Source: a virus
Taxonomy: Duplodnaviria > Caudoviricetes
IMG/VR virus record: IMGVR_UViG_3300034170_000057
Length of the DNA: 64,000 bases
Direction: 5' to 3' (one strand)
Made by a program: the position numbers and the translations under genes. Within the stretch, counting starts at the first letter, position 1. Each line of letters begins with the position of its first letter. Positions 1-64,000 of the stretch are shown piece after piece. The notes beneath the pieces were generated by a model. That model saw nothing but the letters and a program-made list of their open reading frames with translations. It made no database searches and was not told the DNA's origin.

Positions 1-228
1 TTGAAAGATAAAATCCGTGAGGATATGCCGGAGTACGTCGCGGCTATCGAAAAGATCACGAAGGCTGCGGTAGAAGACAAAGAATCCTACGTGGATTTCA
101 TGGATCACGAATTGCCAGATGCAGTACGCGAACGGCTGTCCGAAGACGGCTACAACTGGTACTACAATAAATTTCTCGACTACTGCTTCCGCGTGTACGG
201 CTGGGCCGGTGATGTGGAGCATCCGTAA
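1..228 (+). CDS. hypothetical protein (may extend beyond window start)
   Basis: 75-aa ORF, stop overlaps next ATG (TAATG). Confidence 0.7.
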   Translation: MKDKIREDMPEYVAAIEKITKAAVEDKESYVDFMDHELPDAVRERLSEDGYNWYYNKFLDYCFRVYGWAGDVEHP

Positions 229-425
229 TGGCGACCGCAATATGGCGAACGCCTGAGAGTCCACCGGAAGTCGGCGGCGATTATCTGGTTACTCTCATGA
301 CAGGTAAAGTCGAAATGGCCCGTTACGATAAAGGCTGCAATCGCTGGGCACAGGATTGGATGGGCCATTGGGAAACGGTTGGTATTTTGGCTTGGGATTA
401 TATGCCGGAAGGATACAAAAAATGA
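228..425 (+). CDS. DUF551-like small phage protein
   Basis: W..PE.GGDYLV ... W ... V..ILAWDYMPE pattern typical of DUF551. Confidence 0.6.
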   Translation: MATAIWRTPESPPEVGGDYLVTLMTGKVEMARYDKGCNRWAQDWMGHWETVGILAWDYMPEGYKK

Positions 426-970
426 CATTTGATGCAAGCGAGTTTATCAAAGGTGATTCGTTGCGCGAACGCTGCGTTTCCCTGCTGCGTGGCCTGAACT
501 TCAATGAAGAGTTTTGCGACGGGTTATCGTTCCAAGACAACGGCGATATTTTCGACCACGCTTTGGATCGCGTAACCGGCAGCTACAAGCTGGTTGACGA
601 TGGTTTGCCTGTGATCGGCTTCCATTCCAATATGCGCACCGGCTACGTCATGGGCCAGCGCGTGGTGGATGGCGTACCTCGTTTCTTCCCGACCCTGTGT
701 CAGCGTGACGAAATCGGAATCGACATTCGAGAACATCATGCTACGCCAGAACTGCATGCTTTTCTGATGGGGGAATTGCTCACGCAGTACGACGGCAAAC
801 CCGGTTATAAAATTCGTGAGAATTCAAAACCGTTCTTTCAGGGCGGTGCCCACGATCCGCACGGCAAATGGTTCTATATCGAGTTCTTGGGGCGCAAAGA
901 CATTTACAAAACCGTGCGCTGGATTAACGAAAACTTCCGGCAACCGGAGGCACCAAATGCAAATGGATAA
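422..970 (+). CDS. hypothetical protein
   Basis: ATGA overlap with previous stop; start moved from 356 to 422. Confidence 0.7.
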   Translation: MTFDASEFIKGDSLRERCVSLLRGLNFNEEFCDGLSFQDNGDIFDHALDRVTGSYKLVDDGLPVIGFHSNMRTGYVMGQRVVDGVPRFFPTLCQRDEIGIDIREHHATPELHAFLMGELLTQYDGKPGYKIRENSKPFFQGGAHDPHGKWFYIEFLGRKDIYKTVRWINENFRQPEAPNANG

Positions 971-1235
971 ATACGTGCCATTCAATCCGAACATCATGCC
1001 GAACGGTGATAAGCGTCTGATCACTTTCGAGGATGAAATCTGCATCGCATACGCGCTCTTTGATGCAGGCTTCGAACCTTGCTGGTCGCACGACTACTCC
1101 GACAACCTAATCTGCGGCTACGGTGATTCTCCGCACGGCTTCAAATACGAATTGGTTGTCACCGATTGTGAGGATATTTCCAAGGGCATTTTGCCTTGGA
1201 GTGAAGTCAAAGGGAAGTTGGAGATTTACCGATGA
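957..1235 (+). CDS. hypothetical protein
   Basis: GGAGG at 946-950 before ATG 957. Confidence 0.7.
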   Translation: MQMDKYVPFNPNIMPNGDKRLITFEDEICIAYALFDAGFEPCWSHDYSDNLICGYGDSPHGFKYELVVTDCEDISKGILPWSEVKGKLEIYR

Positions 1236-2317
1236 TTTTCTTTTATGTGTTTGTCGCTATCATGGTCGCGCTTTACTGGTGGCGCAGGGTGCATGATTTA
1301 TCGGCAGTCGCTATGGGATTGATAGTCAGCCTGATCGTGGCCTGTGCATCATTCTACGGGCCTATGTATTGGCAGGCGTCCGACCTCGAATTACTGAGCG
1401 GTTCCGTAGCTGAGAAAAAGCGTGTGTATGATCCGGAAACGGAAACGTACAACTGCGGTACGGATTCGAAAGGTAATGCGCAGACCTGCACCCGGCAAAT
1501 TCCACGCTGGCGCTGGGATGTGGTTTCGGATATCGACGGCGATAAATTCAGTGAATACACGCACCAGTCGATTCGCAGTCCTGAGATTTATTCCCGTGCG
1601 CAAGTCGGTGATCCTTATACGGCTTCACACCGCTTTCTGAATTTCCAGAACGTGAGTGAACAGTCGGTGCTGCTAGACCGGGAATCTGCCGGGGAATACG
1701 TTGGATGGTTGCCGGATTATCCGCAAGTTTATTCCGGCTACAAAGTGCAGCGTGGTTTCTCCACAAGTCCGCTGGTTGACCAACGCGATTTGTCACGCAT
1801 GCTCAACGAGGCACAAAAGCGCTGGGGGCCAATGCACGGCGTAAACGTGATGGTCATTGTGATCGGCCCACAAGCAGACGCCAACAAGTTTTTCTATGCA
1901 CTGAAAAGTAAGTGGAAAGGCGGTAAGAAAAACGATGCGGTATTGATCGTGCGTGTGGACGAAGCGGGCACGATGACAAACACCAATTCGTTTAGCCGGT
2001 CGGCGGATGATCTGACCAACGAAGAAGGTTTGGCGTTCACCACAATGCTGCATGTAAACGCGATGAAAACTTTCACGCCAGCGGAAAAGAAATTCAATCC
2101 TGAATTAATCATTGCTTCCATCGACAAGTCGCTAGCGTATTTCAAACGCGAAGACCTTGGGCGCTATGACTTCCTGAAGGATGAATACATGCCGCCATAT
2201 TGGATGGTTGCACTGTCGTTAATCGCTGTAGTGCTGTCCGGTTCGTTAACTGTAAATCAAATAGTAGGCCGTCGTAGCGCCTATGGTCGCCGCCACCGTA
2301 AGTTCGGCTTTATCTAA
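1232..2317 (+). CDS. membrane protein with TPM-like periplasmic domain
   Basis: two N-terminal and one C-terminal TM segments; VNVMVIVI...KWKGGKKNDAVLIV resembles the TPM core. Confidence 0.55.
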   Translation: MIFFYVFVAIMVALYWWRRVHDLSAVAMGLIVSLIVACASFYGPMYWQASDLELLSGSVAEKKRVYDPETETYNCGTDSKGNAQTCTRQIPRWRWDVVSDIDGDKFSEYTHQSIRSPEIYSRAQVGDPYTASHRFLNFQNVSEQSVLLDRESAGEYVGWLPDYPQVYSGYKVQRGFSTSPLVDQRDLSRMLNEAQKRWGPMHGVNVMVIVIGPQADANKFFYALKSKWKGGKKNDAVLIVRVDEAGTMTNTNSFSRSADDLTNEEGLAFTTMLHVNAMKTFTPAEKKFNPELIIASIDKSLAYFKREDLGRYDFLKDEYMPPYWMVALSLIAVVLSGSLTVNQIVGRRSAYGRRHRKFGFI

Positions 2318-2336
2318 CTCAAGGAAACTGGAAATA

Positions 2337-2942
2337 ATGAAATCGAAACAACGTGGTGCTATCTCGATTACCGGGATTGTTGTACTGGTTGTAATCGTGC
2401 TGCTGGGCCTGTGGGCTGTCGGTATCAATAACACGGTCGTGCGTCAGGAAGCCGGGATCGTCGGCGCCAACAAATCGCGTCAAGCGGTGCTGTCGAACCT
2501 TAGTCAGAAGGTGCAAGAAGCTATCGGCGTGCAGGACATGAACGTCGAGAACATTCGCAAAACCGTGAACGAACAAATCAAGTTGCGTTCCGGTGCGGAA
2601 GGCATGAAAGCAACTGTGCTTTTCTTGCGTGAAAACAATATCCCGGCTTCGCAGGAACTGGCGATGAAAATCGTGAACCTGATCGACCAAGGCCGTGACA
2701 AATTCACACACGAAGAAAAGATGATGACGGATCGTAAAGTCGGTGCGTGTATGTATCGCGGTCAGTTCCCGAATAACGTCGTGATCGGAATCACTGGCGC
2801 TGCCAAACTGGAAATCGGCTGTAACGATGGCCCGGACAAATACGCACCGCTGATGAACGAACGCACGTCCACCTCATTCGAAACCGGCAAAGACCAAGGC
2901 CTGTACGACATGAAGAAACCTGCTGCACCTGCTGCGCAGTAA
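2337..2942 (+). CDS. LemA-like membrane-anchored helical protein
   Basis: N-terminal TM, then N..V..E..I, helical bundle, GR..F...., ..GQFP..V.G..G ending; AAGGA SD upstream. Confidence 0.6.
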   Translation: MKSKQRGAISITGIVVLVVIVLLGLWAVGINNTVVRQEAGIVGANKSRQAVLSNLSQKVQEAIGVQDMNVENIRKTVNEQIKLRSGAEGMKATVLFLRENNIPASQELAMKIVNLIDQGRDKFTHEEKMMTDRKVGACMYRGQFPNNVVIGITGAAKLEIGCNDGPDKYAPLMNERTSTSFETGKDQGLYDMKKPAAPAAQ

Positions 2943-2950
2943 GTGCAACC

Positions 2951-2972
2951 GGGGAATCCTACGGGGTTCCCC
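2951..2972 (+). terminator. GC-rich hairpin with cUACGg loop (terminator or stabiliser)
   Basis: GGGGAATCC-TACG-GGGTTCCCC, 9 bp with one G-U; only a weak T tail. Confidence 0.6.
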
Positions 2973-2989
2973 TTCTGAGGAAGTGAAAG

Positions 2990-3232
2990 ATGAAAAAGAA
3001 GAAAGCAGAGCCCGTAAATGATTTCGACGATTTCGATATCGTTCGCGGTATCGTAAACCAGACTCGCCAGTTCCCTAAATCGTCTGCGAAATTCATTAAA
3101 GCGCAGATGAAAGAAATTTATCCCGGCGTCACCGATGAACAGTTGGGCCGCTGCTGCAAAATGATCACGGATTCGTGGGCCATTCCAAGCAAGGTACGCC
3201 AATCCAGCAAGGTACAAGGAAAAAACAAATGA
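2990..3232 (+). CDS. hypothetical protein
   Basis: GAGG SD, 80 aa. Confidence 0.7.
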   Translation: MKKKKAEPVNDFDDFDIVRGIVNQTRQFPKSSAKFIKAQMKEIYPGVTDEQLGRCCKMITDSWAIPSKVRQSSKVQGKNK

Positions 3233-3579
3233 CCGATTTCATGATTGGCGTCAAACGCCTTGCGGATGTTCCAGCCTGCCCTCTGTGCGGTTGCAGCACC
3301 GTTAAAGAAACCCGCAAGTGGGCGCAGCATTGCAACGGCCACTGGAACGAATCGTTGGAATTCAATTGCGGGCAAAAATACGAATTCTCCCCGAACTTTA
3401 TGTGTGTTGGCCTTATGTCTGATTGCAAGGAAAACCCTGAATTCAAAGCCCGTGTGAAACTGGTGCAAGCCGTGAAAGCGGAGTTAATCGCCCACGGAAA
3501 AAAGCGCGGACTGTCTGAAGCTGATCAAAAACAGCTGGAAGACAAACTCCAATACTTCAGCGTTTCCACTTGGCACTAA
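3229..3579 (+). CDS. zinc-ribbon-containing hypothetical protein
   Basis: CPLCGC plus further Cys; ATGA overlap; AAGGA SD. Confidence 0.65.
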   Translation: MTDFMIGVKRLADVPACPLCGCSTVKETRKWAQHCNGHWNESLEFNCGQKYEFSPNFMCVGLMSDCKENPEFKARVKLVQAVKAELIAHGKKRGLSEADQKQLEDKLQYFSVSTWH

Positions 3580-3588
3580 GGAATTACC

Positions 3589-4320
3589 ATGGCGCAAGTT
3601 CATTTGTATTACGACCGCAAGCTGGATGAAATCGTCGAAGCGTGGGCAGACTCTCTGACGCCGAACAATGAAGATTTTGTTTTCGTTGATGGCGAGGAAG
3701 GTGACTTCGGCGTGATCCGCTTTTTCGGCAAGGATTTGGACGGTAACGAAAACGTCCACATGATTACGCAGTACATTCGCGGCGGCGATGTAGAGCAGAG
3801 CTATTACACGCTGGCGGGTGCTGACATTGTTCAGAAAATCATGCGTGAGAATTTCGAAACTGTTCTGCGTCGTGAGCTGGAAGAAAATCTCGATCCGGGC
3901 CAAGACGGCGGCATGTCTGTAGGCTTCGTTAAGGCATACGAAGAGGCCGAACAACAGCGCCTATTATCAGGCAAAGAAATCGAAGCTACCCTGCACCAAC
4001 GTTGCGACCAGCTGTTCCCGGATTACTTCGAAGACGGCCAGATTTTCAAATACGGATTTAAGCTGTTTGTGGCACACGTGCTTACACCACCGACTGCACC
4101 CGCACAAATCGCGTTCCGTAATCTGATCAACGAGAAAGAAATGCTCGCCATTAAATTGCATGGCAAAAAAGAAGGTCAGGTTTGCATGCTGATCGGGCAT
4201 ATCGGCTGGCGGCACGGTTTCAATGAGTCGCGCATTTGCGTGATTCAACATGACGAAAAACTGGAAAGCATGTACGTTCCGGTTACACTGCCAATCTCGG
4301 AAGTGAAGGTGGTCGGATGA
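3589..4320 (+). CDS. hypothetical protein
   Basis: AAGGA SD, 243 aa. Confidence 0.75.
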   Translation: MAQVHLYYDRKLDEIVEAWADSLTPNNEDFVFVDGEEGDFGVIRFFGKDLDGNENVHMITQYIRGGDVEQSYYTLAGADIVQKIMRENFETVLRRELEENLDPGQDGGMSVGFVKAYEEAEQQRLLSGKEIEATLHQRCDQLFPDYFEDGQIFKYGFKLFVAHVLTPPTAPAQIAFRNLINEKEMLAIKLHGKKEGQVCMLIGHIGWRHGFNESRICVIQHDEKLESMYVPVTLPISEVKVVG

Positions 4321-4511
4321 TTTGGCTTCTTACCAATCTTTGGATTCTGTTTCCGCTGGCTGTAATCTACATGACCATTTGGTTTTTTATGGGGCATGCG
4401 CGTAAATACCTACAAGGTCGCATTTTCCTAATGTCATTTTTTGTCTACGGCTGGTGCCTGCTTTATGCGTCGGTAGGTGAAGACGTTTTCAACTGGATTC
4501 AGAGACTGTAA
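4317..4511 (+). CDS. small membrane protein
   Basis: two hydrophobic segments, ATGA overlap. Confidence 0.65.
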   Translation: MIWLLTNLWILFPLAVIYMTIWFFMGHARKYLQGRIFLMSFFVYGWCLLYASVGEDVFNWIQRL

Positions 4512-4513
4512 AT

Positions 4514-4762
4514 ATGCGATACCTACAGACAATTCTTTGTGGCGGTCTGCTGTTTGCTTTGATGGGTTTCAGTGACCGTACACAGCCACCGCTTGAAACG
4601 GAAGAGTGGGGAATAACGTTTACGGATTTACAATATATGAAAGCGTTTTCCCGTGCAACAATGGGACTAAGATCCCAGCAGCTACACAGGGACCGGGGCT
4701 GGGGCAGGGACCGGGGAAACCTTGGATACCGACGCGCTACTGGCATGGGTGGACGGCATTGA
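4514..4762 (+). CDS. hypothetical protein with N-terminal hydrophobic segment
   Basis: fills the gap between neighbours; competes with the 4606 frame. Confidence 0.45.
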   Translation: MRYLQTILCGGLLFALMGFSDRTQPPLETEEWGITFTDLQYMKAFSRATMGLRSQQLHRDRGWGRDRGNLGYRRATGMGGRH

Positions 4763-4998
4763 AAGATTATCTCAAAAGCATTACGCGCAAAGCATGGTGG
4801 TTGATTGTCTTTTCAACGATCTACCTGTTGGCTGCCCTGTACTGGTTTGTGTGCGACATTCAGTCCGGCAAGTTTGGTAAAGGCGGGATGATAGATACCC
4901 ACCTCATGCAGTGGCAAATTGTGTGGCTTGTGGTCAGTGCATTGCCGCTAGTTATCCGTCCGCTGGGCGACTGGGTTTTTCAGAGGAACAGAAAATGA
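4759..4998 (+). CDS. membrane protein
   Basis: TTGA overlap start; two TM segments; could start earlier (4606). Confidence 0.55.
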   Translation: MKDYLKSITRKAWWLIVFSTIYLLAALYWFVCDIQSGKFGKGGMIDTHLMQWQIVWLVVSALPLVIRPLGDWVFQRNRK

Positions 4999-5813
4999 AA
5001 TACGAAATTTTCGAAGTAACCAAAGAAGATTTGAAATTCGAAATCGGCCTTATGCACAGCGACCAGCTGACCCACGCCGACGTTGCCGAAACCATGCACA
5101 TCTGTTTGTCCACCACGTTCAATACCACGTTCGACGGCGTGAAAGTTGTGGCTGCGGGTTTCTGTAGTGCTGGCCTGCCTGTGAAATGCTGGGGCCACTC
5201 TGAATCCATAAACATGCACAGCCGTGGCGATATCGACGAACTGGTTTTGATGCAGTCCAATTTGAATTTCGAAAACGTTTACGATTCGGACTTCGACTCG
5301 ATCAACAACGTGCTGCGCAATTTCTCGCAAAGCTGTGGCGCAGCTGTTGGCAATCAGTGGAACAACCAATTCGTGGTCGGCCATGAAATCACCGCCTACA
5401 ATTTGCTGGATGGTGATTTTGTCGAATTCGAAGAGGGTATGCTGCTGCGCTACAAAGGCCCGACCCTGAATGCAAACGGCCAAGCGGCGCATCTGTTTTC
5501 TGTGTCTACTACCTCGAAGTATTCGGCTGATTTCGACGGAATCTATTCTGTTGATTTCCGCATGCTGCGCGGTGTGTTCAAAGACTCGCCACTCATGCGC
5601 CTGCTGGCGAAAATGCAAAGCGGTGTGGTGTTGGTGGACAACGTTCCACAAGTGGTGAACATCACGTCGATTCATGATCCTTTCCCGCTGACGATTGATC
5701 ACGATCAGGTAATTGCGTCCTACATTCCGCTGGGCGGAGGCACGCTTGAACAACAGTTGTTCACCGGCACCATTCAACAAATCGCGAAACACTTCAATCT
5801 GTTGCACGACTGA
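4995..5813 (+). CDS. hypothetical protein, N-terminal KY..AGF..C.G.S.S..SR domain
   Basis: GAGG SD, ATG 4995; domain shared with 43203 and 52558 genes. Confidence 0.7.
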   Translation: MKYEIFEVTKEDLKFEIGLMHSDQLTHADVAETMHICLSTTFNTTFDGVKVVAAGFCSAGLPVKCWGHSESINMHSRGDIDELVLMQSNLNFENVYDSDFDSINNVLRNFSQSCGAAVGNQWNNQFVVGHEITAYNLLDGDFVEFEEGMLLRYKGPTLNANGQAAHLFSVSTTSKYSADFDGIYSVDFRMLRGVFKDSPLMRLLAKMQSGVVLVDNVPQVVNITSIHDPFPLTIDHDQVIASYIPLGGGTLEQQLFTGTIQQIAKHFNLLHD

Positions 5814-6307
5814 TGTTTTTCTCGTATGAAAGCGCATGGCGAGAAATGAAACGCGCCAACGATTGCGGTGGTAGAGCATCCATGTCAAAGCGCTGGTATG
5901 GGTGGGTAGTTGTTGACGATCCTGTTTATGAAATCGAGAAACCGCAAATGAAAATGTACGTCCTGCTTTACCCAAAACCTGCGTGCCTGCGTATCGTTGC
6001 AGAACAGGCCGCACGATACGCACCGAACGCAATTATCACCAAGGCGCAAATCGACCAGTACATCAAATTTCTGGCGGGTAGCGCGTTTAAACTCGAAGGC
6101 TACATCTGCCTGAAAGTTGTGTGCGATGTTTTGCCGAAAGCCTACATGGAACCGGCAGAGGAAATCTTTGTTGCTGACGATCAGAATAATCTGACCAGCT
6201 TCAAATCTCGCCATGCCAAAAAAGATGCGCATCACACGGCCTACGTTGCGCTGCATGAGGTCTACCCGAAACTCACGCTGACCACCGCCGCGAAGAAAGA
6301 GGGCTAA
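5813..6307 (+). CDS. hypothetical protein
   Basis: TGATG overlap, 164 aa. Confidence 0.65.
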   Translation: MFFSYESAWREMKRANDCGGRASMSKRWYGWVVVDDPVYEIEKPQMKMYVLLYPKPACLRIVAEQAARYAPNAIITKAQIDQYIKFLAGSAFKLEGYICLKVVCDVLPKAYMEPAEEIFVADDQNNLTSFKSRHAKKDAHHTAYVALHEVYPKLTLTTAAKKEG

Positions 6308-6308
6308 A

Positions 6309-7088
6309 ATGAAAGTGTTGAAAACGTTGTTGAAAGGCGAAGAACGCTTCGAACTTCTGGAGGCGTTGCGTGCCCTCGGTTTGCGTCTGGTTTTTGTTGC
6401 TGAAACTGGCAGCAAAGCGTGGGGCACGGATACCGAAAATTCCGATCACGATTTCACCGTAGTGGCGCACGATGTTGACTTTGATATCTATCGTTACCCG
6501 CGTGATTCCTTCTCACAGAAAATCACATTCAAAGGTCAGGAATGTGACGTGCGTGTTTTCAGCGTAGCGAAGTTTTTGCGTAAGCTGCAAAAGTCTGTGC
6601 TGGTTGGGTACGAAGCAATCAACTCGCCGTATGTTTATTTCGGCACCGACCGTACCCGCGACACTTTCAAACGTGTCAGTGAGGCGTGCTTTGATCCGCG
6701 TGAAATGTTCCGGTCTATTCTCGGTAGCATGAGCAGCGTCAAACATGAAGACGATGCAAAACGTCGTCGCCAGCTTTTCCGGTACATGTTTATCGCTTTG
6801 CAGTTGAACGATTACCGTAATGGTCGCGGGCAAATGTTCCCGGTTGTTAATATCGAGCAATACCACGGGCTATGTAAATCGCCTGTGTCTGCACAGCAGG
6901 CTATCGGGCGCTTGAATCAGTGGGCCACAGCTGAACTGCCCACCGAGCAGGGAAACGAAAATGCGGATTCCATCGTGAGCATGCTGTTTGGTACGGATTA
7001 TCCGAAGTTGGTCACGCACAAACAAGATGAACACCGCGAATTTCTCAACGCAGCTTTCTACGACCTCATGAGCAGCACTAAACCATGA
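6309..7088 (+). CDS. Pol-beta-fold nucleotidyltransferase (RlaP/NrdC.11, PF10127-like)
   Basis: VAETGSKAWGTDTENSDHDF (GS..G....SD.D) plus third Asp in ECDVRVF. Confidence 0.8.
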   Translation: MKVLKTLLKGEERFELLEALRALGLRLVFVAETGSKAWGTDTENSDHDFTVVAHDVDFDIYRYPRDSFSQKITFKGQECDVRVFSVAKFLRKLQKSVLVGYEAINSPYVYFGTDRTRDTFKRVSEACFDPREMFRSILGSMSSVKHEDDAKRRRQLFRYMFIALQLNDYRNGRGQMFPVVNIEQYHGLCKSPVSAQQAIGRLNQWATAELPTEQGNENADSIVSMLFGTDYPKLVTHKQDEHREFLNAAFYDLMSSTKP

Positions 7089-7420
7089 CTGACCAAACTC
7101 AAGAATTCCCGGTAGTGACCGGCGACCGTATGGCATTCAGTGCCCGTCGCAATTCCATCAAAGCGCTGGTGAAACGCGCCAACCGTATCGGCACGCCCAT
7201 TCCGGAATTTGTGTGGGACGCGCTGAATAATCGCTACCTGCGCAAAATGCTTAATTGGAAAGCGCGCTACAACCGCCAGCGCCAGCATGCCCTGCAATTG
7301 CAAAACAAGCTGACTGAAAAGAACGCCTACATTCTGGAACTGCACGCCGAAATCAAATTACTCGACGAAGGCATTCAGCATATGCAGAAAACCGGCAGTT
7401 CGGATTTCTTCGCCAAGTAA
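7085..7420 (+). CDS. hypothetical coiled-coil protein
   Basis: ATGA overlap, 111 aa. Confidence 0.7.
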   Translation: MTDQTQEFPVVTGDRMAFSARRNSIKALVKRANRIGTPIPEFVWDALNNRYLRKMLNWKARYNRQRQHALQLQNKLTEKNAYILELHAEIKLLDEGIQHMQKTGSSDFFAK

Positions 7421-7434
7421 TTGGGGATCGCAAA

Positions 7435-7731
7435 ATGGCAAAGCCTAGCCTGCTGGCAAAATCACGCCAGACGAAACAAGACGTGGACCTCATTTTCAAC
7501 CAGATTCGTAATGCGCAGACTTTGGCTAAGCAACGGGGATTCATTTCGCCCGTTGTGGAAATAGAAGGTGGGTGGGCGCTAAGCATTTGGGCAAACGGCA
7601 TTCGCCTTGCGCTCATTGAACACGCGAAGGCAGGTAACAGCGTTACCCGTTTCTACGACAAGAAGGGCGCAACCATACGCGTGACCACGGATGGCCCAGT
7701 GCCCGCCGTGCGCCAGTGCTACGCGCTGTAA
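7435..7731 (+). CDS. hypothetical protein
   Basis: GGGGA SD, 98 aa. Confidence 0.65.
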   Translation: MAKPSLLAKSRQTKQDVDLIFNQIRNAQTLAKQRGFISPVVEIEGGWALSIWANGIRLALIEHAKAGNSVTRFYDKKGATIRVTTDGPVPAVRQCYAL

Positions 7732-7740
7732 GGCCGTTAC

Positions 7741-7828
7741 TTGACCAGTAGGCCGACGAATGGTAGTGTGGCGGTTGGCCGAGTTGTGGCCGCCACATAA
7801 GCACTCACGCATTAGAGGAAGTTTAGGT
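7741..7828 (+). promoter_or_regulatory. sigma70-like promoter plus structured leader (cassette copy A)
   Basis: TTGACC-17 nt-TAGTGT with TGn extension; colinear homolog at 26183-26269. Confidence 0.65.
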
Positions 7829-8773
7829 ATGGGACGCAAGGTAATGGATCTGTCGGAAGCTGTAGCCGGTTCGCTGTTGGAACAGGTCGGCCCTCGGAAA
7901 TTCGCAATCGCCGTTATGAATGCAACTGCGCACGGCGGCGTATTGCACGATTGCCACACCGTCGATTTGGATTTCGACCAAGACGACGTAAAGCTGAATG
8001 CGTGGCATGAACAGCTGGAACGTTTGCTGGAAGTCGGCAAGTGGTTGGAACACGTGGACGGTAAAACGCCTGAATTCCTGCGCCACAAAGTCCGACCTGA
8101 TGATGAGTTTAGCGATAGCGATCAGCGCGACGTGGCAGATTTGAGCGTTGACGATCAAACCGTGCAGCAAATCGTGACCCTCGAAAACATCGTGTTCGAA
8201 TTGAGCGGCCACAAAATCCGCATCCTACGCAAAAACAGCGCAAAGACTTCTGTCATTCTGCGCGGTGGGCTGGTGTGGTTTGTTGACGCCGTGCGTGATC
8301 AACTGTCTTCGGACAGCGAGCTTTACGACGTATTCAAATTCGTCGCCCGCTGCATTGCGGAAGACCGTGTGAAAGTGACCCACGAAAACTGGGAATTCAC
8401 CTGCACCGCAGATGGCCGGTTAAACAAGCAGCGCAAACATAAAGGCGACGATGGAAGCGACGGTTTTGAAATCAGTATCGACGATTTGGGCGAACTGATC
8501 GAAGACCGGCTGGGTGTGCATTTCGATATCGTCGTAGGGGAAGCTAACGAAGACTTAATCGTAGAAATGGTTTGCCCGCGTTCGAAATTTATCGAAACCC
8601 TCGACAATTACGTTGAGCGCGTGCGTAGCGTTGGGTATGTGGCCGACTCACTGTTCGACCTGTACGGCCTGATCGTTAAACTGCCGTGTGTGCGCAATCG
8701 TCACGTCGGCGGCCCCGGTTCGGCTCCGATTTCGTCGCGTGTGGCGCGTCGTCGTTTGGAAGCGCTGAGCTAA
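7829..8773 (+). CDS. hypothetical protein
   Basis: ATG 7829 after GAGG; about 314 aa. Confidence 0.75.
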   Translation: MGRKVMDLSEAVAGSLLEQVGPRKFAIAVMNATAHGGVLHDCHTVDLDFDQDDVKLNAWHEQLERLLEVGKWLEHVDGKTPEFLRHKVRPDDEFSDSDQRDVADLSVDDQTVQQIVTLENIVFELSGHKIRILRKNSAKTSVILRGGLVWFVDAVRDQLSSDSELYDVFKFVARCIAEDRVKVTHENWEFTCTADGRLNKQRKHKGDDGSDGFEISIDDLGELIEDRLGVHFDIVVGEANEDLIVEMVCPRSKFIETLDNYVERVRSVGYVADSLFDLYGLIVKLPCVRNRHVGGPGSAPISSRVARRRLEALS

Positions 8774-8783
8774 TCATTCCGTA

Positions 8784-8834
8784 GGGCCATTCGTTTTCTG
8801 AGTGGCCCACTTACTTTAGGGACAATGAAAGATG
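8784..8834 (+). promoter_or_regulatory. hairpin followed by TTAGGGACAATGAAAGATG leader
   Basis: GGGCCATTC/GAGTGGCCC stem; 19-nt leader identical to 36423-36441. Confidence 0.6.
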
Positions 8835-9197
8835 GAAACAGTAACTTTGAACTGGGAAGCACTAAGTGCGCTGCTGCCTGCGTTGGTGGTGTTCTTTGTT
8901 TTGGGCTGCGTGATTTACAAGATCGAGAAAGACCAAAAGCTGGAAAACAAATTGCGGAAACGCACCATCGACGAAATCTACCGCGCAGTTAATCAGGTCA
9001 GCTACCACGGTTCGATTCCCCCGGTCGCGGTAGAGCGCTTTATGTCGTACCTGCAATATCCTGATCCGACATTTGACGCAGCGTCGATCATTCGTCAGGA
9101 ACTGGATAATCAGCTCGGCGGCCCTATGGGCGGTGCAACCATAATCGTCAGCGAATCCCTCAAATACAAAGCGAGGCACGACCAAAATGTTGAATGA
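8832..9197 (+). CDS. membrane-anchored hypothetical protein
   Basis: N-terminal TM segment. Confidence 0.7.
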   Translation: METVTLNWEALSALLPALVVFFVLGCVIYKIEKDQKLENKLRKRTIDEIYRAVNQVSYHGSIPPVAVERFMSYLQYPDPTFDAASIIRQELDNQLGGPMGGATIIVSESLKYKARHDQNVE

Positions 9198-9558
9198 CTA
9201 TCTGGCAAATCACGTTGTGCTGCATTGGTGGCTGTTGGTTTGTGGTGCCCTCGTGTCTTTGGCGATACTGTGGTTTTTCGCCATGTGCTGGCTGGAAATC
9301 GTCAAAGGTTTCGGTCGCGCTGTTGATTTCATGTCGTTTAAAAAGAAAGTCTGCCGTGCGGATGGCACCGAGTATAAATTCCGCATCGGCTTTTTCTTTG
9401 CCTCGTGGTTCAACCTGACCGGCTTCAGCGAAGGCACCACAATCACCGTTCCGACCGGGCACCGTTACCAAGGTTTCCGCAAGCATGTAATTCTCGGCAA
9501 ATTCACCGGGACACAAAACCCAATTCCAGACTTCGACGACGAATCCGACGAAGTTTAA
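9187..9558 (+). CDS. membrane-anchored hypothetical protein
   Basis: N-terminal TM segment, acidic tail. Confidence 0.7.
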   Translation: MLNDYLANHVVLHWWLLVCGALVSLAILWFFAMCWLEIVKGFGRAVDFMSFKKKVCRADGTEYKFRIGFFFASWFNLTGFSEGTTITVPTGHRYQGFRKHVILGKFTGTQNPIPDFDDESDEV

Positions 9559-9594
9559 TTCCGCACTATCCGCCCTTGAACAAGGATCATCAAA

Positions 9595-10332
9595 ATGTAC
9601 AAACCCAAATTGCTGCATCGCGCAAGTTTCCGCTATTCCGAACTCCATCGCGGTCAAAGCGTCGAGGAAATTGTCAGCTACGAGAATATGGAAGCATCCG
9701 AGTTTTTAGGTGCTTACCCTCAAAGCGAATACCGCGTGCGCCGTGAACTGCTAGAGGGGGTTCCTTACTCGCTCGTTATTCTTTCCTGCCGTCCTGATAC
9801 GCGTGTGTCGCAGGAAGGCGAACAACCCGAATATCAGACACTGTTTGTGCAGGGAAAACGCCTCTACGCGCTTCTGGCAACCGAACGATTGCAACGTTTG
9901 GGAGGCCCGGAGGGAATCAGCGCGGGATTGCAGGATGTGTTCGACCGTAAAACACGCCTGACCCGCCCTATGGAAGAACACCGCTCTTTATGCATGTGGC
10001 ACGACGTACAGCACGATATCTATTTCAGTCCGAACGCCACGTTCCTGAAATTGGTTTATTCGATCCTGAGTCGGCCCGTGCATTACTCCAGCCATATCGA
10101 CAATGAATTGCATATCGGTGATCCTGTAGAACTGGCAATCATCCTTAATGGGCGCAGCAGCAAAAGCGTTTTCGGTATGAATGCGCGACAAGGGTTTGTT
10201 AGTAGCCTGTTACCAAATCAAGTCACGTTGAAAAAGCATGAAAAGAAATATCGCATGCCTTACGTGTACATGCTGACCCATCCAATTATCGTTTCCAACG
10301 AATCACCATATAGGGCGCCTAAAAATGTTTAA
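9595..10332 (+). CDS. hypothetical protein
   Basis: AAGGA SD, 245 aa. Confidence 0.7.
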   Translation: MYKPKLLHRASFRYSELHRGQSVEEIVSYENMEASEFLGAYPQSEYRVRRELLEGVPYSLVILSCRPDTRVSQEGEQPEYQTLFVQGKRLYALLATERLQRLGGPEGISAGLQDVFDRKTRLTRPMEEHRSLCMWHDVQHDIYFSPNATFLKLVYSILSRPVHYSSHIDNELHIGDPVELAIILNGRSSKSVFGMNARQGFVSSLLPNQVTLKKHEKKYRMPYVYMLTHPIIVSNESPYRAPKNV

Positions 10333-10564
10333 TGGATTGCGACACGCGCTCATGAGCGACCGTAACGAAAACCCGACCGTGTTCGACCGGCTGACTGGCA
10401 ACACCGGCCAATTGTTCCTCACACCCGGCCAGCCGCATTCTGGTTATTTGAGCCGCGCACCGGAACCTCTCTGGCCGCACGAAATTGCAGCCGCGAAGAA
10501 AAAGAAAGCTAAGCGCAAACTCGAAAAGAAAATGCGTAAACAAGCGCGGGCCAAAAAGAAATGA
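10325..10564 (+). CDS. small protein with Lys/Arg-rich C-terminus
   Basis: ends KKKKAKRKLEKKMRKQARAKKK. Confidence 0.65.
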   Translation: MFNGLRHALMSDRNENPTVFDRLTGNTGQLFLTPGQPHSGYLSRAPEPLWPHEIAAAKKKKAKRKLEKKMRKQARAKKK

Positions 10565-10743
10565 TGCTCGATAAATATGTGATCGAGATTATGGACCGCA
10601 CTGCCCGGTTGGGTACGCAGATAATGCCGGTGCTGCAAAGTTGTTTCAGGGACCGACCGGAAGACGTGCGCAAAAAGTGCGTGCCTTCTAAAACCAAACG
10701 GGCGCACCTGCGCGCTGCACGAAAAGCTAAGGCCAAAAAATGA
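10561..10743 (+). CDS. small basic protein
   Basis: ATGA overlaps on both sides; basic tail. Confidence 0.6.
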   Translation: MMLDKYVIEIMDRTARLGTQIMPVLQSCFRDRPEDVRKKCVPSKTKRAHLRAARKAKAKK

Positions 10744-11303
10744 ATGTAGTCTGCCATTCGTACACCAGTAGTCACGCCCTAAAATATTGTGCTGCAATGC
10801 TGCTTGCGGAACGTATGTTCGAAGAGAGCGGCCAGATGCAGGATTCGTGGGAACGTATCGCAAAGACCGGCAAAGACGCACGCCGCGCCGTGGTGATCCT
10901 CGTTGCATGGGCTGGGGTGAATCTGGATAAGGTTGTGGGCTGTTTGCTGTATGACCCGGTACGAAGCCGCGCCCAGTTCTACGTCAAGCCTGCACAGCGC
11001 CGCAAGGGCATTGCAGGTCAATTGCTCAAACGTCTGCGGGGCATGGAAAACTTCGGCAACCGGGTTATCGAAGCGGTACAGGGTTATCCGGGTTCTATGG
11101 AATTCTTTGGCAAGCATTTCGTTTATGTGGCGGATGATGCTTTTTCGGAAGCCGAAATAAATGAGGTAGCAATCGAAATTCGTATGGACGCCAACGATAC
11201 CCGGAAGCTGACAAGGTGGAGCGCAATCCACGAAATCCAAATACGGCGCAAACGTGCGTTCCGTCTGAACTACATGAAAGTAAAAAAGGCAGGTCTGATA
11301 TGA
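10740..11303 (+). CDS. GNAT-family acetyltransferase
   Basis: VVGCLLY...QFYVKPAQRRKGIAGQLL acetyl-CoA motif A. Confidence 0.75.
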   Translation: MNVVCHSYTSSHALKYCAAMLLAERMFEESGQMQDSWERIAKTGKDARRAVVILVAWAGVNLDKVVGCLLYDPVRSRAQFYVKPAQRRKGIAGQLLKRLRGMENFGNRVIEAVQGYPGSMEFFGKHFVYVADDAFSEAEINEVAIEIRMDANDTRKLTRWSAIHEIQIRRKRAFRLNYMKVKKAGLI

Positions 11304-11935
11304 GCTTCGGTAAATCGTTCAAAGCCGTGGTCGAAACGTGGATACGGCAACAACACGGTGCAGTCATTGCCCGCTCCAAAGAATTCAACGACAGCGGCCT
11401 CACTTTTTATATTCGCGCTGGGCGTCGTTGGGATCACGTGGCGCAGGATATAGAACAGGCTATCACCATCGTGCGTGTGGATTTGGCAACGGCCAATCGT
11501 GGTAAAGGCGTGTTTCGTGAATTCCGTTTGTGGATGGAAGACGTAGCCAGTCGTATGGCTTTCACTGCGGTTTATGTCGATCAGGTCCATTCGGAAATCC
11601 TGCAAGAATCGTTGCCACGAAATGGTTACGAGCGCGATCACACCACCGACCCGTGCGAACACATTTACCGCAAAGCCATTTTGTCGCCTGCTGCCGTGGC
11701 CTGTGCAGATGTGGAAGTTGAAGACCTAAACGTTTTCGCAATTTCCGACACAAGCACTAACCGTTATATTTCGGCGCTGGTAGGGCCAGAAATTCGCACA
11801 GCTTACAAAATCCAAAAAGCGATGCTGATCACGGGCCGGGAACTGGCCGAGGCTGTGCGCGATTCTTTGCGGGGTCCACAATCGACACGTTATTTTGTGG
11901 TGGCCGTTGCACTGTTTGAGGGGAACCGGAAATGA
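11300..11935 (+). CDS. GNAT-like protein with C-terminal extension
   Basis: ITIVRVDLATANRGKGVF...VYVDQV...LPRNGY. Confidence 0.6.
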   Translation: MSFGKSFKAVVETWIRQQHGAVIARSKEFNDSGLTFYIRAGRRWDHVAQDIEQAITIVRVDLATANRGKGVFREFRLWMEDVASRMAFTAVYVDQVHSEILQESLPRNGYERDHTTDPCEHIYRKAILSPAAVACADVEVEDLNVFAISDTSTNRYISALVGPEIRTAYKIQKAMLITGRELAEAVRDSLRGPQSTRYFVVAVALFEGNRK

Positions 11936-12189
11936 GTCAGCCTGTAGAAAAACCTGATGTAGAAAAAGCGGATAACGAAGACTACCTCTACATGATCCGC
12001 GAAAACCATTCGATGGAATATGTGGCGGTGATCACGCCGGAGTCGATTGGCACTAGCAAGCTGGGCAAACGTGCTGCGCACTGGCGCGACGAAGCGGTGG
12101 CTAAAGAACAATGCCGCATGTTGAACGAAGAACCTCACGGGCGTCATTACGTCGTGATTATTTCTCAAACTTCGGTAGGTATTCGCTAA
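11932..12189 (+). CDS. hypothetical protein
   Basis: ATGA overlap. Confidence 0.65.
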   Translation: MSQPVEKPDVEKADNEDYLYMIRENHSMEYVAVITPESIGTSKLGKRAAHWRDEAVAKEQCRMLNEEPHGRHYVVIISQTSVGIR

Positions 12190-12480
12190 ATGGAAAGTAT
12201 TGATAGAGGCCCGCAAATTATCAGCACCACAACCAGCGGTGGGCGTAGCCAGCATATGCGTATGCTAGCCATGGCATTGGCTACGGCGTCTCCGATGCAC
12301 TCCGTGCGTGACCAAGATGAGGATAACCGCAAGCATCTGCCGTTCGGTGGTTTGAGCTACCAAAGCAGCGGGCGCAGCGGTGAAATTCGCACCAGCGGAA
12401 AAGGTGAACCGCGTGCGGCAATCAAACGTGCGAAGCGCAAGACCAAAAAGAAAATGCGTCAGCAGTCGAGGAAGAAATAA
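12190..12480 (+). CDS. small protein with basic C-terminus
   Basis: ends AIKRAKRKTKKKMRQQSRKK. Confidence 0.6.
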   Translation: MESIDRGPQIISTTTSGGRSQHMRMLAMALATASPMHSVRDQDEDNRKHLPFGGLSYQSSGRSGEIRTSGKGEPRAAIKRAKRKTKKKMRQQSRKK

Positions 12481-13271
12481 TGCTTCAATCGGTTATGCAG
12501 AAAGTTGGCCCTGTAGATTTTCCGGCATTCACAGCCGAGCGGATTTACATGCGTGAATTCCGTTTGGAAACTGGCCTGCCTGAAGACCTGAAACGCTGGC
12601 AACAAACCGTCGATCAAATGCTGGTTGGCGTTGATACTGACGGCCCGATTTATTTGATGGTTGATCAGAAGTTTGTCACGGCTGCCGAAACGCACCGTCG
12701 CCCCGGCCTGCACGTCGATGGTTATTGGAACGCTGCCAAAGACATGTGGGAAAAACCGTGGAACGCGGTTTCTGCACATGGTGGAAGCACCAACGGCGGC
12801 ACGCATGGTTCACGGGGTAGCCATTCCGGCGTTGGCCGTCGTCGCGATGGTCACGGATATATTTCCGAGGAAGAATATCAGCGCCGTTTGATCGAGGAAC
12901 GCAATCGCCAGAAAGAACGCGGCGACCTCGGAAAACCACACAAGACTCCGCGCAAAAGCTACGACACTCGCAACCCGACGAAAAAAGCGGAATCGGAAAA
13001 CTGGGTGTTCGATATCAACGACCGCCCGGAAGCAATTATTCTGGCGTCGGATGTTTCTGCTAGTCGTGGGTTGCTAGGTGAATGGGATGGCCTCATTAAG
13101 CCCGGTGGCGACGTTTCCCACCTTGACCTGTCGCATATGCAGCCGGTCATTCTGGAAGCCCACACGGCCTACGCGGGCAACGTTACGTTCGTGCATGAGT
13201 CGTTGCCCTTGCTTCATGATTGCAGCCGCACGCTGGTGCGTCTGAACGTTCCTTATCACATGGTGCATTAA
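12480..13271 (+). CDS. 2OG-Fe(II) oxygenase-like (double-stranded beta-helix) protein
   Basis: RRPGLHVDG (HxD), distal VHES, terminal RTLVRL. Confidence 0.6.
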   Translation: MLQSVMQKVGPVDFPAFTAERIYMREFRLETGLPEDLKRWQQTVDQMLVGVDTDGPIYLMVDQKFVTAAETHRRPGLHVDGYWNAAKDMWEKPWNAVSAHGGSTNGGTHGSRGSHSGVGRRRDGHGYISEEEYQRRLIEERNRQKERGDLGKPHKTPRKSYDTRNPTKKAESENWVFDINDRPEAIILASDVSASRGLLGEWDGLIKPGGDVSHLDLSHMQPVILEAHTAYAGNVTFVHESLPLLHDCSRTLVRLNVPYHMVH

Positions 13272-13613
13272 ATGAGACGGCGTACACCCGAACAAATCGC
13301 GATACTGATTGCAGCCCTACTAAAGCGCAGCAAAGGCAACCGCATGCGCCTGAACCGGAAAAGTATCCGGACTATCGCAAACTCCGTAGTCGGTCGGTCT
13401 ACTGCGTGGTATGCACAGATTGGCGAAGAGCTTGCGGAATTCGGTATCAGCATGTTTGAAATCTCCGATACGCATTTCGGATTTATTCACACTGCTAAAT
13501 CGGAATCTTGGACGCAGATGGGTGTTGTCCTAATCAGTGCCGATTTGGAAAATCCCGACTTCGAAAAACTGCGTGACGAAGTGTGTATTGACCCTGACCC
13601 GGAAGACGAATAA
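13272..13613 (+). CDS. hypothetical protein, possibly DNA-binding
   Basis: basic N-terminal half, acidic tail. Confidence 0.65.
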   Translation: MRRRTPEQIAILIAALLKRSKGNRMRLNRKSIRTIANSVVGRSTAWYAQIGEELAEFGISMFEISDTHFGFIHTAKSESWTQMGVVLISADLENPDFEKLRDEVCIDPDPEDE

Positions 13614-13615
13614 TC

Positions 13616-13888
13616 ATGACTACTAAAAAGATCCGTTACTACGAAGACCAGTATGTGGCCGAAGTAAACATTAACGATGCGCCAGCTGGCGGCATGAAAA
13701 GTCAGGATATCGAACTCGCACACACTTGCGAACTCTTTGACGCAGCGGGTGTTTACCGTCCTGATCCGCTGCCTGACGTGATTCGTCGTGGCGCTGCTTT
13801 TCTGGAAGACAAAATCGCGAACGGCGAAATCAGCGCGCTCGATGTTTTCTCTTTCACCGTCCGCAAAACTGCCTTGCGCAGTATCTAA
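13616..13888 (+). CDS. hypothetical protein
   Basis: 90 aa. Confidence 0.65.
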   Translation: MTTKKIRYYEDQYVAEVNINDAPAGGMKSQDIELAHTCELFDAAGVYRPDPLPDVIRRGAAFLEDKIANGEISALDVFSFTVRKTALRSI

Positions 13889-13914
13889 CTCAAACCCGGA
13901 AAAGGATTTCTAAA

Positions 13915-14289
13915 ATGTTGTGGTCAAAAATCATAAGAGATTTGCGCGATGCACTTCCCCAGTACAAGGTGGTGCGGTCGCGTGGCGAGGGAACGCTAGA
14001 ATTTTCATTCAAAGCCCGTGGCGACGACCAGCGTCCGATTTACTACGTGCTGATTGAATATCGCAAAAGCTACGTTTTGCGTAATTTGAATACAGGACTT
14101 GCAAAAAGCTACAGCGAGTCCAAGAGGGAGGAATTGCTGTGCATGATACGCACCATCCAGATGCGACAGAGAAAAACAAAATGCGCGGAATCTGGCCGTG
14201 GTTACGAAAATCGTCTTTTCTCCAAGTGGCGCGAATTGTTCTGCATGACGACCGCCCGCGTGAAGCGACTTACGCTACTTATCGCGTAG
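13915..14289 (+). CDS. hypothetical protein
   Basis: AAGGA SD; 3' end overlaps the next ORF by 109 nt. Confidence 0.55.
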   Translation: MLWSKIIRDLRDALPQYKVVRSRGEGTLEFSFKARGDDQRPIYYVLIEYRKSYVLRNLNTGLAKSYSESKREELLCMIRTIQMRQRKTKCAESGRGYENRLFSKWRELFCMTTARVKRLTLLIA

Positions 14290-14600
14290 GCCGTGGCGAG
14301 ATACTGCACGAAATTTTCGTCAGTGATTCCAGACAAAACATCCGAGTCTCCGAACACGTTAAAGGCAAACGCCGACTGTACACGGTAGACTTTTATCAGC
14401 ATGGCATGGTGTGCGTTCGCCAAACTTTTCGCGACGTACATGATGCGGAACATTATTTGAATGTGGAGCTACTGCGCCATGATCACGATTCACCTACACC
14501 TACCCGGTTGCCCCGACGAACAGGAATACGCAGTGTACGCACTTTCGGATGGCGAGGCCGTTTCTCTGCCGTTGCGCTACTGCGAACCCGACGCGCATGA
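14181..14600 (+). CDS. hypothetical protein
   Basis: GAGA before ATG 14181; long overlaps at both ends. Confidence 0.45.
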   Translation: MRGIWPWLRKSSFLQVARIVLHDDRPREATYATYRVGRGEILHEIFVSDSRQNIRVSEHVKGKRRLYTVDFYQHGMVCVRQTFRDVHDAEHYLNVELLRHDHDSPTPTRLPRRTGIRSVRTFGWRGRFSAVALLRTRRA

Positions 14601-14946
14601 CTCGATTCACTTCTCGAATGAAATCGCTTTTCAGGCTTTTCGTTTGGCTGTGGCGCAAGACAAAATCCTTCCTGCAAATATTCGGTGGCGTACCCACTCG
14701 GCGCAGGGAATTCAGAAAGGCCGGTTCAACGAATTCGGCGTGCCTGTGGATTACGAAGGCAAGGTAACTTATTTCTTTTCGCCCGGTGACAAGCTGTGCG
14801 AAGAATTGTTGATCACTGCCTGTCAAAAATCTAAGCGGCGCAAAATGGAAAAACTCCGCGTACTCGAAGAGCAACGCGATGCCATTGCCGATAACTGTAA
14901 AGGTAAAGAGCATGAAGAACAAAGCTCCCCTCCATCCGTTGGTTGA
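14479..14946 (+). CDS. hypothetical protein
   Basis: GGAG SD before ATG 14479. Confidence 0.6.
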   Translation: MITIHLHLPGCPDEQEYAVYALSDGEAVSLPLRYCEPDAHDSIHFSNEIAFQAFRLAVAQDKILPANIRWRTHSAQGIQKGRFNEFGVPVDYEGKVTYFFSPGDKLCEELLITACQKSKRRKMEKLRVLEEQRDAIADNCKGKEHEEQSSPPSVG

Positions 14947-15232
14947 ACAGCTGGTTAAACTCGGCGTAGATATCACCATCGGATACGATAAAGAAAAATC
15001 CCGTTTTACGTATCATCTGAATACCGGCGCAAAGTCCGACATGAACGCCTACACCACTAAAGGTGGAACCCTGTTCATCGAAACCCGCTACGGCCCGCAC
15101 GAAGTCGAAACCTTCGAGGAACTGTGCAAGGTTTTCGACGGGTGTGTTACTAGTTTCTGCCATTATCAGTGGTCAGAGGCGATGGCGGAATGCGGACATT
15201 GGCCGGATAAAAATTACCGACCATTTCCATAA
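14912..15232 (+). CDS. hypothetical protein
   Basis: AAGG SD, ATG 14912. Confidence 0.65.
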   Translation: MKNKAPLHPLVEQLVKLGVDITIGYDKEKSRFTYHLNTGAKSDMNAYTTKGGTLFIETRYGPHEVETFEELCKVFDGCVTSFCHYQWSEAMAECGHWPDKNYRPFP

Positions 15233-15241
15233 AGGTTTTCC

Positions 15242-16441
15242 ATGCATGTAAATCTCGATCACCCGGCGGGTACTTACACCACTCGCCAAACAGTTGACTG
15301 GCAAGCGAGTCAAAGCGTCGATTTCGTAATGTTCACCGTTAACGGATTGATGCCTACGCTTTCCGAGTACGTGGCCTACGATACGCTCAACCCACCAAAC
15401 CCTTTTATCGCTGTGACGCAGGACGGGCGCGGTAACGTTGTGTATGACGGTGGCTTTCCGAAGTTCTACAACATGTCGGCGCCAGCAGCGGGCACAGCAT
15501 TTGCCAGCTTATCCGGTGCCCACAAATACCTGTACAACGCGCTGAATTTCGTGAGCAATAAAGCGAAGGTCAACGCAGGCAATCGCAAAGTGCTTATTTT
15601 GGGCGATGCAATTGCAGCAGAAAACTACCCGGTCAAAAGTGCTACGCCAACCGGTTTTTATACGACGTTCGTAAACGTGTTTGCGATTGCTGGATACACA
15701 CCAGTTTTCAAAGACCGCGCAGACTACAGCGGCACGCTGAATCCTACGCTTGAGGAACTCGACGGCTATTGCGCGGTGTTGTTGCTATCGTCGGATTACT
15801 CCACGCCAACCGGACGTTTCACAGCGGCGGGCGTCACGGCAATGGTGGCGTACCGGGAAGCCGGAAACGGTGTGATCCTGATCACTGACCACGGCCCGGA
15901 TATTCCGGACGTTACAACCGCAGCTAACGGCGCATACGGCGCGTTCTTCCGCACGGCAAACCAACTAGTGGCTGAATATGGCGCGTTCTTCAGCGGCCTC
16001 TATGATCGCACGCCGGTTAACGTGGGTTTCCTGCGCAGCACGTATGGGGATCACCTGCTGTATAACGGCATGGCGAACACTGACAACATTGCAGCCGGAC
16101 CTTCTGAGTCGCGAGTATTCATCGCGAACTATCCGCGCTACAAACCAAACGAATTGCCGAAACTCGAATTAGAAACTGGCTGCTACAACATCCAGATTCT
16201 GACGCGCCTGAAAGACGGCACGGTCGAGATTCAACGGCAGACAATTTGTATCGACAAAACCGGCGCAGGTCGGACGTTTGTCCGTAAGCTGTACGTTCGT
16301 GAAACCAGCACTAGCCCTTGGGTTGTGAATTTCGCCAAAGGTGGCTGGGGCGTTTACAAACAAATGCAGCTGATCCGCATGACCCCCGCGAATACCGTGA
16401 TGTGGGATGCAAAACTGAAAGATTGGGTGGGAGTTAAATAG
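15242..16441 (+). CDS. putative virion-associated protein with class I GATase-like alpha/beta fold
   Basis: Gly/Ala/Thr/Asn-rich; NVVYDGGFPKFYN motif recalled from jumbo-phage structural proteins; LDGYCAVLLL...AYREAGNGVILITDHG. Confidence 0.45.
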   Translation: MHVNLDHPAGTYTTRQTVDWQASQSVDFVMFTVNGLMPTLSEYVAYDTLNPPNPFIAVTQDGRGNVVYDGGFPKFYNMSAPAAGTAFASLSGAHKYLYNALNFVSNKAKVNAGNRKVLILGDAIAAENYPVKSATPTGFYTTFVNVFAIAGYTPVFKDRADYSGTLNPTLEELDGYCAVLLLSSDYSTPTGRFTAAGVTAMVAYREAGNGVILITDHGPDIPDVTTAANGAYGAFFRTANQLVAEYGAFFSGLYDRTPVNVGFLRSTYGDHLLYNGMANTDNIAAGPSESRVFIANYPRYKPNELPKLELETGCYNIQILTRLKDGTVEIQRQTICIDKTGAGRTFVRKLYVRETSTSPWVVNFAKGGWGVYKQMQLIRMTPANTVMWDAKLKDWVGVK

Positions 16442-16693
16442 TTGTCGAACGTGATTAATATGGCGGGCACAAGCACCGCACACACCGACAAAATGCTGCA
16501 AGATAATATCGGACTCAACACGACAGAAGTTGTGTTGGGCCTTATGGTTATTTTCATCGTTGCTTCGCTTGTCCTTTCGTGGGCCGATAAGCAACGACAG
16601 TCCCGCATTCTTCGCGCAGTGGTACGGACGATTGTTATCGCCGTATCTCTGTGCTGTACCACACTACTCGTTGTTCAATACACTGGAGCGTAA
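16442..16693 (+). CDS. two-TM membrane protein
   Basis: two hydrophobic segments; start uncertain. Confidence 0.6.
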   Translation: MSNVINMAGTSTAHTDKMLQDNIGLNTTEVVLGLMVIFIVASLVLSWADKQRQSRILRAVVRTIVIAVSLCCTTLLVVQYTGA

Positions 16694-16697
16694 AACG

Positions 16698-17435
16698 ATG
16701 GCTACTAAAAAGAAAGTTGAAGAAAAGAAAATCAAAGGCGCAGGCAAAGCAAAACCTGTAGCGAAGCCACGTAAACCGAAGCTGCAAGAAATGCACATCG
16801 AAACGCGTACCGTAACCAGCCACGATATTTTCAGCGGCATGGAATTCAAGATCCCGGTTTCGCTGATCGGGCTGACTGGCGATTCTCTGGTGGGGCAGAT
16901 TCTGGAAAAACTCGATCCGGTCAGTAGTTTCCGTGACGCGGTGAGCGGTCAGGTTGCGCTGCTATTGAACAGGCTCAACGAAAAGCGCACGCAGGAATGC
17001 ATTACCAGCCTGCAACTGGATGTTGAATATCAGGCCGACCGCGACGGTGATTATCTGGAATTTCATTTGAATTCCATGGTCGATCCGAAAGGCAAACCAG
17101 ACCTGCCGTACATGACTGGCAAGATGGCGAAGCAACTTCTGGAAACTGCTTTCGAACGTTTCGAAATCGAAGTAGATTTGAACGGTGCGCCAGCGTACCG
17201 CCAGAAAACGGAATTCTTCTACGAAGTGCTGGATGGCACGAACGTTAGAATGCCTGCCGTGTTGGATTACAGCGACGTGCGCGAGCTTTACGTGGCGGTT
17301 GTTCACCAGTTATACATGCAAATGATGGAAGGCAACGTGATCGAGTTTTTCACCAATCACGATGTACACGTGACGCCGGAAGTATTGAAAATGATGGCGA
17401 CCAAAATCGGCAAAGAACATCACGTGGAGATTTAA
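16698..17435 (+). CDS. hypothetical protein with Lys/Ala/Pro-rich N-tail
   Basis: GGAG SD; MATKKKVEEKKIKGAGKAKPVAKPRKPK. Confidence 0.75.
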   Translation: MATKKKVEEKKIKGAGKAKPVAKPRKPKLQEMHIETRTVTSHDIFSGMEFKIPVSLIGLTGDSLVGQILEKLDPVSSFRDAVSGQVALLLNRLNEKRTQECITSLQLDVEYQADRDGDYLEFHLNSMVDPKGKPDLPYMTGKMAKQLLETAFERFEIEVDLNGAPAYRQKTEFFYEVLDGTNVRMPAVLDYSDVRELYVAVVHQLYMQMMEGNVIEFFTNHDVHVTPEVLKMMATKIGKEHHVEI

Positions 17436-17804
17436 ATGGAATTCACAGGCATTTCTTATGGTAGTCACATCACAGTTGAGCAGATGCAAAAGGGCAAAAG
17501 TGCGATTGATGATTACCGTAGCCTGTTGCAGATTCCGGGCAACATGCGCAGCACCGCACTTGATCGTAAAACGAAAGACGCCGAAGCAGAAGTTTCGGCA
17601 TTTCGGGCGCATGTTGGCGACCTGTGTTTTTCGCACTGGGCTGTGATTCACACGTGGGCACCGAACGGAAGTAAACCGGCGTACATTCAGCCGATGTGCT
17701 GCCCTCCGATTTTCAAGAAACCCGAAATGCTGCCTGCGCTTTATCAGATTATAAAACAGCATATGGCAGGCGACGAATTCATTTACGATATTGAGCAGCT
17801 ATGA
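17436..17804 (+). CDS. hypothetical protein
   Basis: GGAG SD. Confidence 0.7.
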   Translation: MEFTGISYGSHITVEQMQKGKSAIDDYRSLLQIPGNMRSTALDRKTKDAEAEVSAFRAHVGDLCFSHWAVIHTWAPNGSKPAYIQPMCCPPIFKKPEMLPALYQIIKQHMAGDEFIYDIEQL

Positions 17805-18382
17805 GCCAAGTTAAACCGAAAAGTCCGTTCGCACATTTGACGACCGAACATCGTACCCGCATTGGGTACGTGCTGTATCTCGATAGCTACGAAAAGAAAT
17901 TCCAGTATGCTCGCCAGTTGCTTACGGGCGTTGCTGACATGGAAATTCGCATGGCGATCTTTTGGGCGATCAAAGAGCGTCACGTGAACATGAACGATCT
18001 GGAAGACGCTGGTTTTATTTTCAGCGATACCACCACGTCACTTCTGGCTGAAGCCAAAGAATGGGCGATGGAACACCAGATGAAATTGGCGCAGTCAATC
18101 ATGCCGTTTATGGACGAAGAGGCCATCCGTGCAATGGCGGCCCTGATAAGCCAGCCGGAACAGCCTATCTCGATGCAGTGGCGTGATGCGCGGGCGGATC
18201 AGCGCCGTGGTGAGGCCCAGTCGAAACGTCGGTCTGAAGAGCAACGCACGACGTTCAACAGCCAACACAAACCCGCACCAGAAGGTACAGTGAAAGAACT
18301 GGCCGCACGGTACGGAAAATCCATTGGCGAAATTCGCAAATTGAAAGCAGCGGATTTGTTGCACACTTTGGAAGGGGCGTAG
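17801..18382 (+). CDS. hypothetical protein, possible C-terminal HTH
   Basis: TVKELAARYGKSIGEIRKL resembles an HTH. Confidence 0.65.
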   Translation: MSQVKPKSPFAHLTTEHRTRIGYVLYLDSYEKKFQYARQLLTGVADMEIRMAIFWAIKERHVNMNDLEDAGFIFSDTTTSLLAEAKEWAMEHQMKLAQSIMPFMDEEAIRAMAALISQPEQPISMQWRDARADQRRGEAQSKRRSEEQRTTFNSQHKPAPEGTVKELAARYGKSIGEIRKLKAADLLHTLEGA

Positions 18383-18385
18383 CCT

Positions 18386-19072
18386 ATGCTACCTGCGATT
18401 TTGGTTTGGCGAGATATCAATAAGTTTCAAAAGGCTGCTGTTCACTACGGGCTTTCGCTAGATCATTTTGAAGACTATTTCACAGGCTTCAAAGTAGGGC
18501 GCAGCGGTTACTGGGCATTGCGGTTCGACCGCCATCCTTCGATGGATTTGGAATCTCTGAATAGCCCGTATATTGCGCCGTCGATTTGGGTAGATAGTTG
18601 CTCGTTTATTTTTCTGGAAACTCCAAACGGGCGACCGAGTACACACCGTGAACCTACGGCAATGAAACCAGACGAAGACCTAGCGATTTCCGAAGCCTTG
18701 TATAAATTGATTCAGGTCGGCATGCCTTTGTACACGGGGCCAATGATGAGCCTTTCGCTTCTTGGGCGTGCGCCTGCCGTTAAAAAGCCACGCAGCAACG
18801 GTTCGCGTGCTGGCGCCACGGGTGCCAACCACTACGCGGCGAAGCACGACGATACTGTAAAAACTATGAACGCTGCTTTTAGCAAGAAGGCCAACGGTTT
18901 GCACCGGCTGGAAGTGGCGCTGATCAAATACTTGGATGGTGTGGATTACGATGTGATTCGTGACGCACTGAATCAAACACGGGCCGCGCAAGAAGACACG
19001 GATTTTCATGCGCTGTGGAAATTGCTAGACGACAAGGCGAGTGCAACAAATGCGGGAAGTGATAAAGTTTAA
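18386..19072 (+). CDS. hypothetical protein
   Basis: AGGGG SD, 228 aa. Confidence 0.7.
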   Translation: MLPAILVWRDINKFQKAAVHYGLSLDHFEDYFTGFKVGRSGYWALRFDRHPSMDLESLNSPYIAPSIWVDSCSFIFLETPNGRPSTHREPTAMKPDEDLAISEALYKLIQVGMPLYTGPMMSLSLLGRAPAVKKPRSNGSRAGATGANHYAAKHDDTVKTMNAAFSKKANGLHRLEVALIKYLDGVDYDVIRDALNQTRAAQEDTDFHALWKLLDDKASATNAGSDKV

Positions 19073-19487
19073 AGCGCCGTTTGCACGAACGTCGATTGCA
19101 TACCATGTTCACTTCGTTATTTTTCCAAAGAAACCCGATCCACCGAAAGTGATTCACGACTACCGTCACGCACTATTAGTTGTGGCGCTGGCTGCGCAGA
19201 TTCATGGCACGGCACTTGCTATTCGCCAAGCCGCTTGGGAAATGTTCCAGAAAGTTGACCTTGTGAATAATACGCAAGGGGAGGACGGCGTGGTGCAGAA
19301 AGTATTCACGTCAAACGCGGATCTAATGATGACGATCATGTGGCACCCTGCACCCGTCAAATTAGTCGAAATGATTCTTGCCGAAACGGAAACCAAAAAA
19401 GATGAACCAACCGAATCAGAATTTGAGCCCGAACGTATATCGCGGCGTGCCCGATCCAACAGCAAAAGGCGCAAGCAATCTGCCTAA
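19050..19487 (+). CDS. hypothetical protein
   Basis: ATG 19050. Confidence 0.6.
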   Translation: MREVIKFKAPFARTSIAYHVHFVIFPKKPDPPKVIHDYRHALLVVALAAQIHGTALAIRQAAWEMFQKVDLVNNTQGEDGVVQKVFTSNADLMMTIMWHPAPVKLVEMILAETETKKDEPTESEFEPERISRRARSNSKRRKQSA

Positions 19488-19494
19488 CGGGCTG

Positions 19495-19866
19495 GTGAAC
19501 GATCCGCTGTTTCTGGCATTCAGTGACGCTGGTTATACGTGGCGGGATCAACGTCCGTTCGAATCGTCCGGGCTGACCTACGACCACGCGCTGCACAAAC
19601 ATTTTTACACCGAAGAATTCCCCGGTGAAAAAGTGCGCGCTTATTACATCACGGTCGAAGTGGCGAACATGTTCCGCATTCCCAATTATCCACGGGATGG
19701 TTCCATGCCGCGTTTTATGTTTCAGGCTAAACTCTGCCTGCACAACGCTGAAGTGGAAATCGAGCTGGGCCGTATCGACATGGACTGGCGTGTAATGTCC
19801 GTAGCCGAAGCAGAAAAACCTGCATATTATTTGTGGAATGTTTTGGGGCGACCAACCAATGTCTAA
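19495..19866 (+). CDS. hypothetical protein
   Basis: GTG start assumed after the previous stop; start uncertain. Confidence 0.55.
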   Translation: MNDPLFLAFSDAGYTWRDQRPFESSGLTYDHALHKHFYTEEFPGEKVRAYYITVEVANMFRIPNYPRDGSMPRFMFQAKLCLHNAEVEIELGRIDMDWRVMSVAEAEKPAYYLWNVLGRPTNV

Positions 19867-20236
19867 TCCAGATAAAAAGACGCTGATCGCGCAGCAGAAA
19901 CGCGTTGCCGACCTGCTGGTAAAAGCCGAAGGGTACGAACTTTTCCTGAATAGCGACCGCGCACACGTGGTGGTTACTTACCCGCCACCGGAACCTATGA
20001 TGGGTGATTGCCAGACGATGTACCAGAAACCGCGCCGGGATATTCACGTCGGTGGTCGGCCAATCGAACACCACCATTTTGAATTGCGCGATTTGATTAA
20101 AGAGTTGCGCTTGGAACTGGAAACTGTAAATAAAATGAGTAACATTACGGTGGAGGAAGCACGCCGCCGACTACTCATAGACTTACAGGAAATGACATGT
20201 CTAAAATCAACCTCGACCGGGGCCAAATCGCTGTAG
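19859..20236 (+). CDS. hypothetical protein
   Basis: GGGG SD, ATG 19859. Confidence 0.65.
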   Translation: MSNPDKKTLIAQQKRVADLLVKAEGYELFLNSDRAHVVVTYPPPEPMMGDCQTMYQKPRRDIHVGGRPIEHHHFELRDLIKELRLELETVNKMSNITVEEARRRLLIDLQEMTCLKSTSTGAKSL

Positions 20237-20442
20237 ACGATATCCGCGACCAAGCGGTTGCAGCTATCCAAGCGAAACTTGCGAATCTCGGTTTGAAAGC
20301 ACCCGAACTTTGCAAGCGTTACAAGATTTCCGAAATTGATTTGCGGGGAATTATCACGGGGCAGGGCCAAGTGCCGCTTGCACGTATCCTGATGTTTGCC
20401 GCGAATCTTGGCTATGACCTTCAGCTGGTGGTAAGCGAATAG
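20197..20442 (+). CDS. XRE/Cro-type HTH protein
   Basis: LGLKAPELCKRYKISEIDLRGIITGQGQVPLARILMFAANLGY; AGGA SD. Confidence 0.65.
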   Translation: MSKINLDRGQIAVDDIRDQAVAAIQAKLANLGLKAPELCKRYKISEIDLRGIITGQGQVPLARILMFAANLGYDLQLVVSE

Positions 20443-20564
20443 TGAAAACGTTGTTCATTCTTTTCATGGTATTCATGAACTGCCTACCGCTGGCCGTTAC
20501 GGTGTACGCGATATGCAAAAAGAATTACCGGACGTACCGACCGAAAAAGATCCACCGAAAATAG
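20442..20564 (+). CDS. 40-aa membrane micropeptide (below ORF-track cutoff)
   Basis: GTG overlapping previous TAG; MKTLFILFMVFMNCLPLAVTVYAICKKNYRTYRPKKIHRK. Confidence 0.4.
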   Translation: MKTLFILFMVFMNCLPLAVTVYAICKKNYRTYRPKKIHRK

Positions 20565-20764
20565 ACTGCCTTGAAACTAAGTGCAGGGAACTTGCGGCCA
20601 CTGGTCACAGCAGAACGCACGCCGCCGAAATCCTCGGAATCGCACGGCGTACATTCTACGAAGTTTGCAAAGACCTCGATGTGCAGTGGCCGCGCCCTAA
20701 TCAATCCCGACGTGACCGGGCTGGACAATCCCAGCGCGCCGCACGCATGCAGCAAGGATCGTAA
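20513..20764 (+). CDS. Fis-like HTH protein
   Basis: GHSRTHAAEILGIARRTFYEVCKDL. Confidence 0.6.
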   Translation: MQKELPDVPTEKDPPKIDCLETKCRELAATGHSRTHAAEILGIARRTFYEVCKDLDVQWPRPNQSRRDRAGQSQRAARMQQGS

Positions 20765-20765
20765 A

Positions 20766-21128
20766 ATGGCATTGGATAATCAAGAAAAAATCAAAGTGTT
20801 GGAAAACCTCTACGTGCAGCTTACGAAGCGCTATGAACAGCGCCTGCGGATACTGGATACGTTGAATTCCAATACGCCCGGATGCGGCGAAGTCGGGCAA
20901 CGTGGCTTTATGGGTTTTGATGGGTTTCCGAATGTGCTGCATGGCGTAAGCTGTGTACAGCAGATGAAAGATCAAATCGACAACGTGGAAAAGCGGATCA
21001 ACCTGATTCAGAATCCGCCAGAACCCCTGCGTGAACCAACTGATCAGGAATTGTTTGACATTGCGATTTCTGATTTGCAGGATTACAAAGTGAATATCGT
21101 TGAACTGGTACAGGGGCTTCGCAAATGA
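20766..21128 (+). CDS. coiled-coil hypothetical protein
   Basis: AAGGA SD, ATG 20766. Confidence 0.7.
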   Translation: MALDNQEKIKVLENLYVQLTKRYEQRLRILDTLNSNTPGCGEVGQRGFMGFDGFPNVLHGVSCVQQMKDQIDNVEKRINLIQNPPEPLREPTDQELFDIAISDLQDYKVNIVELVQGLRK

Positions 21129-21586
21129 AAGCAATTGATAGCCTTCGCGTCTGCACCGACCGGGCCGGTGGCTTGACCATGGAAGAACTGCGCACGTTCG
21201 TCGATAAGCACGACGGGTCAGATTGTGCGCTGCGTTTTAATTATGAACGTTCCGATCACGAAGTTGCGGTCTATGACGTGTTCCTGCATGACGATATGCA
21301 CGACGCACCAGAACTGAAAATTGATCCTGATTTTCGCTGGGAAATTGCAGAGCGCATGCCGTACCTGAAGCGGGTCAAAACTGAAACGCTGAAAGACTGG
21401 CACCAACGGGTAGACGAAGCAATCCATGACTTCGGGTACATCGTGGATAACGCGGGTATTGGGCAGCATGCAATCGGCCTGCATCACAAGGGCGTCAAGT
21501 ACCAGACGGACACAAACATGCGCCGCACGTTCTACCTCGGCCCGAACAATCAGTGGTTTAAAATTCACCAGTTCCCAAAACTGTAA
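21125..21586 (+). CDS. hypothetical protein
   Basis: ATGA overlap. Confidence 0.7.
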   Translation: MKAIDSLRVCTDRAGGLTMEELRTFVDKHDGSDCALRFNYERSDHEVAVYDVFLHDDMHDAPELKIDPDFRWEIAERMPYLKRVKTETLKDWHQRVDEAIHDFGYIVDNAGIGQHAIGLHHKGVKYQTDTNMRRTFYLGPNNQWFKIHQFPKL

Positions 21587-21602
21587 ATTAAAGGTAGGTA
21601 CA

Positions 21603-21953
21603 ATGATTTACAACGCTACCAGCCTAGAAGCAGCACGTGCGCTGGTTCGCCAAGCAGCCCTAACGGAACACCGCCTGTACGTCGATGTTTGCAATATGCT
21701 GGGCACGCCTGCGAACGGCATGCGGGGTTTTACGGAACTGCACTCCTACGCGCAGTGTCTGCAAGCGCTGCAAAAGCACAACGAGAAAATCAAACAGCAC
21801 CAATCGGTGTTGGTGAACTCGGAACAGCATCTGAAAGATTTCAATAAACTGGCTCAAGAAATGGGCATACATCCAACACATGAATCTTTCCAGCCCGAAC
21901 GCAAACACGGTTGGTTGTTTCGTCTGTGGTGCTGGTGGAATTTCCGCCGATGA
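21603..21953 (+). CDS. hypothetical protein
   Basis: AAGGTAGG SD, ATG 21603. Confidence 0.7.
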   Translation: MIYNATSLEAARALVRQAALTEHRLYVDVCNMLGTPANGMRGFTELHSYAQCLQALQKHNEKIKQHQSVLVNSEQHLKDFNKLAQEMGIHPTHESFQPERKHGWLFRLWCWWNFRR

Positions 21954-22213
21954 ACACAGTAGAAGACAACGCGCTGGAATTGTTCAAAGCGTCGGCGCGT
22001 AAAGTTCGGCGTATTACCGGTGTGCAATTGAGTGCGGTACAGGAAAACCTGTCACGTGCCATGCGCTACCAAAACTTTCATGAGTGTCGCCAGCGCATGC
22101 TGATACAGCGCGACAATCAAGTTCGTTCGGATTTGGAAATTGCTGAAAAGTTTCTGATCCAACAATTCCAAATTGATGGCGCGTTAGATGGTTCCAAGTG
22201 CCGCATGAACTAA
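21950..22213 (+). CDS. small helical hypothetical protein
   Basis: ATGA overlap. Confidence 0.6.
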   Translation: MNTVEDNALELFKASARKVRRITGVQLSAVQENLSRAMRYQNFHECRQRMLIQRDNQVRSDLEIAEKFLIQQFQIDGALDGSKCRMN

Positions 22214-22482
22214 GCTGTCATAAGTGTTCAAGAGGTTTGTTCGTATCGCCAGAAATGAAGGCGTTATACCTGACCTCGGAAATTAAACTGCGCTGCGCAT
22301 ATTGTAGCGCGCTTACCAAAGTGGAAGCGAAACCGTATGTCGCCAGAAAATCTACAGTGCCCGTACTGCAACAAGCCGTTGCTGAATTATACAACCCCGG
22401 TTTTTACGAGCGCGTGTTGCGGGAAGCTGGTTGGTGTAAAAGTGAAAATGACGCAGGACGTAAACGTTTTTATTCCTGTTGA
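22198..22482 (+). CDS. zinc-finger protein
   Basis: CHKC...CAYC; overlaps the next ORF by 146 nt. Confidence 0.5.
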   Translation: MPHELSCHKCSRGLFVSPEMKALYLTSEIKLRCAYCSALTKVEAKPYVARKSTVPVLQQAVAELYNPGFYERVLREAGWCKSENDAGRKRFYSC

Positions 22483-22804
22483 TGGGTGGCTCAAACTTCA
22501 TAATCTTGCGAATAAAGACGGGCTCAAACTCAACTGTCTTACGGGCGATAACAAACCGATCCCCGGCGTGACTATGCGCAGTGATAGCGAGCGTGATAGT
22601 AAGTGGACAAAAGTTTATTGGGATGGTGACTGGTACGTGCGTTTGGTCGGTGGTTTCAATCTGGAAAAAGCCGGTCTATCTCATGGTCTGTCACTAGGCA
22701 CAAAATTCTCCACGATCAAAGAGGCGTGCGACCATGCAGATATGGTTGATCGTGTTCTCGATTTAATCAAAGAACGAATCATTGAAAAAGGTGCGCAAAA
22801 ATGA
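22337..22804 (+). CDS. hypothetical protein with N-terminal Cys cluster
   Basis: CPYC...ACC; stop overlaps next ATG. Confidence 0.6.
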   Translation: MSPENLQCPYCNKPLLNYTTPVFTSACCGKLVGVKVKMTQDVNVFIPVDGWLKLHNLANKDGLKLNCLTGDNKPIPGVTMRSDSERDSKWTKVYWDGDWYVRLVGGFNLEKAGLSHGLSLGTKFSTIKEACDHADMVDRVLDLIKERIIEKGAQK

Positions 22805-23130
22805 AATACGAATATCGTAACCTCACTCTGATTTCTGCACTGGCCGTTGTAGGCCTAACTCTGAACATGACGCAGAGCGCCACGGCTGGCACCGTAAGCG
22901 TGCGCAGTGCCCCGGAAGCCACCACCGACGAAGGCCAGCCGCGTGGCGACATAGTGTTCGGCCCCTACCTGTACGAATCGCACATCGTGAACGGTAAAGA
23001 AGTGCAGCGTTTTTACGATTCCGAAACCGGCGTCGTTTGTTTCCTGCTGGATGGTAAACCGTGGGGCTGTTCGCCCGCGCCGCTCCGCAGTGTCCTTGAC
23101 GAACGCTACGAAGGGAAAGACGCGAAATGA
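22801..23130 (+). CDS. secreted or membrane-anchored protein
   Basis: signal-like N-terminus; RFYDSETGVVCF. Confidence 0.65.
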   Translation: MKYEYRNLTLISALAVVGLTLNMTQSATAGTVSVRSAPEATTDEGQPRGDIVFGPYLYESHIVNGKEVQRFYDSETGVVCFLLDGKPWGCSPAPLRSVLDERYEGKDAK

Positions 23131-23702
23131 GTACGGATTTAAGCTCGCTTCTCAAACGCATGAGCAATCACGATCACGTCGTGAATTTCCGCTTCCCTTC
23201 GCATTTCATTCATACGCGGTTTAATAAGATCCGTGCGAAAGATCAGCGCCGTACAGACCTGATCGAATTTTTCCGCGCCGAAGTTCTGCTGCCTGCTGCG
23301 CGTTTCGCTTATCGCGCTATGCAACCGGAATATGCGGGCGAGGATAATATGCCGTCCCACGTCTGGAAGCGTGCGCGAGGCATGTGCCTGAATGCGTGTA
23401 GCAAACTCGATGTGCTGCTGGACGATGGTTTTGTTACGCTGACATTTACCGTCGTAACTCACACGATGGTGGAAGAACGCGACCTGCGCAAAATGCTGGA
23501 TGCCATCGACAACCATATCGGAATGGAGCAGGTAATTCACAGCGAGAATAAAAAACTTCGCAAGGAATCCAGCGCAGCGTTCGACAAATACGAGGACTGG
23601 CGCAACGGTGCCTACTCCGATATTCAGAAGGCAATTCTGAACGCAACTTTCTTCGGGACTCCCGGCGAAGGTATCTACACAATCCAATCGACATACATCT
23701 AA
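23127..23702 (+). CDS. hypothetical protein
   Basis: ATGA overlap. Confidence 0.7.
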   Translation: MSTDLSSLLKRMSNHDHVVNFRFPSHFIHTRFNKIRAKDQRRTDLIEFFRAEVLLPAARFAYRAMQPEYAGEDNMPSHVWKRARGMCLNACSKLDVLLDDGFVTLTFTVVTHTMVEERDLRKMLDAIDNHIGMEQVIHSENKKLRKESSAAFDKYEDWRNGAYSDIQKAILNATFFGTPGEGIYTIQSTYI

Positions 23703-23710
23703 GGATTAAT

Positions 23711-24274
23711 ATGAGCAACGAAGCCAACAAGCGTAATATATTTCCGGTTCGCAACCGTTCCGATATTCCGCGTCTTGTTCGTGCGTACAGCGATATGGGT
23801 CAAGATTGCCCATTCGAGTTTGAAGGCGAGTATCCGAAAGATTCCATCGACGGAACACAGTGGTGGATGAAAATCGAACCGTCTCCAAAAGGTAAGCACA
23901 TTTTCGACCTGCTGTTTTACACCGATCAGCAATTGGTTGAGGCTGTGAATAACCTGACGCCAGACCTTGCACGAATCTCGCTTGTCTTTGATTCGCCAGC
24001 CCACGGGGATTATGAACACCTACATAAAAACCTGTGGCTGGTACGCACCATGGAAGGCCTGTATGCAGCGGCGCGTAAGGCTGGCCGGGTTCACGGCAAT
24101 TGCCGGATCAAACTCGACACGAAAATGCACGTAACGGTGGATGCTTCTAAATTCCCGGCGATTGTTGCGTTGGAGAAAAGTAAATTTGCCGATACGGTGG
24201 AAGTAGTCAGCATCATGACTGACACGACCATGCGTTTCGCACTGGAAAAAATGGCAGGAATACAAACACCATGA
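23711..24274 (+). CDS. hypothetical protein
   Basis: AAGGA SD. Confidence 0.75.
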   Translation: MSNEANKRNIFPVRNRSDIPRLVRAYSDMGQDCPFEFEGEYPKDSIDGTQWWMKIEPSPKGKHIFDLLFYTDQQLVEAVNNLTPDLARISLVFDSPAHGDYEHLHKNLWLVRTMEGLYAAARKAGRVHGNCRIKLDTKMHVTVDASKFPAIVALEKSKFADTVEVVSIMTDTTMRFALEKMAGIQTP

Positions 24275-24657
24275 CATGGCACACCGTAGTAACCATTTTA
24301 TCTATGAGCGGCGTTTTGTTTATTACCGCTCTTTTACGCGGCGCACAAAGTAAAGCGGCTTCCGGTGGTCATAAACGTATGGCGTTCTGTGGCGGTTCTG
24401 CAATGAGTGCCTGTGAACTAATCGTGATGATTACCATGGCAGGCGTTGCCATGACTTTGCCGAATCCGTACTACGCGCTTTTCAGTAGTTTCGGCGCAGG
24501 TTGCGGTTGGGTTGCGGGCATGGTGTTGCATGATCGCGTGATGCGTAAACGTCGTGAGAAACTAAAGCTCGCCAAGAAAGGCCGACGTGTAAAACAAATC
24601 GACCGTGTTGCCCGTGAGGCAATGGAAGAATTCCTGATCGAAAAGGGGTTGCTGTGA
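24271..24657 (+). CDS. multi-TM membrane protein
   Basis: three hydrophobic segments, basic tail. Confidence 0.7.
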   Translation: MTWHTVVTILSMSGVLFITALLRGAQSKAASGGHKRMAFCGGSAMSACELIVMITMAGVAMTLPNPYYALFSSFGAGCGWVAGMVLHDRVMRKRREKLKLAKKGRRVKQIDRVAREAMEEFLIEKGLL

Positions 24658-25391
24658 TTTTATTTCAACGCGCTATTCCGAAAATCAGTTTGACGTTTGA
24701 TATAGGCGCATGCATTACGCCGGACGCGCCAATTAATCACTGCATGATTTACTGCGCAACCAAGCCATACCAATACTCACATATTATTGTGAAAACGTTG
24801 GTCGAAGACTGGCTGCGTACTGCACGGCAACCCTATCCGCCCGACCGCCCGATCATAAATCTGAAATTTGAGTATGTAAGTACCATCCACCGCGACCGGC
24901 TTTTCCAGAACGGTTATTCCGTGCTGTGCCTTATTCCGGGCTTGCCTCCGATACTGCATTGGGGTTGTCCGGGTAACGTGAGCATGCACGACCTCATGGG
25001 TATGGCGACCGTTATCAAAACGTTTTTGTATTACTATGAAACCGATTTGAAACCCACCATCGCGAGGCGCCTACAGTGTACGTACCCTGTCGATTACCCG
25101 CAGGAAACCCGGTGCTGCCGCGCTATGGTTCATGAGTTGTTCCGGCAGGTTTCCAACGCAGCACGCGAACAGCGTATTGCGTATGGCCGTAGTGAATTAT
25201 ACGTGGCGCCAGAAAATACCTGCGAGGACGAATATTTCTACATGCTGTGGCACACTAGTAAGGCCTACCGCATCCGCGTCGATTTCGATAACTTCGACCT
25301 GAAGTTTTTGGTGCCGCAGAAATTGTTCGACCTGTTCGATTCGTGTTTCGGCGCCGAACTCACTTACCATATGGTTCCAGAAGGAGAATAA
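24654..25391 (+). CDS. hypothetical protein
   Basis: GTGA overlap, AGGGG SD. Confidence 0.65.
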   Translation: MILFQRAIPKISLTFDIGACITPDAPINHCMIYCATKPYQYSHIIVKTLVEDWLRTARQPYPPDRPIINLKFEYVSTIHRDRLFQNGYSVLCLIPGLPPILHWGCPGNVSMHDLMGMATVIKTFLYYYETDLKPTIARRLQCTYPVDYPQETRCCRAMVHELFRQVSNAAREQRIAYGRSELYVAPENTCEDEYFYMLWHTSKAYRIRVDFDNFDLKFLVPQKLFDLFDSCFGAELTYHMVPEGE

Positions 25392-25395
25392 AAAG

Positions 25396-25638
25396 ATGCG
25401 CACTAAATTCCGTAACATGGATCAACTGAAAGGCGCTGCGAATCTGTACGGCTTTCGTGAACCCCACGCGGGCGAGTCCGAGGAATCGTACCGCTCTGAC
25501 CTTTCCGATCACGTCTGCAAAACCGACGTAGTGGCCGGGATGGAAATTCACAACGGCAAAGGCTGGCAAGGTTTCGACGAACTGGAAAACCTTGTGATGC
25601 TTGCAGCAGCGGCCCGCCAGAATTCCGCACGTTATTAA
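25396..25638 (+). CDS. hypothetical protein
   Basis: AAGGAG SD. Confidence 0.7.
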   Translation: MRTKFRNMDQLKGAANLYGFREPHAGESEESYRSDLSDHVCKTDVVAGMEIHNGKGWQGFDELENLVMLAAAARQNSARY

Positions 25639-25663
25639 TTCACTGCCATTAAGGGAGCAACAC

Positions 25664-26134
25664 ATGATCGTAAACAAATCCGAAAACCTGAATTTCAGCC
25701 GTACCGCTACCGGCGTCGTACTGATCGACCACAAAAACGAAAAGGTGCTGCTGGTCACGTCTCTGAAATTCCCCGGCTTGTGGGTTTTGCCGAAAGGTGG
25801 TTTGGAAGACGGTTTGACCGCCGAGGAAAACGCGCAGAAAGAAACCCGCGAGGAAGCCGGGATCGCCGTTCAACTGCACGGGAAGATTTACGACGAAGTT
25901 TTGCACTACCCGGCAACCGGCGACCGCGAGGAAAAGATTCAGCGCGAGATTTATTTCCGTGGCTCGTTTCTGTCTTACGTCGATTGGGAAGAGTACCAGT
26001 TGCGCAAACGTGAGTGGTTCACCATTGACGCTGGTCTGTCCTCCCTGATGAACTCCGAACAGTATGAAGTGGTGAAGCTGGCGAAGGTCGCGGCATTGCT
26101 GGAACACGCGCAGTCGCAAGGCTATAGCGCTTAA
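25664..26134 (+). CDS. Nudix hydrolase (DIPP/Ap6A-like group)
   Basis: WVLPKGGLEDGLTAEENAQKETREEAGI Nudix box; AAGGGAG SD. Confidence 0.85.
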   Translation: MIVNKSENLNFSRTATGVVLIDHKNEKVLLVTSLKFPGLWVLPKGGLEDGLTAEENAQKETREEAGIAVQLHGKIYDEVLHYPATGDREEKIQREIYFRGSFLSYVDWEEYQLRKREWFTIDAGLSSLMNSEQYEVVKLAKVAALLEHAQSQGYSA

Positions 26135-26182
26135 CGTCGTGTAGCAGCTATAGGGGCTAAACCCTTGATCCATGGGGAGAAC

Positions 26183-26269
26183 TTGACACCGGGTGCTTAG
26201 CGATGCCAGTATGGCGGCTGGGCATTCGCTGCCCGCTCATTCAACCCTCACGGATTAAGGGAAGTTTAG
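26183..26269 (+). promoter_or_regulatory. sigma70-like promoter plus structured leader (cassette copy B)
   Basis: TTGACA-18 nt-CAGTAT with TGn; colinear with 7741-7828. Confidence 0.6.
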
Positions 26270-26521
26270 ATGGGTACAATGAAAGCTAGGCCCACTGTTT
26301 GGGCACGGCCACACTATGGCTTTGTGGCGGTGCTGCTGGTGTTGTTCGCTGTTGCGCTGTGCTACCAATCGACACACGTTGTAATAGGTGCCGTTGGGAT
26401 TCTGGTTTGTGTGGTGGGCCTGTTCTATGTAGGACGCGGCACCGATTCACGCACAATCAAGATCGAGCGCCTTAACATGGCAATGTTTGCCGTGCTGTTC
26501 ACTTTGACGATGTTCAATTAG
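26270..26521 (+). CDS. membrane protein
   Basis: three hydrophobic segments. Confidence 0.7.
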   Translation: MGTMKARPTVWARPHYGFVAVLLVLFAVALCYQSTHVVIGAVGILVCVVGLFYVGRGTDSRTIKIERLNMAMFAVLFTLTMFN

Positions 26522-26540
26522 CCCCTACGAGGTTTTATTC

Positions 26541-27350
26541 ATGGCCGCACATTCCCACACCACGTATTCCCTAAAACACTTCCACTACATTTTCACCGTG
26601 CTGGATGTGACGGTTAAGAAAATGGAAGCGCACGTAATTGCGTTGTCCCGTGAAGAGTCAGACATGCTTTTCAAGCGTGCATGCCCGAACGTGTGGACAA
26701 TGTTGGATACGCGGGAACTCGGTACAGCTAAGCAGTGGATCATTCGCGGCAAGAAAACCCGCGTTGAACGTCCGCACGTTTATCAGGTTGGCGAATACTT
26801 CGACGATACCGATACAGCTACACCGTTCACCGACTTTGTGAACCTGTACGTGGACACGTTTAAATCGTTTCCCCTGCCGAATCTGCGTCACCAGTTGTTC
26901 AAGCATAACGGCACGCACGTTCCTACCGCAGAACAGTTGGCAATCATCGCGGATGAAACCGGCGAACGTGCCGAATATATTCAGGCATTGATCGACCAAG
27001 AGTTTCGCGCCCGGTGGTTTGAAAACACCGTTACTCGTTTCGGCGCTGTTCACGTTCTTACGGTCGTGAGCAAAAACGAATATGAGGCGCTGATGATTGG
27101 ACGCGGTACAGAAGCCGCGTGGGCACGCCTGCAAAACAGCATGCCTAACTTCGGCCTGACCAGATACTATCCAATGACTGCCGGGGAACTGCTTTTCTTC
27201 CACGATATGAATGGTGGCCTTTCCTCTTCGCTGGAAATTTACAGCGGTAAGGTTTCGATTCTGGACTTCCCGAAACGCACCTTGAAATACCTGTGTACGA
27301 TTGACTCTCGCTTTGCCGATTTGGCAGCGAAAGAAAAACAATCCATCTAA
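26541..27350 (+). CDS. hypothetical protein
   Basis: GAGG SD, 269 aa. Confidence 0.75.
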   Translation: MAAHSHTTYSLKHFHYIFTVLDVTVKKMEAHVIALSREESDMLFKRACPNVWTMLDTRELGTAKQWIIRGKKTRVERPHVYQVGEYFDDTDTATPFTDFVNLYVDTFKSFPLPNLRHQLFKHNGTHVPTAEQLAIIADETGERAEYIQALIDQEFRARWFENTVTRFGAVHVLTVVSKNEYEALMIGRGTEAAWARLQNSMPNFGLTRYYPMTAGELLFFHDMNGGLSSSLEIYSGKVSILDFPKRTLKYLCTIDSRFADLAAKEKQSI

Positions 27351-27358
27351 ATACCGAA

Positions 27359-27381
27359 GGGGGCTTGCCAAAGCGGCCCCC
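27359..27381 (+). promoter_or_regulatory. intergenic hairpin
   Basis: GGGGGCTTGC-CAAA-GCGGCCCCC, preceded by TCTAAATA. Confidence 0.5.
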
Positions 27382-27400
27382 GATTCTAGGAGAAATACCC

Positions 27401-28915
27401 ATGGCTGCAAAAATCACCCGTAAAGCCGCTGTTGCAGAGCTGGCTGATAAAAAACCGGCTGTAAAGGCTCTCGACAAAATCACTGCTACAAAACCAGCGC
27501 GCAAACCACGGGAAGCAAAACCCGAAGCGAAACGTCGTTTGTCCAAAGGCAGGCCAGTCGCTGAAACCCCAAAAGCCAAGCCGGTGAAGCCTCTGCAATT
27601 CCGGGATCTGTGGAGTGAAAACGTTCTGACGATCAAGGAATACGTTAATCGTTTCGGGGGACATGACGCCGCACGCGTATACATCGACTACGCCGAAGAC
27701 GAATTACCGAGCAATATCCTACGAATTAACAAAGGCATGCTTTGCAGCATGATCGCCGGTTCTGATCAAGACGTTGAGCGCGCCTATCGTCGTGCGTTGA
27801 TCAGCTACAACCTCGGCCAACTGGCGCCGCACCAAGTTGCGAACGTACAGCGCCTATACAGTTCACAGACGATTGCGAAATGGCGCAAAGAAATTTCGCA
27901 CCCTAGCTATGAAACGCTAACGGAACTGGAAAGCTACGGTATTTATTTGGTAGCAGGTTCTATTCTGGAAGAGGACGCGCCACAACAGCCACCACAAAAA
28001 CAACCGGGCGCGCCGTTGTATCCAGCGGGCGACGAAATCTACGAAATCTTTAAATTGCGTGATTTGGAGCGCTGCGCTTATGCAGCGGTTGACTACGAGC
28101 GCAACGTAAACACGAATATGGCTTTCGACGATTACGAACGCTTGAGCAAAATTGCAGCGTTCCGGGCCATGATGGAATTGTGGCCCTTGTCATTCCGCCA
28201 TTACGCGAATGTGGGGGCTGATATTCGTGATGTAACGTGGACCCTGATCACCGACGAATTCAAGGCTGTGGTGAGCCATGAGCGCGTCGAAGTCATTATC
28301 GGCACCGATGTTGCGGGGTACACGCTGTACGCCAGCGTAGATAGCTTGGAGGAAGCATTGGAGGGTGTGTTCCACCACTTCGACACCCTGAGTACCGATC
28401 AACTGCAAGGCATGCTGAGAACCGTGGGGTTCGACCAGATGTACGTGGCCGGGATGAAATTCGATTTATTGGCGAATCGCTCTTTTAATCCGGGGGCGTT
28501 TGTAAAGCCGACGTATGAACACGCCGTCGAGATTTACCATAACAGCGCACGTATGTCCGCTGCCGATTTCCTGCTGCTGGCGGCGCAAACCACACGGGGC
28601 GTTTTTATCGAGCGCGCAGAAACGCACGGCACGTTCGACGAATACAATTTGATCGTGGATGACATGTTGTTTCGCGTCATGTATTTGGACAAGACAGATG
28701 CGTCGAGCAACGTCCACCATTGTGTGGCTTCCCTGAGCCTGCACCAAAACATTTTGATGACAGGTCGTCTGTCGCTGGAAGCACACGGCGTGTACATCGC
28801 TGAAAATTCAGTGATGCAATTGCCCGTCAGCGAAGCAGCGCAGGAAAGGTTCTTCCCGGACGTTGAAAACACCGAAGACGAAATCCTGTTTATCAACAGC
28901 GTGACATTCGTCTGA
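27401..28915 (+). CDS. large hypothetical protein with Lys/Ala/Pro-rich N-tail
   Basis: AGGAGA SD before ATG 27401; about 504 aa. Confidence 0.75.
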   Translation: MAAKITRKAAVAELADKKPAVKALDKITATKPARKPREAKPEAKRRLSKGRPVAETPKAKPVKPLQFRDLWSENVLTIKEYVNRFGGHDAARVYIDYAEDELPSNILRINKGMLCSMIAGSDQDVERAYRRALISYNLGQLAPHQVANVQRLYSSQTIAKWRKEISHPSYETLTELESYGIYLVAGSILEEDAPQQPPQKQPGAPLYPAGDEIYEIFKLRDLERCAYAAVDYERNVNTNMAFDDYERLSKIAAFRAMMELWPLSFRHYANVGADIRDVTWTLITDEFKAVVSHERVEVIIGTDVAGYTLYASVDSLEEALEGVFHHFDTLSTDQLQGMLRTVGFDQMYVAGMKFDLLANRSFNPGAFVKPTYEHAVEIYHNSARMSAADFLLLAAQTTRGVFIERAETHGTFDEYNLIVDDMLFRVMYLDKTDASSNVHHCVASLSLHQNILMTGRLSLEAHGVYIAENSVMQLPVSEAAQERFFPDVENTEDEILFINSVTFV

Positions 28916-28921
28916 TGCACC

Positions 28922-28950
28922 GGGCCATGCTTTGATAGGTGGCCCTTTTA
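28922..28950 (+). terminator. probable intrinsic terminator
   Basis: GGGCCA/TGGCCC stem followed by TTTTA. Confidence 0.55.
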
Positions 28951-29006
28951 TTATTTACACGGCTATAAATTTTTTAAGAAACCAAACCGGGATCAGAGGG
29001 TTTTCC

Positions 29007-29639
29007 ATGATGTTTTACATATCGGTTGGTGCCATGGCGTCGAACCGTTCCATTGTCGATTCTTACGCGGCGCAAATGGGATGGAGTGTGGAGCGGGCGA
29101 CCGCTACTTTAAACGCATACGGAACGGGCCTTTATTTGCCCCCGTTGGAAGAGGTGAAAGCACTTAGCACCCTCGACGATTTTGAAACCGAATGGCGCAT
29201 TGCCCTGTACGCCTATCACATTCTGGAAATGCAGCGGCTGGGTGCAGACCTCAACGCCGTCTGTAAGCCTGAGACGCGGGCCAAGTGGATACGCGGGGCG
29301 TCTGTGGTATCCGACAAGCTCAAGCGCAAGTTTCTGGATGTACTGGGCGTGGATATCGACCACGTGCCAGAAGGGCGCCGCTACACACATGCTGGCGACG
29401 GTGTGGGGAAGAAAATTGTAATCGACACGCGGCGCAATCATCTGCGCACGGATCGTTTCTGCTGGACGCTTTGCCCTGTGCATGAAAATGCCTACGTGGT
29501 GAAGTTGGAAAGCCGAAAAGAAATCGAAGACCTCGAAGAGGAATTGCGGCGTCTCGATATTTTCACAATGCCTACGGGCGATTTTATGAGCGCCGTTATT
29601 CCGGCACACGAAGCGAAGGTGTATTATGCCAAACCATGA
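29007..29639 (+). CDS. hypothetical protein
   Basis: GAGGG SD, ATG 29007. Confidence 0.7.
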   Translation: MMFYISVGAMASNRSIVDSYAAQMGWSVERATATLNAYGTGLYLPPLEEVKALSTLDDFETEWRIALYAYHILEMQRLGADLNAVCKPETRAKWIRGASVVSDKLKRKFLDVLGVDIDHVPEGRRYTHAGDGVGKKIVIDTRRNHLRTDRFCWTLCPVHENAYVVKLESRKEIEDLEEELRRLDIFTMPTGDFMSAVIPAHEAKVYYAKP

Positions 29640-30040
29640 AAAAGATTTATCGTAGCGCCAACCAAAAAGGTTGGTACATTCCTGAGCGCTTTGAAACCCA
29701 GCGCCAAAAGTTTCTGGATGTGGATTTTGGTAGTCCCGAGCAATCGTATGCAGCAGCTATGCGTGAGCTAGAGCCTGAAGACGCAACACTCCGGAAACTA
29801 GAAACGAAATCTCGTTCGAATAAAACGAGTGAATTGCCGGTGGGCATTACGCACTATACTGTGCGCGACGGCAATCAAGTTAAACACCGGTTTGCAGTTT
29901 GTAATCCGGTGACAGGCAGACCGCAAATGGTACACATCGGAAACGATAATACCTACCTGCGGAACTGGGAACCCAAAATGGCAGTTGCCGAAGCACTTCG
30001 CGAATCATTCGTTGACGAACACAGGGAAATGCAGGCATGA
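29636..30040 (+). CDS. AP2-like DNA-binding protein
   Basis: GW....QKFLDVDFGSPEQSYAAAM, then RSNKTSELPVGIT...RFAV. Confidence 0.45.
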   Translation: MKKIYRSANQKGWYIPERFETQRQKFLDVDFGSPEQSYAAAMRELEPEDATLRKLETKSRSNKTSELPVGITHYTVRDGNQVKHRFAVCNPVTGRPQMVHIGNDNTYLRNWEPKMAVAEALRESFVDEHREMQA

Positions 30041-31137
30041 CCATATCGCAGCAACAGATTACAGACATGACGGAAGACCGTCGCAGTTTTCAAGAATTTT
30101 ACGACGTGCTGTTCGTAACCAACATTTACGAGTCCGCGAATTTCTTCGTCGAGGTATTCGATAAGTTCGGTCGGCATACCAAAACCCTTTACGGCAACGT
30201 GTTTCCGAAAGTTGGCGAACCGTTTGGCGACTACGAGGTTTCTATCGTCGCACAAGGCCTCACGCAGTTTCTGTATGACATGAGCTGTATTCATCGCTCT
30301 GCCTCAACGAAGACTGTTGTCTATCCATGGGCGGGTCTGCACGTTCAAGATATCCTCCGTTACGTTCGTGGTGAATTGAGTTTTATCAGCGTGGCGAACG
30401 GTGTGGTAATCACTGACGAAAAAACAACGCCTATTCGTCTCCCGGTGGCGGCCAAGCCTCTTTTGATGGGACGCGAATTGCTGGAACTGCGCGCCCTATT
30501 TAAAGAGGTGTACCGGCCTCACATGTTGTCGCAGTTTCTGGAACGCTGGAAAGACAACATTGTGGATTGCTGCAATGTGCCAAAAACCCAAGAGGATTTA
30601 CTGGGCGCGTTGGAACATTTGGCGGCGCTGCATAATCGCTCTTTTGAGTACGGCCCGGAAGGCGTCGGCATTTCCTACGTGATTGGCGGAAACGTCAAAG
30701 TGAAATACCACAAGCCGAAGAAAGCGGTTTTGATCGAAGACGCATACGGGGGAGTAGTCGAACTCGACTTAGGCTCTGACGTGGTTGGCGTTGTTCTGGA
30801 GGCGATCACAGGCGCCCCGGACACCGGCCTAATGGGTATTCACGAAAGCAAGGGTTATGCAGCCCTAGAAGACCTCAAAGAGCGCCTAGCGTACTGCCCG
30901 GATGACCGCATGCAATCCTACGTGCGCCACGGGAGTGAATTCGTTGTGAACCGTCGCGACCGGACGAATCACACGGGTAAGCTGGTTACGGCAAAGGATC
31001 AATACGATCAGACCTATCTGATTTTCGTGATGGAAAAAGACAAGGCAGTTGTACGCTGTGAATTGCACACCGCTGACCTATCGGAAGTCGGCAAGTTCTA
31101 CGACGTAATCACCGGCTATATGGACGTGAACAAATGA
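30037..31137 (+). CDS. hypothetical protein
   Basis: 366 aa, ATGA overlap. Confidence 0.75.
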   Translation: MTISQQQITDMTEDRRSFQEFYDVLFVTNIYESANFFVEVFDKFGRHTKTLYGNVFPKVGEPFGDYEVSIVAQGLTQFLYDMSCIHRSASTKTVVYPWAGLHVQDILRYVRGELSFISVANGVVITDEKTTPIRLPVAAKPLLMGRELLELRALFKEVYRPHMLSQFLERWKDNIVDCCNVPKTQEDLLGALEHLAALHNRSFEYGPEGVGISYVIGGNVKVKYHKPKKAVLIEDAYGGVVELDLGSDVVGVVLEAITGAPDTGLMGIHESKGYAALEDLKERLAYCPDDRMQSYVRHGSEFVVNRRDRTNHTGKLVTAKDQYDQTYLIFVMEKDKAVVRCELHTADLSEVGKFYDVITGYMDVNK

Positions 31138-31877
31138 ATAAATTCCGTGAGGAACTGGAAGAGCTTCTGGCCTTCCGCAAGGTGCCTTACATCGCAATCG
31201 AAAACACGGTTGCAGTGGACGGGATAGAAATTGAATTCCGTGCAAAGGAATATGCGATCAAGGCGTACCAGCGTGCGGACTATCTGACTACCCTGAAACC
31301 GATCACCATCGGGCGTTTCCACTACAGCGATCTTGCGTTGGAAGCGTTGACCGGCGTTGCGGATATGGCGAAGGAATTGATGCGCTGGCGGAAAATGCCG
31401 GGTTTCAATGTTCCGGAAATTGTGTTTGCTTTTGGCGAGCGTACTTTTCTGGCCGGTCGTAAATACTGGGCAGACGCCGGGCACATGTTCATTTACGCCA
31501 TGTACCGAATCCGTGGCGTGAACAGCAATCACGAAACGTTTGTGGAACTGATTTCGGATCACGGCACCCGTGAGAAATTCGTCGGCAAGAATCAACCGTT
31601 CGTGCTGAAGGAAAAAGCCTTCCTGAAAGTATCAGCTGATCCGTTTGTGGTGCGGTCGGAAAGTTATTATTCGACCATGACCAGTCTGCCCATAGATCCG
31701 AACATGGTTCTGGCGTGGTACGAACGTCGGCAGAAAACAATCACTACCAATCAGGCGGAATGTGAGGCACACGGAATTACAATTGCGCAGGAACGTGTGC
31801 AGTTGGCGAACTTCCTTGTGCTGGTCCCGCGTGAAGAATTTGCAATCCCATTACTGTTCCCGCATGAGTGGAACTGA
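31134..31877 (+). CDS. hypothetical protein
   Basis: 247 aa, ATGA overlap. Confidence 0.75.
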   Translation: MNKFREELEELLAFRKVPYIAIENTVAVDGIEIEFRAKEYAIKAYQRADYLTTLKPITIGRFHYSDLALEALTGVADMAKELMRWRKMPGFNVPEIVFAFGERTFLAGRKYWADAGHMFIYAMYRIRGVNSNHETFVELISDHGTREKFVGKNQPFVLKEKAFLKVSADPFVVRSESYYSTMTSLPIDPNMVLAWYERRQKTITTNQAECEAHGITIAQERVQLANFLVLVPREEFAIPLLFPHEWN

Positions 31878-31887
31878 GGAAATCAAA

Positions 31888-32640
31888 ATGGCCGCATTCC
31901 ACACTTTTCAAAAGCAGATTAATTATGTGCAGGAATTCCTGACCGCCCGTGCAATTCCATTTGATGTGGATAGTTCGCGCTGGGGGCCGATCATCCTGAC
32001 TGAAGGCCTGCGCATTAACTTCAATAAGCGCACGATCAATGTCTACCACAAGAAAGTGGAAAGCCCGAGCGGCGTGCTGGATTGGAACTGGAGCGAACAG
32101 CTTCACGAACCGAAATCGCCGGAAGAAATCACAGCCCTCGACGATTACCTGAAACTGGTCTGCTGTGCTGCGCAGTATGCAAGCATGGCTCGCCAGTTCA
32201 CCAAGTCGCCGGAGTGGATTATTTTCACTACGGTTTTCACCGACGACCGCATACTCGACGAAAATCAAATCACGGTGCAGGCGTGGGTTGCCCTCAATCA
32301 CTTGGGTGCCGACACGTACATGAAACACCTTTGCAATCGTGCGTACATCGTGACAAACAAGAATTACCACGATACCGATAGCGACCGCGTTTCTGTACGG
32401 GATTACAACCCGATGACGTTGGCCCTTGGTTCGCCTGTAGGCCAAAGCTACACCGATGGACACAAGCCCGAAGCCGAGGGTAATTTCATCACGGACGGCC
32501 CTTTCACTTTCGTTCCGGCGCGTGCAACAATTCACACGTCGAGCAATTACGTGTTGCCTGCTACCGAACCTGAGACGTGGCCCATTTGGGTTTTGGTTCG
32601 TTCCCATGATGTGAAAATGCGCGTGGAGACTTCAAAATGA
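31888..32640 (+). CDS. hypothetical protein
   Basis: GAGGA SD, ATG 31888. Confidence 0.75.
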   Translation: MAAFHTFQKQINYVQEFLTARAIPFDVDSSRWGPIILTEGLRINFNKRTINVYHKKVESPSGVLDWNWSEQLHEPKSPEEITALDDYLKLVCCAAQYASMARQFTKSPEWIIFTTVFTDDRILDENQITVQAWVALNHLGADTYMKHLCNRAYIVTNKNYHDTDSDRVSVRDYNPMTLALGSPVGQSYTDGHKPEAEGNFITDGPFTFVPARATIHTSSNYVLPATEPETWPIWVLVRSHDVKMRVETSK

Positions 32641-33245
32641 AACACGACAAACTGATCAGCGATTTGTGCGTATATTTCGATGCCAAAATGGCCGACACGC
32701 ACACCGAACAAGAAACGCAGCTTTTCACGCAGCTAGTTGACCTTCAACGGTCGCTCAAAAACGGCAATACGGAAATTCGCACACTTAGCATGTGGTGGGT
32801 TTTCTGGCGTGGCAAAAAAAGCACCATGGATTCCGTGACCGGCTTCGAAGAACGCGATGCGATGATTCGTCTCGGTTATGGGCAAGGCGCTGTAAATTCT
32901 GTGGATTTTATTTCCGCAGCGCCGGACGGCTGGCGAGTATTCCTCCCGGTCACGTTGCCCGATTACGAACACGCGTCGGACGTTGATGCCATGATCGAAT
33001 GGTACAACGATAAAACCCGCGAAATCATCGTGCGCTACGTGGAAGAAAATCTGCCGCTGGAATTGGTGCGTATGCTCAAACGCATGCACAGCCAGCAGCA
33101 TAGCGTTGTGTCCCAGTACAAAGACCGGGAATTCACAAAGCATTTCCTTGTCATGTCGAAAGGTTACATGGCCGTGATCAACAAATTTCTGGAAGAGGTT
33201 CACCCGGATATTTTCAATTCGATTGATTTGGAGGCTGACGAATAA
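32637..33245 (+). CDS. hypothetical protein
   Basis: ATGA overlap. Confidence 0.7.
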   Translation: MKHDKLISDLCVYFDAKMADTHTEQETQLFTQLVDLQRSLKNGNTEIRTLSMWWVFWRGKKSTMDSVTGFEERDAMIRLGYGQGAVNSVDFISAAPDGWRVFLPVTLPDYEHASDVDAMIEWYNDKTREIIVRYVEENLPLELVRMLKRMHSQQHSVVSQYKDREFTKHFLVMSKGYMAVINKFLEEVHPDIFNSIDLEADE

Positions 33246-33937
33246 TGTCGATTCAAAAAGAAATGTTCTTCAACCACGTGGCCGATGTGATCACCGCCAA
33301 CCCTGAATGGATGGGGCAGTTGATCATGACCATACAGGGCGCGGTTCTGGAAAAGCTAGCGCACACTAACGCGGCACGTAGCGAAGCCGAATTCGCTTTG
33401 ATGGGCATTATTGATTTGGTGCCGAAAAAGAAACTGGACGATAACCCGGCTGCTGCCACGAAAGCTAAACGGGTTTTGAGCCAGTGCGGTTCTTTCCGGG
33501 GCACGGAATACGCGAAACAACTGGAACAGGAAATCACGGCGGGCACGTTGCGTATTTCTGCACAGCGTGAACAACAGAAAGCAGACGACGCACAAGCCGA
33601 AAAAGAACGTGTGCAACGCCTGCGTGAAAACCGTGAACGCGAGCGCCACAAGAAGCACCCGCTATCGACCATTACCGGCGAATCGCTGGCGTGGTCTGTT
33701 GCCAACAACCAAAGCCATATAAAGCCGTACAAGGTCGATAGTGGCAAAGGCCTGTGGTCATTCCACGCGTGGGTGCTGGTAGTGAACGAAGAGGCGCCAT
33801 CGCAGGCACAAGAGCGCTCAATGCTGTATGTGGGTGACGGTCTGCGTGGTCGCTACACATTCGCCACCGAAGCGGATGCACTGACCTCGATTGAGGAAAT
33901 CACGAACTACGGAAAATCTTTGCCGGAGAAACAGTAA
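33245..33937 (+). CDS. hypothetical protein with central coiled coil
   Basis: TAATG overlap. Confidence 0.7.
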   Translation: MSIQKEMFFNHVADVITANPEWMGQLIMTIQGAVLEKLAHTNAARSEAEFALMGIIDLVPKKKLDDNPAAATKAKRVLSQCGSFRGTEYAKQLEQEITAGTLRISAQREQQKADDAQAEKERVQRLRENRERERHKKHPLSTITGESLAWSVANNQSHIKPYKVDSGKGLWSFHAWVLVVNEEAPSQAQERSMLYVGDGLRGRYTFATEADALTSIEEITNYGKSLPEKQ

Positions 33938-34338
33938 TGAAAACGTACAACGTGGTTACAGGCACCAATCGCGACCAATCTACTTTCTTGCTGGGTCACA
34001 CCATCGGCAAACGGCTGGAACGTTTCGAATCTTTGATCGTGGTTGTTGCCGATCAGGATTTGCTTCCGTCACAATTGCGCGTGATGGGTGAATTCCAAAA
34101 GCCTTGCAAAGCGGTTGCAGTTTGTCACGGTGTGAGCCGGGTAGACGAATGTATCGAGTATTACAAAAGCCTACCCGGCGATTCTGCGCCTAACATCCAT
34201 ATCGTTTATTGGATGCCTGCGCAAATCAAATACAAGCAAGATGCGGACGGCTGGATGCCGGTGGAAATCACCAGTGACCTTATCAAGCGCCAGATAGCAC
34301 GCGCTGACGTTTCGACCATCACGCTTTTCGTGGAGTGA
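33937..34338 (+). CDS. hypothetical protein
   Basis: TAATG overlap. Confidence 0.7.
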   Translation: MKTYNVVTGTNRDQSTFLLGHTIGKRLERFESLIVVVADQDLLPSQLRVMGEFQKPCKAVAVCHGVSRVDECIEYYKSLPGDSAPNIHIVYWMPAQIKYKQDADGWMPVEITSDLIKRQIARADVSTITLFVE

Positions 34339-34859
34339 AAATGAAATACGTTTTTCCTGAAATGATCGTCGCCCAATCGCGTCACGCAGGGGGCACCACC
34401 AATTCCGTCATGGGCGGTATGTTTATCGACATGGTGCAGGAACGAAGCCGCGAAGTGCAGCGCCCCATTTCGTTTTTGTTTCTGAATGACGAACAAAATC
34501 TGGCGTCGTTGTACATGCGTTTCACGCAATACTTTGGCAACAATGAACACTACCACTACGTCGTCGGGTATTTTGATAAGCGTGTCAAACTCGTATCGGT
34601 TGCACACAGTGCAGAAACGGGCGACCACACGGCGAAAATAAAAGCCATCGTAGAATTTGCGATGGATCATCCGGAAGACGAAATTTGGGTGTACGTCGAT
34701 ACGCAGCGCACGTTCCGTCTGGCTTGTACTAGCCCCACTGGAATGGTCGTTCCTTTCACCGTTGAAACCAGCGCTGATTTGGCCGGTGTATTCGCGGCGC
34801 CTAACGTGCGTTTGCGCTATGCCGGTCTGGCGCTTACGTTGGGCGGTCGTCCTGAGTAA
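34335..34859 (+). CDS. hypothetical protein
   Basis: GTGA overlap (alternative ATG 34341). Confidence 0.65.
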   Translation: MKMKYVFPEMIVAQSRHAGGTTNSVMGGMFIDMVQERSREVQRPISFLFLNDEQNLASLYMRFTQYFGNNEHYHYVVGYFDKRVKLVSVAHSAETGDHTAKIKAIVEFAMDHPEDEIWVYVDTQRTFRLACTSPTGMVVPFTVETSADLAGVFAAPNVRLRYAGLALTLGGRPE

Positions 34860-34914
34860 ACTGTAAATACTAGGGGTAGGATGCTTGTCCATTCCGGGCA
34901 AGCCTTACCTCTAG
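34860..34914 (+). promoter_or_regulatory. ACTGTAAATA motif plus 19-bp hairpin reaching into the SD
   Basis: 34870-34880 pairs with 34904-34914 and 34883-34890 with 34896-34903. Confidence 0.65.
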
Positions 34915-34926
34915 GGGAACACCGTT

Positions 34927-35769
34927 TTGAAATATCCTGAATCTATCGTGGCAATCCGCCGCAAAGTTTTGCAAGACATTCCGCAACTCGGTTTGGGTGG
35001 CAAAGGTTTTGTGAAGGTTGACCTTCAGCAATTCTTGAACCTGACCAAACGCGGTTTGATCATCGGCCAGCGTGAAGACCTCGACGAATCCCTGCACTGG
35101 GGCGAGGCGTACAAAGGCAATCGCGATTACGCGCAGTGGCTGAATTATTTCACCGTTGAGCAATACGGCTCGCCTGCATATCTGCCGGTAGTGAATCCGT
35201 ACATGCGTGCCCGTGAAGGTAACGGCGAATCCGATTTGCAGGGCCGTGGTTCCCTGTGCCCCGGTGGGCATACCGATTTCCTCGACGTAAAAACCGTGAT
35301 CAACGCGGGAGGTATTCCAACCAGCGTAATCGACGCATACGCCACGCTGATGTTCAACGTGATGCGTGAAGCGTTCGAAGAAATGACGTGGTACGTAAAC
35401 GGCGAAAAATTCGTCGCGTGGGAAAACGAAGGCACTCCGCACGAAAGACTGATTGCCACTGTTCACAGTCTGGCGCATCTGGCTTCGCTGCACTTCGAAG
35501 GCCTCATTTTCGACGCAACCGATAACGTCGGTCGTTTGCATGTGGCGGTCGCATTGCGTCTGCGTCTGCGCAAAGGCGTTACCGTGGGTTCGCGTGAAAA
35601 AGGCGTCGACTTTATTCCGCCTGTTGCACTGAAAGATTTCGCTACGGTTTATCCGGGCGTGCAACTCGAAAACTGGTCGAAACTTTTCGCTGACCACCTG
35701 AACACTCTGACCGCTGATTACGAAATCGGTGAAGACATTTTCAACAACCTCGGATGGACCGAACAATGA
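34927..35769 (+). CDS. Nudix-family phosphoesterase (COG4112-like)
   Basis: R...D...Y.Q...Y; Y.R...GE..L.G..S...GGH; MREAFEE; TTG start after AGGGGA. Confidence 0.6.
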   Translation: MKYPESIVAIRRKVLQDIPQLGLGGKGFVKVDLQQFLNLTKRGLIIGQREDLDESLHWGEAYKGNRDYAQWLNYFTVEQYGSPAYLPVVNPYMRAREGNGESDLQGRGSLCPGGHTDFLDVKTVINAGGIPTSVIDAYATLMFNVMREAFEEMTWYVNGEKFVAWENEGTPHERLIATVHSLAHLASLHFEGLIFDATDNVGRLHVAVALRLRLRKGVTVGSREKGVDFIPPVALKDFATVYPGVQLENWSKLFADHLNTLTADYEIGEDIFNNLGWTEQ

Positions 35770-36392
35770 CCGAATTGCCAAACGCGCCGCTTTCGTTTCG
35801 CTGGTATGACGCGCTTTTCAACACTGCGCGTTTTCAGCGTTACATTGCCAACGTGCAATTGATGGAATCGCATATTCACATGCTGCGTGGGCAAGTCATT
35901 AAGGACGGTCGCGAACTCGACCGCCGCGCCGAAAAGCTGGACGAATGCCTCAAACGCATTGCAACGCTGACCGGCCCCGCGACCGAGCAAAATACGCCCT
36001 ACCAAGTGCGCGGAAGTCACGGGCTTGGGCGGGTAAACGGCAACCCTGTACAAGATCGCCCAATGGATCGCCCGATTGATGCGGTGCGTTCTACTGAGGG
36101 CACGGACACCAGTCGCACGCAAGACAATAGCGCTTTGCTCGCTGTTGCTGCTGTCATGCTCATGAGTGACGACGTACAGGCCGCACCAGAACCTGAAATC
36201 CCGGCACAGGCTGCACCAGAACCGTGTGCGACCCAACCAGAAGCACCGGCCTATTGCGCTCCGGCATACGTGGCGCCTGAGCCGTCGCGTGAGTCGTATT
36301 CGCCCCCTAGCCGCGATGATTCGTCGTATGGGCGTGGGGATGATTCGCCATCGTCGTCTGGTGACAGCGGCGGCTCTGTTAGCAGCGATTAA
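35766..36392 (+). CDS. hypothetical protein with Pro/Ala- and Ser/Gly/Asp-rich C-terminus
   Basis: ends SSYGRGDDSPSSSGDSGGSVSSD. Confidence 0.7.
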   Translation: MTELPNAPLSFRWYDALFNTARFQRYIANVQLMESHIHMLRGQVIKDGRELDRRAEKLDECLKRIATLTGPATEQNTPYQVRGSHGLGRVNGNPVQDRPMDRPIDAVRSTEGTDTSRTQDNSALLAVAAVMLMSDDVQAAPEPEIPAQAAPEPCATQPEAPAYCAPAYVAPEPSRESYSPPSRDDSSYGRGDDSPSSSGDSGGSVSSD

Positions 36393-36398
36393 ATCGAG

Positions 36399-36441
36399 TG
36401 GGTGCCCTTCGGGGTGCCCAACTTAGGGACAATGAAAGATG
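36399..36441 (+). promoter_or_regulatory. cUUCGg hairpin plus TTAGGGACAATGAAAGATG leader
   Basis: TGGGTGCCC-TTCG-GGGTGCCCA; leader identical to 8816-8834. Confidence 0.6.
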
Positions 36442-36693
36442 AAACATTATACGAATATCAAAGCGCGGTATGAGTGGCGTGTTTTGCAGGGTGATCGCCT
36501 GATCAATCCCAACGATGTAACTTTCGGATTAGGTGATGATCAAAAGGAATTAAATCGGAATCATCTGGAGCAACCGTTTTTCACATCCCGTGAACTGGCC
36601 TACCAGAAATTGAGCCATTGGCTAGAAGGTAGCGAAGCCAATGAGGATTTTGTCTTAATCGAAATCGTGGAGCGGGATTATCGTGGATATTAA
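36439..36693 (+). CDS. hypothetical protein
   Basis: 84 aa. Confidence 0.65.
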   Translation: MKHYTNIKARYEWRVLQGDRLINPNDVTFGLGDDQKELNRNHLEQPFFTSRELAYQKLSHWLEGSEANEDFVLIEIVERDYRGY

Positions 36694-37036
36694 AATTCGT
36701 GAGGAAGGCCCGGATCTTTCCAAGTGGCCGTTTTCTACGGCGAAGTTTCGTATGGTGGTCGGGCAGAAGCCTGTATCACATTGCATCGAACCACTGGGCA
36801 CCGTGTGGGTTTCTGTGAAGGACGTAGCTGCGAAGTTTATGCAGGATAACCGCTGCACGATCAGTGACGCAGAAGCCAAAAAGATTTTGAAGAATCATCC
36901 TCCCGGTACGCTGATTGATTTGCACAGTGGCCGCATCGTGCAAACCGGCCCGCAGGACCAACTAAACTTCATTGATGCTATCGAAAAGGCAGTTGAAAAG
37001 AATGGCAAAGAAAGCGGTAAAGATTATCCCGTTTAA
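36683..37036 (+). CDS. hypothetical protein
   Basis: GTG start after GGAG. Confidence 0.6.
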   Translation: MDIKIREEGPDLSKWPFSTAKFRMVVGQKPVSHCIEPLGTVWVSVKDVAAKFMQDNRCTISDAEAKKILKNHPPGTLIDLHSGRIVQTGPQDQLNFIDAIEKAVEKNGKESGKDYPV

Positions 37037-37517
37037 CTCGTATGAAAATCCGATGTGGAGCGCCATGTGGCCTTCACCTTTCTACTACAAGAAACGCCTG
37101 TTCAAATCTATCGAACAGATGTATCAGTTCTACTCGCTGGCTGTTTCTGAAAAAGATTTGCGTACCAAGATCATGGCTGCGTACTGCCCGTACAAAGCGA
37201 AATTCCACGGGTCGAAAAAAGCCGGTGGTAAAGAGCGGGAAGGTCAGCAGACGAAACGCATTGATACGATGAAAATCGCGATCCGTGAAGCGTACCTGCA
37301 AAACCCTTCGCGTCTGTACGCGCTGACCCAAACCACCGGGCGCCTATCGCACGTGATGGAAGGCAACTCGGATTGGGCTGTGAACAGCAAAGGTCAGGGC
37401 GCCGATATGTTCGGTCATATGCTGACGGAATTCCGCGATGAAATGAAAGATATTGATATCTGGAAAGCCTGTCGTGATCACATCAAAAAACGCACACGCG
37501 AATACAACGAAGAGTGA
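37002..37517 (+). CDS. NADAR (YbiA/DUF1768) family hydrolase
   Basis: F...WSAMWPSPF...FKSIEQMYQF; P.KAK..G; M...I...Y.QNP....L..T; W....G.G..MFG.ML...R. Confidence 0.75.
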   Translation: MAKKAVKIIPFNSYENPMWSAMWPSPFYYKKRLFKSIEQMYQFYSLAVSEKDLRTKIMAAYCPYKAKFHGSKKAGGKEREGQQTKRIDTMKIAIREAYLQNPSRLYALTQTTGRLSHVMEGNSDWAVNSKGQGADMFGHMLTEFRDEMKDIDIWKACRDHIKKRTREYNEE

Positions 37518-37524
37518 AAGCCTT

Positions 37525-37929
37525 ATGATCCCTGTAGATACCCTGCTGAAGTTCCCCGGCCAGTTTTTTATCCAGATTGTGCCAATGCTGTTTGAAGCCA
37601 CCTTCCCCCGCAAGGAAGAAAGCTATCTGGCATACGACGCAAAAAACGGCGTCTACCATTTCTTTTTCGATGGTGGCGAATTCAAAAGCGATTCGATTGA
37701 AGAGCTGATCGAAATTGCCATTCGTGAAATTGAAAAAGCGGTCGCAGCCAAGATCAGTGCGCGCTTCGATCAGTGCCCGTACATTTCGTTGCCTGTGACG
37801 TGCGACGCAGACGGCCCTCCGATTGATTTCTATGACGCGTTCGCGGTGCTGGAGCGTCCGTACCGCATTGAGTTTTACACCGATACTTTCCGCCGTGGTA
37901 TTGATCGGCTGCGTAAACTTCGGGCTTGA
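37525..37929 (+). CDS. hypothetical protein
   Basis: ATG 37525. Confidence 0.65.
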   Translation: MIPVDTLLKFPGQFFIQIVPMLFEATFPRKEESYLAYDAKNGVYHFFFDGGEFKSDSIEELIEIAIREIEKAVAAKISARFDQCPYISLPVTCDADGPPIDFYDAFAVLERPYRIEFYTDTFRRGIDRLRKLRA

Positions 37930-37950
37930 CCACAAAAGTTAAAGGATAGA

Positions 37951-39105
37951 ATGATGGATATTAGTTTCGAACGAATCCGTGAAGAATACGAACGCGGGCA
38001 GGCACAGAAAAAACGTAACCGGGAAGCTGGAATTCCGGAACCGCGTTTCGTTGATTACATCGGCCTGCTGGGTAAAGATCCAAAGAGCGATCCGGAGACC
38101 GCCGCACAGTGGCGTGAACTGCGCGACATGGTTGTACACGGCCCGCGTCTGGAATTCATCACACGCGACCATATGAATATTCGTTCATGGCAGCGCCGCG
38201 TTGTTCGTGGTGTGTTTCGTTCTAAAATGCCGTCATTCGATAACTTGCCAAAAGGTATCGGAAAAACCGAAGTGATGCGGAGCATGTTCGAAACCGGCGA
38301 AGCTACGGGCATGCATGGATACATGAACTATCCGGGGCTGTTCGCAGACCTTGAAATACAGGATAGAAAAGACTCGTTGAAAGCACACCAGCGCCAAGGC
38401 TTGGCTGCTGCACAAGAGCGGTTCTACGCGGCGTTGCCTACGGTCACGGGACGCATTCCAATCCTTACCGGACTTGACGGAATCGACGGTCTGTTAGGTG
38501 GAGGGCTGCGCAAAGGCGATTGGTATGCACAACCCATGCACGTACCGATGGAAATTCGCGCAAAGACCACTCGCAATTGGCCGATTCAAGCGATGGGTTC
38601 TAACGCGCTTATGGAAGCCTACGCGAAATCAATGGAAGGACGCGTCTTTACCGACCTAGAATCCGACTGGGATATCGAAGGCATGTTCGACCGCCTGAAG
38701 CGGCATGTCGATGGTTTCGTTGTCGATATGCCAAAGAATAAAGCCCGTCCATATTTCCTGTACGATCACGTGGACGGCCTGACGCAATACCTGTACGACC
38801 CGACCGAGCGCCTGACGCAGCAGTACAAAAAAGCCCGGAAAAAGTTCAAGCATAAAGACGCGGTGAACTATCTGGTCAAGCGCGAGAAACACAATCGCAA
38901 AGCAGTGGCGAAACGGCTGGAAGAAATCGGCGCCGCTTTCGAAAACAAAAAGCTGGAAGAACTGCGAGCGAAGGCCAAAAAGGAAGCCGCTGAAAAGTGG
39001 GAAAAGCAGTACGGGGATTGCATGAGCATTCCGGATTATCCGCTGTCTGAGTACAAGCAGCTGGCGGGCCGTATCGACCGCACGCCAAAGGAAAGCGAAG
39101 AATGA
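37951..39105 (+). CDS. hypothetical protein with helicase/RecA-like motif remnants
   Basis: PKGIGKT and ILTGLDGIDGLLGGGLRKGD; AAGGA SD. Confidence 0.65.
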   Translation: MMDISFERIREEYERGQAQKKRNREAGIPEPRFVDYIGLLGKDPKSDPETAAQWRELRDMVVHGPRLEFITRDHMNIRSWQRRVVRGVFRSKMPSFDNLPKGIGKTEVMRSMFETGEATGMHGYMNYPGLFADLEIQDRKDSLKAHQRQGLAAAQERFYAALPTVTGRIPILTGLDGIDGLLGGGLRKGDWYAQPMHVPMEIRAKTTRNWPIQAMGSNALMEAYAKSMEGRVFTDLESDWDIEGMFDRLKRHVDGFVVDMPKNKARPYFLYDHVDGLTQYLYDPTERLTQQYKKARKKFKHKDAVNYLVKREKHNRKAVAKRLEEIGAAFENKKLEELRAKAKKEAAEKWEKQYGDCMSIPDYPLSEYKQLAGRIDRTPKESEE

Positions 39106-39530
39106 AACGTCTGCTAATCGTGGCGTCGGTTGTGGTGTGTTTGTGTGGCAGCTGGAGCATGCTGCAAGAAGGCGTGCGCCGTGATGAAAAGGTTATGCGC
39201 AATGCCCGCATGATCGACACCAGCGCGCAGCACACGCAATCCAAGGGCAACCACTACTACAACACCTACGGGTATTTTGTAGATCAGGAAACCGGCCTAC
39301 GGTTCAGCGACTCAATTAACGATAGCCTGTATCGGCAGTTCGAACGCGACGGAAATAAACCAATCGAAGTTTCGTGGAAATACAGCATAGATAAACGTGA
39401 ACAAACTTCGGTCGCGTTGTTCTATACGTTGTTCGGTAGCCTCGGCATTATCGTGGCGTCGGTTGTGCTGATCTACATCGCGGCGCATGAATTTCAGAAA
39501 TTGAGGAAGAGAAAGAAATGTCTGGAATAG
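39102..39530 (+). CDS. two-TM membrane protein
   Basis: TM - beta-rich loop - TM. Confidence 0.7.
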   Translation: MKRLLIVASVVVCLCGSWSMLQEGVRRDEKVMRNARMIDTSAQHTQSKGNHYYNTYGYFVDQETGLRFSDSINDSLYRQFERDGNKPIEVSWKYSIDKREQTSVALFYTLFGSLGIIVASVVLIYIAAHEFQKLRKRKKCLE

Positions 39531-40096
39531 AAAAGGTCTGTGAGTTTTCCGGCGTGACGCCTGACCATCCAGAATTGGGCGGTTGGATCATGAAACAGTG
39601 GAAGCGCAACCACATTCAAATCAATCTGAAATATCGCCCGCTGTTTTCAGGCTGTGATCATTTCTTTCGCATCGTCGGTTTCGAAGTGCAGGAATGGGAT
39701 AGCGGTGGTTATTCCACACCGTGTGCATGGCAGGCGGGTAACTACAACAGCGCACGGCACTACATCGACGAACAGAAAAAACGCGGTCGTCGTATGCGCA
39801 TCCAATACGAATATGTGTTGGAAGTTTTCGATCCAGAATTGCAGGGCATGGTCGAAGGCAAATATCGTGAATGGTCATTTGACCTGAAGGCCGTCATTCG
39901 CAATATGCGCCGCATGGTTGGCCCCGGCCTGATCATCGTAAACGAACTGGAAGGTTCACGCGGCAAGCTCATGAAAAAGTGGCGTGCAGAGTTTCAGAAA
40001 AAGCGTGACGAAATTCTCGAACGCGAACTGCAAGAAGAGCGCGAAGCCGAGGCAGCACTTGAGGCCCGTATCGAAGAGGTTCCAAATGCTTCCTAA
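39518..40096 (+). CDS. hypothetical protein
   Basis: GAGG SD; charged C-terminal helix. Confidence 0.7.
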   Translation: MSGIEKVCEFSGVTPDHPELGGWIMKQWKRNHIQINLKYRPLFSGCDHFFRIVGFEVQEWDSGGYSTPCAWQAGNYNSARHYIDEQKKRGRRMRIQYEYVLEVFDPELQGMVEGKYREWSFDLKAVIRNMRRMVGPGLIIVNELEGSRGKLMKKWRAEFQKKRDEILERELQEEREAEAALEARIEEVPNAS

Positions 40097-40265
40097 AGTC
40101 AGTGTCAACTTCGTGAAAGGCGTTTTGCTGATCGGTTTGCTAATCATCACGATTACCGACGCGTGGAAAGGCGAGTGGTCGATGGCGATTACGGATCTGG
40201 TGGTGCTGGTGATTTTGTTTATTCTGCTGGTGAAAGTTTCTATCATGGTAGAACGCAATGACTGA
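40086..40265 (+). CDS. small two-TM membrane protein
   Basis: GAGG SD, ATG 40086. Confidence 0.6.
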   Translation: MLPKVSVNFVKGVLLIGLLIITITDAWKGEWSMAITDLVVLVILFILLVKVSIMVERND

Positions 40266-40524
40266 AACAGAAACGAAGCTGGCCGAGGCCCTGCATAAAA
40301 TCCTGAGCATTAGCCTAGGTGTTTATCCGCAAGCGGTCAACGGCATAGACCGTACCGAATGGCAGGAAGGCTGGAACGCGTCACGCAAAGCCTACACACG
40401 GGAAATCATCGCCATCGTGCGCAATGAGCCGAGCGTAAGTATAGCGGTCGATATTATTGACTCGCTGTCGCCACATCCTTTCGAAAGTATCCAACCGAAA
40501 GTTTTGTTTACGGGGAATAAATAA
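40258..40524 (+). CDS. hypothetical protein
   Basis: 88 aa. Confidence 0.6.
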   Translation: MTETETKLAEALHKILSISLGVYPQAVNGIDRTEWQEGWNASRKAYTREIIAIVRNEPSVSIAVDIIDSLSPHPFESIQPKVLFTGNK

Positions 40525-40961
40525 TGTATGCAGCAAAAACAGAGCGTGGTTTTACCCGCATGGAATTTAATGACCGCTACGGCGTAGAATGTTCTTTGCA
40601 GGAAAGCAGCTTGGCGACCGAGGGCGCTATCTGGTTCGGCCCCAGTGAAGCGAACACGCGTTATTGCATATCTGGTGTGGGCTGGGTGCCCTATGTCTAC
40701 CCGGTAGGCCTCGACGTAATACATGACACGCGTATGCACCTTACACAAGGTCAGGTAAAGCGTCTGCTGCCAGCGTTGAAGCATTTTATCAAAACCGGAT
40801 ATTTGCCGGATGATGAAAATGGGTTTTTCGTGACACAAGAATACCGCTGGAAAATGGCCCTCGAAGAAATCTGCGGCTGGCGCGCAGTTGGCTACGCAGT
40901 GTTTGCCGCAATGGTCGGCAGTATCATCGGTATGCTTCAAAATCTCGGAGGTGTGCAATGA
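40524..40961 (+). CDS. conserved phage hypothetical protein with C-terminal TM
   Basis: TERGF...F.D.YG..CSLQESSLA...IWFG...RMHLT..QV..LLP family pattern. Confidence 0.7.
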   Translation: MYAAKTERGFTRMEFNDRYGVECSLQESSLATEGAIWFGPSEANTRYCISGVGWVPYVYPVGLDVIHDTRMHLTQGQVKRLLPALKHFIKTGYLPDDENGFFVTQEYRWKMALEEICGWRAVGYAVFAAMVGSIIGMLQNLGGVQ

Positions 40962-41647
40962 GTCTTCTGGCTTCGATGCAACTTGACTTGGCGCAGGCGT
41001 ACCGTAAAGCGATGCTTGAATCGCTGGTGCATAAATTCCAAATGGATGAAATTTACGAATACATCCAAATGCCCCAATTCGATACGAACAATGCCTACCA
41101 CCATGCACAGCACTGCATGCGTGTGGCGTTACGCGGTGTGGAATTGCTGACAGCGGGTGGCTGCGTAGAGCAAAGCAACCTGATGGTCTACGATTGCCAA
41201 ATCCTGATGTGTGCCGCGTTCTTCCATGACTTCGGTCACACAGGCAAAGGCCCGGATATCAACAATATCGAAATCGCGGTTTCGGGGCTGCGCAACGCTG
41301 GTGGGGTGTTCGATTATTTCGGTCGTGGTAACGAAGAGGTTCGCATTATCGAGGGCGCCATTCGCTGCACGGAATATGTGCCCGGTGAAGGCTTCCCGAA
41401 AAAACCACACACGCGGGTACAACGTGCGCTGCGCGATGCAGATTTGATGGAAAGTCTGGAACCGCACTGCATTCAATATGTGATGCATGACCTCTGCAAA
41501 GAACTCGGCGTCGATATGATTGCAGCGATTCCAAAACAAATCGAGTTTCTGAAGAGTGCCGAAATGTTTACACGTCCGGGCAAATACATTTGGGATACCA
41601 CGCTTGAGGCGCGTATCGCCTGTATCGAGGCTTTGAAAAATGGTTGA
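40958..41647 (+). CDS. HD-domain metal-dependent phosphohydrolase
   Basis: YHHAQH ... AAFFHDFGH ... RDADLM. Confidence 0.8.
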   Translation: MSLLASMQLDLAQAYRKAMLESLVHKFQMDEIYEYIQMPQFDTNNAYHHAQHCMRVALRGVELLTAGGCVEQSNLMVYDCQILMCAAFFHDFGHTGKGPDINNIEIAVSGLRNAGGVFDYFGRGNEEVRIIEGAIRCTEYVPGEGFPKKPHTRVQRALRDADLMESLEPHCIQYVMHDLCKELGVDMIAAIPKQIEFLKSAEMFTRPGKYIWDTTLEARIACIEALKNG

Positions 41648-41903
41648 TCTTTTGAAGGAAACAAAGCGCCGCACTGAAAGGCGTAATCGCCTGCGGCATG
41701 AGCGTGCGCACGCGTTGTGGTTTGCGCGCTGGATGGTGTTGCTCATGATCCTGTGTTTTATTGGGGCCATGGGCTGCTTTACCGTGGCAGGGTTATCAGC
41801 CCCTGAAGGCACCATGAATCGCTCCGCTGCGTTCGGCATAGCGGGCTTGGAGGCGGTGCTGTGGTGGCGTTGGTGTGGCTGCTGTGCTGGGCGCATGGGG
41901 TAG
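41640..41903 (+). CDS. membrane protein
   Basis: basic N-terminus, two TM segments. Confidence 0.6.
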   Translation: MVDLLKETKRRTERRNRLRHERAHALWFARWMVLLMILCFIGAMGCFTVAGLSAPEGTMNRSAAFGIAGLEAVLWWRWCGCCAGRMG

Positions 41904-41906
41904 TAC

Positions 41907-42101
41907 GTGATGAGCGACAAAAACTGTAAATATGTAGCGAGGCTGGAAAACGGCCAATACATTTTCAAGATCAACAAAGACAAGGTTTTAACATGCAAAA
42001 GCAGATTACGCGCCCGGCAATTCAGTCTAACGGAAAGCCAACGACTAGCGCGAATCCTCAAGGTGCAGCTGATCGAAGCCGATTGGCAGCTGGAACAATA
42101 A
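41907..42101 (+). CDS. hypothetical protein
   Basis: GGGG SD. Confidence 0.55.
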   Translation: MMSDKNCKYVARLENGQYIFKINKDKVLTCKSRLRARQFSLTESQRLARILKVQLIEADWQLEQ

Positions 42102-42194
42102 AACCACGCGCCGCTGTCCCTATGGGCAACCACAACGGCGAAGTAGATCGACTGTTTGCGCAGTGGGATCAATTGTAAAAGATTGGGGCAAATT

Positions 42195-42929
42195 ATGAGT
42201 GGGCAAAAAACGGAATTAACGTCGGTTAAACTTTCGATGGATCTTGAGCCTCGTGTAGTGGAGGCTTTGCAGCAATGCGCTTCCACTTCGGGCCGGAACC
42301 TTGCACAAGTGGTGGAATGCATTTTGCGCCAGCACATGGACGTTTGCTGTGAAGAGGAACGTCAGCCAGTGTTGGTATCTAGCTTGACGTGGGACGTGTT
42401 GATTATATATGCACGCCGTCTGAAAATCGGGACACGTTTTAACCTGTACGATTTGATGATCCGCCTGCACTCGGATATGGGTTTGGCTTCGCTGAAAATT
42501 TCCAGTGCGTGGCATTCTGCTTTTGCCCAATGGGTACGCCGTAACAATGAGTTCACTTGTGAGCGGACGCCGCGTGGGAACGTTTACGTCCGCAATACCG
42601 ACCGGGAAGCACCATTGCCCGAACGTGTGTTGAACCCGGTTCCGTTCATTGATCGTATGACCAATACGGAACTGCTAAACAAGCTGAAAGATGCAGCGGA
42701 CGCCAAGCCAGCGGGCGAAACTTTTACGGTGCGTGATTTGCTGGAAGCTATGGAGCAAACCAAACTGCCCAAGCATATCAGCGGCACTACAATTGTGAGT
42801 TTTGTACGCTGGGTCAATGCAACAACAAAATTCGACGTTTTCTATAAAGAATCGGAACGCGAAGGTAACACAAACTCGGAACGGGCATTTATTCGCCGCT
42901 CTACTCACAACAGTATGGGGGAACAATGA
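42195..42929 (+). CDS. ribbon-helix-helix protein with two repeated winged-helix-like modules
   Basis: VKLSMDLEPRVVEALQQCASTSGRNLAQVVECILRQH; G.(R/T)F...DL...F..WV twice. Confidence 0.55.
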   Translation: MSGQKTELTSVKLSMDLEPRVVEALQQCASTSGRNLAQVVECILRQHMDVCCEEERQPVLVSSLTWDVLIIYARRLKIGTRFNLYDLMIRLHSDMGLASLKISSAWHSAFAQWVRRNNEFTCERTPRGNVYVRNTDREAPLPERVLNPVPFIDRMTNTELLNKLKDAADAKPAGETFTVRDLLEAMEQTKLPKHISGTTIVSFVRWVNATTKFDVFYKESEREGNTNSERAFIRRSTHNSMGEQ

Positions 42930-42938
42930 AATGAACCG

Positions 42939-43193
42939 ATGTATCATCTTGGAGAAACAACCATGGCCCTTCGGGTTTATGCGTCGAAAGACAAAGAAAA
43001 ATTCAACGCTGTTCGTGTCGTAGACGTTCACCGCTACGGCGACTTCTACGTTGCTGCTGTACCACGGGAGCTTGCAGGCGATTTCGAAATCGTAGCATCT
43101 GTAAGCGAAGGCTCTTTTAATATCGAGCGAAACAAAGCGCTGATCAGTTACGACGACATTACTGATCTTCTTGAAAACGCTGTTCATCACTGA
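42939..43193 (+). CDS. hypothetical protein
   Basis: start may be ATG about 42963 after GGAG. Confidence 0.65.
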   Translation: MYHLGETTMALRVYASKDKEKFNAVRVVDVHRYGDFYVAAVPRELAGDFEIVASVSEGSFNIERNKALISYDDITDLLENAVHH

Positions 43194-43202
43194 GGCCACA
43201 AA

Positions 43203-43586
43203 ATGAAATACATGATCGTAAAAATTGGTGAAACCGAAGTGCCGATGATGTTCGGTAACGACGTGGATTTGAATCAAGTCGCATTCCCGTGGCCGATTGT
43301 GGCTGCTGGTGTAGGCGTGGTGCAAAACATGTTCCTGACCTGCCAAATGTCGCAGACCATTGACGGCAAGGAATACGGCAGCCGTGGCCTCAAGGATGAA
43401 ATCTTGATGCGTGCCGCTGACTACATCGGTGAAGAGAATCCACAAATCGGTTTCGATGCGCCAAACACCGCGCAGGAATTGACGCCGGAATATCTGGCTG
43501 AAGTGAATGCAAGTTTCGCAAATGTTCCTGCGGGCGAAGCCGTTGTCGTAGAAGGCCAGCCGGGTACGGTGGAAGGCAAGGAATAA
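43203..43586 (+). CDS. hypothetical protein (KY..AG..C..S..SR family)
   Basis: GAGG SD; similar to 4995 and 52558. Confidence 0.7.
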   Translation: MKYMIVKIGETEVPMMFGNDVDLNQVAFPWPIVAAGVGVVQNMFLTCQMSQTIDGKEYGSRGLKDEILMRAADYIGEENPQIGFDAPNTAQELTPEYLAEVNASFANVPAGEAVVVEGQPGTVEGKE

Positions 43587-43597
43587 AGGGGGATAAA

Positions 43598-43975
43598 ATG
43601 CTGACGCGCAAACAGCAACAGCAGCGAAAACAAAAGCAGGCGCGTGAACAGTCAGAACTGGCTAAACTTGCAAAGCAGGTTGGCCGGTTGCCTGACGGTT
43701 CGCTACCAAAAGACAAAAAGAAAAAGGATGATGGAACATCCCTTTTGGTTAACTACCGGGCTAACGACACGCGGCATATCCCAAGCGCACCAGCCATTAC
43801 CGTGACCGAGCATGGGATATTTCTCGAAGAGGGTCACGACTGGGTGGAGCGTGAACGGATCGCACAAGAAGAAACCGATAAAAAGAAAAAACGTATTGCG
43901 CCGCATTATTCGAAGGGGCCGTATCAATATCTGACTGACGATGTTGACCCGACGACTTTGGGCCGCAAAATATAA
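43598..43975 (+). CDS. conserved phage hypothetical protein
   Basis: C-terminal IAPHYSKGPYQY.....DPTTLGRK pattern recalled from large phages. Confidence 0.65.
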   Translation: MLTRKQQQQRKQKQAREQSELAKLAKQVGRLPDGSLPKDKKKKDDGTSLLVNYRANDTRHIPSAPAITVTEHGIFLEEGHDWVERERIAQEETDKKKKRIAPHYSKGPYQYLTDDVDPTTLGRKI

Positions 43976-43999
43976 TCAAGGGTACAAGGAAAAATCCCG

Positions 44000-44545
44000 A
44001 TGTTGGATTCCAATGAAAGCGCGTTGACTTTCACTGTAGAGCTTAACGGCCTGCGCGATCAAAAAAAGGTTGCAAGAGCCTGTGCGCGCAAAGGGGATAT
44101 CTATGCTTCCACAAGCATGATACTGAAAAGTTTGGCTGATGGGGCTACCATAGGTCGTGATAGTGCAGTGGTGGAATACACTCATAAACTACGCAAGAAA
44201 ATTCTGGTGTTGAAACAAAAATGGCTGACGCAAAAAGTGTTTTTGGAACAGCCAACAAATTTGTTCTGGATAGAGGGTACGAGTCAGGCGATTCTCTATA
44301 ACCACATTCCACGAGGGCCGCATAATGTTTACCTCGTGGCGTACACGCAACCGCTGATGAATCTGACGCGGGTGCAAATGATGTTGAACTGGGCACGCAG
44401 CACCGAAGTGAGGGCGACCAATCGCTGTAAATTCGTTTGTGATAAGACCCATGTTTTCCAAGAGTCTGATTTGGTTTATACGCGTGATCCACACCTGTTA
44501 GAAAAGCACGAAGCAAAGATAAAATTCTTTGCAGAAAAATACTAA
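44000..44545 (+). CDS. hypothetical protein
   Basis: AAGGA SD. Confidence 0.65.
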   Translation: MLDSNESALTFTVELNGLRDQKKVARACARKGDIYASTSMILKSLADGATIGRDSAVVEYTHKLRKKILVLKQKWLTQKVFLEQPTNLFWIEGTSQAILYNHIPRGPHNVYLVAYTQPLMNLTRVQMMLNWARSTEVRATNRCKFVCDKTHVFQESDLVYTRDPHLLEKHEAKIKFFAEKY

Positions 44546-44557
44546 GGAATATCTGAC

Positions 44558-45130
44558 GTGAACACTTCAACCACTGGGGAAATTGACATGGATCAGCTGA
44601 ACGAAAACCTGAGCTTGGAAGCAGCTGAAGCCGCTCTGCTTGCTATCGGTCAAAAGGACCACGAAGAGCAGGCGATGTACGACCGCAAGGCGCGCATGTC
44701 ACGCTGGATATTCCGACTGTATTTCTTGGTAGCGCTGCTGGGGCTTATCAGTCTGGCGGGCGCTGTGGGTTGGACGTACCGGGCATCCATTGTGCAGGAC
44801 TGGGATCGCTACGGTTCGCACCAAACGCAGTGCATTTTCAAAGTCGGTGAACGTACCGTGAAAGGCACCCGCGATTATTCGTATCGCTACTACACTATTT
44901 TGAACTGGAAATTTTACAATACAGCTGAGCAAAAAGAAGAAACGCGTATCGACATTTCCGGTAACGGCATGACCATTCTGGCCCACATGCCGGATGGCAC
45001 CAGCAACAAACAAGAAGTGTCGGACGGCGAGCGCTATAACCAACGCATTGACGTGGCAGACTCGTATTCGTTCTTTATGGATAACGGCAAAAACGCCGCT
45101 ACCGTTTCCTACAAATCCATGTGCAAGTGA
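44558..45130 (+). CDS. single-pass membrane protein with beta-rich periplasmic domain
   Basis: TM at about aa 50-75; GTG start after AAGGA. Confidence 0.7.
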   Translation: MNTSTTGEIDMDQLNENLSLEAAEAALLAIGQKDHEEQAMYDRKARMSRWIFRLYFLVALLGLISLAGAVGWTYRASIVQDWDRYGSHQTQCIFKVGERTVKGTRDYSYRYYTILNWKFYNTAEQKEETRIDISGNGMTILAHMPDGTSNKQEVSDGERYNQRIDVADSYSFFMDNGKNAATVSYKSMCK

Positions 45131-45516
45131 ACTGGCAGCACGGCACAACGCGTAGTGTCTTGCTGGTGGGTCGCTACGCAATTAAATTCCCCACTGTGGT
45201 CTGCTGGCGCAATTTCCTACGGGGCATTTTATGCAACGGTTCCGAGTACACGTCCAGCAAAATGAACTGTGAATTTCTGGCACCGGTTGTGTGGCGTTCA
45301 TGGTTAGACCTAGTGATCGTCATGCCCCGCGCAGATGTAAAGAGTCCAGAGGAAGACGACGAAATTCGTTTCGAATATCTCGAAGACTTTTGGCAGCGCG
45401 TGGACGCCAGCGAACAAGCAATCAAAGACATGATCTACGGAATCGTAGAAAACAAAATCTGTTCTGTCGGCAAAATAAACGGTGTGACCGTTGCCGTAGA
45501 CTATGGGAGTATATGA
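45121..45516 (+). CDS. minimal protein-kinase-like fold protein
   Basis: GTTRSV...YAIKFP (Lys), NGSE (alphaC Glu), VMPRA hinge, VAVDYG. Confidence 0.45.
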   Translation: MQVNWQHGTTRSVLLVGRYAIKFPTVVCWRNFLRGILCNGSEYTSSKMNCEFLAPVVWRSWLDLVIVMPRADVKSPEEDDEIRFEYLEDFWQRVDASEQAIKDMIYGIVENKICSVGKINGVTVAVDYGSI

Positions 45517-46330
45517 ATTGGCCCGTCCTCTGAAAATCAAACGTCGTCCGGAACTCACTGCGTGCCTGAAGAAAAACGGCTTCCGCAAAAACGTCGAAGG
45601 TTCCGATAGCGACAACTGGGTTTACGAACACAAAGCAGACGAAAACCGCGTGGTCGTTATTTGCGCGTTCGAAATCGCGACGGATATCGTGAAGTACAAA
45701 GATTTCCCGATGGTGGAACCTGAGACGCCGATTGCAGATGTGATTGCGTATATCGACTCCGAAATGGAATTGGTGAACAAATCTTTCAACGGCTTCAAAG
45801 CGCTGTTAGAAACTGTGCGCCAGCATGCGAAGGGCCTCGGTGTGAAAGGTCGTTTCGTGCCTAACGAAGTCGATACTCATTCGTGGGAATTCTTCGCTGA
45901 TTGCTACAAAGCACAGCCGCTGTTCTTCCTGTCTGATCCGGGGCCGAATGCGAAAGTTGAACTCGGTTACAACTACAACGAATACCCGGTTGAAACCGCT
46001 TACGAAGTGTTGAGCATTTTGCAAGGCAAGGGCTTCGAATACTGGCCGTGCGGCGACGAACGTGTGATGTTCAAAGGTAAGTCGATTTTCACTTTCAAAA
46101 CCTACGAAGATTTCATGCCGTTCATGTTTACGCACGGTCTGGTCCGCATCATTGAGCGTATGGGCATGGCACAATTATCGTCCGTCTCTGATCCGACCTT
46201 GAACGAATTGCTTGAAGGTCAAACCGATGTGAAACACTACGTGGAAATCCAGCTGCGTCGTGCAATTAACACCGATGAATTCTTCAGCTACATCAAATCC
46301 AAAGTTGCTGAAAAGGAAACCGCAGAATGA
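45503..46330 (+). CDS. hypothetical protein, paralogous C-terminal domain family
   Basis: FMPFMFTHGL...SDPTLNELLEG shared with 46327 and 52883. Confidence 0.7.
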   Translation: MGVYELARPLKIKRRPELTACLKKNGFRKNVEGSDSDNWVYEHKADENRVVVICAFEIATDIVKYKDFPMVEPETPIADVIAYIDSEMELVNKSFNGFKALLETVRQHAKGLGVKGRFVPNEVDTHSWEFFADCYKAQPLFFLSDPGPNAKVELGYNYNEYPVETAYEVLSILQGKGFEYWPCGDERVMFKGKSIFTFKTYEDFMPFMFTHGLVRIIERMGMAQLSSVSDPTLNELLEGQTDVKHYVEIQLRRAINTDEFFSYIKSKVAEKETAE

Positions 46331-47370
46331 GCTGTGTAAACATCGTTACCAAAGGGCTAGAACGTCAGCTAGAAAAGCGCGCTGGCCTGATCAAGCAACT
46401 GCTGGAAATCGGTTTCATTAACAAACCAAGTCCTGACCGTTTCCGCTGGAACCACGTCGAACTTATTCTGCTGGATTTCGATGGCCGTTGCCGCCTAACG
46501 GCAGGCTTGGATGACTCGGTTAATTTCTCTGCCCGGATCAAAGACGAAACGATCCTGAAAAAGATCATGGTCTACGTCGATAAAACCAAAGCCGATCAGA
46601 AAATGTTCGACGACCTTTGCATGGACGTGCAGCACAAGCTGGAAGAAATCGGTATCTACGTCGTGCAACAGGTCAAGACGCCCAAACGTCCGTCGCGCAT
46701 GCGCCACAAGATTGCCGTTCGTGATCCGTGGGCGTCCAACTTTGCAATGAAAATCAACGGCGACCGTTTGTTCCGTCTGAGCTTCGACGATCACGGTGAG
46801 TTTCCGGACGAAGGGCGTATCGAACTCGATTACCGCAACGATTACGTCGAGGTAAAAACAGCTGACGACGTGATCAAAGTTTTGCAGGAAACATTGCCAG
46901 ATGTTCGCGTTGTTGCCACGCTGAACAAGAATGCGATTTGCTCTTTCAGTTCGTACCGTATGTTCCTGCCGTACATTTTCAAATACGGCATTACCAGCAT
47001 CAAAAGCGTGTCGTGCGATGTTGTGCAAACCACGGCTGATCCGGTGGCGAGCCGTCTGGTTGAAGCCGAGAAAGTCACCCGTGAATATTTCCGGATCAAC
47101 CTGCGCAACAAAATGACGCTGGAAGATCAGGCGGCGTTGGGATCGGTTGGGCGTGCAAAAACACAGCCTGAAATTGTTGGGTACACAACGGTAAAAGAAC
47201 TGGCGATATTCCTGTCGATCAAACCGGCTGCTATCGTCAAACACATGTTCAAACTTGGCACACCCGTGACGCTCAATCATGTACTTGAGAAAGAAACAGC
47301 GCAGGAAATTGCAGGAAGTTTCGGTCGCGGCACGCTGCCCGAGGAAATCAACACAGGGGCCGCACAGTGA
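46327..47370 (+). CDS. paralog-family protein with C-terminal IF2 N-domain (IF2_N)
   Basis: [47 protein letters not shown] matches the recalled IF2_N repeat. Confidence 0.75.
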
Positions 47371-48056
47371 GCAATAAAAAACCGTACAGCAGCCGTACCG
47401 CCGATAAATTCGTCCTGCGCCTTCTCGACGATATGCGCCAGCAAATCAAAGCAATTTCCGAAGCCTCGCACCGCAGCATGAATAGCGAAATGATCGCGTG
47501 GTTAGAAACCATGCTGGAAATTCACGCGGAAACCGGCGTCATTCCTACGCTTGCGGATATGCGTAGCGGCGCCGAAATGGAAGCACAAAACCGACTGATG
47601 CGTGCGATATTCCAGCGTCTGTTGGAAGCTGGCAGCTGGCACATGAGCGCCGTGGAATTCGATTCGCATGATCACCATGTGGACGGCGTGCAATTCGAAA
47701 AAGAAATCAAAGAAGTTCTGGCGCAGGCGGTGCCTAAAATCCGTAATGTTGTGCAGCAAGTGGAACCGCATACGCTTGAAGTTTCTGAACCTTACAGCGT
47801 TCCGTTCGATAAACTGGAAGCGTTGGTTAAGTCGTTGCCGAAACCCTACGGCCCGGATCTTTTGCCACCAGTGCCGCAATTTATTCCGCAAGAAGGCATG
47901 CCGGTTTTTGTCAGCAGTATCGGGCGTAACGGCGTTGTTCGTCATATCTGGATCGGTGGCGACAACAAGTGTCAAATAACTATGGCCCGTGTGGAAATGT
48001 TCGGCTGTGGTTGCGTAGAAGTTCCGGCCCATGATTTGTGTGCGCCGAAGCCATGA
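47367..48056 (+). CDS. AmrZ-like Arc/ribbon-helix-helix regulator with C-terminal extension
   Basis: [18 protein letters not shown]....[13 protein letters not shown]. Confidence 0.85.
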
Positions 48057-48445
48057 CCAAGCACAAAGGGATTGATATTCCGCCGCACCAACAGGCAGTG
48101 ATCGACGATATGCTTCGAAAGGTATCCACGTCACGGAATGAAAAACATTTTCTGATCGTTCCCAATTACGTGATCAGCAAATACGACGGACAAGAGCATT
48201 TCATTAGCGAGCATAAGCTAATGAATCTGTACGGCGTTGAGCGGCGCGAATGCGTGGTAAGCAATGACCCGTGCGGGCGACGTGAAGAAGAGGGCCTGCT
48301 GTGGCTTGAGCCGTCCTATGAGGGCGATTACAGCCTGCCGGACGTGTGGGATGATCCATGCGGCCCGTACCAGCCTGACGACTCGCTGGTGCAGCTGTGG
48401 TTCATCCGTGCAATCCAACCAATTACAGGAATCTTTCCATGCTAG
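48053..48445 (+). CDS. hypothetical protein
   Basis: ATGA overlap. Confidence 0.65.
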
Positions 48446-49350
48446 TCAAAGGTGAAATTGTTTGGGCCTTCAACGGAACCTATCGGGATACTTTGTGGGG
48501 CGTTGAACTGCCACCGTTCGACGGTTCTGAACTCGGCATCACCATGGATGCGATTGCAGGCGATGGCAAAGTTGTTCCTTTCCGGTACGCAGCCGGTGTG
48601 GATTATTTCATCGAAGACCACGGCATAAATCAGCCCTGCATGTCGTTCATTTTCAAACTGGGTGGCCCGGTTGAATTGCAGGATGCGCAACTGAAATTGA
48701 TCGGGGCTTTCACGAAAGCGTTGACCTACGACTGGGATAAATTCCACGTCGCTTATCGTGCGCTCGCCAATGAAGAATCACGCGCCGTTCGTACCCTCGT
48801 TTATCGTGTGTATGAAAACAACGGCGAATGCACGGAACATCCGGAAATGCTGTGCGGCCTGCCCTGCGGCCATTACCATTGCCCGGTGTGTTCGGAAATG
48901 GTTGTTGCGGGCCTGCCCCATCCGCCAAAAGAAGCCTATGCGAAAATGCTGGAAGAGGAACGCGCTGAATATTACGTGCAGACTGAAAAGAGCCTTAACT
49001 CATACGCAGAACTCGAACAAAACTGGGGCGGCGACGGTGAAGAAAAACCGATTGAAGCCAGTTTTAAAAATGCGGGCGAGTTCTTTGCCGCGATCAAAGA
49101 AAATCGTTTGCCTGCACCCGATGCGACACTCGATCATGAGGGCGTTGTTGCTTTGCTGTGGCCGGACAATCACGATCCGGATGACACGTATGTTTCGATG
49201 GCGTTTTATGCAGATGAAACCGTCGGGTATTGGAAACGTAACGCGGTTATCGAAGAGAGTGGAAGCGTCACTATCCCACGTGACGAAATTCACGAAGAAC
49301 GTCTGCTGCATTTCTTGCATACCCGTCTGCCGCAGCTGTCCGGGAAATAA
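48439..49350 (+). CDS. hypothetical protein with CGHYHCPVC metal-binding motif
   Basis: AGGA SD, ATG 48439. Confidence 0.7.
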   Translation: MLVKGEIVWAFNGTYRDTLWGVELPPFDGSELGITMDAIAGDGKVVPFRYAAGVDYFIEDHGINQPCMSFIFKLGGPVELQDAQLKLIGAFTKALTYDWDKFHVAYRALANEESRAVRTLVYRVYENNGECTEHPEMLCGLPCGHYHCPVCSEMVVAGLPHPPKEAYAKMLEEERAEYYVQTEKSLNSYAELEQNWGGDGEEKPIEASFKNAGEFFAAIKENRLPAPDATLDHEGVVALLWPDNHDPDDTYVSMAFYADETVGYWKRNAVIEESGSVTIPRDEIHEERLLHFLHTRLPQLSGK

Positions 49351-49358
49351 TGTAAATA
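49351..49358 (+). promoter_or_regulatory. TGTAAATA putative late-type promoter
   Basis: intergenic, right after a stop, followed by a GCGCC/GGCGC hairpin and an operon. Confidence 0.55.
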
Positions 49359-49415
49359 TCAAAGGTGGCGCCTTTTAACGGGCGCTTTCCTAAATCCATT
49401 AAGGAACCGAATGAA

Positions 49416-50078
49416 GTGAACAAAAAAGTCATTGCTTTGGCCGCTGTAAGTTTGGCCCTTCTCGCAGGTTGCGACGACCAGCCAGATTATGAAGAGCAAC
49501 AGGCATACGTGGACGAAGAGGCCGGTCAGGCTACGCGTACACAAATTGCTGAAGACGAAAAAGATTTGCAGGCCACCGTTAAGGAACTGCAATCGAAAGA
49601 TCCATCGGTAAAAGACGCTTATTACGGCGTCGGCCCGAACGGTGAAAAACAACTGCATATCGTGCGTGAAGAGGCGAACGGAAAAAGCAGTGATTCCATC
49701 TGGCCTATGGTGGGCGGTGCAGCCATGGGTGCCCTCGGTGGCTACGCGCTGGCAAAAATGATGAACCAGAACGGCGGTTATCAGAATTACCAGCAGCAAA
49801 ACCAGCCACTGCAAACCACGCAATGCAATGAACAAGATCGCCGCCGTTGCCGTAATGGTGGATCGTCGGCTTATGCCACGGCACTGATGAATAATAACCG
49901 TGGTGCTGTACGTGCAAATCCTGCGTATCAAACCAACATGAACAACCGTGTTTCACAATGGCGCCAGAGCCCAGCAAGTGCCCCGGCCTCGTATCAAACG
50001 GTAGCCAATAGCCGCGCCTCCGGTATCATGACGGGCGGTGGTGGGCGTACAGCTGCACACGGCGGTAACGGCGGTTAA
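49416..50078 (+). CDS. DUF1190/YgiB-like lipoprotein
   Basis: GTG start after AAGGA; lipobox LLAGC; IWPMVGGAAMGALGGYALAKMM; Gly/Asn/Gln-rich tail. Confidence 0.65.
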   Translation: MNKKVIALAAVSLALLAGCDDQPDYEEQQAYVDEEAGQATRTQIAEDEKDLQATVKELQSKDPSVKDAYYGVGPNGEKQLHIVREEANGKSSDSIWPMVGGAAMGALGGYALAKMMNQNGGYQNYQQQNQPLQTTQCNEQDRRRCRNGGSSAYATALMNNNRGAVRANPAYQTNMNNRVSQWRQSPASAPASYQTVANSRASGIMTGGGGRTAAHGGNGG

Positions 50079-50107
50079 TTCATTCGCATTTTTCAAGGAA
50101 GTTTTTC

Positions 50108-51475
50108 ATGCATTGCACGTATCACAATATCGGTTTCGACCTGAACAAAATGATGGTCGAAGAATTGCCGTGGACCCAAGCCTTCTACCGCGAAATGCCG
50201 AAACCTGAATCGACGGCTGACGCGGAATTCTACCAAGACGTGAAAGATTATTTCGCGTTCCCTCTCGAACACAGTGCCAACATGCCGGTCTACAATTTGC
50301 ACCTGAGTTCCTGTGCAAAAATCGAAACCGTTTTCGAATCCGCATACGCAATGCTGGTCGAAGCTGTGGGCAAGCTGTTCAACGAATCCAACGATACGCT
50401 GATGCACTATATGGGCTGCGATTTCCTGCGCAAGCACCCGTATTTCATCGACTACGCCAAGTTCACCTATCGCGACCATGGTTCGGCCCGCCAAGCAATC
50501 TACGGGCGCTTTGACGCTGCATTCGATCCTGTGACTGAGGAAGTTACGGGTATTTACGAATTCAACGGCGACACGCCTACCATGCTTTTCGAATCCGTAG
50601 CGTTGCAGAATCGCGTCTGTGAATCCGTGACGGGCGATGTTGAATTGCAGCTGAATAGTTTCTATCCGCTGCTGCAACAAATGTTCGAAGACATGGGCGA
50701 GATTCCGGGCACCGCTGCTGTGATCCATGACAGCAAATCCTTCGAGGATACCGCGACCTGCGAAGTGCTGGCGCAAATCATCGGTGAGCATAACGTCTGC
50801 CTGTTTACTGACGTTTCCGAAATCGACTACGACTTCAACAACAAAACCAATCCGTTCGCGGTTGGCGACGATAATCTCTCGGTTATTTTCGCATTGGTTC
50901 CGTGGGAAGAAATGGTCGAGGGTTTCCCGCAGGCGTACAAGGAATGGGCCAACTGGGCTAACCACGTCACAATGCTGGAACCGGCGTGGCGTTGGTTCAC
51001 CAGTAACAAAGGCATTTGGGCCTACATCACGCACCTAATGTTTACCAACGATGAATTCCACGCGAAATACGGCATGCTTCCCGTGCTGGAAACCTACGTG
51101 GATAACCCGTTAGTTTTCACGGGCAAAACCGGCTACGTTTCGAAACCGAAAGTCGGTCGCATGAGTACCAACATCGAAATCCACAAGGCCGATGGCACCG
51201 TGGAATTCGCGACCGATGGCCCGTACAAAGACGACAAGGTTTATCAGGTCTACACAGCGCCGCACAAAGTCGATGGCCGGAACAATTTCATTATCGGAAT
51301 GTTCATGGTTCCGGATATTGCATCCGATTACAATTCGCTGAAACAAGCGACGGCAGCTACGCTGTGCATTCGCGAATTCGACTCGCCTGTATTGGGCGTG
51401 AAGAACGAGCGATTTATTCCACACGTTCTGATCGACGATTTGCCGGAACCGGACGAAGAAAACTTCGAGGGCTAA
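50108..51475 (+). CDS. glutathionylspermidine synthase-like ATP-grasp ligase (YgiC/YjfC family)
   Basis: YGRFD, YEFNGDTPT, LEPAW...SNK, KPKVGRMSTNI. Confidence 0.85.
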   Translation: MHCTYHNIGFDLNKMMVEELPWTQAFYREMPKPESTADAEFYQDVKDYFAFPLEHSANMPVYNLHLSSCAKIETVFESAYAMLVEAVGKLFNESNDTLMHYMGCDFLRKHPYFIDYAKFTYRDHGSARQAIYGRFDAAFDPVTEEVTGIYEFNGDTPTMLFESVALQNRVCESVTGDVELQLNSFYPLLQQMFEDMGEIPGTAAVIHDSKSFEDTATCEVLAQIIGEHNVCLFTDVSEIDYDFNNKTNPFAVGDDNLSVIFALVPWEEMVEGFPQAYKEWANWANHVTMLEPAWRWFTSNKGIWAYITHLMFTNDEFHAKYGMLPVLETYVDNPLVFTGKTGYVSKPKVGRMSTNIEIHKADGTVEFATDGPYKDDKVYQVYTAPHKVDGRNNFIIGMFMVPDIASDYNSLKQATAATLCIREFDSPVLGVKNERFIPHVLIDDLPEPDEENFEG

Positions 51476-51478
51476 ACA

Positions 51479-51736
51479 ATGTTTATCGTTTATCTGATTC
51501 TGCTGTTGTGGCTCGCTTACGCCTGCTGGTTCAGCTACACCCTGACCCAAGAGCAAGTGGGTGACGAACGTTACTGGTATAACCCCATTGTGTTTTTCAT
51601 CGGTGGTGTTTTTGCGGCGGTCATGATCGTGACCGAGTTTATCGAGGAATGCATGGCCCATGCTGCACGCGCATTGAACAAACGCGCCCTGCGCCGCCGT
51701 GACGAAAAACGCGCAGCAAACCAAAAATCCGATTAA
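51479..51736 (+). CDS. two-TM membrane protein
   Basis: hydrophobic segments, basic tail. Confidence 0.65.
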   Translation: MFIVYLILLLWLAYACWFSYTLTQEQVGDERYWYNPIVFFIGGVFAAVMIVTEFIEECMAHAARALNKRALRRRDEKRAANQKSD

Positions 51737-51743
51737 CTGAAAC

Positions 51744-51769
51744 GGTGCCTGCCTTGATCGGTGGGCACC
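51744..51769 (+). terminator. intergenic hairpin (terminator or stabiliser)
   Basis: GGTGCCTGCC-TTGATC-GGTGGGCACC, 10 bp. Confidence 0.55.
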
Positions 51770-51790
51770 ATTATAATTAGGCAAGGGACA

Positions 51791-52000
51791 ATGAAATATT
51801 TAGTGCTGTTGATCGTTTTGGTTTTCTTGGTTTATGGCGTCCTGTACGCAATCAAAGACAAGCGCACCAACACGCCCATTCATGAAAATGCAGTGTTCGA
51901 TTTCGCCAGCGCTGTGCTGTGTGGTTTCTACATTCTGGCCTCCCACATCTACGATGGCGCGAAGACCATCTACAGGGATGCGCGTGAGGATTTGAAGTGA
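51791..52000 (+). CDS. small membrane protein
   Basis: AGGGACA leader; two hydrophobic segments. Confidence 0.65.
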   Translation: MKYLVLLIVLVFLVYGVLYAIKDKRTNTPIHENAVFDFASAVLCGFYILASHIYDGAKTIYRDAREDLK

Positions 52001-52257
52001 CGAAATATTTAATCGTTTTATTCGCACTGGTTCTGGCCGGATGCAGTAGCGAAACGCACCAAGAAAAATCAGCACGCGAAGCCAAACTGCATCGGCAAAC
52101 TTTGTGTGCCATGCACAGCCTGACCTATCTGTCCGAGTACCACGAAAAAAGCATCTGGCCTTCGCGCAGTCACCGCGTGGTTTACGGTTCGGTCTGCACC
52201 AATGCCCAAGGCCAGCGAATTATCATCAAAGACAATGGGAACCAATATGGAAGCTGA
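51997..52257 (+). CDS. lipoprotein
   Basis: lipobox VLAGC; GTGA overlap. Confidence 0.7.
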   Translation: MTKYLIVLFALVLAGCSSETHQEKSAREAKLHRQTLCAMHSLTYLSEYHEKSIWPSRSHRVVYGSVCTNAQGQRIIIKDNGNQYGS

Positions 52258-52561
52258 CAATATTCCGTTCCGTGTTTTCTCCCGCGTACCCGCACCGGGA
52301 ATCAAAGACAACGAACTTTTCATTCCCCAGTATTATACGGCTGGGCAGTGGACTTCGTGGTCGAAACCGGGCAAAGATAAAGTCGCATTTGCAACCGAGC
52401 GTGCAGCGCATCTTTACCTGATTGAATTTGTGAAAACTAAAGTCGATCAGACCAAGCGCCGTATCGAAATCCTGTCTGTCGAGGTTTCCGTACTGGAAAA
52501 AAGCCTTATCTCTCTCAACCGTGCCAGCATCGGCATCGTGGCAAGGAACCCGGAAAAATGA
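52247..52561 (+). CDS. hypothetical protein
   Basis: GGGA SD, ATG 52247. Confidence 0.65.
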   Translation: MEADNIPFRVFSRVPAPGIKDNELFIPQYYTAGQWTSWSKPGKDKVAFATERAAHLYLIEFVKTKVDQTKRRIEILSVEVSVLEKSLISLNRASIGIVARNPEK

Positions 52562-52896
52562 GCGAAGCATTCAAATACATCATGGTCGAAACCACCGATG
52601 AATCCGGTGACACTCACAATATTCCTGTGATGTTTCCGAAGTCGATCAACCACGACAAAATGTACGAAGCAACCCACGCGGCAATTCGCCGTTCGGGTAA
52701 CGGCCACCGTCCGGGCAAAGCTATCAGCGCCGGGTTTTGTGGCTACGGCCAAAACGGCAAAGTTTTCTGCCGTGGGTATTCCGAAACTCTGAAACTGGAA
52801 TCGCGGAAAGGAATCGACGAAGCCATTTTCCAACAGGTAAGCACCTACGGCCATACGCGGGTTGCCGCAGCGGTGAAACCAAATGCCGACGTTTAA
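52558..52896 (+). CDS. hypothetical protein (KY..SAGF..C.G.SE.L...SR family)
   Basis: ATGA overlap. Confidence 0.7.
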   Translation: MSEAFKYIMVETTDESGDTHNIPVMFPKSINHDKMYEATHAAIRRSGNGHRPGKAISAGFCGYGQNGKVFCRGYSETLKLESRKGIDEAIFQQVSTYGHTRVAAAVKPNADV

Positions 52897-53701
52897 TCCG
52901 GTCGAAGGCGAAATCCTTTTAGAAAAACTGCTGGCGGCTGGGTTCACCGGGATTGGCTTAGAGCGTTTCCGCCAGCACGTCGGCTGCACTGGCGTTGAAC
53001 TGCTGTCCAACGGCGTTAAGGTGACGATCCAAAAGCACTCACAAGGCCTGCGACACACCGTAGTTTACACGGGCACCCGTCTAGCAAAAGATGAACCCGT
53101 AGACGGCACGGAATCGCTTGCGGCATTCCTGATTGCGGCTGCTGCAAAAAATAAAGAATTGGATGCGCGAAGCCAGAAAGCAATCGACACCATTCTGAAT
53201 GTGTTCGGGGTTAACGGTACACAACTTGAGGTACGCACAAAAGATTTGAGCGGGCGGCAAGTGGCGCGATTCAGTGCAGGGCCGCATGATCTTTTCTATC
53301 TGGCGCACGCCGGTCGCGGGGCGGCTGTAACCAAAGGTCCGTTCCGTTTTGTTGCGTCGTACATGTACGATTCTGCTGATGAATGGGAAGAGAACGAAGG
53401 GCCTGAAAATTCGTTCTATTTCTCGGATACTGCGCAGTTGCTCGCGGGAATCAAGAACTTGTTTTCGCAGCCACCTGTGCCGCGTAAATACGAACGTGTT
53501 GGAAACGATATTGCTACGCTGGAAGAACCCGGCGCGTTTCTAGATATCATTTTCGAATACGGCCTTACGTGGGTTACGTCGAAAGAAGTTGATACTTTCC
53601 GCACCACAAGCTGCCCGACTACCAACCGTTTACTCGACGGTGACAATCAGACCATACGGCTGTACGCGCTAGGCTTCAAAGTGGCCCCCGCAAAACTGTA
53701 A
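52883..53701 (+). CDS. hypothetical protein, paralogous C-terminal domain family
   Basis: FLDIIFEYGL...TTSCPTTNRLLDG. Confidence 0.7.
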   Translation: MPTFNPVEGEILLEKLLAAGFTGIGLERFRQHVGCTGVELLSNGVKVTIQKHSQGLRHTVVYTGTRLAKDEPVDGTESLAAFLIAAAAKNKELDARSQKAIDTILNVFGVNGTQLEVRTKDLSGRQVARFSAGPHDLFYLAHAGRGAAVTKGPFRFVASYMYDSADEWEENEGPENSFYFSDTAQLLAGIKNLFSQPPVPRKYERVGNDIATLEEPGAFLDIIFEYGLTWVTSKEVDTFRTTSCPTTNRLLDGDNQTIRLYALGFKVAPAKL

Positions 53702-53760
53702 ATACACAGTGAGCAGTAATTTAGTAGGGATGGGGTTATTCCCCCGTTCCACTCACTAAC
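53695..53760 (+). promoter_or_regulatory. ACTGTAAATA motif plus structured leader
   Basis: GGGATGGGG/CCCCGTTCC stem; AGTGAG/CTCACT outer pairing. Confidence 0.55.
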
Positions 53761-53770
53761 AAGGGGCTGT

Positions 53771-54286
53771 ATGCAAATGCAGGTAGAACTCCAAATCGCA
53801 GTAGCCAAATCCAAAAAGCCGGTTAAAAAGAAAATGAAAGTCCGGGAACAATCGGGCTGCATTCCTTACCGGGATAAGGACGGTATTCGCCAAGTTCTTT
53901 TGGTCAAGAAATTGAAGAAAGATTCTTGGTGGGGATTTACCAAGGGCGGGCAGGAAAAGCATTTGGACGCACGTGCAAACGCGGCGAAAGAATGTTGGGA
54001 AGAGGCGGGAGTCTCCGGCACCGTTACCAAGAAAATCGGGAAGTTCGAATACGTCAAAGACGACATGAAACAAATCGTCAAAATGTACGCGATGGAATTC
54101 CACACACAGCTGGACGACTGGCAGGAAAAACACATGCGGAAACGGAAGTGGTTCACCCTTCCGGAAGCCCGCGACAAGCTGGGCCGTGAGCATCACAAGT
54201 TCCTCGACGAAATCAAAAAGCTGCCGAAGAAAGACAAAGAGGCAATCAAGAAATTGAAGCCTGCAAAAATCAAAAAAGTGGCATAA
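53771..54286 (+). CDS. Nudix hydrolase with Lys-rich termini
   Basis: WGFTKGGQEKHLDARANAAKECWEEAGVSG; WQEKHMRKRKWF. Confidence 0.85.
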   Translation: MQMQVELQIAVAKSKKPVKKKMKVREQSGCIPYRDKDGIRQVLLVKKLKKDSWWGFTKGGQEKHLDARANAAKECWEEAGVSGTVTKKIGKFEYVKDDMKQIVKMYAMEFHTQLDDWQEKHMRKRKWFTLPEARDKLGREHHKFLDEIKKLPKKDKEAIKKLKPAKIKKVA

Positions 54287-54291
54287 ACACA

Positions 54292-54315
54292 AGTGGCGTC
54301 CTCCGGGGCGCCATT
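54292..54315 (+). terminator. hairpin with cUCCGg loop
   Basis: AGTGGCGTCC-TCCG-GGGCGCCATT. Confidence 0.6.
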
Positions 54316-54337
54316 GCTCTTTGTGGGGTGTGAAAAT

Positions 54338-54598
54338 ATGGCAGATCCGAGGGAAGACCTTCAGAATATTTTCCGTATGAACATGGTTGATATTTGTGGC
54401 GGAACCTTAGACCGTGAGTTTAGCGGATGGATGCTTATCGTGTGCGGCGTAAATTTAGGTGTTATAAAGGTATGGGAAAACCCACATGAAGTGGAAGTGT
54501 CCGGGCACCTGTTTGAAGAAAATGAACGGCTTGCGGAAATAGTTACAAAACTATGCAAACCAAAATGCTGGCATCCAATGCTAAGGATCGTTAAATGA
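54338..54598 (+). CDS. hypothetical protein
   Basis: GGGG SD, ATG 54338. Confidence 0.6.
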   Translation: MADPREDLQNIFRMNMVDICGGTLDREFSGWMLIVCGVNLGVIKVWENPHEVEVSGHLFEENERLAEIVTKLCKPKCWHPMLRIVK

Positions 54599-55584
54599 AT
54601 TTCGATACGTTTATTTTGAAGTGTCAGGAAATTATTCACGGCGAATTTGAGGTGCTTCGAACCGGTGATCGCTACGTCGAAACCGATCATGGCAAGCTGC
54701 GAATTGTGAAAGGTATCTACGAGCCGGAAGCCGTGGACTCTGTTGAGTACAAAGCTATCGGTATCGACGTAAAGTTTATGCCTTACCGTGATTACGAAGG
54801 CAACTACAATTTCGAAAGCATTATTCAGCAGCTGACCTATCTGGAAGCCACACGCTGGATGGCACGCCATCGCGAAATCGACGCAATCGAAATGCACATT
54901 CGCGAACTGGAAAAGATTCGTAAGGCGCCAGTAACGTACATACGCAAATTCGGATTGCATCCAACTGTGGAAGTAGTTTTGGATGGCACCGTAGACCTGT
55001 GCCTTTTCACCATTAACGGGCGCGGCATTAGATACATGCCATCGCGTGTAGCCATGGGTGCTGCTACGCACAAGGCCGGTCATGTAACCCTCACGCAATC
55101 TGTTTCCGAAATCAAAGCCGTTCCAATCACCGGCTACGAAAAGATTATGGAGCGCCGTTGCAGTAGTCGCTGCATGGATTTGTTTATCAGCGAAAACGTT
55201 TTGTACGTGCCGCCTGAAAATGAAGACGATAACTTCGGCCATATTCAGGTAGGTAATCCACGTTGCGATATTATGCGCGTAGAGCCAGTCGTGATGGGCA
55301 ACAAAATCGTGGAGTTCCTGCGAGGCTGTACTGTGCTGGAAGGGTTGGAAATTACGGTTGCATATTTCGATTTCCAACGTCGCAAAACTAATCCGTGCGT
55401 GGGCCATGTACAAAGCGCTGAATTCCGTTTGAGTTCCACGACGAATGCTCTGTTCGCCGTATGGTTCTGCCTGTTGGATAACGCGCATCTGACCCTGACC
55501 TGTGGCGAGGACGAAACTAGCACACTCGCGGGCAAGCTGATCACTGCGTATCTTGAGCCCATCCAACTAGGCTTGGATGTGTAA
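54595..55584 (+). CDS. hypothetical protein
   Basis: 329 aa, ATGA overlap. Confidence 0.75.
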   Translation: MNFDTFILKCQEIIHGEFEVLRTGDRYVETDHGKLRIVKGIYEPEAVDSVEYKAIGIDVKFMPYRDYEGNYNFESIIQQLTYLEATRWMARHREIDAIEMHIRELEKIRKAPVTYIRKFGLHPTVEVVLDGTVDLCLFTINGRGIRYMPSRVAMGAATHKAGHVTLTQSVSEIKAVPITGYEKIMERRCSSRCMDLFISENVLYVPPENEDDNFGHIQVGNPRCDIMRVEPVVMGNKIVEFLRGCTVLEGLEITVAYFDFQRRKTNPCVGHVQSAEFRLSSTTNALFAVWFCLLDNAHLTLTCGEDETSTLAGKLITAYLEPIQLGLDV

Positions 55585-55590
55585 GGCAAT

Positions 55591-55600
55591 ACTGTAAATA
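55591..55600 (+). promoter_or_regulatory. ACTGTAAATA putative late-type promoter
   Basis: fully intergenic copy, 55 nt before the next ATG. Confidence 0.6.
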
Positions 55601-55655
55601 TATAAGACCGAGCAACACCGCCACTCAACTGCAACACCACCTAAAGGAATACCCA

Positions 55656-56615
55656 ATGCTCTCTTTGCATGACCAATTACGTGCAATCGTAACCCAAGCA
55701 TTTCCGGCTGGCATTCCGCTGGCAAAGAAGACCTACGCCACGGTCGCAAGCGGGGGCTATGATCACCCGCCTACGGCCAGTGAAGTGTACGAAGTTTATA
55801 ACCGTTGCACCGATAAATATTTCGAGCTGACTATCAGCCTGAATATCGACGACGAACTGAAAATCGACTGTGCGATTCCAGCGGGCGATGATTACGACAA
55901 AAACGAATTGTTGATCATTTCGCAGCGCCTGCATGCAGCGAAAGAAAAGCCGGAAGATCCGGAAATCACAATCAACCTGCACAAGTTCTTGAACGGTCTG
56001 GCCCAAGCCATCGGTTCGCAAAAAGGTTTTGGCGAAAAAGCACCGAATGACAAACGCCCGTACTTCACCTACATGGCTTATGGTCCGGGCGGTCGCGTCA
56101 TGCTTACCTGTGACCTGAAAGACTACGTGTTTCGCGTCAATTTCCGCAGCGGCCCGTCGAAGCGTGATGATCGTATCAACATGGTCGATTTTGAACACGC
56201 TGCAAACTACACCAACACCATCGAAAAAGCCGCAGGCATTTCCAAAGTCTGGCACCGTGGCGCGGTAGAAATTGTGCAGGATTATCTGAATCTTTTGCCG
56301 GTTCGTTCTTTCCGTCTGCCGGTGCAAGAGCGTCCGTCGTATCAGTACGATTTCCCCTACTGCGATATCGTGTCGAAAGAATTTCCGGACGTGTGTCTGC
56401 TGCGCGTTACCCACGAAGGTTTCAAAATGTGGCGTGATGGTTCCTACGTCACCGTGACCGACGTTAGCCAACTGGAAACGGCGCCGGTTCTTCAGGAAAT
56501 CGAAGGCTTCCCACAAGCGATGTGGCGCCTCGGTTCCGGCATTCTCTACACCACCGGTAGCTTTTCCAAAACTACACCGGGTAAATTGAAATTCACGCCG
56601 TCTTCACGCGGGTAA
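55656..56615 (+). CDS. hypothetical protein
   Basis: AAGGA SD, 319 aa. Confidence 0.75.
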   Translation: MLSLHDQLRAIVTQAFPAGIPLAKKTYATVASGGYDHPPTASEVYEVYNRCTDKYFELTISLNIDDELKIDCAIPAGDDYDKNELLIISQRLHAAKEKPEDPEITINLHKFLNGLAQAIGSQKGFGEKAPNDKRPYFTYMAYGPGGRVMLTCDLKDYVFRVNFRSGPSKRDDRINMVDFEHAANYTNTIEKAAGISKVWHRGAVEIVQDYLNLLPVRSFRLPVQERPSYQYDFPYCDIVSKEFPDVCLLRVTHEGFKMWRDGSYVTVTDVSQLETAPVLQEIEGFPQAMWRLGSGILYTTGSFSKTTPGKLKFTPSSRG

Positions 56616-56621
56616 CTGCAA

Positions 56622-57347
56622 ATGGAACTCCAAGAATTTATTGTGGCTGTTGAAAATCTCTTAGGCGTTAAACACGTCGAAGAAGATCAGCTGAATTTGA
56701 CGATTGCTTCCGAACGTATTTCGGTAGGAATCCAAAAGCATTTCTTGGGTGGGCAGGATATTTGGTTAAGCTATCCGGGTTCAGAACATTTCCAACCGGC
56801 TAACGAGAATCTGGCGGACGCGTTCCGTCGGGTTCAACAAGCATTCGACCGCACCAACGCCGATTGGTATCTCTACGAAGCAATCGTGGAAAAGGCGTTA
56901 AAATCATTTCAAGGCTGGGTAAAACTGCCACTCGAATACACCGCAGAAATCCGTGATCATTTTCCGGGTTATTCCGCGCGTATTCCGGGCCTTGGTGTGG
57001 AAATTTTCTACATCACGTGCAGTGAGGAAGGTGACGCTTTGGTTAACCGGCGTGCGCTGAAGATGGTGATGCACAGCAAGAAAGCGAAAGCCGGTATGTA
57101 TGCCATCGAATGTCGCGAAGTGGATAACAAACTTTTCCTGCAAACTCACAACGGGCGCAAGACTGCTTTGTTCGAAGCTGCGTGCTGCGAAAGCGTGAAG
57201 GTTCACATGCGTCAATTCGAAATCATGCCTGACATTTTAGGCCACCATTGCACGGATGGTGATATGCAGGAAATGCCGGATATCGAAATTTACAACCAGC
57301 TGACTCAACGTCGGGAATACACATTCTTCGAATTGGAGGTTATGTGA
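56622..57347 (+). CDS. hypothetical protein
   Basis: 241 aa. Confidence 0.75.
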   Translation: MELQEFIVAVENLLGVKHVEEDQLNLTIASERISVGIQKHFLGGQDIWLSYPGSEHFQPANENLADAFRRVQQAFDRTNADWYLYEAIVEKALKSFQGWVKLPLEYTAEIRDHFPGYSARIPGLGVEIFYITCSEEGDALVNRRALKMVMHSKKAKAGMYAIECREVDNKLFLQTHNGRKTALFEAACCESVKVHMRQFEIMPDILGHHCTDGDMQEMPDIEIYNQLTQRREYTFFELEVM

Positions 57348-57949
57348 TGGATAACAAAAAGCTGAAAGAAATGGTGGCCGCATGGTGTAAGGCGACGGCC
57401 AAGGATTTGCCACAACGCACGGCGCCGGGAAACCGCGCTGTGACGTGGGAAGCCAACGTACCCGCATGGTGGAGCCACTGGAACGGCGTTCGCTGTATCG
57501 GCCTCACTGTACGCGGTTACGTGAACCACTGGGCAGGCACAATCCGCCTGAATCTGATCATCACGGACAACGGCGAATACGTGGTTACGTCGAAGCCCGG
57601 TGACTACGGTTATCTGCGTGACGAAGCAGTCGAGGCATTCCGTGCGAAAATCCCGGTCACGGCTGACCCGCTGATTACGCATCTGGAGCGCTGGAAACAG
57701 GCGATGATTGCCGATATCCAAAAGCTGGAATTTTCCGACGTGCAATTTGTACAGGACGAAGGCAAAGAACCGAAAGCGTTCTTCACCATTAGCCATCCGG
57801 AAATTCCAAGACTGGGGGCTACGGTTGACCTCGATAACGATTCTTTCGCTATCAAGTTCGCACCCCGTTGTGCTGCGCTGCCTATTTCGAAAATGTTGGC
57901 CGATACGCTGCGCCGGGTAGAACGTGCGGCAATTTGTATCGAGGAATAA
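57344..57949 (+). CDS. hypothetical protein
   Basis: GGAGG SD. Confidence 0.75.
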   Translation: MMDNKKLKEMVAAWCKATAKDLPQRTAPGNRAVTWEANVPAWWSHWNGVRCIGLTVRGYVNHWAGTIRLNLIITDNGEYVVTSKPGDYGYLRDEAVEAFRAKIPVTADPLITHLERWKQAMIADIQKLEFSDVQFVQDEGKEPKAFFTISHPEIPRLGATVDLDNDSFAIKFAPRCAALPISKMLADTLRRVERAAICIEE

Positions 57950-58279
57950 ATGGCTGGTTTGTTTGGATCAACCGGCACGGTGATTGTAGGGCGGGTTAAT
58001 GATCCGCCTCGTTCCGGTTACACTGATATCCGAGTGGATCGCAAAACGATATTCGGGAACAAATACCCGATTAGCGAAACCGGATCACGAAAGAAAAGCT
58101 GTTCGCTTTATGATGCATATGCCGAGCGGCGCATGCGGAAGAAAGGAAAATACTGGAAGCGAATTATGGAATTACGCACCCGGCATTTGAACGGCGAAAA
58201 CCTACGACTGACTTGCCACTGCTGGCCCAAACAATGCCACGCGCAGACAGTCCGACGAATGATTATGAGGGCCGACTAA
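57950..58279 (+). CDS. DUF4326 family protein
   Basis: IRVDRKTIFGNKY ... NLRLTCHCWPKQCHA. Confidence 0.75.
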   Translation: MAGLFGSTGTVIVGRVNDPPRSGYTDIRVDRKTIFGNKYPISETGSRKKSCSLYDAYAERRMRKKGKYWKRIMELRTRHLNGENLRLTCHCWPKQCHAQTVRRMIMRAD

Positions 58280-58848
58280 TGTCGAAGAATCTTGAGTGGC
58301 ACCAGCTGTCCGAAGCAGGGCTGTATTGGAAAGTTTTCAAAAGCGATACGCAGATTTATTCCGTGGTCGAATACGAAGAGGGAACAATCGGCTGTGTCGG
58401 TTCGGAAACTTACGAGGATTTGACGGTCAACAATTTCAACGATGATTATTTCTTCGTGCCCGTTGACGTTCCTAGTTTCCAGTGGCCGGTGCCAGAAGTT
58501 GTAGTCGAGGAATTCGACGCCGAGGCGCATTGCAAAACGTTGACCGAAGTTATCGAAGCGTCCGGCATTCTGAGAAGCCTTGGTTTTTCTAGGCATATTC
58601 CTGCGCAGGAAAATGACCGCGTTCCCGGCTTCCCGTTGATCGGTGGGCGCCACGTGAATTGCATGCTGGAAGTTGTCACGAGCTTGGCGGGCGAAGGCGC
58701 GTTGATTGTGCGTCTGGATGGAAATGGCGGTTGGCGTTTCCAGTGGGTTGGCATTCGCTACCACGATTCAGACACGGCGGATTTCCGCTGGACCGTAGAG
58801 CGCATGATTTTGCGGGCGGCACAAAAACGTTTGAAGGCCAGCGCATGA
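58279..58848 (+). CDS. hypothetical protein with N-terminal W..G.YW module
   Basis: TAATG overlap, GAGG SD. Confidence 0.7.
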   Translation: MSKNLEWHQLSEAGLYWKVFKSDTQIYSVVEYEEGTIGCVGSETYEDLTVNNFNDDYFFVPVDVPSFQWPVPEVVVEEFDAEAHCKTLTEVIEASGILRSLGFSRHIPAQENDRVPGFPLIGGRHVNCMLEVVTSLAGEGALIVRLDGNGGWRFQWVGIRYHDSDTADFRWTVERMILRAAQKRLKASA

Positions 58849-59099
58849 GCCCGTTTATTACGGACTGGCGCCAACTTGAGGTCGGTGTGCCTTACTGGAT
58901 GATCGACCGGGCTGATCCGGATGATCGAAACATTATTGAAATAACGGTGCGCCACAAGTTCGACGATGATCACTACACGTGCATTCAAATGTACGATAGT
59001 GTGCCGTGGCGCTTTCGTGAAAATACGCACGTATTTGTGGCAGTTGATTTGCCGCCAAAGATTCCAAAAGAACTCGAATATTTTAAGGGGGAAGAGTAA
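58845..59099 (+). CDS. hypothetical protein (stand-alone W..G.YW module)
   Basis: ATGA overlap. Confidence 0.7.
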   Translation: MSPFITDWRQLEVGVPYWMIDRADPDDRNIIEITVRHKFDDDHYTCIQMYDSVPWRFRENTHVFVAVDLPPKIPKELEYFKGEE

Positions 59100-59452
59100 T
59101 GCTGCATTCTGAACTGCGCGTAAAGCTGGATAAGATTATTGAGGTGGCGCACGCATCTATGCCCGTCGCATACATCGCAAATGCGGTTTCCTACGCTAGC
59201 GAGGGTGTGATCGGTGTAGGTTACTTGATTACACTGTCGAAATGCCCACACGATGTTTTGGCGAACGTGCGCCTGTGGGAAAACGAAAAGTTCGAAGTTA
59301 CCAGTCCGGCCAGTCCGGGCCTGTTGGGTGAGTATGTAGCCCGCGTGCAAACCGTGATGAAAGCTGCGCACCATTTGGTTTGTGGTGGCGAGGCAAAAGC
59401 GGTGGAATTCAAGGGCGACGGGACCGGCTTGAAATTGTTGGAGGGACAATGA
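59099..59452 (+). CDS. hypothetical protein
   Basis: TAATG overlap. Confidence 0.7.
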   Translation: MLHSELRVKLDKIIEVAHASMPVAYIANAVSYASEGVIGVGYLITLSKCPHDVLANVRLWENEKFEVTSPASPGLLGEYVARVQTVMKAAHHLVCGGEAKAVEFKGDGTGLKLLEGQ

Positions 59453-60126
59453 AAGTATTGAACTGGTGGGAAGTAAAACAGGCCGGTTATTACTGGGCAA
59501 TTTCTACGGAAAACGAAGATAATTACGCCGCCTGTGACATTATTCAGGTCAACTCTGAAGGGGATGTAAGCTGCTGCGGAGTCGAGAATGAGTTTAAGTT
59601 GAATGAGGAACAACACTTCGACTACAAATTCATCAAACTGGAAGCCCCTGTGATTCCGGCGCCCCCTGTATACCAAGAGGGGTTTTTGAATCACGGACGC
59701 AACAACGGCGATTCGAAATTTCCACGCAAGGTCGAAGGCTACTGGCGTTCGCGTGAAACCCTGATCGAGCATGTAGGCCCCGGTCGCCACACCGCAAATT
59801 TCACCGACAAACAAAATGCAGATTTGCCGTGGCCGTACATTTGGCAAATCTGGCAATTTCCCAAACAGGCGTTTATCAATCGTCTGGCGGATATTGAAGA
59901 CTTGGCCGAAAAGCATCTGTACCGTGGTATCAGCATGTGCCGCATTACGGGTGTAAGTCGCGGCAACGCGGAGTATGAATACAAAGGGTGGAAATGGCCC
60001 GCTGGCTTGATCGAATATGTTCGCATGGGTGTACCACCATCGCGGGCGTTCTATGTTTTCATCATGGGCGGAACGCAGGCTGAGTGCCAGTGGCTGCCAA
60101 CCTATAACCGAGAAGAAGACGAATAA
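59449..60126 (+). CDS. W..G.YW module fused to YRG.S.CR...WKWP.GL..Y domain
   Basis: GGAGG SD, ATG 59449. Confidence 0.7.
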   Translation: MKVLNWWEVKQAGYYWAISTENEDNYAACDIIQVNSEGDVSCCGVENEFKLNEEQHFDYKFIKLEAPVIPAPPVYQEGFLNHGRNNGDSKFPRKVEGYWRSRETLIEHVGPGRHTANFTDKQNADLPWPYIWQIWQFPKQAFINRLADIEDLAEKHLYRGISMCRITGVSRGNAEYEYKGWKWPAGLIEYVRMGVPPSRAFYVFIMGGTQAECQWLPTYNREEDE

Positions 60127-60128
60127 AA

Positions 60129-60920
60129 ATGTCCATTTCTGAAGCAAGGCAGCAAAGCCTATTAGCAGGATGCAACAGTCTCGAATTAAAGGTTTTCGAG
60201 TTCGTTCCAATTCAGGAACCGTGGCCCGCCGAACAAATTAATCGGCATATGCAGGCCGGTGGTAGATCCTCGACAGAGTATCGTCGGGTACGCGCCGCAT
60301 TAGGCGGGTTAAAAGATCGTGGTCTAATCCGTGAAACAAAGCGCGATATTTTCCAGCGTGAACAAATCAAGATCCGTGAATTGCGGGATGCTGTGGCCGA
60401 CGTTGTAACGCCGCCTAAGCTGGGTGATTTGATCGACATAAAAGCAATTCGTAGCATGGCTGTTCCGTATGTACCGCCCGCATCCCAGCGTGAAATTGCC
60501 GTTGAATTCGAAAAGGATTTCAACGCGACAATTGGCGGCGTGCTTTCCAAAGATGCACAGCGTCAAATGCATCTGGATAAATCTGCACCCGCTCCAATTA
60601 CAGAAACAAAACCTGAGCCCGTTGTTAAGGAAGTTGTGACCATGAACGCCATTGCCAAAACCGTACCAACCCAACAAACCGCCGCTGATATGGCACTCGA
60701 AGCAATTAGCGAAATCACGCAGGAACTGGACACAATCAACAGTGATTTCGATGTGCAACTGGTCAAGTTGAACAATACATTCAACTCCCGCATGAACACC
60801 CTGCGTGAGCGTATGGAAGTGGTGGCGCTCGAAGTCGAAGAATTGCGCGATCACGAAAACAAAGCGTTCGAAAAATTCCGTGCGTTCAAGGCACTCATGA
60901 CTACCCTGAGCGACGATTGA
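60129..60920 (+). CDS. winged-helix plus coiled-coil protein
   Basis: KVFEFVPIQEPW...VRAALGGLKDRGLIRE; heptad-rich C-terminus. Confidence 0.6.
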   Translation: MSISEARQQSLLAGCNSLELKVFEFVPIQEPWPAEQINRHMQAGGRSSTEYRRVRAALGGLKDRGLIRETKRDIFQREQIKIRELRDAVADVVTPPKLGDLIDIKAIRSMAVPYVPPASQREIAVEFEKDFNATIGGVLSKDAQRQMHLDKSAPAPITETKPEPVVKEVVTMNAIAKTVPTQQTAADMALEAISEITQELDTINSDFDVQLVKLNNTFNSRMNTLRERMEVVALEVEELRDHENKAFEKFRAFKALMTTLSDD

Positions 60921-60921
60921 T

Positions 60922-61179
60922 ATGGAAGATCCGTTCGGTCAACTCGAAGACATGTCGCTGGAAATGCGCATTGGTTTTGAACTCGGTATGGTTTGGTGTG
61001 ACATGCTGGGCGGTGGGCGCGGCCCGTGGATTGTGCGTGATGGTTATCGGGAAGTTTACGAAAAAGCCGTGAAGAACTTCAATTACAATCCAGTATTTGA
61101 ATCCTACGACGATCAGGAAAACTGCCCGGTTCCATTGGTGGTAGTCAGTGCCGAGCGTATCGGCTTGAGGCTCGTATGA
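60922..61179 (+). CDS. hypothetical protein (tandem paralog 1)
   Basis: GFELGMVW. Confidence 0.65.
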   Translation: MEDPFGQLEDMSLEMRIGFELGMVWCDMLGGGRGPWIVRDGYREVYEKAVKNFNYNPVFESYDDQENCPVPLVVVSAERIGLRLV

Positions 61180-61433
61180 CAGAAGAACCGTCGTACAAAT
61201 GCATCATCCCTTTTCCAAATCAAGATCCTGCTTTTTCGCACGGCATGGAAGTTGGAATGGTTTGGGAAAAGCTGGCCCATAAAACATACGAGCGTCAGGC
61301 AGTTCGTGTGGAAAACGTGGAAATTCTGCGGGCGGTTGTTGCACACTTCGGTTTCACTGCAAAATTCGAAGAGAGCGGCACCGAAGGTTGGTTGTGGCTG
61401 GACTTGGAGAAATTCCAACTGAGGAAGGTATGA
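61176..61433 (+). CDS. hypothetical protein (tandem paralog 2)
   Basis: GMEVGMVW. Confidence 0.7.
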   Translation: MTEEPSYKCIIPFPNQDPAFSHGMEVGMVWEKLAHKTYERQAVRVENVEILRAVVAHFGFTAKFEESGTEGWLWLDLEKFQLRKV

Positions 61434-61750
61434 GCAAAGTTAAATTGCTGTTCCCGCGTGAAGGTGTGGTGGGGCGTCATTACTGGGTCGTTTCGAAAGA
61501 AGACGATTTAATTGACGAACCTTTCACAGTCATGGCTTCCGAATCAGCGTCAGAATCAGGCCTGCGTTATACCCGACGTGAAGGTGCGTTCACTTCGATT
61601 TTTATTCCTGAGAAAATGCAGGATTGCATGCTGGTCGAAATCGAAGTTCCGGAGCGTGACGTAGTGCTGAAGGAATTGCGCAAACGGCGCATTATCAAGA
61701 AAGTAAAACCCAAAAAGGAGGAATCACCAAGTGGCCTTAATTTTATCTAA
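61430..61750 (+). CDS. hypothetical protein
   Basis: GAGG SD, ATG 61430. Confidence 0.65.
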   Translation: MSKVKLLFPREGVVGRHYWVVSKEDDLIDEPFTVMASESASESGLRYTRREGAFTSIFIPEKMQDCMLVEIEVPERDVVLKELRKRRIIKKVKPKKEESPSGLNFI

Positions 61751-62306
61751 GGAGCAACTGCAAAGACTGCTGAAGGAAGACGGAATTCTTCAGTTGTATC
61801 CGAGCCATACGGAAGAGGGCATACCGCGTTATACGCATGCGTGTGTAGGCGCACCATTCGCCCGCATTCATGTTGGGCAGGATGGCAAAAGCGGTGATTC
61901 CGAATACGGTAGCCATGTGCTGCCGGAAGTTCGAATCGCCCCGTACATCAAAAAGATCGACGCGCTTGAGCCAGTTGATTTTTACCCGTCGTATTTCTAT
62001 TCGACCATCGACCACATGATGTTCGGAAAACTCGACCGGTTCTATATGTCGCTGCTGAAAGCAATTCACCGGCATGTAATTAGCTACGGTGGAACACCCT
62101 GTAATCAGTTTCTGGTTGCAGGTGAAGGCACCGACGCCAAAATTGATCAAATCTTTTATCAGGATTTGGTAGACGGTCACATTTCCATCGTCGCGGATCT
62201 TGTACAGCAAACCGGTTTCAATACCGACAAGCTGAAAACGTACATGGCGGCGCACAACCTTAACACCCGTTCCCTGTTCGACATGCTGCGTACCAAGTGG
62301 ACGTAA
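61731..62306 (+). CDS. hypothetical protein
   Basis: AGGAGG SD, GTG start. Confidence 0.7.
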   Translation: MALILSKEQLQRLLKEDGILQLYPSHTEEGIPRYTHACVGAPFARIHVGQDGKSGDSEYGSHVLPEVRIAPYIKKIDALEPVDFYPSYFYSTIDHMMFGKLDRFYMSLLKAIHRHVISYGGTPCNQFLVAGEGTDAKIDQIFYQDLVDGHISIVADLVQQTGFNTDKLKTYMAAHNLNTRSLFDMLRTKWT

Positions 62307-62319
62307 TGCTGTAGAAACG

Positions 62320-62364
62320 AAAAAGCCCCCGAATCCAATTAAGGAAACGGGGGCTTTTTTTTTT
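62320..62364. terminator. bidirectional intrinsic terminator at the strand switch
   Basis: AAAAA-GCCCCCG...CGGGGGC-T10 between convergent genes. Confidence 0.85.
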
Positions 62365-62372
62365 GGTTCGAA

Positions 62373-62810
62373 TTAACCGAGTGCTACATCGCGCTCTGTT
62401 CCAGCGTAGTGCGTTTCGAAGTACACGCGGGGCAGCATGGCAGTGGGCTCGCACAGGCGCTCGAAGAACTTCACGATGCCGGGGCTTGGCTCACTGTACA
62501 GCAGCACCTTACCCGGCTCTACAAGCACCGTAGCTTCGACGAACGCCACAAGGTCATAGGCGGATGCGCGGAGGTGCTGCGCGGTCGCCTCACGGGCCAT
62601 TACAGGCAAGTGGTCGATGGTGTGGCCGCCGACGCTGTACAGGTCGCCGCCTTCCATGAAATCCTGTATCTGGCCGCCAGTGCCCACCAACAGAATACGT
62701 TGGCGCATTTCAGCGCACACCTTGACCATTTGTTGCAGAGCGAATGTCTTACCGGCGCGTTGTGGCCCCATGAAAAACATCGTGCGTTTTGGAATGATTA
62801 ATTCGAACAT
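62373..62810 (-). CDS. small P-loop protein
   Basis: FFMGPQRAGKT Walker A; Walker B degenerate (LVAFVEA). Confidence 0.6.
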   Translation of the reverse strand: MFELIIPKRTMFFMGPQRAGKTFALQQMVKVCAEMRQRILLVGTGGQIQDFMEGGDLYSVGGHTIDHLPVMAREATAQHLRASAYDLVAFVEATVLVEPGKVLLYSEPSPGIVKFFERLCEPTAMLPRVYFETHYAGTERDVALG

Positions 62811-62839
62811 TTATGTTTCCTCTTATGCGGGAAGTTTGA

Positions 62840-63283
62840 TTAGGAAAGTACGATCTTGCGGTTGCCATTTTCCACATACGAAACGTGAATGTAACCGTCG
62901 CGCATTTGCAGAATATCGAACGTCTGCGTTTGCAGCCAGTCGAAAATGGATTGTGCGTCGTTGGAAATCAGCGAGACAGCCGATCCCAAAACGTGCTGCT
63001 TGTCGTTGAGATATTTGATCCAGCTGGCATCATTGAACGGGAGACCCTGCGCACGAATCCAATCATAAAAACTGGCCTTGGTATATTCACGCTCAAGCAC
63101 CGGGCTGCGATACCAACTCACAAGTCGGAAATCGAATTTCTTCAGCATCGGTTCCAAAAGGTTTTCCGCTACTTTCCCCGCTGCGTGCAGCGCATCACGT
63201 GGCGGCGTGTTGTCGATACGGTTTTTAATTGCAACCAAATCGAAGCCTACATCAAGGTCGGTATAATTTTCACTGATTCGCAT
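62840..63283 (-). CDS. peptidase M15A-like protein (endolysin-like, one Zn ligand altered)
   Basis: RISENY...N.P...LLEP...SWYRSP...QHVLGSAVS...YIHVSY. Confidence 0.7.
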   Translation of the reverse strand: MRISENYTDLDVGFDLVAIKNRIDNTPPRDALHAAGKVAENLLEPMLKKFDFRLVSWYRSPVLEREYTKASFYDWIRAQGLPFNDASWIKYLNDKQHVLGSAVSLISNDAQSIFDWLQTQTFDILQMRDGYIHVSYVENGNRKIVLS

Positions 63284-63295
63284 TTGTTGCCCCCG

Positions 63296-63742
63296 TTATA
63301 ACGCTAGGCCGATAATTGCTAGCGCCTGCCAAAAAATCTTCTCAACTGCCCACCAGCGCTTATCGTTTTGGTGATCGTCAAATTCTTGCAAGTATTTCGT
63401 GTAGTTGTCGTTTGCGCGGCCTTCTTGCTGCTTCGCAATATCCACCATCAAATTGTACTGGTCAATTGTCTGGTTATGCGCCGTAGCCAAAAGATTCAGC
63501 CCGTCCGTATTTTTCTTGGATTGTTTTGCATAGTCGCTCAACTGATCCAATTGCGTCAGCGTGAAGCCCGCGTACTCAACTCCGTTGGCTTGAATCGACA
63601 GCGGCGTCGGCCTTTCGGGTAGTGACGCCTGCAACGTAATTTTGTCCAACTTTTTCAATTGCATGTTCGACTGCGGAGGCTGCGGGGTCTGGAGTGAACA
63701 CGCCTGAAGGGACAGCAATACCACCAGAATTAACCATTTCAT
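63296..63742 (-). CDS. lipoprotein with C-terminal hydrophobic tail (spanin candidate)
   Basis: AGGA SD; MKWLILVVLLSLQAC lipobox; helical middle; IFWQALAIIGLAL-stop. Confidence 0.6.
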   Translation of the reverse strand: MKWLILVVLLSLQACSLQTPQPPQSNMQLKKLDKITLQASLPERPTPLSIQANGVEYAGFTLTQLDQLSDYAKQSKKNTDGLNLLATAHNQTIDQYNLMVDIAKQQEGRANDNYTKYLQEFDDHQNDKRWWAVEKIFWQALAIIGLAL

Positions 63743-63998
63743 TTTGCGCGTCCTGTATTTTGGATAGGGCCACACGCACGTCGATAGGAAGCGGCGGTCG
63801 GCCAATCATCGAATCGGCAGCAATACCGATTGCGAAATAAGTCGCTTTGCCTACGCCCGGTTCGATGATAATGGTCGTGATAAATACTGCAATTGCACCA
63901 GCAAAAACCAGAACAGTACCCTTCAAATCGTCAAGCCAGTAAGAACTGAGCTTGATCCCTTCTTTTTTGCATTTCCAAATCCAGTTAACAATCACACC
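63576..63998 (-). CDS. holin-like membrane protein (N-terminus probably outside window)
   Basis: frame open to window edge; hydrophobic segments and YFAIGIAADSMIG. Confidence 0.45.
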   Translation of the reverse strand, partial: GVIVNWIWKCKKEGIKLSSYWLDDLKGTVLVFAGAIAVFITTIIIEPGVGKATYFAIGIAADSMIGRPPLPIDVRVALSKIQDAQNEMVNSGGIAVPSGVFTPDPAASAVEHAIEKVGQNYVAGVTTRKADAAVDSSQRS

Positions 63999-64000
63999 CG

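Follow-up and report, generated by a model that had tools for sequence, protein, structure and literature searches.

The 64,000-nt stretch of viral DNA analysed here (IMG/VR record IMGVR_UViG_3300034170_000057), hereafter the window, has a GC content of 51% and consists mostly of small + strand genes that belong to no known family. Its virion structural protein (15242..16441) is 81% identical to that of the Pseudomonas phage HRDY3 (313 kb) and 42-55% identical to those of Noxifer, RP12/RP31, Psa21 and PhiPA3, and orthologs of the gene that concerns us here, gene A, are found with 50-90% identity on contigs of 187-316 kb. Judged by the virion protein and by the size of these related contigs, the window comes from a phiKZ-like (Chimalliviridae-type) jumbo phage. 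The two captured host domains of the locus, N2 of translation initiation factor IF2 and AmrZ, both point to a Pseudomonas-type host. The features of the locus are collected in Table 1. Just upstream of the gene pair that ends in an AmrZ-like gene lies a 131-aa ORF (45121-45516; phrog_4301, E 3e-14), which is kept in this place, with 127 aa, in L008, L089 and L092 too. A glutathionylspermidine-synthase-type ATP-grasp gene (50108-51475 in the window; Pfam GSP_synth E 3.9e-41, phrog_6215 E 6e-104) follows some genes further downstream, and it is conserved there at every related locus and in HRDY3.

Table 1. Features of the gene A locus, in window coordinates.
Feature	Coordinates	Strand	Description
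Gene A	46327..47370	+	347-aa phage protein: body plus C-terminal IF2 N2 module
Gene A body, about residues 1-278	46327..47160	+	member of a phage paralog family; without known domain
Cassette, about residues 279-347	47161..47367	+	short linker, IF2 N2 domain and tail; missing from module-less orthologs
IF2_N (PF04760) match, residues 287-334	47185..47328	+	equivalent to three-helix N2, residues 266-312 of P. aeruginosa IF2
Gene A body paralog, 275 aa, without module	45503..46330	+	E 7e-11; HRDY3 counterpart XDJ14990 32% identical
Third paralog, common part = C-terminal part of gene A body	52883..53701	+	E 3e-7
AmrZ-like ribbon-helix-helix gene, 229 aa, extended by a long additional stretch at the C-terminus	47367..48056	+	Pfam Arc E 1.3e-12
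GTGA overlap: gene A stop / GTG start of AmrZ-like gene	47367..47370	+	sequence

That the C-terminus of gene A is an IF2_N domain is near certain. The Pfam profile matches it with 41.8 bits (E 9.4e-11), well above the PF04760 gathering score of 25.3 bits and over profile positions 4-52 of 53, and the 52-aa piece encoded by 47170-47325 matches on its own with E 3.1e-11. An earlier note, made from the letters of the sequence alone, had quoted this piece, the exact + strand translation and part of the C-terminus of gene A, as an IF2 N-domain fused to a phage protein, and the profile comparison that it proposed bears the reading out. The modules of two other phage proteins described below, carrier X of L008 and P0023, score 36.3 and 35.0 bits against the same profile. 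IF2_N is the only Pfam match of gene A, with neither GTP_EFTU nor IF-2 domains, and the IF-2 equivalog TIGR00487 is matched with 26.3 bits (cut-off 424) at profile positions 8-59 only. Because this match is short and far below the cut-off, gene A contains one IF2 sub-domain and is not an IF2, and the GTPase domain is absent, as the earlier note had stated. Searches of PHROGs and PADLOC gave no match for gene A, its paralogs or gene X (the gene of carrier X), and since neither gene A nor the module matches a PHROG, no tie by sequence to any known family of phage proteins was seen. With 45000-50000 as the query, Megablast gave no match in phages or plasmids, the ESM Atlas gave no usable match for gene A, and the full-length AlphaFold model has a mean pLDDT of 54.6, with a low-confidence body.

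From which factor does the domain come? Among all PDB sequences, the top match is P. aeruginosa IF2 residues 266-314 (E 5.4e-10) and the second is E. coli IF2 residues 309-365 (E 5.3e-6). In pairwise alignment, the module shares 28/51 identities (55%) with P. aeruginosa IF2 residues 262-313, the second repeat, with a score of 131 versus 33 for the first repeat, N1. An exhaustive phmmer search with the 76-residue C-terminus against 1.8 billion representatives returned 17 matches only, and the top cellular ones were Pseudomonas-type IF2 fragments (for instance P0011, with 56% identity) that have MFKLGTPVT in common with the module. The earlier note was thus right to name the second repeat, to prefer Pseudomonas to E. 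coli and to expect Pseudomonas InfB as the nearest relative. Modelled alone, the module reaches a pLDDT of 78-89 in its core, and Foldseek lays the model on ribosome-bound N2 (7uiu, 7unv_x) with an rmsd of 0.8-0.9 Å over 49 residues at 53% identity; the predicted fold is a three-helix bundle superposable on N2 as it sits on the ribosome. By its closest relatives, the module is an N2 sub-domain captured from a Pseudomonas-type IF2.

One candidate for a further phage IF2_N was rejected. The sole 'phage' match of a tblastn search, in 'Pseudomonas phage Y6' (L003, OQ572408.1, an UNVERIFIED record), falls in host nusA-infB DNA: positions 1706-5737 hold host nusA and a full 840-aa infB of the same length as P. 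aeruginosa IF2. Either host sequence has been assembled into the record or the phage carried a transduced fragment, and this record is the source of false 'phage' matches for IF2 queries. A metagenome scan kept 80 loci, 78 of them ordinary infB; the two others, L046 and L048, had no GTPase motif in the ORF, which in L046 is truncated by the contig end.

The gene that follows gene A matches Pfam Arc with 47.8 bits (cut-off 20.4) and aligns with residues 13-57 of P. aeruginosa AmrZ (3QOQ; E 1.2e-10), HRSMNSE and the DNA-reading strand being kept; beyond the ribbon-helix-helix part, its product has about 180 extra C-terminal residues. Phage homologs of AmrZ have been described as hijacked DNA-binding repressors of host genes, some of which repress type I-F CRISPR-Cas expression (10.1101/673095). 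The 4-base start/stop overlap between the two genes is kept in related loci, as GTGA in L001, L002 and L004 and as ATGA in L008. Such overlaps are usually taken as translational coupling, and from the GTGA we infer that gene A and the AmrZ-like gene are probably coupled in this way. Within 47275-47370 the AmrZ-like frame also lacks stop codons over some 30 codons upstream of its GTG start, so that ribosomes shifting by -1 close to where gene A ends would make a gene A-IF2_N-AmrZ-like fusion resembling the one encoded in L007 (see below); no slippery heptamer for such a shift was seen. Scans for sigma-70-type promoters and for terminators gave no excess over shuffled sequence.

The earlier note had proposed to look for the domain in orthologs of gene A, and the outcome is divided, since the domain is present in some and cleanly missing from others. 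Three clusters of gene A orthologs contain it, namely P0003, P0004 and that of the window; the proteins P0006 to P0009 are some 70 residues shorter and terminate in ...VGKAL or ...VGKVS. These loci are syntenic, and in both DNA and protein alignments those with and those without the module differ by a clean indel of some 215 nt, placed directly before the 4-base overlap with the next gene. In the tree of the gene body all module carriers fall into one clade (support 99/99), which also contains module-less members, and the outgroups have no module. In the cultured phage HRDY3 (L093, PQ015379.1, 1814-4103) the genes are arranged as in the window: the paralog comes first, then XDJ14991, an ortholog of gene A with 282 aa and 24% identity, and then the AmrZ-like gene (XDJ14992), with no IF2_N module. 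A different event is seen on a 19.5 kb contig, in the gene A ortholog P0005 (299 aa), where a deletion has taken out the module site and nearly the whole AmrZ-like regulator, so that the body now runs into what is left of the AmrZ-like gene, its final ~15 residues (...GCCVEVPAYDLSAPKS).

Outside gene A, the module turned up in two other layouts, both on contigs of jumbo phages. In the window it forms the C-terminus of gene A; in L008 (312 kb) it forms the C-terminus of an unrelated 215-aa protein, X, whose gene overlaps the AmrZ-like gene; and in L007 (280 kb), from whose locus gene A is missing, it makes up the N-terminal end of the AmrZ-like protein, P0023 (IF2_N at residues 1-50, Arc at 72-113). 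The three layouts have one feature in common, namely that the module stands at the 5' edge of the AmrZ-like gene: its constant partner is this downstream gene and not its carrier protein. The presence on three unrelated carriers indicates that it works as a self-contained tag. According to the alignments, the module is a portable cassette of about 69 codons that is variably present.

The family of protein X illustrates this variability. Its module-bearing members have 208-221 aa and its module-less members 135-157 aa, and at four further loci (L089-L092) gene X is directly followed by the AmrZ-like gene in 4/4 cases. The best match of the X-family profile is P. aeruginosa N2 (E 1.9e-6). Carrier X (L008:2551-3198; family P0031-P0041) starts with RPTPYRPRVPDDLF...LRYIREGIEKDRA, which has a ribbon-helix-helix-like look, and the module-bearing X proteins end in a C-terminal tail of charge +5/+6, PKLAKRKKK; P0039, which has no module, still ends in a tail-like stretch. 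At L089:2501-3166 (P0036) the sequence at the module site is 28% identical to the L008 module and has no Pfam match, and it may represent a decaying or replaced cassette.

How often the domain was captured is addressed by a module tree of 54 columns, in which branching was poorly supported and accompanied by long-branch warnings. A single phage clade of modules was not rejected by the AU test (p 0.378), and one capture followed by shuffling would be compatible with these data. The module occurs in samples from several studies. A contig from a biofilm metagenome covers the whole stretch without an indel at the module, and a peat metatranscriptome (X1) contains the stretch at 100% identity and flat depth; as the peat library is probably the sample from which the window itself comes and its match consists of contigs only, it is not evidence of transcription. 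Two co-occurring variants are present in the X1 RNA library at 46303-46560, 47304-47360 and 48434-48568, with a depth of ~35 versus ~70, whereas elsewhere the stretch is present in one version only. The pattern suggests a pair of strains that diverge at hot spots, the tail of the module being one of these. Among 50,697 phage records we found no module at all, all P0023 matches there beginning after it, and an IF2_N or N2 domain in a phage is nowhere described in the literature searched, in agreement with the earlier note, which knew of no such fusion.

Could the module be a functionless remnant, which hitch-hikes on recombination at the AmrZ-like gene? Its patchy distribution, its repeated loss and its degenerate state in L089 would fit such an origin. 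So would the synonymous divergence between the window and L001, which is about 4-fold higher in the module than in the gene body (1.6 vs 0.39) and suggests a separate history through recombination, although the figures for module divergence are a hint, coming from 52 codons only. Against this, dN/dS is 0.04 in the module and 0.37 in the body between the window and L006, 0.24 and 0.27 between the window and L001, and 0.24 and 0.19 between L008 and L090, ratios which indicate that the module is under purifying selection. The frame is moreover intact, and the predicted fold is preserved on three carriers after ~50% sequence divergence. We consider it very improbable that the module is such a passenger.

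What, then, might an N2 sub-domain do at the end of a phage protein? In the rotated 70S initiation complex of P. aeruginosa, IF2 was traced over residues 248-332, of which 266-312 make up a bundle of three helices, N2, packed against 16S rRNA h16 in the 30S shoulder (Basu et al. 2022, PMC9192638). This places N2 where the earlier note had expected the IF2 N-region, as an anchor on the ribosome, and gives a 30S-docking role of the module a structural basis. Ser277, Val278, Lys279 and Arg259 make up the main interface with h16, the extension before N2 (residues 248-265, which include Arg259) wraps the minor groove of h16, and the N2 interface amounts to ~1173 of the ~5146 Å2 of IF2, most of which is supplied by the G and C domains (PMC9192638). 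The contact triplet Ser277/Val278/Lys279 is Ser-Ile-Lys in the window, and S-[V/I]-[K/R] is found at this site in 7/10 phage modules. The position aligned to Arg259 is Gln in gene A, where the long basic stretch of IF2 is missing; an equivalent of the basic N-terminal extension (IF2 residues 248-265) was not found upstream of the module in this gene. Over the 53-residue module, net charge ranges from -2 to +3 in the phages and from -2 to -4 in 31 host N2 domains, the module of the window having +2.

On this basis, our leading reading, which we hold to be quite plausible though short of probable, is that the activity of N2 persists in the module, which would thereby hold its carrier at h16 on the 30S shoulder. 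The face formed by helix 1, the turn and helix 2, with the Ser-Ile-Lys of the window, would be laid on h16. Next to this helix, uS3, uS4 and uS5 form the channel through which mRNA enters, so a carrier docked there would be tethered next to that channel, on 30S subunits or on initiating ribosomes. In the window the tethered protein would be gene A; other phages would place gene X or their AmrZ-like protein there. The raised charge of the module, together with the +5/+6 tail of the X-type proteins, might make up for the lost basic tail and the other missing parts of IF2. The early proteins of phiKZ that bind host ribosomes offer a precedent for docking (PMC10914614). Several observations count against this reading. 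Since the module comes without the IF2 basic tail and without the G and C domains, its stand-alone affinity for h16 may be low, and the Ser-Val-Lys turn might be conserved only because the fold requires it. The module is also dispensable, being lost or missing in close relatives, HRDY3 among them, and degenerate in L089. Finally, its constant neighbour is a DNA-binding protein, one or two of the three carriers are ribbon-helix-helix proteins, and Foldseek finds a remote likeness between the fold of the module and MerR-type winged-helix DNA binders.

The same contact with h16 could serve a different end. Occupied by the module as a competitor or decoy, h16 would be closed to the anchor of host IF2, and initiation would be damped as a form of host shut-off, with no cargo involved. 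The structural basis is identical to that of docking, and N2 and the N-terminal domains are known to speed IF2 recruitment and subunit joining (PMC9192638; bioRxiv 10.64898/2026.06.26.734871). However, phage mRNAs also need IF2, a decoy would have no need of large, unrelated fusion partners, and stoichiometric competition by a low-affinity domain of 50 residues with an abundant factor is unlikely; we regard shut-off by such a decoy as improbable.

The constancy of the AmrZ-like DNA-binding partner raises a further alternative, that the module has been re-used, with its helix-binding face unchanged, as a general binder of double helices, DNA or RNA, which works with the ribbon-helix-helix regulators of the locus and has no role at the ribosome; it could, for example, give an extra DNA contact to the AmrZ-like protein or to its partner. 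The module always adjoins the AmrZ-like gene, with which it forms a single protein in L007, the N-terminus of carrier X is in register with Arc RHH, if weakly (hhalign probability 16%), and phage AmrZ homologs are DNA-binding repressors of host genes (10.1101/673095). The phage modules are also more basic than host N2, the X-type proteins ending in their lysine-rich tail, and the remote Foldseek matches are the MerR-like winged-helix binders pSK1 Par, RacA, BldC and gpNu1. Yet the matches to these winged-helix binders are weak (E 0.2-1, identities of 9-20%), most phage AmrZ-like genes are without a module, and by a wide margin the module is closest to the N2 domains of IF2, for which rRNA h16 is the ligand on record. 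We consider this role in nucleic-acid binding rather unlikely, but a serious rival to 30S docking.

A protein ligand is the remaining alternative. As an adaptor, the module might bind a host factor that recognises the IF2 N-region, in the way in which E. coli N1 binds NusA, or it might bind the AmrZ-like protein. The first option draws on the homologous N1 repeat of E. coli IF2, which binds NusA KH2/AR1, but this binding also needs IF2 residues 57-90 (PMC12297416), which are missing in the module, and the module resembles N2, not N1 (131 vs 33). For the second option, the L007 fusion suggests, by Rosetta-stone logic, that module and AmrZ-like protein work together; a complex prediction of the module with two AmrZ-like copies, run without controls, scored 0.00 and weighs neither for nor against binding. 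Overall, there is in our judgement little chance that the module acts as a protein-protein adaptor.

Returning to 30S docking, the shifting position of the module allows a wider proposal, which we put forward as possible but doubtful: the stolen N2 may serve as a movable tag that addresses proteins to the 30S shoulder (h16), swapped between neighbouring genes and placing different phage proteins, including an AmrZ-type regulator, on initiating ribosomes. Were this true, the phage would have a way to bias the choice of messages at initiation, or to link DNA-bound regulators to ribosomes. If the tag does bind h16, it would be a minimal, transplantable anchor for the 30S shoulder and would open a new entry into the handling of translation by nucleus-forming phages, in which transcription and translation are separated. 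If the module binds DNA instead, an rRNA-binding fold would have been re-purposed, which would be informative on the IF2_N fold itself. The system lends itself to testing, since the site of the donor on the ribosome is known at 2.8 Å, natural genes exist with and without the module, and HRDY3 is without it.

Among known systems, the closest to the module is N2 of P. aeruginosa IF2 (7UIU, 7UNV; PMC9192638), to which it is 53-55% identical, with a predicted fold within 0.8-0.9 Å and Ser-Val-Lys kept as Ser-Ile-Lys. Unlike this domain, the module sits on a phage protein and lacks the basic tail (Arg259), the G, II, C1 and C2 domains and the GTPase, and its net charge is +2 as against about -3. 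In E. coli, the homologous IF2_N repeat N1 is likewise an autonomous docking domain, for NusA (Metelev and Johansson 2025, PMC12297416), whereas the phage module is of the N2 type and has none of the extra NusA-binding beta-strands (residues 57-90). IF2_N has also been seen as a portable domain outside IF2, in a DGR target with FGE-sulfatase (PMC5758913) and in P0014, in which two IF2_N domains are joined to a planctomycete cytochrome c domain. These proteins, however, are cellular, have unrelated partners and are 27-36% identical to the module, further from it than Pseudomonas IF2 N2.

With respect to phages, a parallel is provided by early proteins of phiKZ such as PHIKZ014, a small protein of a Pseudomonas jumbo phage proposed to attach to host ribosomes (Gerovac et al. 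2024, PMC10914614). The module is set apart from it, by description, in that its putative binding to the 30S shoulder would be achieved with a domain stolen from a host factor. PHIKZ014 reportedly binds the large ribosomal subunit. The hijacked AmrZ homologs of Pseudomonas phages and plasmids, of which the neighbour of gene A is one, represent, as does the module, the takeover of a host domain (Borges et al., 10.1101/673095), but neither in those described nor in the 50,697 phage records is an IF2_N attached or adjacent to them. What the locus presents is host-domain capture aimed at the gene-expression machinery. That phages steal host domains and that jumbo phages put proteins on host ribosomes was known already; what is new, judged by the phage records and the literature searched, is the use of a sub-domain of an initiation factor as a free-standing tag.

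What the first reader, a model, noticed from the sequence alone, without database searches (positions are those of the whole stretch)
47367..48056. Phage AmrZ mimic with a novel C-terminal region, coupled to the IF2_N gene
Seen: [41 protein letters not shown]. Against the recalled P. aeruginosa AmrZ ([41 protein letters not shown]) I count 27/41 identities, including the DNA-reading K-x-V-x-R strand. The remaining ~180 aa are unrelated and end in a KOW/SH3-like unit with GCGC. The GTG start overlaps the IF2_N gene stop. Known: AmrZ controls alginate/EPS, flagella (fleQ), pili and c-di-GMP genes. Inference: the phage can occupy AmrZ sites or form mixed dimers to rewire receptors and biofilm. 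With the neighbouring gene this would be a two-gene host-mimicry unit acting on transcription and translation.
Basis: partly seen in the sequence, partly recalled or inferred. Interest (0 to 1): 0.82.

Follow-up and report, generated by a model that had tools for sequence, protein, structure and literature searches.

The report
Jumbo-phage regulator with AmrZ-type DNA-binding head
A gene of an uncultured giant phage encodes a DNA-binding protein whose DNA-reading part closely copies the Pseudomonas regulator AmrZ but whose remainder is phage-specific. This kind of phage protein has already been described and, in one smaller phage, shown to bind host AmrZ-target promoters, so the find is real but only moderately new.

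Summary
ORF 47367-48056 (+, 229 aa) starts at a GTG that overlaps the stop of the upstream IF2_N-bearing gene. Of 12 AmrZ residues reported to contact or position DNA, 11 are identical.

The rest is not AmrZ. It consists of:
- a ~50-aa domain also found alone in about 90 clusters of small proteins, phage-like where context was seen, with no Pfam family or solved relative;
- a variable linker;
- a confidently predicted Tudor/KOW/SH3-like barrel. "GCGC" is not conserved.

The protein is conserved in at least 22 relatives on contigs up to 316 kb, including cultured Pseudomonas phage HRDY3.

An AmrZ-type head on a phage of probable Pseudomonadaceae host makes binding to AmrZ-type operators plausible. 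It has direct precedent in Gp53 of ΦPA1019 and the "algZ" gene noted in PaBG.

Three points weaken it. The host is unknown, nothing supports mixed dimers, and the IF2_N tail occurs only in the closest relatives. The "two-gene mimicry unit" is therefore not a conserved unit.

Verdict: new variant of a known kind, moderate interest. The scan also noted this same stretch in an overlapping window.

The parts
47367..48056 (+). Whole gene, 229 aa plus stop. It is a three-module phage RHH protein.
   Evidence: ORF list. There are 22 full-length homologues at E from 1e-136 to 1.7e-14. They are aligned in A1.
47355..47370 (+). Translation start region. It holds an AGGGG SD-like run (47355-47359) and a GTG start overlapping the upstream TGA (GTGA, 47367-47370).
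   Evidence: Sequence. The same 4-nt start/stop overlap with the upstream gene is seen in HRDY3, L003 and L004.
47382..47516 (+). AmrZ-type ribbon-helix-helix DNA-binding domain (residues 6-50). The DNA-reading strand K14-V16-R18 lies at 47406-47420.
   Evidence: Pfam Arc E=1.3e-12. AmrZ 3QOQ E=1.2e-10. Foldseek to 3qoq_A gives TM by target 0.73, rmsd 2.2 and 57% identity. Contact residues are mapped from PMC3325190.
47577..47729 (+). Middle domain (residues ~71-121) with motif LLxxGxW[FY/H]xSAxE[LF]D...DGxxxExEI. It also occurs alone in many small proteins.
   Evidence: A profile search of 1.84 billion representatives gave about 90 small proteins matching only this part. They are aligned in A7. 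No Pfam family, no PDB sequence match. It is single-copy in the window at E=7e-25.
47730..47873 (+). Variable linker (residues ~122-169) with low predicted order. It is shortened or missing in distant relatives.
   Evidence: The A1 alignment shows gaps in P0016-P0022. pLDDT is 31-51.
47874..48053 (+). C-terminal Tudor/KOW/SH3-like beta-barrel (residues 170-229).
   Evidence: AF2 pLDDT is 85-91 in the full model and 87.9 mean for the domain alone. VIA gives Z 7.9 to a Tudor domain and 7.4/7.2 to KOW domains. Foldseek lists UvrD CTD, Mfd and CarD/CdnL among its matches, none at E<=0.001.
46327..47370 (+). Upstream, translationally overlapping gene (347 aa). It is a paralogue of 45503-46330. A lineage-specific IF2_N tail lies at residues 287-334 (47185-47328).
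   Evidence: Pfam IF2_N E=9.4e-11. Paralogy E=7e-11. The tail is present in L004 and L093 and absent in L003, L005 and HRDY3.
41925..41932 (+). Upstream copy of the enriched motif (AC)TGTAAATA, a candidate promoter for the gene block that contains the RHH gene.
   Evidence: 8 copies against 1.4 expected, 7 of them on the + strand. Contexts are shown.
49351..49358 (+). Next copy of TGTAAATA, directly after the block. It is the candidate start of the following transcription unit.

Best explanation
The gene encodes a transcription factor of a roughly 310-kb Lu11/HRDY3-like jumbo phage.

Shown:
- Its N-terminal 50 residues are an AmrZ-type ribbon-helix-helix domain.
- It keeps the residues with which AmrZ reads GGC half-sites: K14, V16 and R18, equivalent to AmrZ K18, V20 and R22.
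- It also keeps the N-terminal arm (Y7, S9, R10) and the backbone clamps (R24, S37-S40).
- AmrZ's C-terminal tetramerisation helix is replaced by a ~50-aa domain shared with many small proteins (phage-like where context was seen), a linker, and a predicted Tudor/KOW/SH3-like barrel.
- The architecture is conserved across deeply diverged relatives.

Inferred:
- The protein dimerises through the RHH fold and sits on AmrZ-type operators (GGC-N5-GCC and variants).
- Its most likely targets are host promoters normally controlled by AmrZ in a Pseudomonadaceae host, such as motility, exopolysaccharide and c-di-GMP genes, and possibly others such as cell division genes. There it would act mainly as a competing repressor during infection, as demonstrated for Gp53 of ΦPA1019.
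- The two C-terminal modules would supply self-association or contacts with host or phage proteins in place of AmrZ's own tetramerisation.
- Some regulation of phage promoters by the same head is not excluded.
For: - Domain identity: Pfam Arc E=1.3e-12. AmrZ is the best solved relative at E=1.2e-10, 28/45 identical. Foldseek of the model onto 3qoq_A gives rmsd 2.2 A and 57% identity.
- DNA-contact residues: the AmrZ-DNA structure paper PMC3325190 names Y11, S13, R14, K18, V20, R22, E25, R28, S41, M42, N43 and S44. In the window 11 are identical and E25 becomes D21.
- Conservation of those residues: they are invariant or nearly so in 17 aligned family members that are only 34-92% identical overall. 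If the head served only co-evolving phage operators, drift in these residues would be tolerated. None is seen, except in P0022.
- Distribution: the AmrZ-type RHH profile hits 91/101 genomes of the family of a Pseudomonas genome but 6/201 of an even sample of its class. The best 80 of at least 589 genome hits are nearly all Pseudomonadaceae.
- Phage relatives: the nearest cultured ones are Pseudomonas phages HRDY3 (syntenic, with the orthologue annotated Arc-like) and Lu11.
- Precedent: Gp53 of ΦPA1019 is an early, 126-aa AmrZ-like RHH that binds the fleQ, pslA, amrZ and ftsZ promoters. It needs R15 and N36, equivalent to window R18 and N39 (PMC13650114). PA_L9 gp32 matches Gp53's published length, R15 and N36 positions and genome size, so I take it as the likely orthologue. 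It is only 41% identical to the window RHH, which makes it less AmrZ-like than the window protein.
- Independent cases: PaBG and Noxifer carry an AmrZ-type RHH followed by a short C-terminal extension that reads as beta-rich by eye; it was not folded here.
- Phage operators: GGC-N5-GCC is not enriched in the 64-kb window (16 found, 18.9 expected). There is no recurrent palindrome set. A large phage operator set is therefore not visible here.
Against: - The host is unknown.
- Window G+C is about 50%, lower than most Pseudomonas genomes, although AmrZ-bearing Pseudomonadaceae loci at 0.46-0.48 G+C exist.
- RHH identity to different AmrZ orthologues (25-29 of 44) does not single out any host.
- A few phage operators would escape a 6-base motif count, and only about a fifth of the genome was examined.
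- Expression timing is unknown. The gene sits in a long co-directional block behind a TGTAAATA motif of unknown class.
- AmrZ needs its C-terminal tetramerisation domain for activation and repression (title of Xu et al. 2016, cited in PMC13650114). That tail is missing here, so operator occupancy may differ from AmrZ's.
- Nothing was measured. All target assignments are inference from homology.
Confidence: 0.45

Rival explanations
1. It is the phage's own gene-expression regulator. The RHH head would bind a small number of operators in the phage genome, for autoregulation or an early-to-middle/late switch as with P22 Arc and Mnt. The likeness to AmrZ would then reflect common descent or an old capture without any present host-directed role.
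For: - Most characterised phage RHH proteins regulate phage promoters (P22 Arc/Mnt, established knowledge).
- PHROG hits are to Arc-like transcriptional regulator families.
- The gene is embedded in a long phage operon and conserved in synteny over large distances. That fits a core regulatory role.
- One amrZ1-like site, GGCATTTTGCC, lies in a 140-nt intergenic gap at 1185-1195.
Against: - There is no enrichment of GGC-N5-GCC (16 against 18.9 expected).
- No repeated palindromic operator family is found in 64 kb, and no repeat is notable upstream of the block.
- All AmrZ-specific contact residues, including the N-terminal arm, are strictly retained across relatives that are about 35% identical overall. 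Pure phage-internal co-evolution does not require this.
- Gp53 shows that such proteins do act on host promoters (PMC13650114).
Confidence: 0.3
2. It is an RHH protein with a non-transcriptional role. It could be a centromere-binding partition adaptor (ParG/omega-like) for a replicating jumbo genome. It could also be the antitoxin of a toxin-antitoxin or defence pair with a neighbouring gene.
For: - PHROG families annotated 'partition protein ATPase' match the RHH part (phrog_2685 E=5e-10, phrog_795 E=1e-8).
- One JGI copy of the 92% relative is named 'plasmid stability protein'.
- There is a weak FitA-like RHH hit at E=0.029, below threshold.
- The gene is translationally coupled to its neighbours.
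Against: - None of the five neighbouring ORFs scanned (three upstream/downstream on each side of the block) gave a ParA or toxin hit in Pfam, PHROGs or NCBIfam.
- No iterated centromere-like repeats are found.
- Those PHROG names cover only the RHH segment.
- The specific likeness is to AmrZ, not to ParG or FitA.
Confidence: 0.07
3. It is a targeting adaptor. The AmrZ-type head serves only as an address. The conserved middle domain and the Tudor-like barrel would do the real work by recruiting, blocking or modifying a host machine such as RNA polymerase at those sites.
For: - The middle domain is an independent module present alone in about 90 clusters of small proteins. That suggests a portable protein-binding function.
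- The barrel's structural neighbours include the RNAP-binding Tudor-like domains of UvrD, Mfd and CarD/CdnL.
- The C-terminal extension of the related P0023/PaBG type gives weak sub-threshold Pfam hits to CarD_TRCF_RID (E=0.0066) and PcrA_UvrD_tudor (E=0.027).
Against: - All fold matches are below the level that separates homology from a common small fold: Z under 8, and no Foldseek E at or below 0.001.
- The window's own barrel has no KOW, CarD or Tudor Pfam hit even at E up to 10.
- No partner is known.
Confidence: 0.12

Closest known systems
AmrZ (AlgZ) of Pseudomonas aeruginosa, PDB 3QOQ (Pryor et al. 2012, PMC3325190)
   Same: It has an Arc-family RHH with an extended N-terminal arm. Identity is 28/45 over the domain. 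K18/V20/R22 and 8 of the 9 other DNA-contacting or positioning residues are identical. The same GGC half-site reading is therefore predicted.
   Different: AmrZ is a 108-aa chromosomal regulator with a C-terminal tetramerisation helix (ELSxxERELLQRFRQLSxRQQNAL). That helix is absent here. The window protein is 229 aa and phage-encoded, with two unrelated C-terminal modules. W45 replaces the AmrZ arginine in helix 2 in all family members.
Gp53 of P. aeruginosa phage ΦPA1019 (Commun Biol 2026, PMC13650114); likely orthologue PA_L9 gp32, 126 aa
   Same: It is a phage-encoded AmrZ-like RHH, followed after a short spacer by a C-terminal segment that aligns colinearly with the window's barrel. Gp53 was shown to bind host fleQ, pslA, amrZ and ftsZ promoters. 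Its key residues R15 and N36 correspond to window R18 and N39.
   Different: The RHH is only 41% identical. Homology of the C-terminal parts is not established (BLASTP E=0.031, hhalign E=0.077). Gp53 has no middle domain. It comes from a 94-kb siphophage, not a jumbo phage.
'AlgZ / alginate and motility regulator' of jumbo phage PaBG (gp302, 138 aa; PMC7412058) and Noxifer gp106 (146 aa)
   Same: These are jumbo Pseudomonas phages carrying an AmrZ-type RHH plus a short C-terminal extension that reads as beta-rich by eye. The PaBG authors already speculated about host manipulation.
   Different: They are shorter and lack the middle domain. There is no synteny with the window. Their RHH is closer to host AmrZ: Noxifer is 36/44 identical to a fluorescens-group AmrZ by my count, against 28/44 for the window. 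Profile similarity of the C-terminal parts is only suggestive (hhalign probability 42%).
Pseudomonas phage HRDY3 XDJ14992, 'Arc-like DNA binding domain protein' (205 aa)
   Same: It is the true orthologue. It has the same three-module architecture and the same position: after two ~280-aa paralogues with a 4-nt start/stop overlap, and upstream of a glutathionylspermidine-synthase-like gene.
   Different: It is 33% identical overall. Its upstream gene has no IF2_N tail. It is unstudied, and no paper on it was found.
P22 Arc and Mnt repressors
   Same: They share the Pfam family and fold. Mnt is the second PDB hit (E=0.74).
   Different: They have different DNA-reading residues (Q/N/R and H/N/R strands, from general knowledge). 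They lack the AmrZ-type N-terminal arm. They are small phage-operator repressors.

Membership tests
Arc/MetJ ribbon-helix-helix superfamily (Pfam PF03869 Arc) | Match to the family HMM above the curated threshold | tested here: met
   47.8 bits against a cut-off of 20.4, E=1.3e-12, residues 9-48.
Arc/MetJ ribbon-helix-helix superfamily (Pfam PF03869 Arc) | A strand-helix-helix fold, with the N-terminus of helix 2 (RSMNSE) clamping the DNA backbone | tested here: met
   The model has helices 23-34 and 38-56. It superposes on AmrZ 3qoq_A with TM by target 0.73 and rmsd 2.2 A. The strand is low-confidence in the monomer model, as expected for an obligate dimer.
Arc/MetJ ribbon-helix-helix superfamily (Pfam PF03869 Arc) | Obligate dimer that binds DNA through a two-stranded sheet | not testable with these tools
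   This needs SEC/native MS and EMSA.
AmrZ orthologues (Pseudomonadaceae) | The DNA-reading and positioning residues Y11, S13, R14, K18, V20, R22, E25, R28 and S41-S44 | tested here: met
   11 of 12 are identical and E25 becomes D.
AmrZ orthologues (Pseudomonadaceae) | A C-terminal tetramerisation domain (ELSxxERELLQRFRQLSxRQQNAL) in a protein of about 108 aa | tested here: not met
   Bacterial AmrZ loci carry it. The window protein aligns to AmrZ only over residues 6-50 and is 229 aa long.
AmrZ orthologues (Pseudomonadaceae) | A chromosomal gene of the host | tested here: not met
   The gene lies in a phage block syntenic with HRDY3 and with contigs of up to 316 kb.
AmrZ orthologues (Pseudomonadaceae) | Binding to the amrZ, algD, fleQ and psl operators | not testable with these tools
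   This needs EMSA or DAP-seq.
Phage AmrZ-like RHH regulators (Gp53 of ΦPA1019, PaBG 'AlgZ', Noxifer gp106) | Phage-encoded, with an AmrZ-like RHH at the N-terminus | tested here: met
Phage AmrZ-like RHH regulators (Gp53 of ΦPA1019, PaBG 'AlgZ', Noxifer gp106) | A homologous C-terminal part | tested here: inconclusive
   hhalign gives probability 42% (E=2.6e-4) to the PaBG type. To the Gp53 type it gives E=0.077, and BLASTP gives E=0.031. The barrel fold is predicted for the window protein only.
Phage AmrZ-like RHH regulators (Gp53 of ΦPA1019, PaBG 'AlgZ', Noxifer gp106) | Early expression and repression of host promoters | not testable with these tools
This needs infection RNA-seq and binding assays.
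KOW (PF00467) and bacterial RNAP-interacting Tudor-like domains (PF02559 CarD_TRCF_RID, PF21196 PcrA_UvrD_tudor) | Sequence match to the family HMM | tested here: not met
   None of these families is reported for residues 51-229 or 162-229, even at E up to 10.
KOW (PF00467) and bacterial RNAP-interacting Tudor-like domains (PF02559 CarD_TRCF_RID, PF21196 PcrA_UvrD_tudor) | A five-stranded SH3-like barrel fold | tested here: met
   Domain model pLDDT is 87.9. Z is 7.9 (Tudor, rmsd 2.0, 55 aligned), 7.4 (KOW6-7) and 7.2 (NusG KOW). UvrD CTD 7egs_B gives TM by target 0.68. This is fold level only and does not prove homology.
KOW (PF00467) and bacterial RNAP-interacting Tudor-like domains (PF02559 CarD_TRCF_RID, PF21196 PcrA_UvrD_tudor) | Binding to the RNA polymerase beta subunit or to a ribosomal or NusG partner | not testable with these tools
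   This needs pull-down or two-hybrid assays with host RNAP.
RHH antitoxins / ParG-omega partition adaptors | An adjacent cognate toxin or ParA ATPase gene, or iterated centromere repeats | tested here: not met
   The neighbours scanned gave no such Pfam, PHROG or NCBIfam hits. No iterated repeats are found.

The most novel reading that the evidence does not exclude
The family would be an 'operator-hijacking adaptor'. A host-copied AmrZ head addresses the protein to the AmrZ regulon. An undescribed ~50-aa domain (LLxxGxW[FY]xSAxELD...DGE) and a Tudor-like barrel then capture a host machine there, for example RNA polymerase. The same small domain, carried alone by about 90 clusters of small proteins (phage-like where context was seen), would define a new widespread host-targeting module.
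Probability: 0.12. Interest if true: 0.7.

Novelty: new variant of a known kind. Interest (0 to 1): 0.4.

Why it matters
AmrZ controls the switch between motility and biofilm in Pseudomonas, including surface structures that phages use as receptors. One phage AmrZ look-alike (Gp53) has been shown to shut down host division and motility genes.

This window shows that a whole clade of roughly 300-kb jumbo phages keeps an even more AmrZ-like DNA-reading head. They have kept it over long evolutionary distances, joined to two modules that are not in AmrZ. That makes a concrete question testable in a cultured relative (HRDY3): does a phage copy of a host regulator compete at host operators, and what do the added modules contribute?

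The middle module is also a lead to an undescribed small domain common in small proteins. The concept itself is already published, so the gain is incremental.

Tried and rejected
- Nearest phage by DNA: megablast of 3.5 kb against 50,697 phage records found no match. The phage is known only from metagenomes.
- Word-index search with the 65-aa N-terminus: only 5 candidates were returned. This is too few to judge distribution, so it was replaced by the genome scans.
- Host inference from RHH identity or from the IF2_N tail: all AmrZ orthologues score 25-29 of 44. IF2 of three different Pseudomonadaceae genomes all score 51-52%. Neither discriminates between hosts.
- AmrZ-type operator search: GGC-N5-GCC occurs 16 times against 18.9 expected. 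The A/T-spacer version occurs 3 times against 2.3 expected. A scan for recurrent palindromes (half-sites of 5-7 nt, spacers of 0-8 nt) found none, and shuffled sequences also gave none. Local repeats upstream of the block are unremarkable.
- Complex prediction of the C-terminal barrel with residues 1-530 of P. aeruginosa RpoB: the tool returned no verdict. This counts neither for nor against binding.
- Barrel fold searches: Foldseek against PDB, AFDB clusters and BFVD gave no match at E<=0.001, only the generic Tudor/KOW/SH3/CAP-Gly class.
- Atlas feature search of residues 55-229: no usable hit.
- Profile of the middle domain against PDB sequences: nothing meaningful, best E=0.24. tblastn of the 60-aa middle domain against phage records found no match.
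- 'GCGC' as a motif: rejected because it is not conserved.
- Synteny with PaBG around its algZ-like gene: none.
- Pfam scan of ten large window ORFs for context: no families.
Full report
**What is there.**
The window carries ORF 47367..48056 on the + strand (229 aa). Its GTG start overlaps the TGA of the preceding ORF 46327..47370 as GTGA. An AGGGG run lies 7 nt upstream. Homologues begin at the equivalent position, so the start is sound.

Pfam places residues 9-48 in the Arc family (E=1.3e-12, 47.8 bits against a cut-off of 20.4). PHROGs gives Arc-like regulator families. Among all solved structures the best match is AmrZ, PDB 3QOQ (E=1.2e-10, residues 6-50). The next is Mnt at E=0.74. The upstream ORF does contain IF2_N (residues 287-334, E=9.4e-11).

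**How AmrZ-like is the head?**
The AmrZ-DNA structure paper (PMC3325190) assigns these roles:
- base reading of two 5'-GGC half-sites to K18, V20 and R22;
- arm contacts to Y11, S13 and R14;
- positioning to E25;
- backbone contacts to R28, S41, M42, N43 and S44.

With the 4-residue offset these map to window Y7, S9, R10, K14, V16, R18, D21, R24 and S37-S40. Eleven are identical and one is conservative. In an alignment of 17 family members (34-92% identical to the window protein) these positions are invariant or nearly so.

The AmrZ-type signature is also taxonomically sharp. A scan of one genome per species found at least 589 loci, and the best 80 are almost all Pseudomonas, Azotobacter, Stutzerimonas or Thiopseudomonas. 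They encode canonical ~105-110-aa AmrZ proteins with the ELSxxERELLQRFRQLSxRQQNAL tail. The RHH profile hits 91 of 101 sampled genomes of that family but only 6 of 201 in an even sample of the class. The profile includes AmrZ orthologues, so this measures where AmrZ-type heads occur. That is the point of the test.

**What the rest is.**
BLASTP against a full-length AmrZ orthologue aligns only residues 6-50. The tetramerisation tail is absent.

A profile of residues 55-229 searched against 1.84 billion representatives found 11 full-length-type proteins at E<=1e-10. It also found about 90 small proteins (46-160 aa) that match only profile positions ~12-70, corresponding to window residues ~66-125. 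Aligned, these show a clear ~50-aa domain with the motif LLxxGxW[FY]xSAxELD, five or so residues, then DGExLxxEI (A7).

This middle domain has the following properties:
- It has no Pfam family and no solved relative by sequence.
- One member belongs to phrog_1273, of unknown function.
- Two contexts look phage-like, one beside a DNA polymerase III beta clamp and an RNase T-type exonuclease.
- It is single-copy in the window and in HRDY3, and absent from PaBG and Noxifer.

After a variable, poorly ordered linker, residues 170-229 fold with confidence into a small barrel. pLDDT is 85-91 in the full model and 87.9 mean for the domain alone. The structural neighbours are:
- Tudor domains (Z 7.9, rmsd 2.0, 55 aligned);
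- KOW domains of DSIF and NusG (Z 7.4, 7.2);
- chromo and CAP-Gly domains;
- among bacterial proteins, the UvrD C-terminal domain, the Mfd RID and CarD/CdnL.

No Foldseek match reaches E<=0.001, and Z under 8 is within what common small folds give. This establishes the fold class only. "GCGC" is not a conserved motif.

**Where it comes from.**
No phage record matches at the DNA level, and no genome is held for the window.

The protein has 22 full-length homologues on contigs up to 316 kb. One of them is annotated in UniRef as an Arc-like DNA-binding domain protein of an uncultured myovirus. The only cultured carrier is Pseudomonas phage HRDY3 (313,683 bp). There the orthologue (205 aa, 33% identical) sits in the same gene order: two ~280-aa paralogues, the RHH gene with a 4-nt overlap, a ~315-aa Cys-rich protein, and a glutathionylspermidine-synthase-like gene.

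That synthase is 68% identical to HRDY3's and 63% to Lu11's. The window is therefore an uncultured member of the Lu11/HRDY3-like jumbo phages. Its host is probably a member of the Pseudomonadaceae, but this is not shown. Window G+C is about 50%. AmrZ-bearing Pseudomonadaceae with loci at 0.46-0.48 G+C exist. Neither RHH identity nor the IF2_N tail discriminates among candidate hosts.

**The IF2_N coupling.**
The overlap with the upstream gene is conserved. The IF2_N tail is not.

| Locus | Arc protein identity to window | IF2_N tail on upstream gene | Upstream gene length |
|---|---|---|---|
| L004 | 92% | present | 347 aa |
| L093 | 83% | present | partial (last 110 aa seen) |
| L003 | 76% | absent | 278 aa |
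| L005 | 65% | absent | 258 aa |
| HRDY3 | 33% | absent | 282 aa |

 The RHH gene therefore long predates the IF2_N acquisition. A "two-gene mimicry unit" is at most a recent, sub-clade feature. The two upstream genes are paralogues (E=7e-11).

**What is already known.**
- PaBG's 138-aa protein is annotated "alginate and motility regulator". The 2020 paper already suggested it might influence the host (PMC7412058).
- Noxifer gp106 (146 aa) has an N-terminus almost identical to fluorescens-group AmrZ.
- A 2026 study of Gp53 from the 94-kb phage ΦPA1019 showed the most. This early, 126-aa AmrZ-like RHH binds the fleQ, pslA, amrZ and ftsZ promoters. It blocks division, motility and biofilm, and depends on R15 and N36 (PMC13650114).
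- PA_L9 gp32 matches Gp53's length, its R15 and N36 positions and its genome size, so I take it as the likely orthologue. Its RHH is only 41% identical to the window's, so the window protein is more AmrZ-like than the protein with proven activity.
- The C-terminal extensions of these shorter phage proteins read as beta-rich by eye. Homology to the window's barrel is suggestive at best.

**Mechanism.**
Shown: an AmrZ-type RHH head with an intact reading surface, loss of the AmrZ tetramerisation tail, two added modules, and conservation across a jumbo-phage clade.

Inferred: dimeric binding to GGC-type half-sites. The most likely targets are host AmrZ-controlled promoters, where the protein would compete with or replace AmrZ.

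Arguments for host targets:
- the strict retention of AmrZ-specific contacts over large divergence;
- the restriction of such heads to the probable host family;
- the Gp53 precedent;
- the lack of any visible operator set in 64 kb of phage DNA. GGC-N5-GCC occurs 16 times against 18.9 expected, and there is no recurrent palindrome.

Arguments against certainty:
- the host is unknown;
- the motif carries little information;
- only about a fifth of the genome was seen;
- timing is unknown;
- the missing tetramerisation domain may change site choice.

I give the host-operator reading 0.45, a phage-internal regulator 0.30, an adaptor role driven by the C-terminal modules 0.12, and partition or antitoxin roles 0.07.

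**Novelty and score.**
The protein is not an AmrZ orthologue, because two defining features were tested and not met. It is a member of the known kind "phage-encoded AmrZ-like RHH regulator", with a new three-module architecture and an undescribed middle domain. A specialist would not be surprised by the head. The modular tail and the small-domain family are the new leads. Interest is 0.4.

My tests agree on the likeness, but they show that the two features have different ages.

Noticed in passing
window 4507, 20125, 34862, 41925, 49351, 53697, 55593 (+) and 28952 (-): The motif (AC)TGTAAATA occurs 8 times against 1.4 expected, 7 of them on the coding strand. The copies lie mostly at gene boundaries and are often followed by a hairpin. 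It is a likely phage promoter class, analogous to T4 late TATAAATA. Copies at 41925 and 49351 bracket the block that holds the RHH gene.
   Followed up: partly
window 47577-47729; proteins P0044-P0133: An undescribed ~50-aa domain (LLxxGxW[FY]xSAxELD...DGExLxxEI) is found alone in about 90 clusters of small proteins. Contexts seen were phage-like. It has no Pfam family and no solved relative. One member is phrog_1273.
   Followed up: partly
window 45503-46330 and 46327-47370: These are tandem paralogues (27% identity over 112 aa, E=7e-11). Only the second has gained an IF2_N tail, and only in the sub-clade whose RHH protein is at least 83% identical to the window's.
   Followed up: partly
window 1185-1195: GGCATTTTGCC is the only palindromic A/T-spacer GGC-N5-GCC site in the window. 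It resembles the amrZ1 operator form and lies in a 140-nt gap before ORF 1232-2317. It is a possible phage operator for the RHH protein.
   Followed up: no
window 48397-49350: The downstream 317-aa protein carries a Cys/His cluster (CGLPCGHYHCPVC) that is kept in the HRDY3 counterpart. It matches phrog_34602 and phrog_29033, both of unknown function, and looks like a zinc-binding protein.
   Followed up: no
window 50108-51475: This glutathionylspermidine-synthase-like ATP-grasp gene is 68% identical to that of HRDY3 and 63% to that of Lu11. It also occurs in ~95-kb Pseudomonas phages. It is a useful marker for placing the phage.
   Followed up: partly
genomes G001-G305 (genome search): The AmrZ-type RHH profile hits 91 of 101 sampled genomes of the Pseudomonas family, often with extra weaker paralogues. 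In an even sample of the class it hits only 6 of 201 genomes.
   Followed up: yes

What the first reader, a model, noticed from the sequence alone, without database searches (positions are those of the whole stretch)
49351..51736. Self-contained lipoprotein + ATP-grasp ligase operon (ygiB/ygiC-like)
Seen: TGTAAATA and a hairpin, then a lipoprotein (LLAGC, Gly-rich hydrophobic mid-segment, Asn/Gln-rich tail ending AAHGGNGG), then a ligase with intact RxD, ExN, SNK and KP..GR motifs and no amidase domain, then a small TM gene and a closing hairpin. Known: bacterial ygiBC/yjfMC pairs have this layout, and YgiC/YjfC lack proven Gsp synthetase activity, so the substrate is unknown. Inference: the ligase amidates the partner's Gly-Gly C-terminus or adds a polyamine or peptide, giving a late envelope-modification system.
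Basis: partly seen in the sequence, partly recalled or inferred. Interest (0 to 1): 0.7.

Follow-up and report, generated by a model that had tools for sequence, protein, structure and literature searches.

The report
Phage lipoprotein and polyamine-ligase gene pair
A giant Pseudomonas-type phage carries its own diverged copy of the bacterial YgiB/YgiC gene pair, a membrane lipoprotein and an enzyme that joins polyamines to peptide ends. Comparison across phages points to the lipoprotein's own tail end as the enzyme's still unknown target.

Summary
A Lu11-type promoter motif and hairpin are followed by a lipoprotein gene (49416-50078), an intact ATP-grasp ligase without an amidase domain (50108-51475), a small two-helix membrane gene (51479-51736) and a terminator-like hairpin.

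The ligase belongs to the GspS/YgiC/YjfC family. All catalytic residues are kept and the predicted fold matches YjfC, but it sits in a phage-only clade. The lipoprotein is a diverged DUF1190 (YgiB/YjfM) relative. Pfam misses it, and intermediate sequences link it.

The pair is near-obligate: about 78 of 79 viral ligase loci have such a partner. Partners linked to intact ligases end in small residues, mostly Gly-Gly. Variants ending in Arg-Arg(-Arg) either lack a ligase or, in one case, sit beside a ligase with 8 of 20 invariant positions changed.

This supports, but does not prove, polyamine amidation of the partner's C-terminus (about 40%). Membrane topology is unresolved.

The scan found this pair before in at least 11 other genomes. 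The genes are ordinary; the substrate lead is the value.

The parts
49351..49358 (+). TGTAAATA, a Lu11-type putative middle/late promoter motif
   Evidence: It occurs 8 times in the window against 1.4 expected. The same core lies in Lu11's annotated promoter and upstream of the homologous cassette in HRDY3 and Lu11.
49363..49391 (+). Stem-loop between the motif and the ribosome-binding site. It is either the terminator of the upstream gene or a 5'-UTR hairpin.
   Evidence: RNA fold -16.9 kcal/mol, z -2.16.
49416..50078 (+). Lipoprotein gene (220 aa), a diverged DUF1190 (YgiB/YjfM-like) protein. Signal peptide and lipobox Cys19 lie at 49416-49472, the Gly-rich hydrophobic segment at 49698-49754, and the flexible C-terminal end (residues 208-220) at 50037-50075.
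   Evidence: Matches phrog_13808 at 2e-44. Profile search and Pfam bridging link it to DUF1190, as does hhalign to YgiB. AlphaFold2 model; charge and hydropathy analysis.
50108..51475 (+). ATP-grasp acid-amine ligase (455 aa) of the GspS/YgiC/YjfC family, in a phage-specific clade, with no amidase domain
   Evidence: PF03738 4e-41 and phrog_6215 6e-104. Sequence match to PDB YgiC 7uk8 at 2e-12. Catalytic residues aligned to GspS. AlphaFold2 pLDDT 89.6. Foldseek top hit YjfC at 2e-22. Tree.
51479..51736 (+). Small membrane protein (85 aa, two hydrophobic helices), starting 3 nt after the ligase stop. It is conserved only in the closest Lu11-like relatives.
   Evidence: ORF list. tblastn hits directly after the ligase in 5 of 25 related loci. 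31% identity to the HRDY3 protein in the same position. No family match.
51744..51769 (+). Terminator-like hairpin closing the cassette
   Evidence: 10-pair stem with 7 GC pairs. Fold -19.4 kcal/mol, z -3.42. The tail after the stem is ATTATAATTA, not a clean T-run.

Best explanation
This is a phage-borne, diverged version of the bacterial DUF1190-lipoprotein / YgiC-YjfC-ligase module, transcribed from a Lu11-type middle/late promoter.

Shown:
- The ligase has the complete GspS-family ATP-grasp catalytic set and the YgiC-type DTPT loop.
- The lipoprotein has a lipobox, a Gly-rich hydrophobic segment and a cationic tail whose last ~13 residues are predicted to be flexible.
- The two genes travel together almost without exception.

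Inferred mechanism: the cytoplasmic ligase phosphorylates a C-terminal carboxylate to an acyl-phosphate and couples it to a polyamine (spermidine or putrescine), as GspS does with the glycine of glutathione. The carboxylate it acts on is the Gly/Ser-rich C-terminal end of its partner lipoprotein. The result is an envelope protein with a polycationic end.

Phages whose partner instead ends in encoded Arg-Arg-Arg have lost the ligase or let it decay. This suggests that an encoded oligo-arginine end can replace the added polyamine.

The downstream role is not determined. Candidates are membrane stabilisation or stress control during late infection, or exclusion of other phages.
For: Ligase family and intact chemistry:
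- The residue aligned to GspS Glu391, which is key for spermidine binding (PMC6272389), is Glu. GspS Ser337 aligns to Thr158.
- GspS-family chemistry activates a C-terminal Gly carboxylate (PMC6272389).
- YgiC and YjfC are peptide-spermidine ligases in vitro (Pederick 2023, cited in PMC11762307).

Coupling of the two genes:
- 21 of 25 viral loci with the lipoprotein have the ligase directly downstream.
- 32 of 32 viral loci with a ligase at >=31% identity have the lipoprotein directly upstream.
- 20 of the 21 remaining 'partner-less' loci hold a short ORF with an RGGFG...small-residue tail (15 with a lipobox), mostly just upstream of the ligase.
- The two proteins split into matching clades.

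C-terminus:
- All 47 ligase-linked partners in IMG/VR end in small residues: GG 25, GS 9, SS 7 and others.
- E. coli YgiB ends SMGG and YjfM ends HWGG. 117 of 120 close YgiB relatives (>=82% identical) end in GG.
- The last 13 residues are disordered in the model.
- Arg-ended variants lack the ligase across whole phage records, two of them complete, or within +/-6 kb (L136, L141).
- The one complete Arg-ended partner with a ligase (L144) has 8 of 20 otherwise invariant ligase positions changed, including the DTP loop and R351. The other 46 distinct ligase/partner-tail combinations keep at least 19 of 20.

Topology: the tail carries a net charge of about +10 and the N-part about -10 in 98-99% of 142 family members. 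This fits a cytoplasmic tail.
Against: - There is no biochemical evidence for any protein substrate.
- The extreme C-terminus varies in sequence and length among close relatives (GNGG, SSGS, GFSS, GGGGM, GGGT). This is unlike ubiquitin-type Gly-Gly ends.
- L144 and L139 show that Arg-ended partners can still sit next to a ligase gene.
- The co-variation rests on few and related lineages.
- The hydrophobic segment is weak for a membrane helix: the peak 19-residue Kyte-Doolittle mean is 1.2, and my hand sum on the Hessa scale is about +5 kcal/mol.
- The AlphaFold2 model (pTM 0.64) places strand 133-137 in a sheet that can only be formed with strands 65-97. Both flanks of the hydrophobic segment would then lie on one side of the membrane. 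If the whole mature protein is periplasmic, a cytoplasmic ATP-dependent ligase could reach the tail only before export.
- E. coli YgiB is described as a predicted outer-membrane lipoprotein (PMC11762307).
Confidence: 0.4

Rival explanations
1. The ligase makes a small-molecule peptide-polyamine (or other acid-amine) conjugate in the cytoplasm. The lipoprotein is an obligate but non-covalent partner, such as a membrane anchor, sensor, regulator or binder or exporter of the product. Together they adjust polyamine pools or envelope stress during late infection.
For: - The only demonstrated activity of the nearest characterised enzymes is on free peptides (Pederick 2023, cited in PMC11762307).
- The AlphaFold2 model suggests one globular domain on one side of the membrane.
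- The extreme C-terminus is variable.
- Bacterial homologues sit in PspA / K+-channel / DUF350 membrane-stress operons (PMC11237479). Phage versions echo this: a K+ channel follows the ligase in Vibrio phage VPMCC14, and an SPFH lipoprotein lies upstream in Aeromonas phage 25.
Against: - It does not explain why the partner's end is small-residue in every case with an intact ligase.
- It does not explain why Arg-ended variants go with ligase loss or decay.
- No candidate small substrate or exporter is encoded in the cassette.
Confidence: 0.33
2. The two genes are an auxiliary cassette with separate roles that is merely inherited as a block from bacteria. For example, the lipoprotein could act in superinfection exclusion and the ligase in polyamine metabolism.
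For: - Phage lipoproteins often act in exclusion (general knowledge).
- PHROGs files the ligase under 'moron, auxiliary metabolic gene and host takeover'.
- Lipoprotein-only phages exist.
Against: - Adjacency is kept on the same strand, with gaps of tens of bases or a small intervening ORF, from 80% down to 25% identity and across unrelated phage types: jumbo phages, Plaisancevirus, Ionavirus and T4-like phages.
- In this sample the ligase virtually never occurs without the partner.
Confidence: 0.12
3. The enzyme is a true glutathionylspermidine synthetase, as database annotations say.
For: GenBank and PHROG product names and the PF03738 match.
Against: - The GSH-site loop of GspS (DSASC, with Ser335, Ser337 and Cys338) is DTPTM here, as in YgiC and YjfC. 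Those enzymes lack Gsp synthetase activity (Sui 2012, cited in PMC11762307 and PMC12506659).
- The NCBIfam GspSA equivalog scores 27.8 bits against a cut-off of 882.
- There is no amidase domain.
- The tree places it far from GspS.
Confidence: 0.03
4. The ligase serves DNA hypermodification with polyamines, as might be guessed from its presence in Delftia phage PhiW-14.
For: A homologue is present in PhiW-14. That phage's DNA carries putrescinyl-thymine (my own knowledge, not checked here).
Against: - The same pair occurs in many phage types. I know of no such DNA modification in them, and this was not checked here.
- It is always linked to a lipoprotein, not to nucleotide-metabolism genes.
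Confidence: 0.02

Closest known systems
E. coli YgiB-YgiC (tolC-ygiBC operon) and YjfM-YjfC (yjfIJKLMC cluster); YgiC/YjfC structures PDB 7UK8/7UKA and 7UK6/7UK7
   Same: - The two-gene order is the same: a DUF1190-type lipoprotein, then a stand-alone GspS-type ATP-grasp ligase without an amidase.
- The ligase fold matches (TM-score 0.69/0.80 to YjfC).
- The catalytic residues and the DTPT loop match.
- The partner has a lipobox, a Gly-rich hydrophobic segment and a cationic tail ending in Gly-Gly.
   Different: - The ligase is only about 20-24% identical to YjfC/YgiC in the structural alignments (25-29% to the YgiC-like viral ligases). It sits in a phage-only clade on a long branch and carries a ~60-residue N-terminal extension and two insertions.
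- The lipoprotein falls below Pfam's DUF1190 threshold.
- It lacks the Cys-rich N-domain and instead has a KDPSVKDAYY..GEK..VVRE helix-sheet domain.
Homologous cassettes in cultured phages: Pseudomonas phages HRDY3 and Lu11 (jumbo), phiPMW-like Plaisancevirus, Delftia phage PhiW-14, Vibrio phage VPMCC14
   Same: The lipoprotein-ligase pair is the same (68%/64% identity to HRDY3, 63%/62% to Lu11). The promoter motif is the same in HRDY3 and Lu11. In HRDY3 and Lu11 a small membrane gene follows the ligase.
   Different: - There is no nucleotide-level match to any deposited phage.
- HRDY3 and Lu11 have an extra small membrane gene between the promoter and the lipoprotein.
- Deposited records call the ligase 'glutathionylspermidine synthase'. 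They call the partner 'hypothetical protein' or, in one record, 'integral membrane protein'.
E. coli bifunctional glutathionylspermidine synthetase/amidase (GspSA; PDB 2IO7-2IOB)
   Same: The ATP-grasp synthetase fold and the acyl-phosphate chemistry on a C-terminal Gly carboxylate. The equivalents of R316, D318, E330, N332, K498, K533, R538, R598 and E391 are all kept.
   Different: No CHAP amidase domain, a different GSH-site loop, and linkage to a partner lipoprotein.
Eukaryotic ubiquitin/SUMO C-terminal Gly conjugation to spermidine (PMC12270671)
   Same: A precedent for a protein's C-terminal glycine carboxylate being amide-linked to spermidine.
   Different: The enzymology is unrelated: an E1/E2/E3 thioester cascade rather than a single ATP-grasp ligase. 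There is no homology.
RimK (ATP-grasp ligase that extends the C-terminus of ribosomal protein S6)
   Same: A conceptual analogue: a bacterial ATP-grasp enzyme that modifies the C-terminal carboxylate of one dedicated protein (my own knowledge, not tested here).
   Different: A different ATP-grasp family that adds glutamates rather than an amine. Its partner is not a lipoprotein.

Membership tests
GSP_synth / GspS-type ATP-grasp ligases (PF03738) | Profile match above the curated threshold | tested here: met
   141.9 bits against a cut-off of 29.3, covering profile positions 26-370 of 371.
GSP_synth / GspS-type ATP-grasp ligases (PF03738) | Catalytic and nucleotide-site residues (GspS R316, D318, E330, N332, K498, K533, R538, R598) | tested here: met
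   All are conserved in the alignment with GspS, YgiC and YjfC. Seven of the eight are invariant in 26 viral homologues; R422 (= R598) is kept in at least 90%.
GSP_synth / GspS-type ATP-grasp ligases (PF03738) | Fold | tested here: met
   AlphaFold2 pLDDT 89.6, pTM 0.90. Foldseek hits: YjfC 2e-22, GspS 1e-20, YgiC 3e-18, trypanothione synthetase 6e-15.
YgiC/YjfC subfamily (peptide-spermidine ligases) | Stand-alone synthetase without an amidase domain, with a DTPT loop instead of the GspS DSASC loop | tested here: met
YgiC/YjfC subfamily (peptide-spermidine ligases) | Falls within the YgiC/YjfC clade | tested here: not met
   A quick ML tree puts it in a separate phage-only clade of 22 rows (support 100). 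A branch of 2.3 changes per site separates it from the clade holding YgiC, YjfC and GspS. The careful tree search did not finish.
YgiC/YjfC subfamily (peptide-spermidine ligases) | Adjacent DUF1190-type partner gene | tested here: met
YgiC/YjfC subfamily (peptide-spermidine ligases) | ATP-dependent ligation of spermidine to peptide C-termini | not testable with these tools
   Needs an enzyme assay. The primary paper (Pederick 2023) is not held in the library.
DUF1190 (PF06693; YgiB/YjfM) | Direct profile match above threshold | tested here: not met
   No Pfam hit at E <= 0.1 for the window protein.
DUF1190 (PF06693; YgiB/YjfM) | Homology through intermediates or profile-profile comparison | tested here: met
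   - 16 of 113 proteins recovered by the family profile carry PF06693.
- P0058, P0064 and P0061 match the family profile at 1e-28, 3e-24 and 4e-27, and match PF06693 at or above its cut-off.
- hhalign to YgiB gives E 6e-5. With signal peptides removed it gives E 1.7e-4 at only 49% probability.
- An ESM Atlas neighbouring cluster has PF06693 in 14% of its members.
DUF1190 (PF06693; YgiB/YjfM) | Architecture: lipobox, Gly-rich hydrophobic mid-segment, Ser/Gly/Arg tail ending in small residues | tested here: met
Bifunctional GspSA / trypanothione synthetase-amidase | N-terminal CHAP amidase domain | tested here: not met
   Only PF03738 is found. The protein begins about 60 residues before the synthetase core.

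The most novel reading that the evidence does not exclude
DUF1190 lipoproteins are the long-sought physiological substrates of YgiC/YjfC-type ligases. The ligase amidates the protein's flexible Gly/Ser C-terminus with a polyamine, giving a protein C-terminal polyamination system shared by bacteria and phages. An encoded oligo-arginine C-terminus is its genetic substitute in lineages that have lost the ligase.
Probability: 0.35. Interest if true: 0.8.

Novelty: new member of a known kind. Interest (0 to 1): 0.5.

Why it matters
The physiological substrate of YgiC and YjfC is an open question in E. coli envelope and polyamine biology. The tolC-ygiBC and yjf operons are linked to membrane stress and metabolic shutdown.

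Phages give a stripped-down natural experiment with three states:
- a near-obligate two-gene pair;
- lipoprotein-only variants whose tail end is oligo-arginine;
- one lineage in which an Arg-ended partner sits beside a decaying ligase.

This makes a precise and cheap test possible: mass spectrometry of the C-terminal peptide with and without the ligase. If the answer is positive, it would define a new protein modification and explain why diverse large phages carry the module. If negative, the pair remains an ordinary, already annotated auxiliary cassette of unknown role.

Tried and rejected
- A megablast of the region against 50,697 phage records found nothing. Only protein-level relatives exist.
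- No whole genome is held for the window.
- The search for related loci with the broad alignment A2 failed because no stretch was conserved enough.
- The YgiB homologue search returned only relatives at 82% identity or more. It was useless for a diverse DUF1190 profile.
- The genome search could not use a W handle as its centre. It also could not read the metagenome records of L136, L141 and L144, so ligase absence there is known only within +/-6 kb.
- Foldseek (no hit with E <= 0.001) and VIA-align wide (best Z 4.2) gave no fold match for the lipoprotein model. This does not show that the fold is new.
- The primary YgiC/YjfC paper is not held.
- No cultured phage carries the Arg-ended variant.
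- I first read the IMG/VR data as a clean rule: small-residue end with ligase, Arg end without. The metagenome scan broke that rule (L144, L139). It was replaced by the weaker statement about ligase loss or decay.
- A complex prediction of ligase plus tail could not be run with the tools offered.
Full report
WHAT IS THERE

The window comes from an uncultured jumbo phage of the Lu11/HRDY3 type that infects Pseudomonas. The closest protein matches are to these two phages, and the flanking genes are syntenic with HRDY3 (an Arc/AmrZ-like regulator upstream and a Nudix hydrolase downstream). There is no nucleotide-level match to any deposited phage.

The cassette reads as follows.
- TGTAAATA at 49351-49358.
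- A hairpin at 49363-49391 (-16.9 kcal/mol, z -2.2).
- AAGGA, then a GTG start at 49416.
- The lipoprotein gene, ending at 50078.
- The ligase gene at 50108-51475.
- An 85-aa membrane protein gene at 51479-51736, starting 3 nt after the ligase stop.
- A 10-pair hairpin at 51744-51769 (z -3.4).

TGTAAATA occurs 8 times in the window against 1.4 expected. Seven copies are on the + strand and six of them follow an (A/G/T)AC. The motif is the core of the 'putative middle/late promoter' annotated in Lu11, and it precedes the homologous cassette in Lu11 and HRDY3. Timing is therefore inferred to be middle or late. It was not measured.

THE LIGASE

The ligase matches PF03738 at 4e-41 and phrog_6215 at 6e-104, with no amidase domain. 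By sequence, the best solved relatives are E. coli YgiC (2e-12), trypanothione synthetase and YjfC.

An alignment with GspS, YgiC and YjfC shows every catalytic residue in place: R134/D136, E151/N153, K301, K346, R351 and R422. The YgiC-type DTPT loop replaces the GSH-site loop DSASC of GspS. A Glu aligns with GspS Glu391, the key spermidine-binding residue, and Thr158 aligns with Ser337.

The AlphaFold2 model is confident (pLDDT 89.6, pTM 0.90). It matches YjfC, GspS, YgiC and trypanothione synthetase.

A quick tree places the window enzyme in a phage-only clade of 22 sequences. That clade includes Lu11, HRDY3, phiPMW, PhiW-14 and VPMCC14. A long branch separates it from the clade that holds YgiC, YjfC, GspS and other viral ligases such as that of Aeromonas phage 25.

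The enzyme is therefore an apparently active acid-amine ligase. It is most unlikely to make glutathionylspermidine, despite the database names.

THE LIPOPROTEIN

The protein has a canonical signal peptide and lipobox (LLAGC, with Asp at +2), an acidic N-part, the Gly-rich hydrophobic segment IWPMVGGAAMGALGGYALA, and a cationic tail rich in N, Q, G, A and R that ends AAHGGNGG.

Pfam gives no hit, but several lines tie it to DUF1190, the family of YgiB and YjfM.
- A profile of 25 close relatives recovered 116 cluster representatives from 1.84 billion proteins.
- 16 of 113 of these carry PF06693.
- Three proteins match both the phage profile (1e-24 or better) and PF06693 at its cut-off.
- hhalign to YgiB gives E 6e-5. 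With signal peptides removed it gives 1.7e-4, at only 49% probability.
- The protein upstream of the ligase in Aeromonas phage 25 is a plain DUF1190 (7e-22).
- The equivalent proteins in PhiW-14, VPMCC14 and phiPMW share the same architecture and end in SSGG, SRGG and SSGG.

I conclude that it is a diverged DUF1190 branch. It has lost the Cys-rich N-domain and carries a conserved KDPSVKDAYY..GEK..VVRE helix-sheet unit instead.

The AlphaFold2 model (pLDDT 77, pTM 0.64) has a long helix, three strands, a low-confidence hydrophobic stretch, a fourth strand, three helices and a disordered last 13 residues. No solved fold matches it.

THE COUPLING

- Of 25 IMG/VR loci found with the lipoprotein, 21 have the ligase directly downstream.
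- Of 79 IMG/VR loci found with the ligase, all 32 at >=31% identity have the lipoprotein directly upstream. A further 26 have a DUF1190 gene beside the ligase.
- 20 of the remaining 21 have a nearby short ORF with an RGGFG...small-residue tail (15 with a lipobox) that my profiles had missed.

In this sample the ligase virtually never occurs without a partner. The two proteins also split into matching clades.

THE C-TERMINUS

- All 47 distinct ligase-linked partners in IMG/VR end in small residues: GG 25, GS 9, SS 7, GA 2, GE 2, GT 1 and AS 1.
- E. coli YgiB ends SMGG and YjfM ends HWGG.
- 117 of 120 close YgiB relatives (>=82% identical) end in GG.

A longer variant of the lipoprotein ends in Arg-Arg or Arg-Arg-Arg.
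- In the four IMG/VR records that carry it, two of them complete 183-kb genomes, no GSP_synth gene exists anywhere.
- Two further metagenome loci (L136, L141) have none within 6 kb.
- The rule is not absolute. L144 (ending RRR) and L139 (ending SSSR) do have an adjacent ligase.
- In L144, 8 of the 20 positions invariant across 26 diverse viral ligases are changed, including D155E, T156V, P157T and R351F. The other 46 distinct ligase/partner-tail combinations keep at least 19 of 20.
- The partial L139 ligase also has an altered DTP loop.

The simplest reading is that the ligase's function is tied to the partner's small-residue end. An encoded oligo-arginine end would then make the ligase dispensable. 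This rests on few and related lineages.

MECHANISM AND DOUBT

GspS-family chemistry phosphorylates a C-terminal glycine carboxylate and couples it to the N1 amine of spermidine (PMC6272389). YgiC and YjfC ligate spermidine to peptides in vitro, and their physiological substrate is unknown (PMC11762307). Ubiquitin and SUMO C-terminal glycine-spermidine conjugates exist in eukaryotes (PMC12270671).

Polyamine amidation of the partner's flexible end is therefore chemically natural and fits the comparative data.

The main obstacle is topology. The ligase has no signal peptide and needs ATP, so the tail must be cytoplasmic or be modified before export.
- In favour of a cytoplasmic tail: the N-part carries about -10 and the tail about +10 net charge in 98-99% of 142 family members, and the Arg-ended variants reach +20 or more.
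- Against it: the hydrophobic segment is weak for a membrane helix, and the AlphaFold2 model pairs strand 133-137 with the N-terminal sheet. E. coli YgiB is described as a predicted outer-membrane lipoprotein.

I put covalent modification of the partner at about 0.4, a small-molecule product with a non-covalent partner at about 0.33, and unrelated roles at about 0.12.

CONTEXT AND NOVELTY

Bacterial homologues lie in PspA / K+-channel / DUF350 membrane-stress operons (PMC11237479). Phage cassettes echo this with a K+ channel in VPMCC14 and an SPFH lipoprotein in Aeromonas phage 25.

The phage ligase was noted as 'unusual, function unclear' in phiPMW, Lu11 and PhiW-14 (PMC5587285). A YgiB-like lipoprotein was noted in phage Moon (PMC4319498).

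No paper found here proposes the partner as the substrate.

Earlier agents of this scan reported the same pair, and the same lead, in at least 11 other genomes. The genes are thus a new member of a known kind.

Noticed in passing
window 4507, 20125, 34862, 41925, 49351, 53697, 55593 (+ strand); 28952 (- strand): The motif (A/G/T)AC-TGTAAATA is over-represented (8 copies against 1.4 expected). At several sites, such as 34862, 49351 and 53697, a stem-loop follows directly. This suggests a composite promoter-plus-hairpin or terminator-promoter unit shared with Lu11 and HRDY3.
   Followed up: partly
L030:4950-5936, L032:4809-5819 (IMG/VR); L136, L141, L144 (metagenome): A long variant (280-336 aa) of the lipoprotein family ends in Arg-Arg(-Arg) and has tails of net charge +20 or more. 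In L030 and L032 a 141-153-aa multi-pass membrane protein follows instead of a ligase. The L144 copy sits beside a ligase with 8 of 20 invariant positions changed.
   Followed up: partly
L008:4230-4886 (Vibrio phage VPMCC14); L009:658-1581 (Aeromonas phage 25): A K+-channel-like protein (Ion_trans_2, 3e-11) directly follows the ligase in VPMCC14. An SPFH/Band-7 lipoprotein lies upstream of the DUF1190-ligase pair in Aeromonas phage 25. Both mirror the bacterial Psp/yjf operon partners described in PMC11237479.
   Followed up: no
window 51761-52000 and 51997-52257: Two more small envelope genes follow the cassette. One encodes a 79-aa membrane protein; its real start is probably the ATG near 51792, after the hairpin. 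The other encodes an 86-aa lipoprotein (lipobox VLAGC). Neither has a family match.
   Followed up: no
L001:2599-2796 (HRDY3); L002:2405-2761 (Lu11): In HRDY3 and Lu11 the promoter motif is followed by an extra small gene before the lipoprotein (hydrophobic in HRDY3). This gene is absent from the window, where the motif directly precedes the lipoprotein.
   Followed up: no
window 50108-50290 (ligase residues 1-60) and residues ~277-290, ~318-330, ~403-413: The phage-clade ligases carry a confidently modelled N-terminal extension of about 60 residues and several insertions that are absent from YgiC, YjfC and GspS. These could be partner-recognition elements.
   Followed up: no
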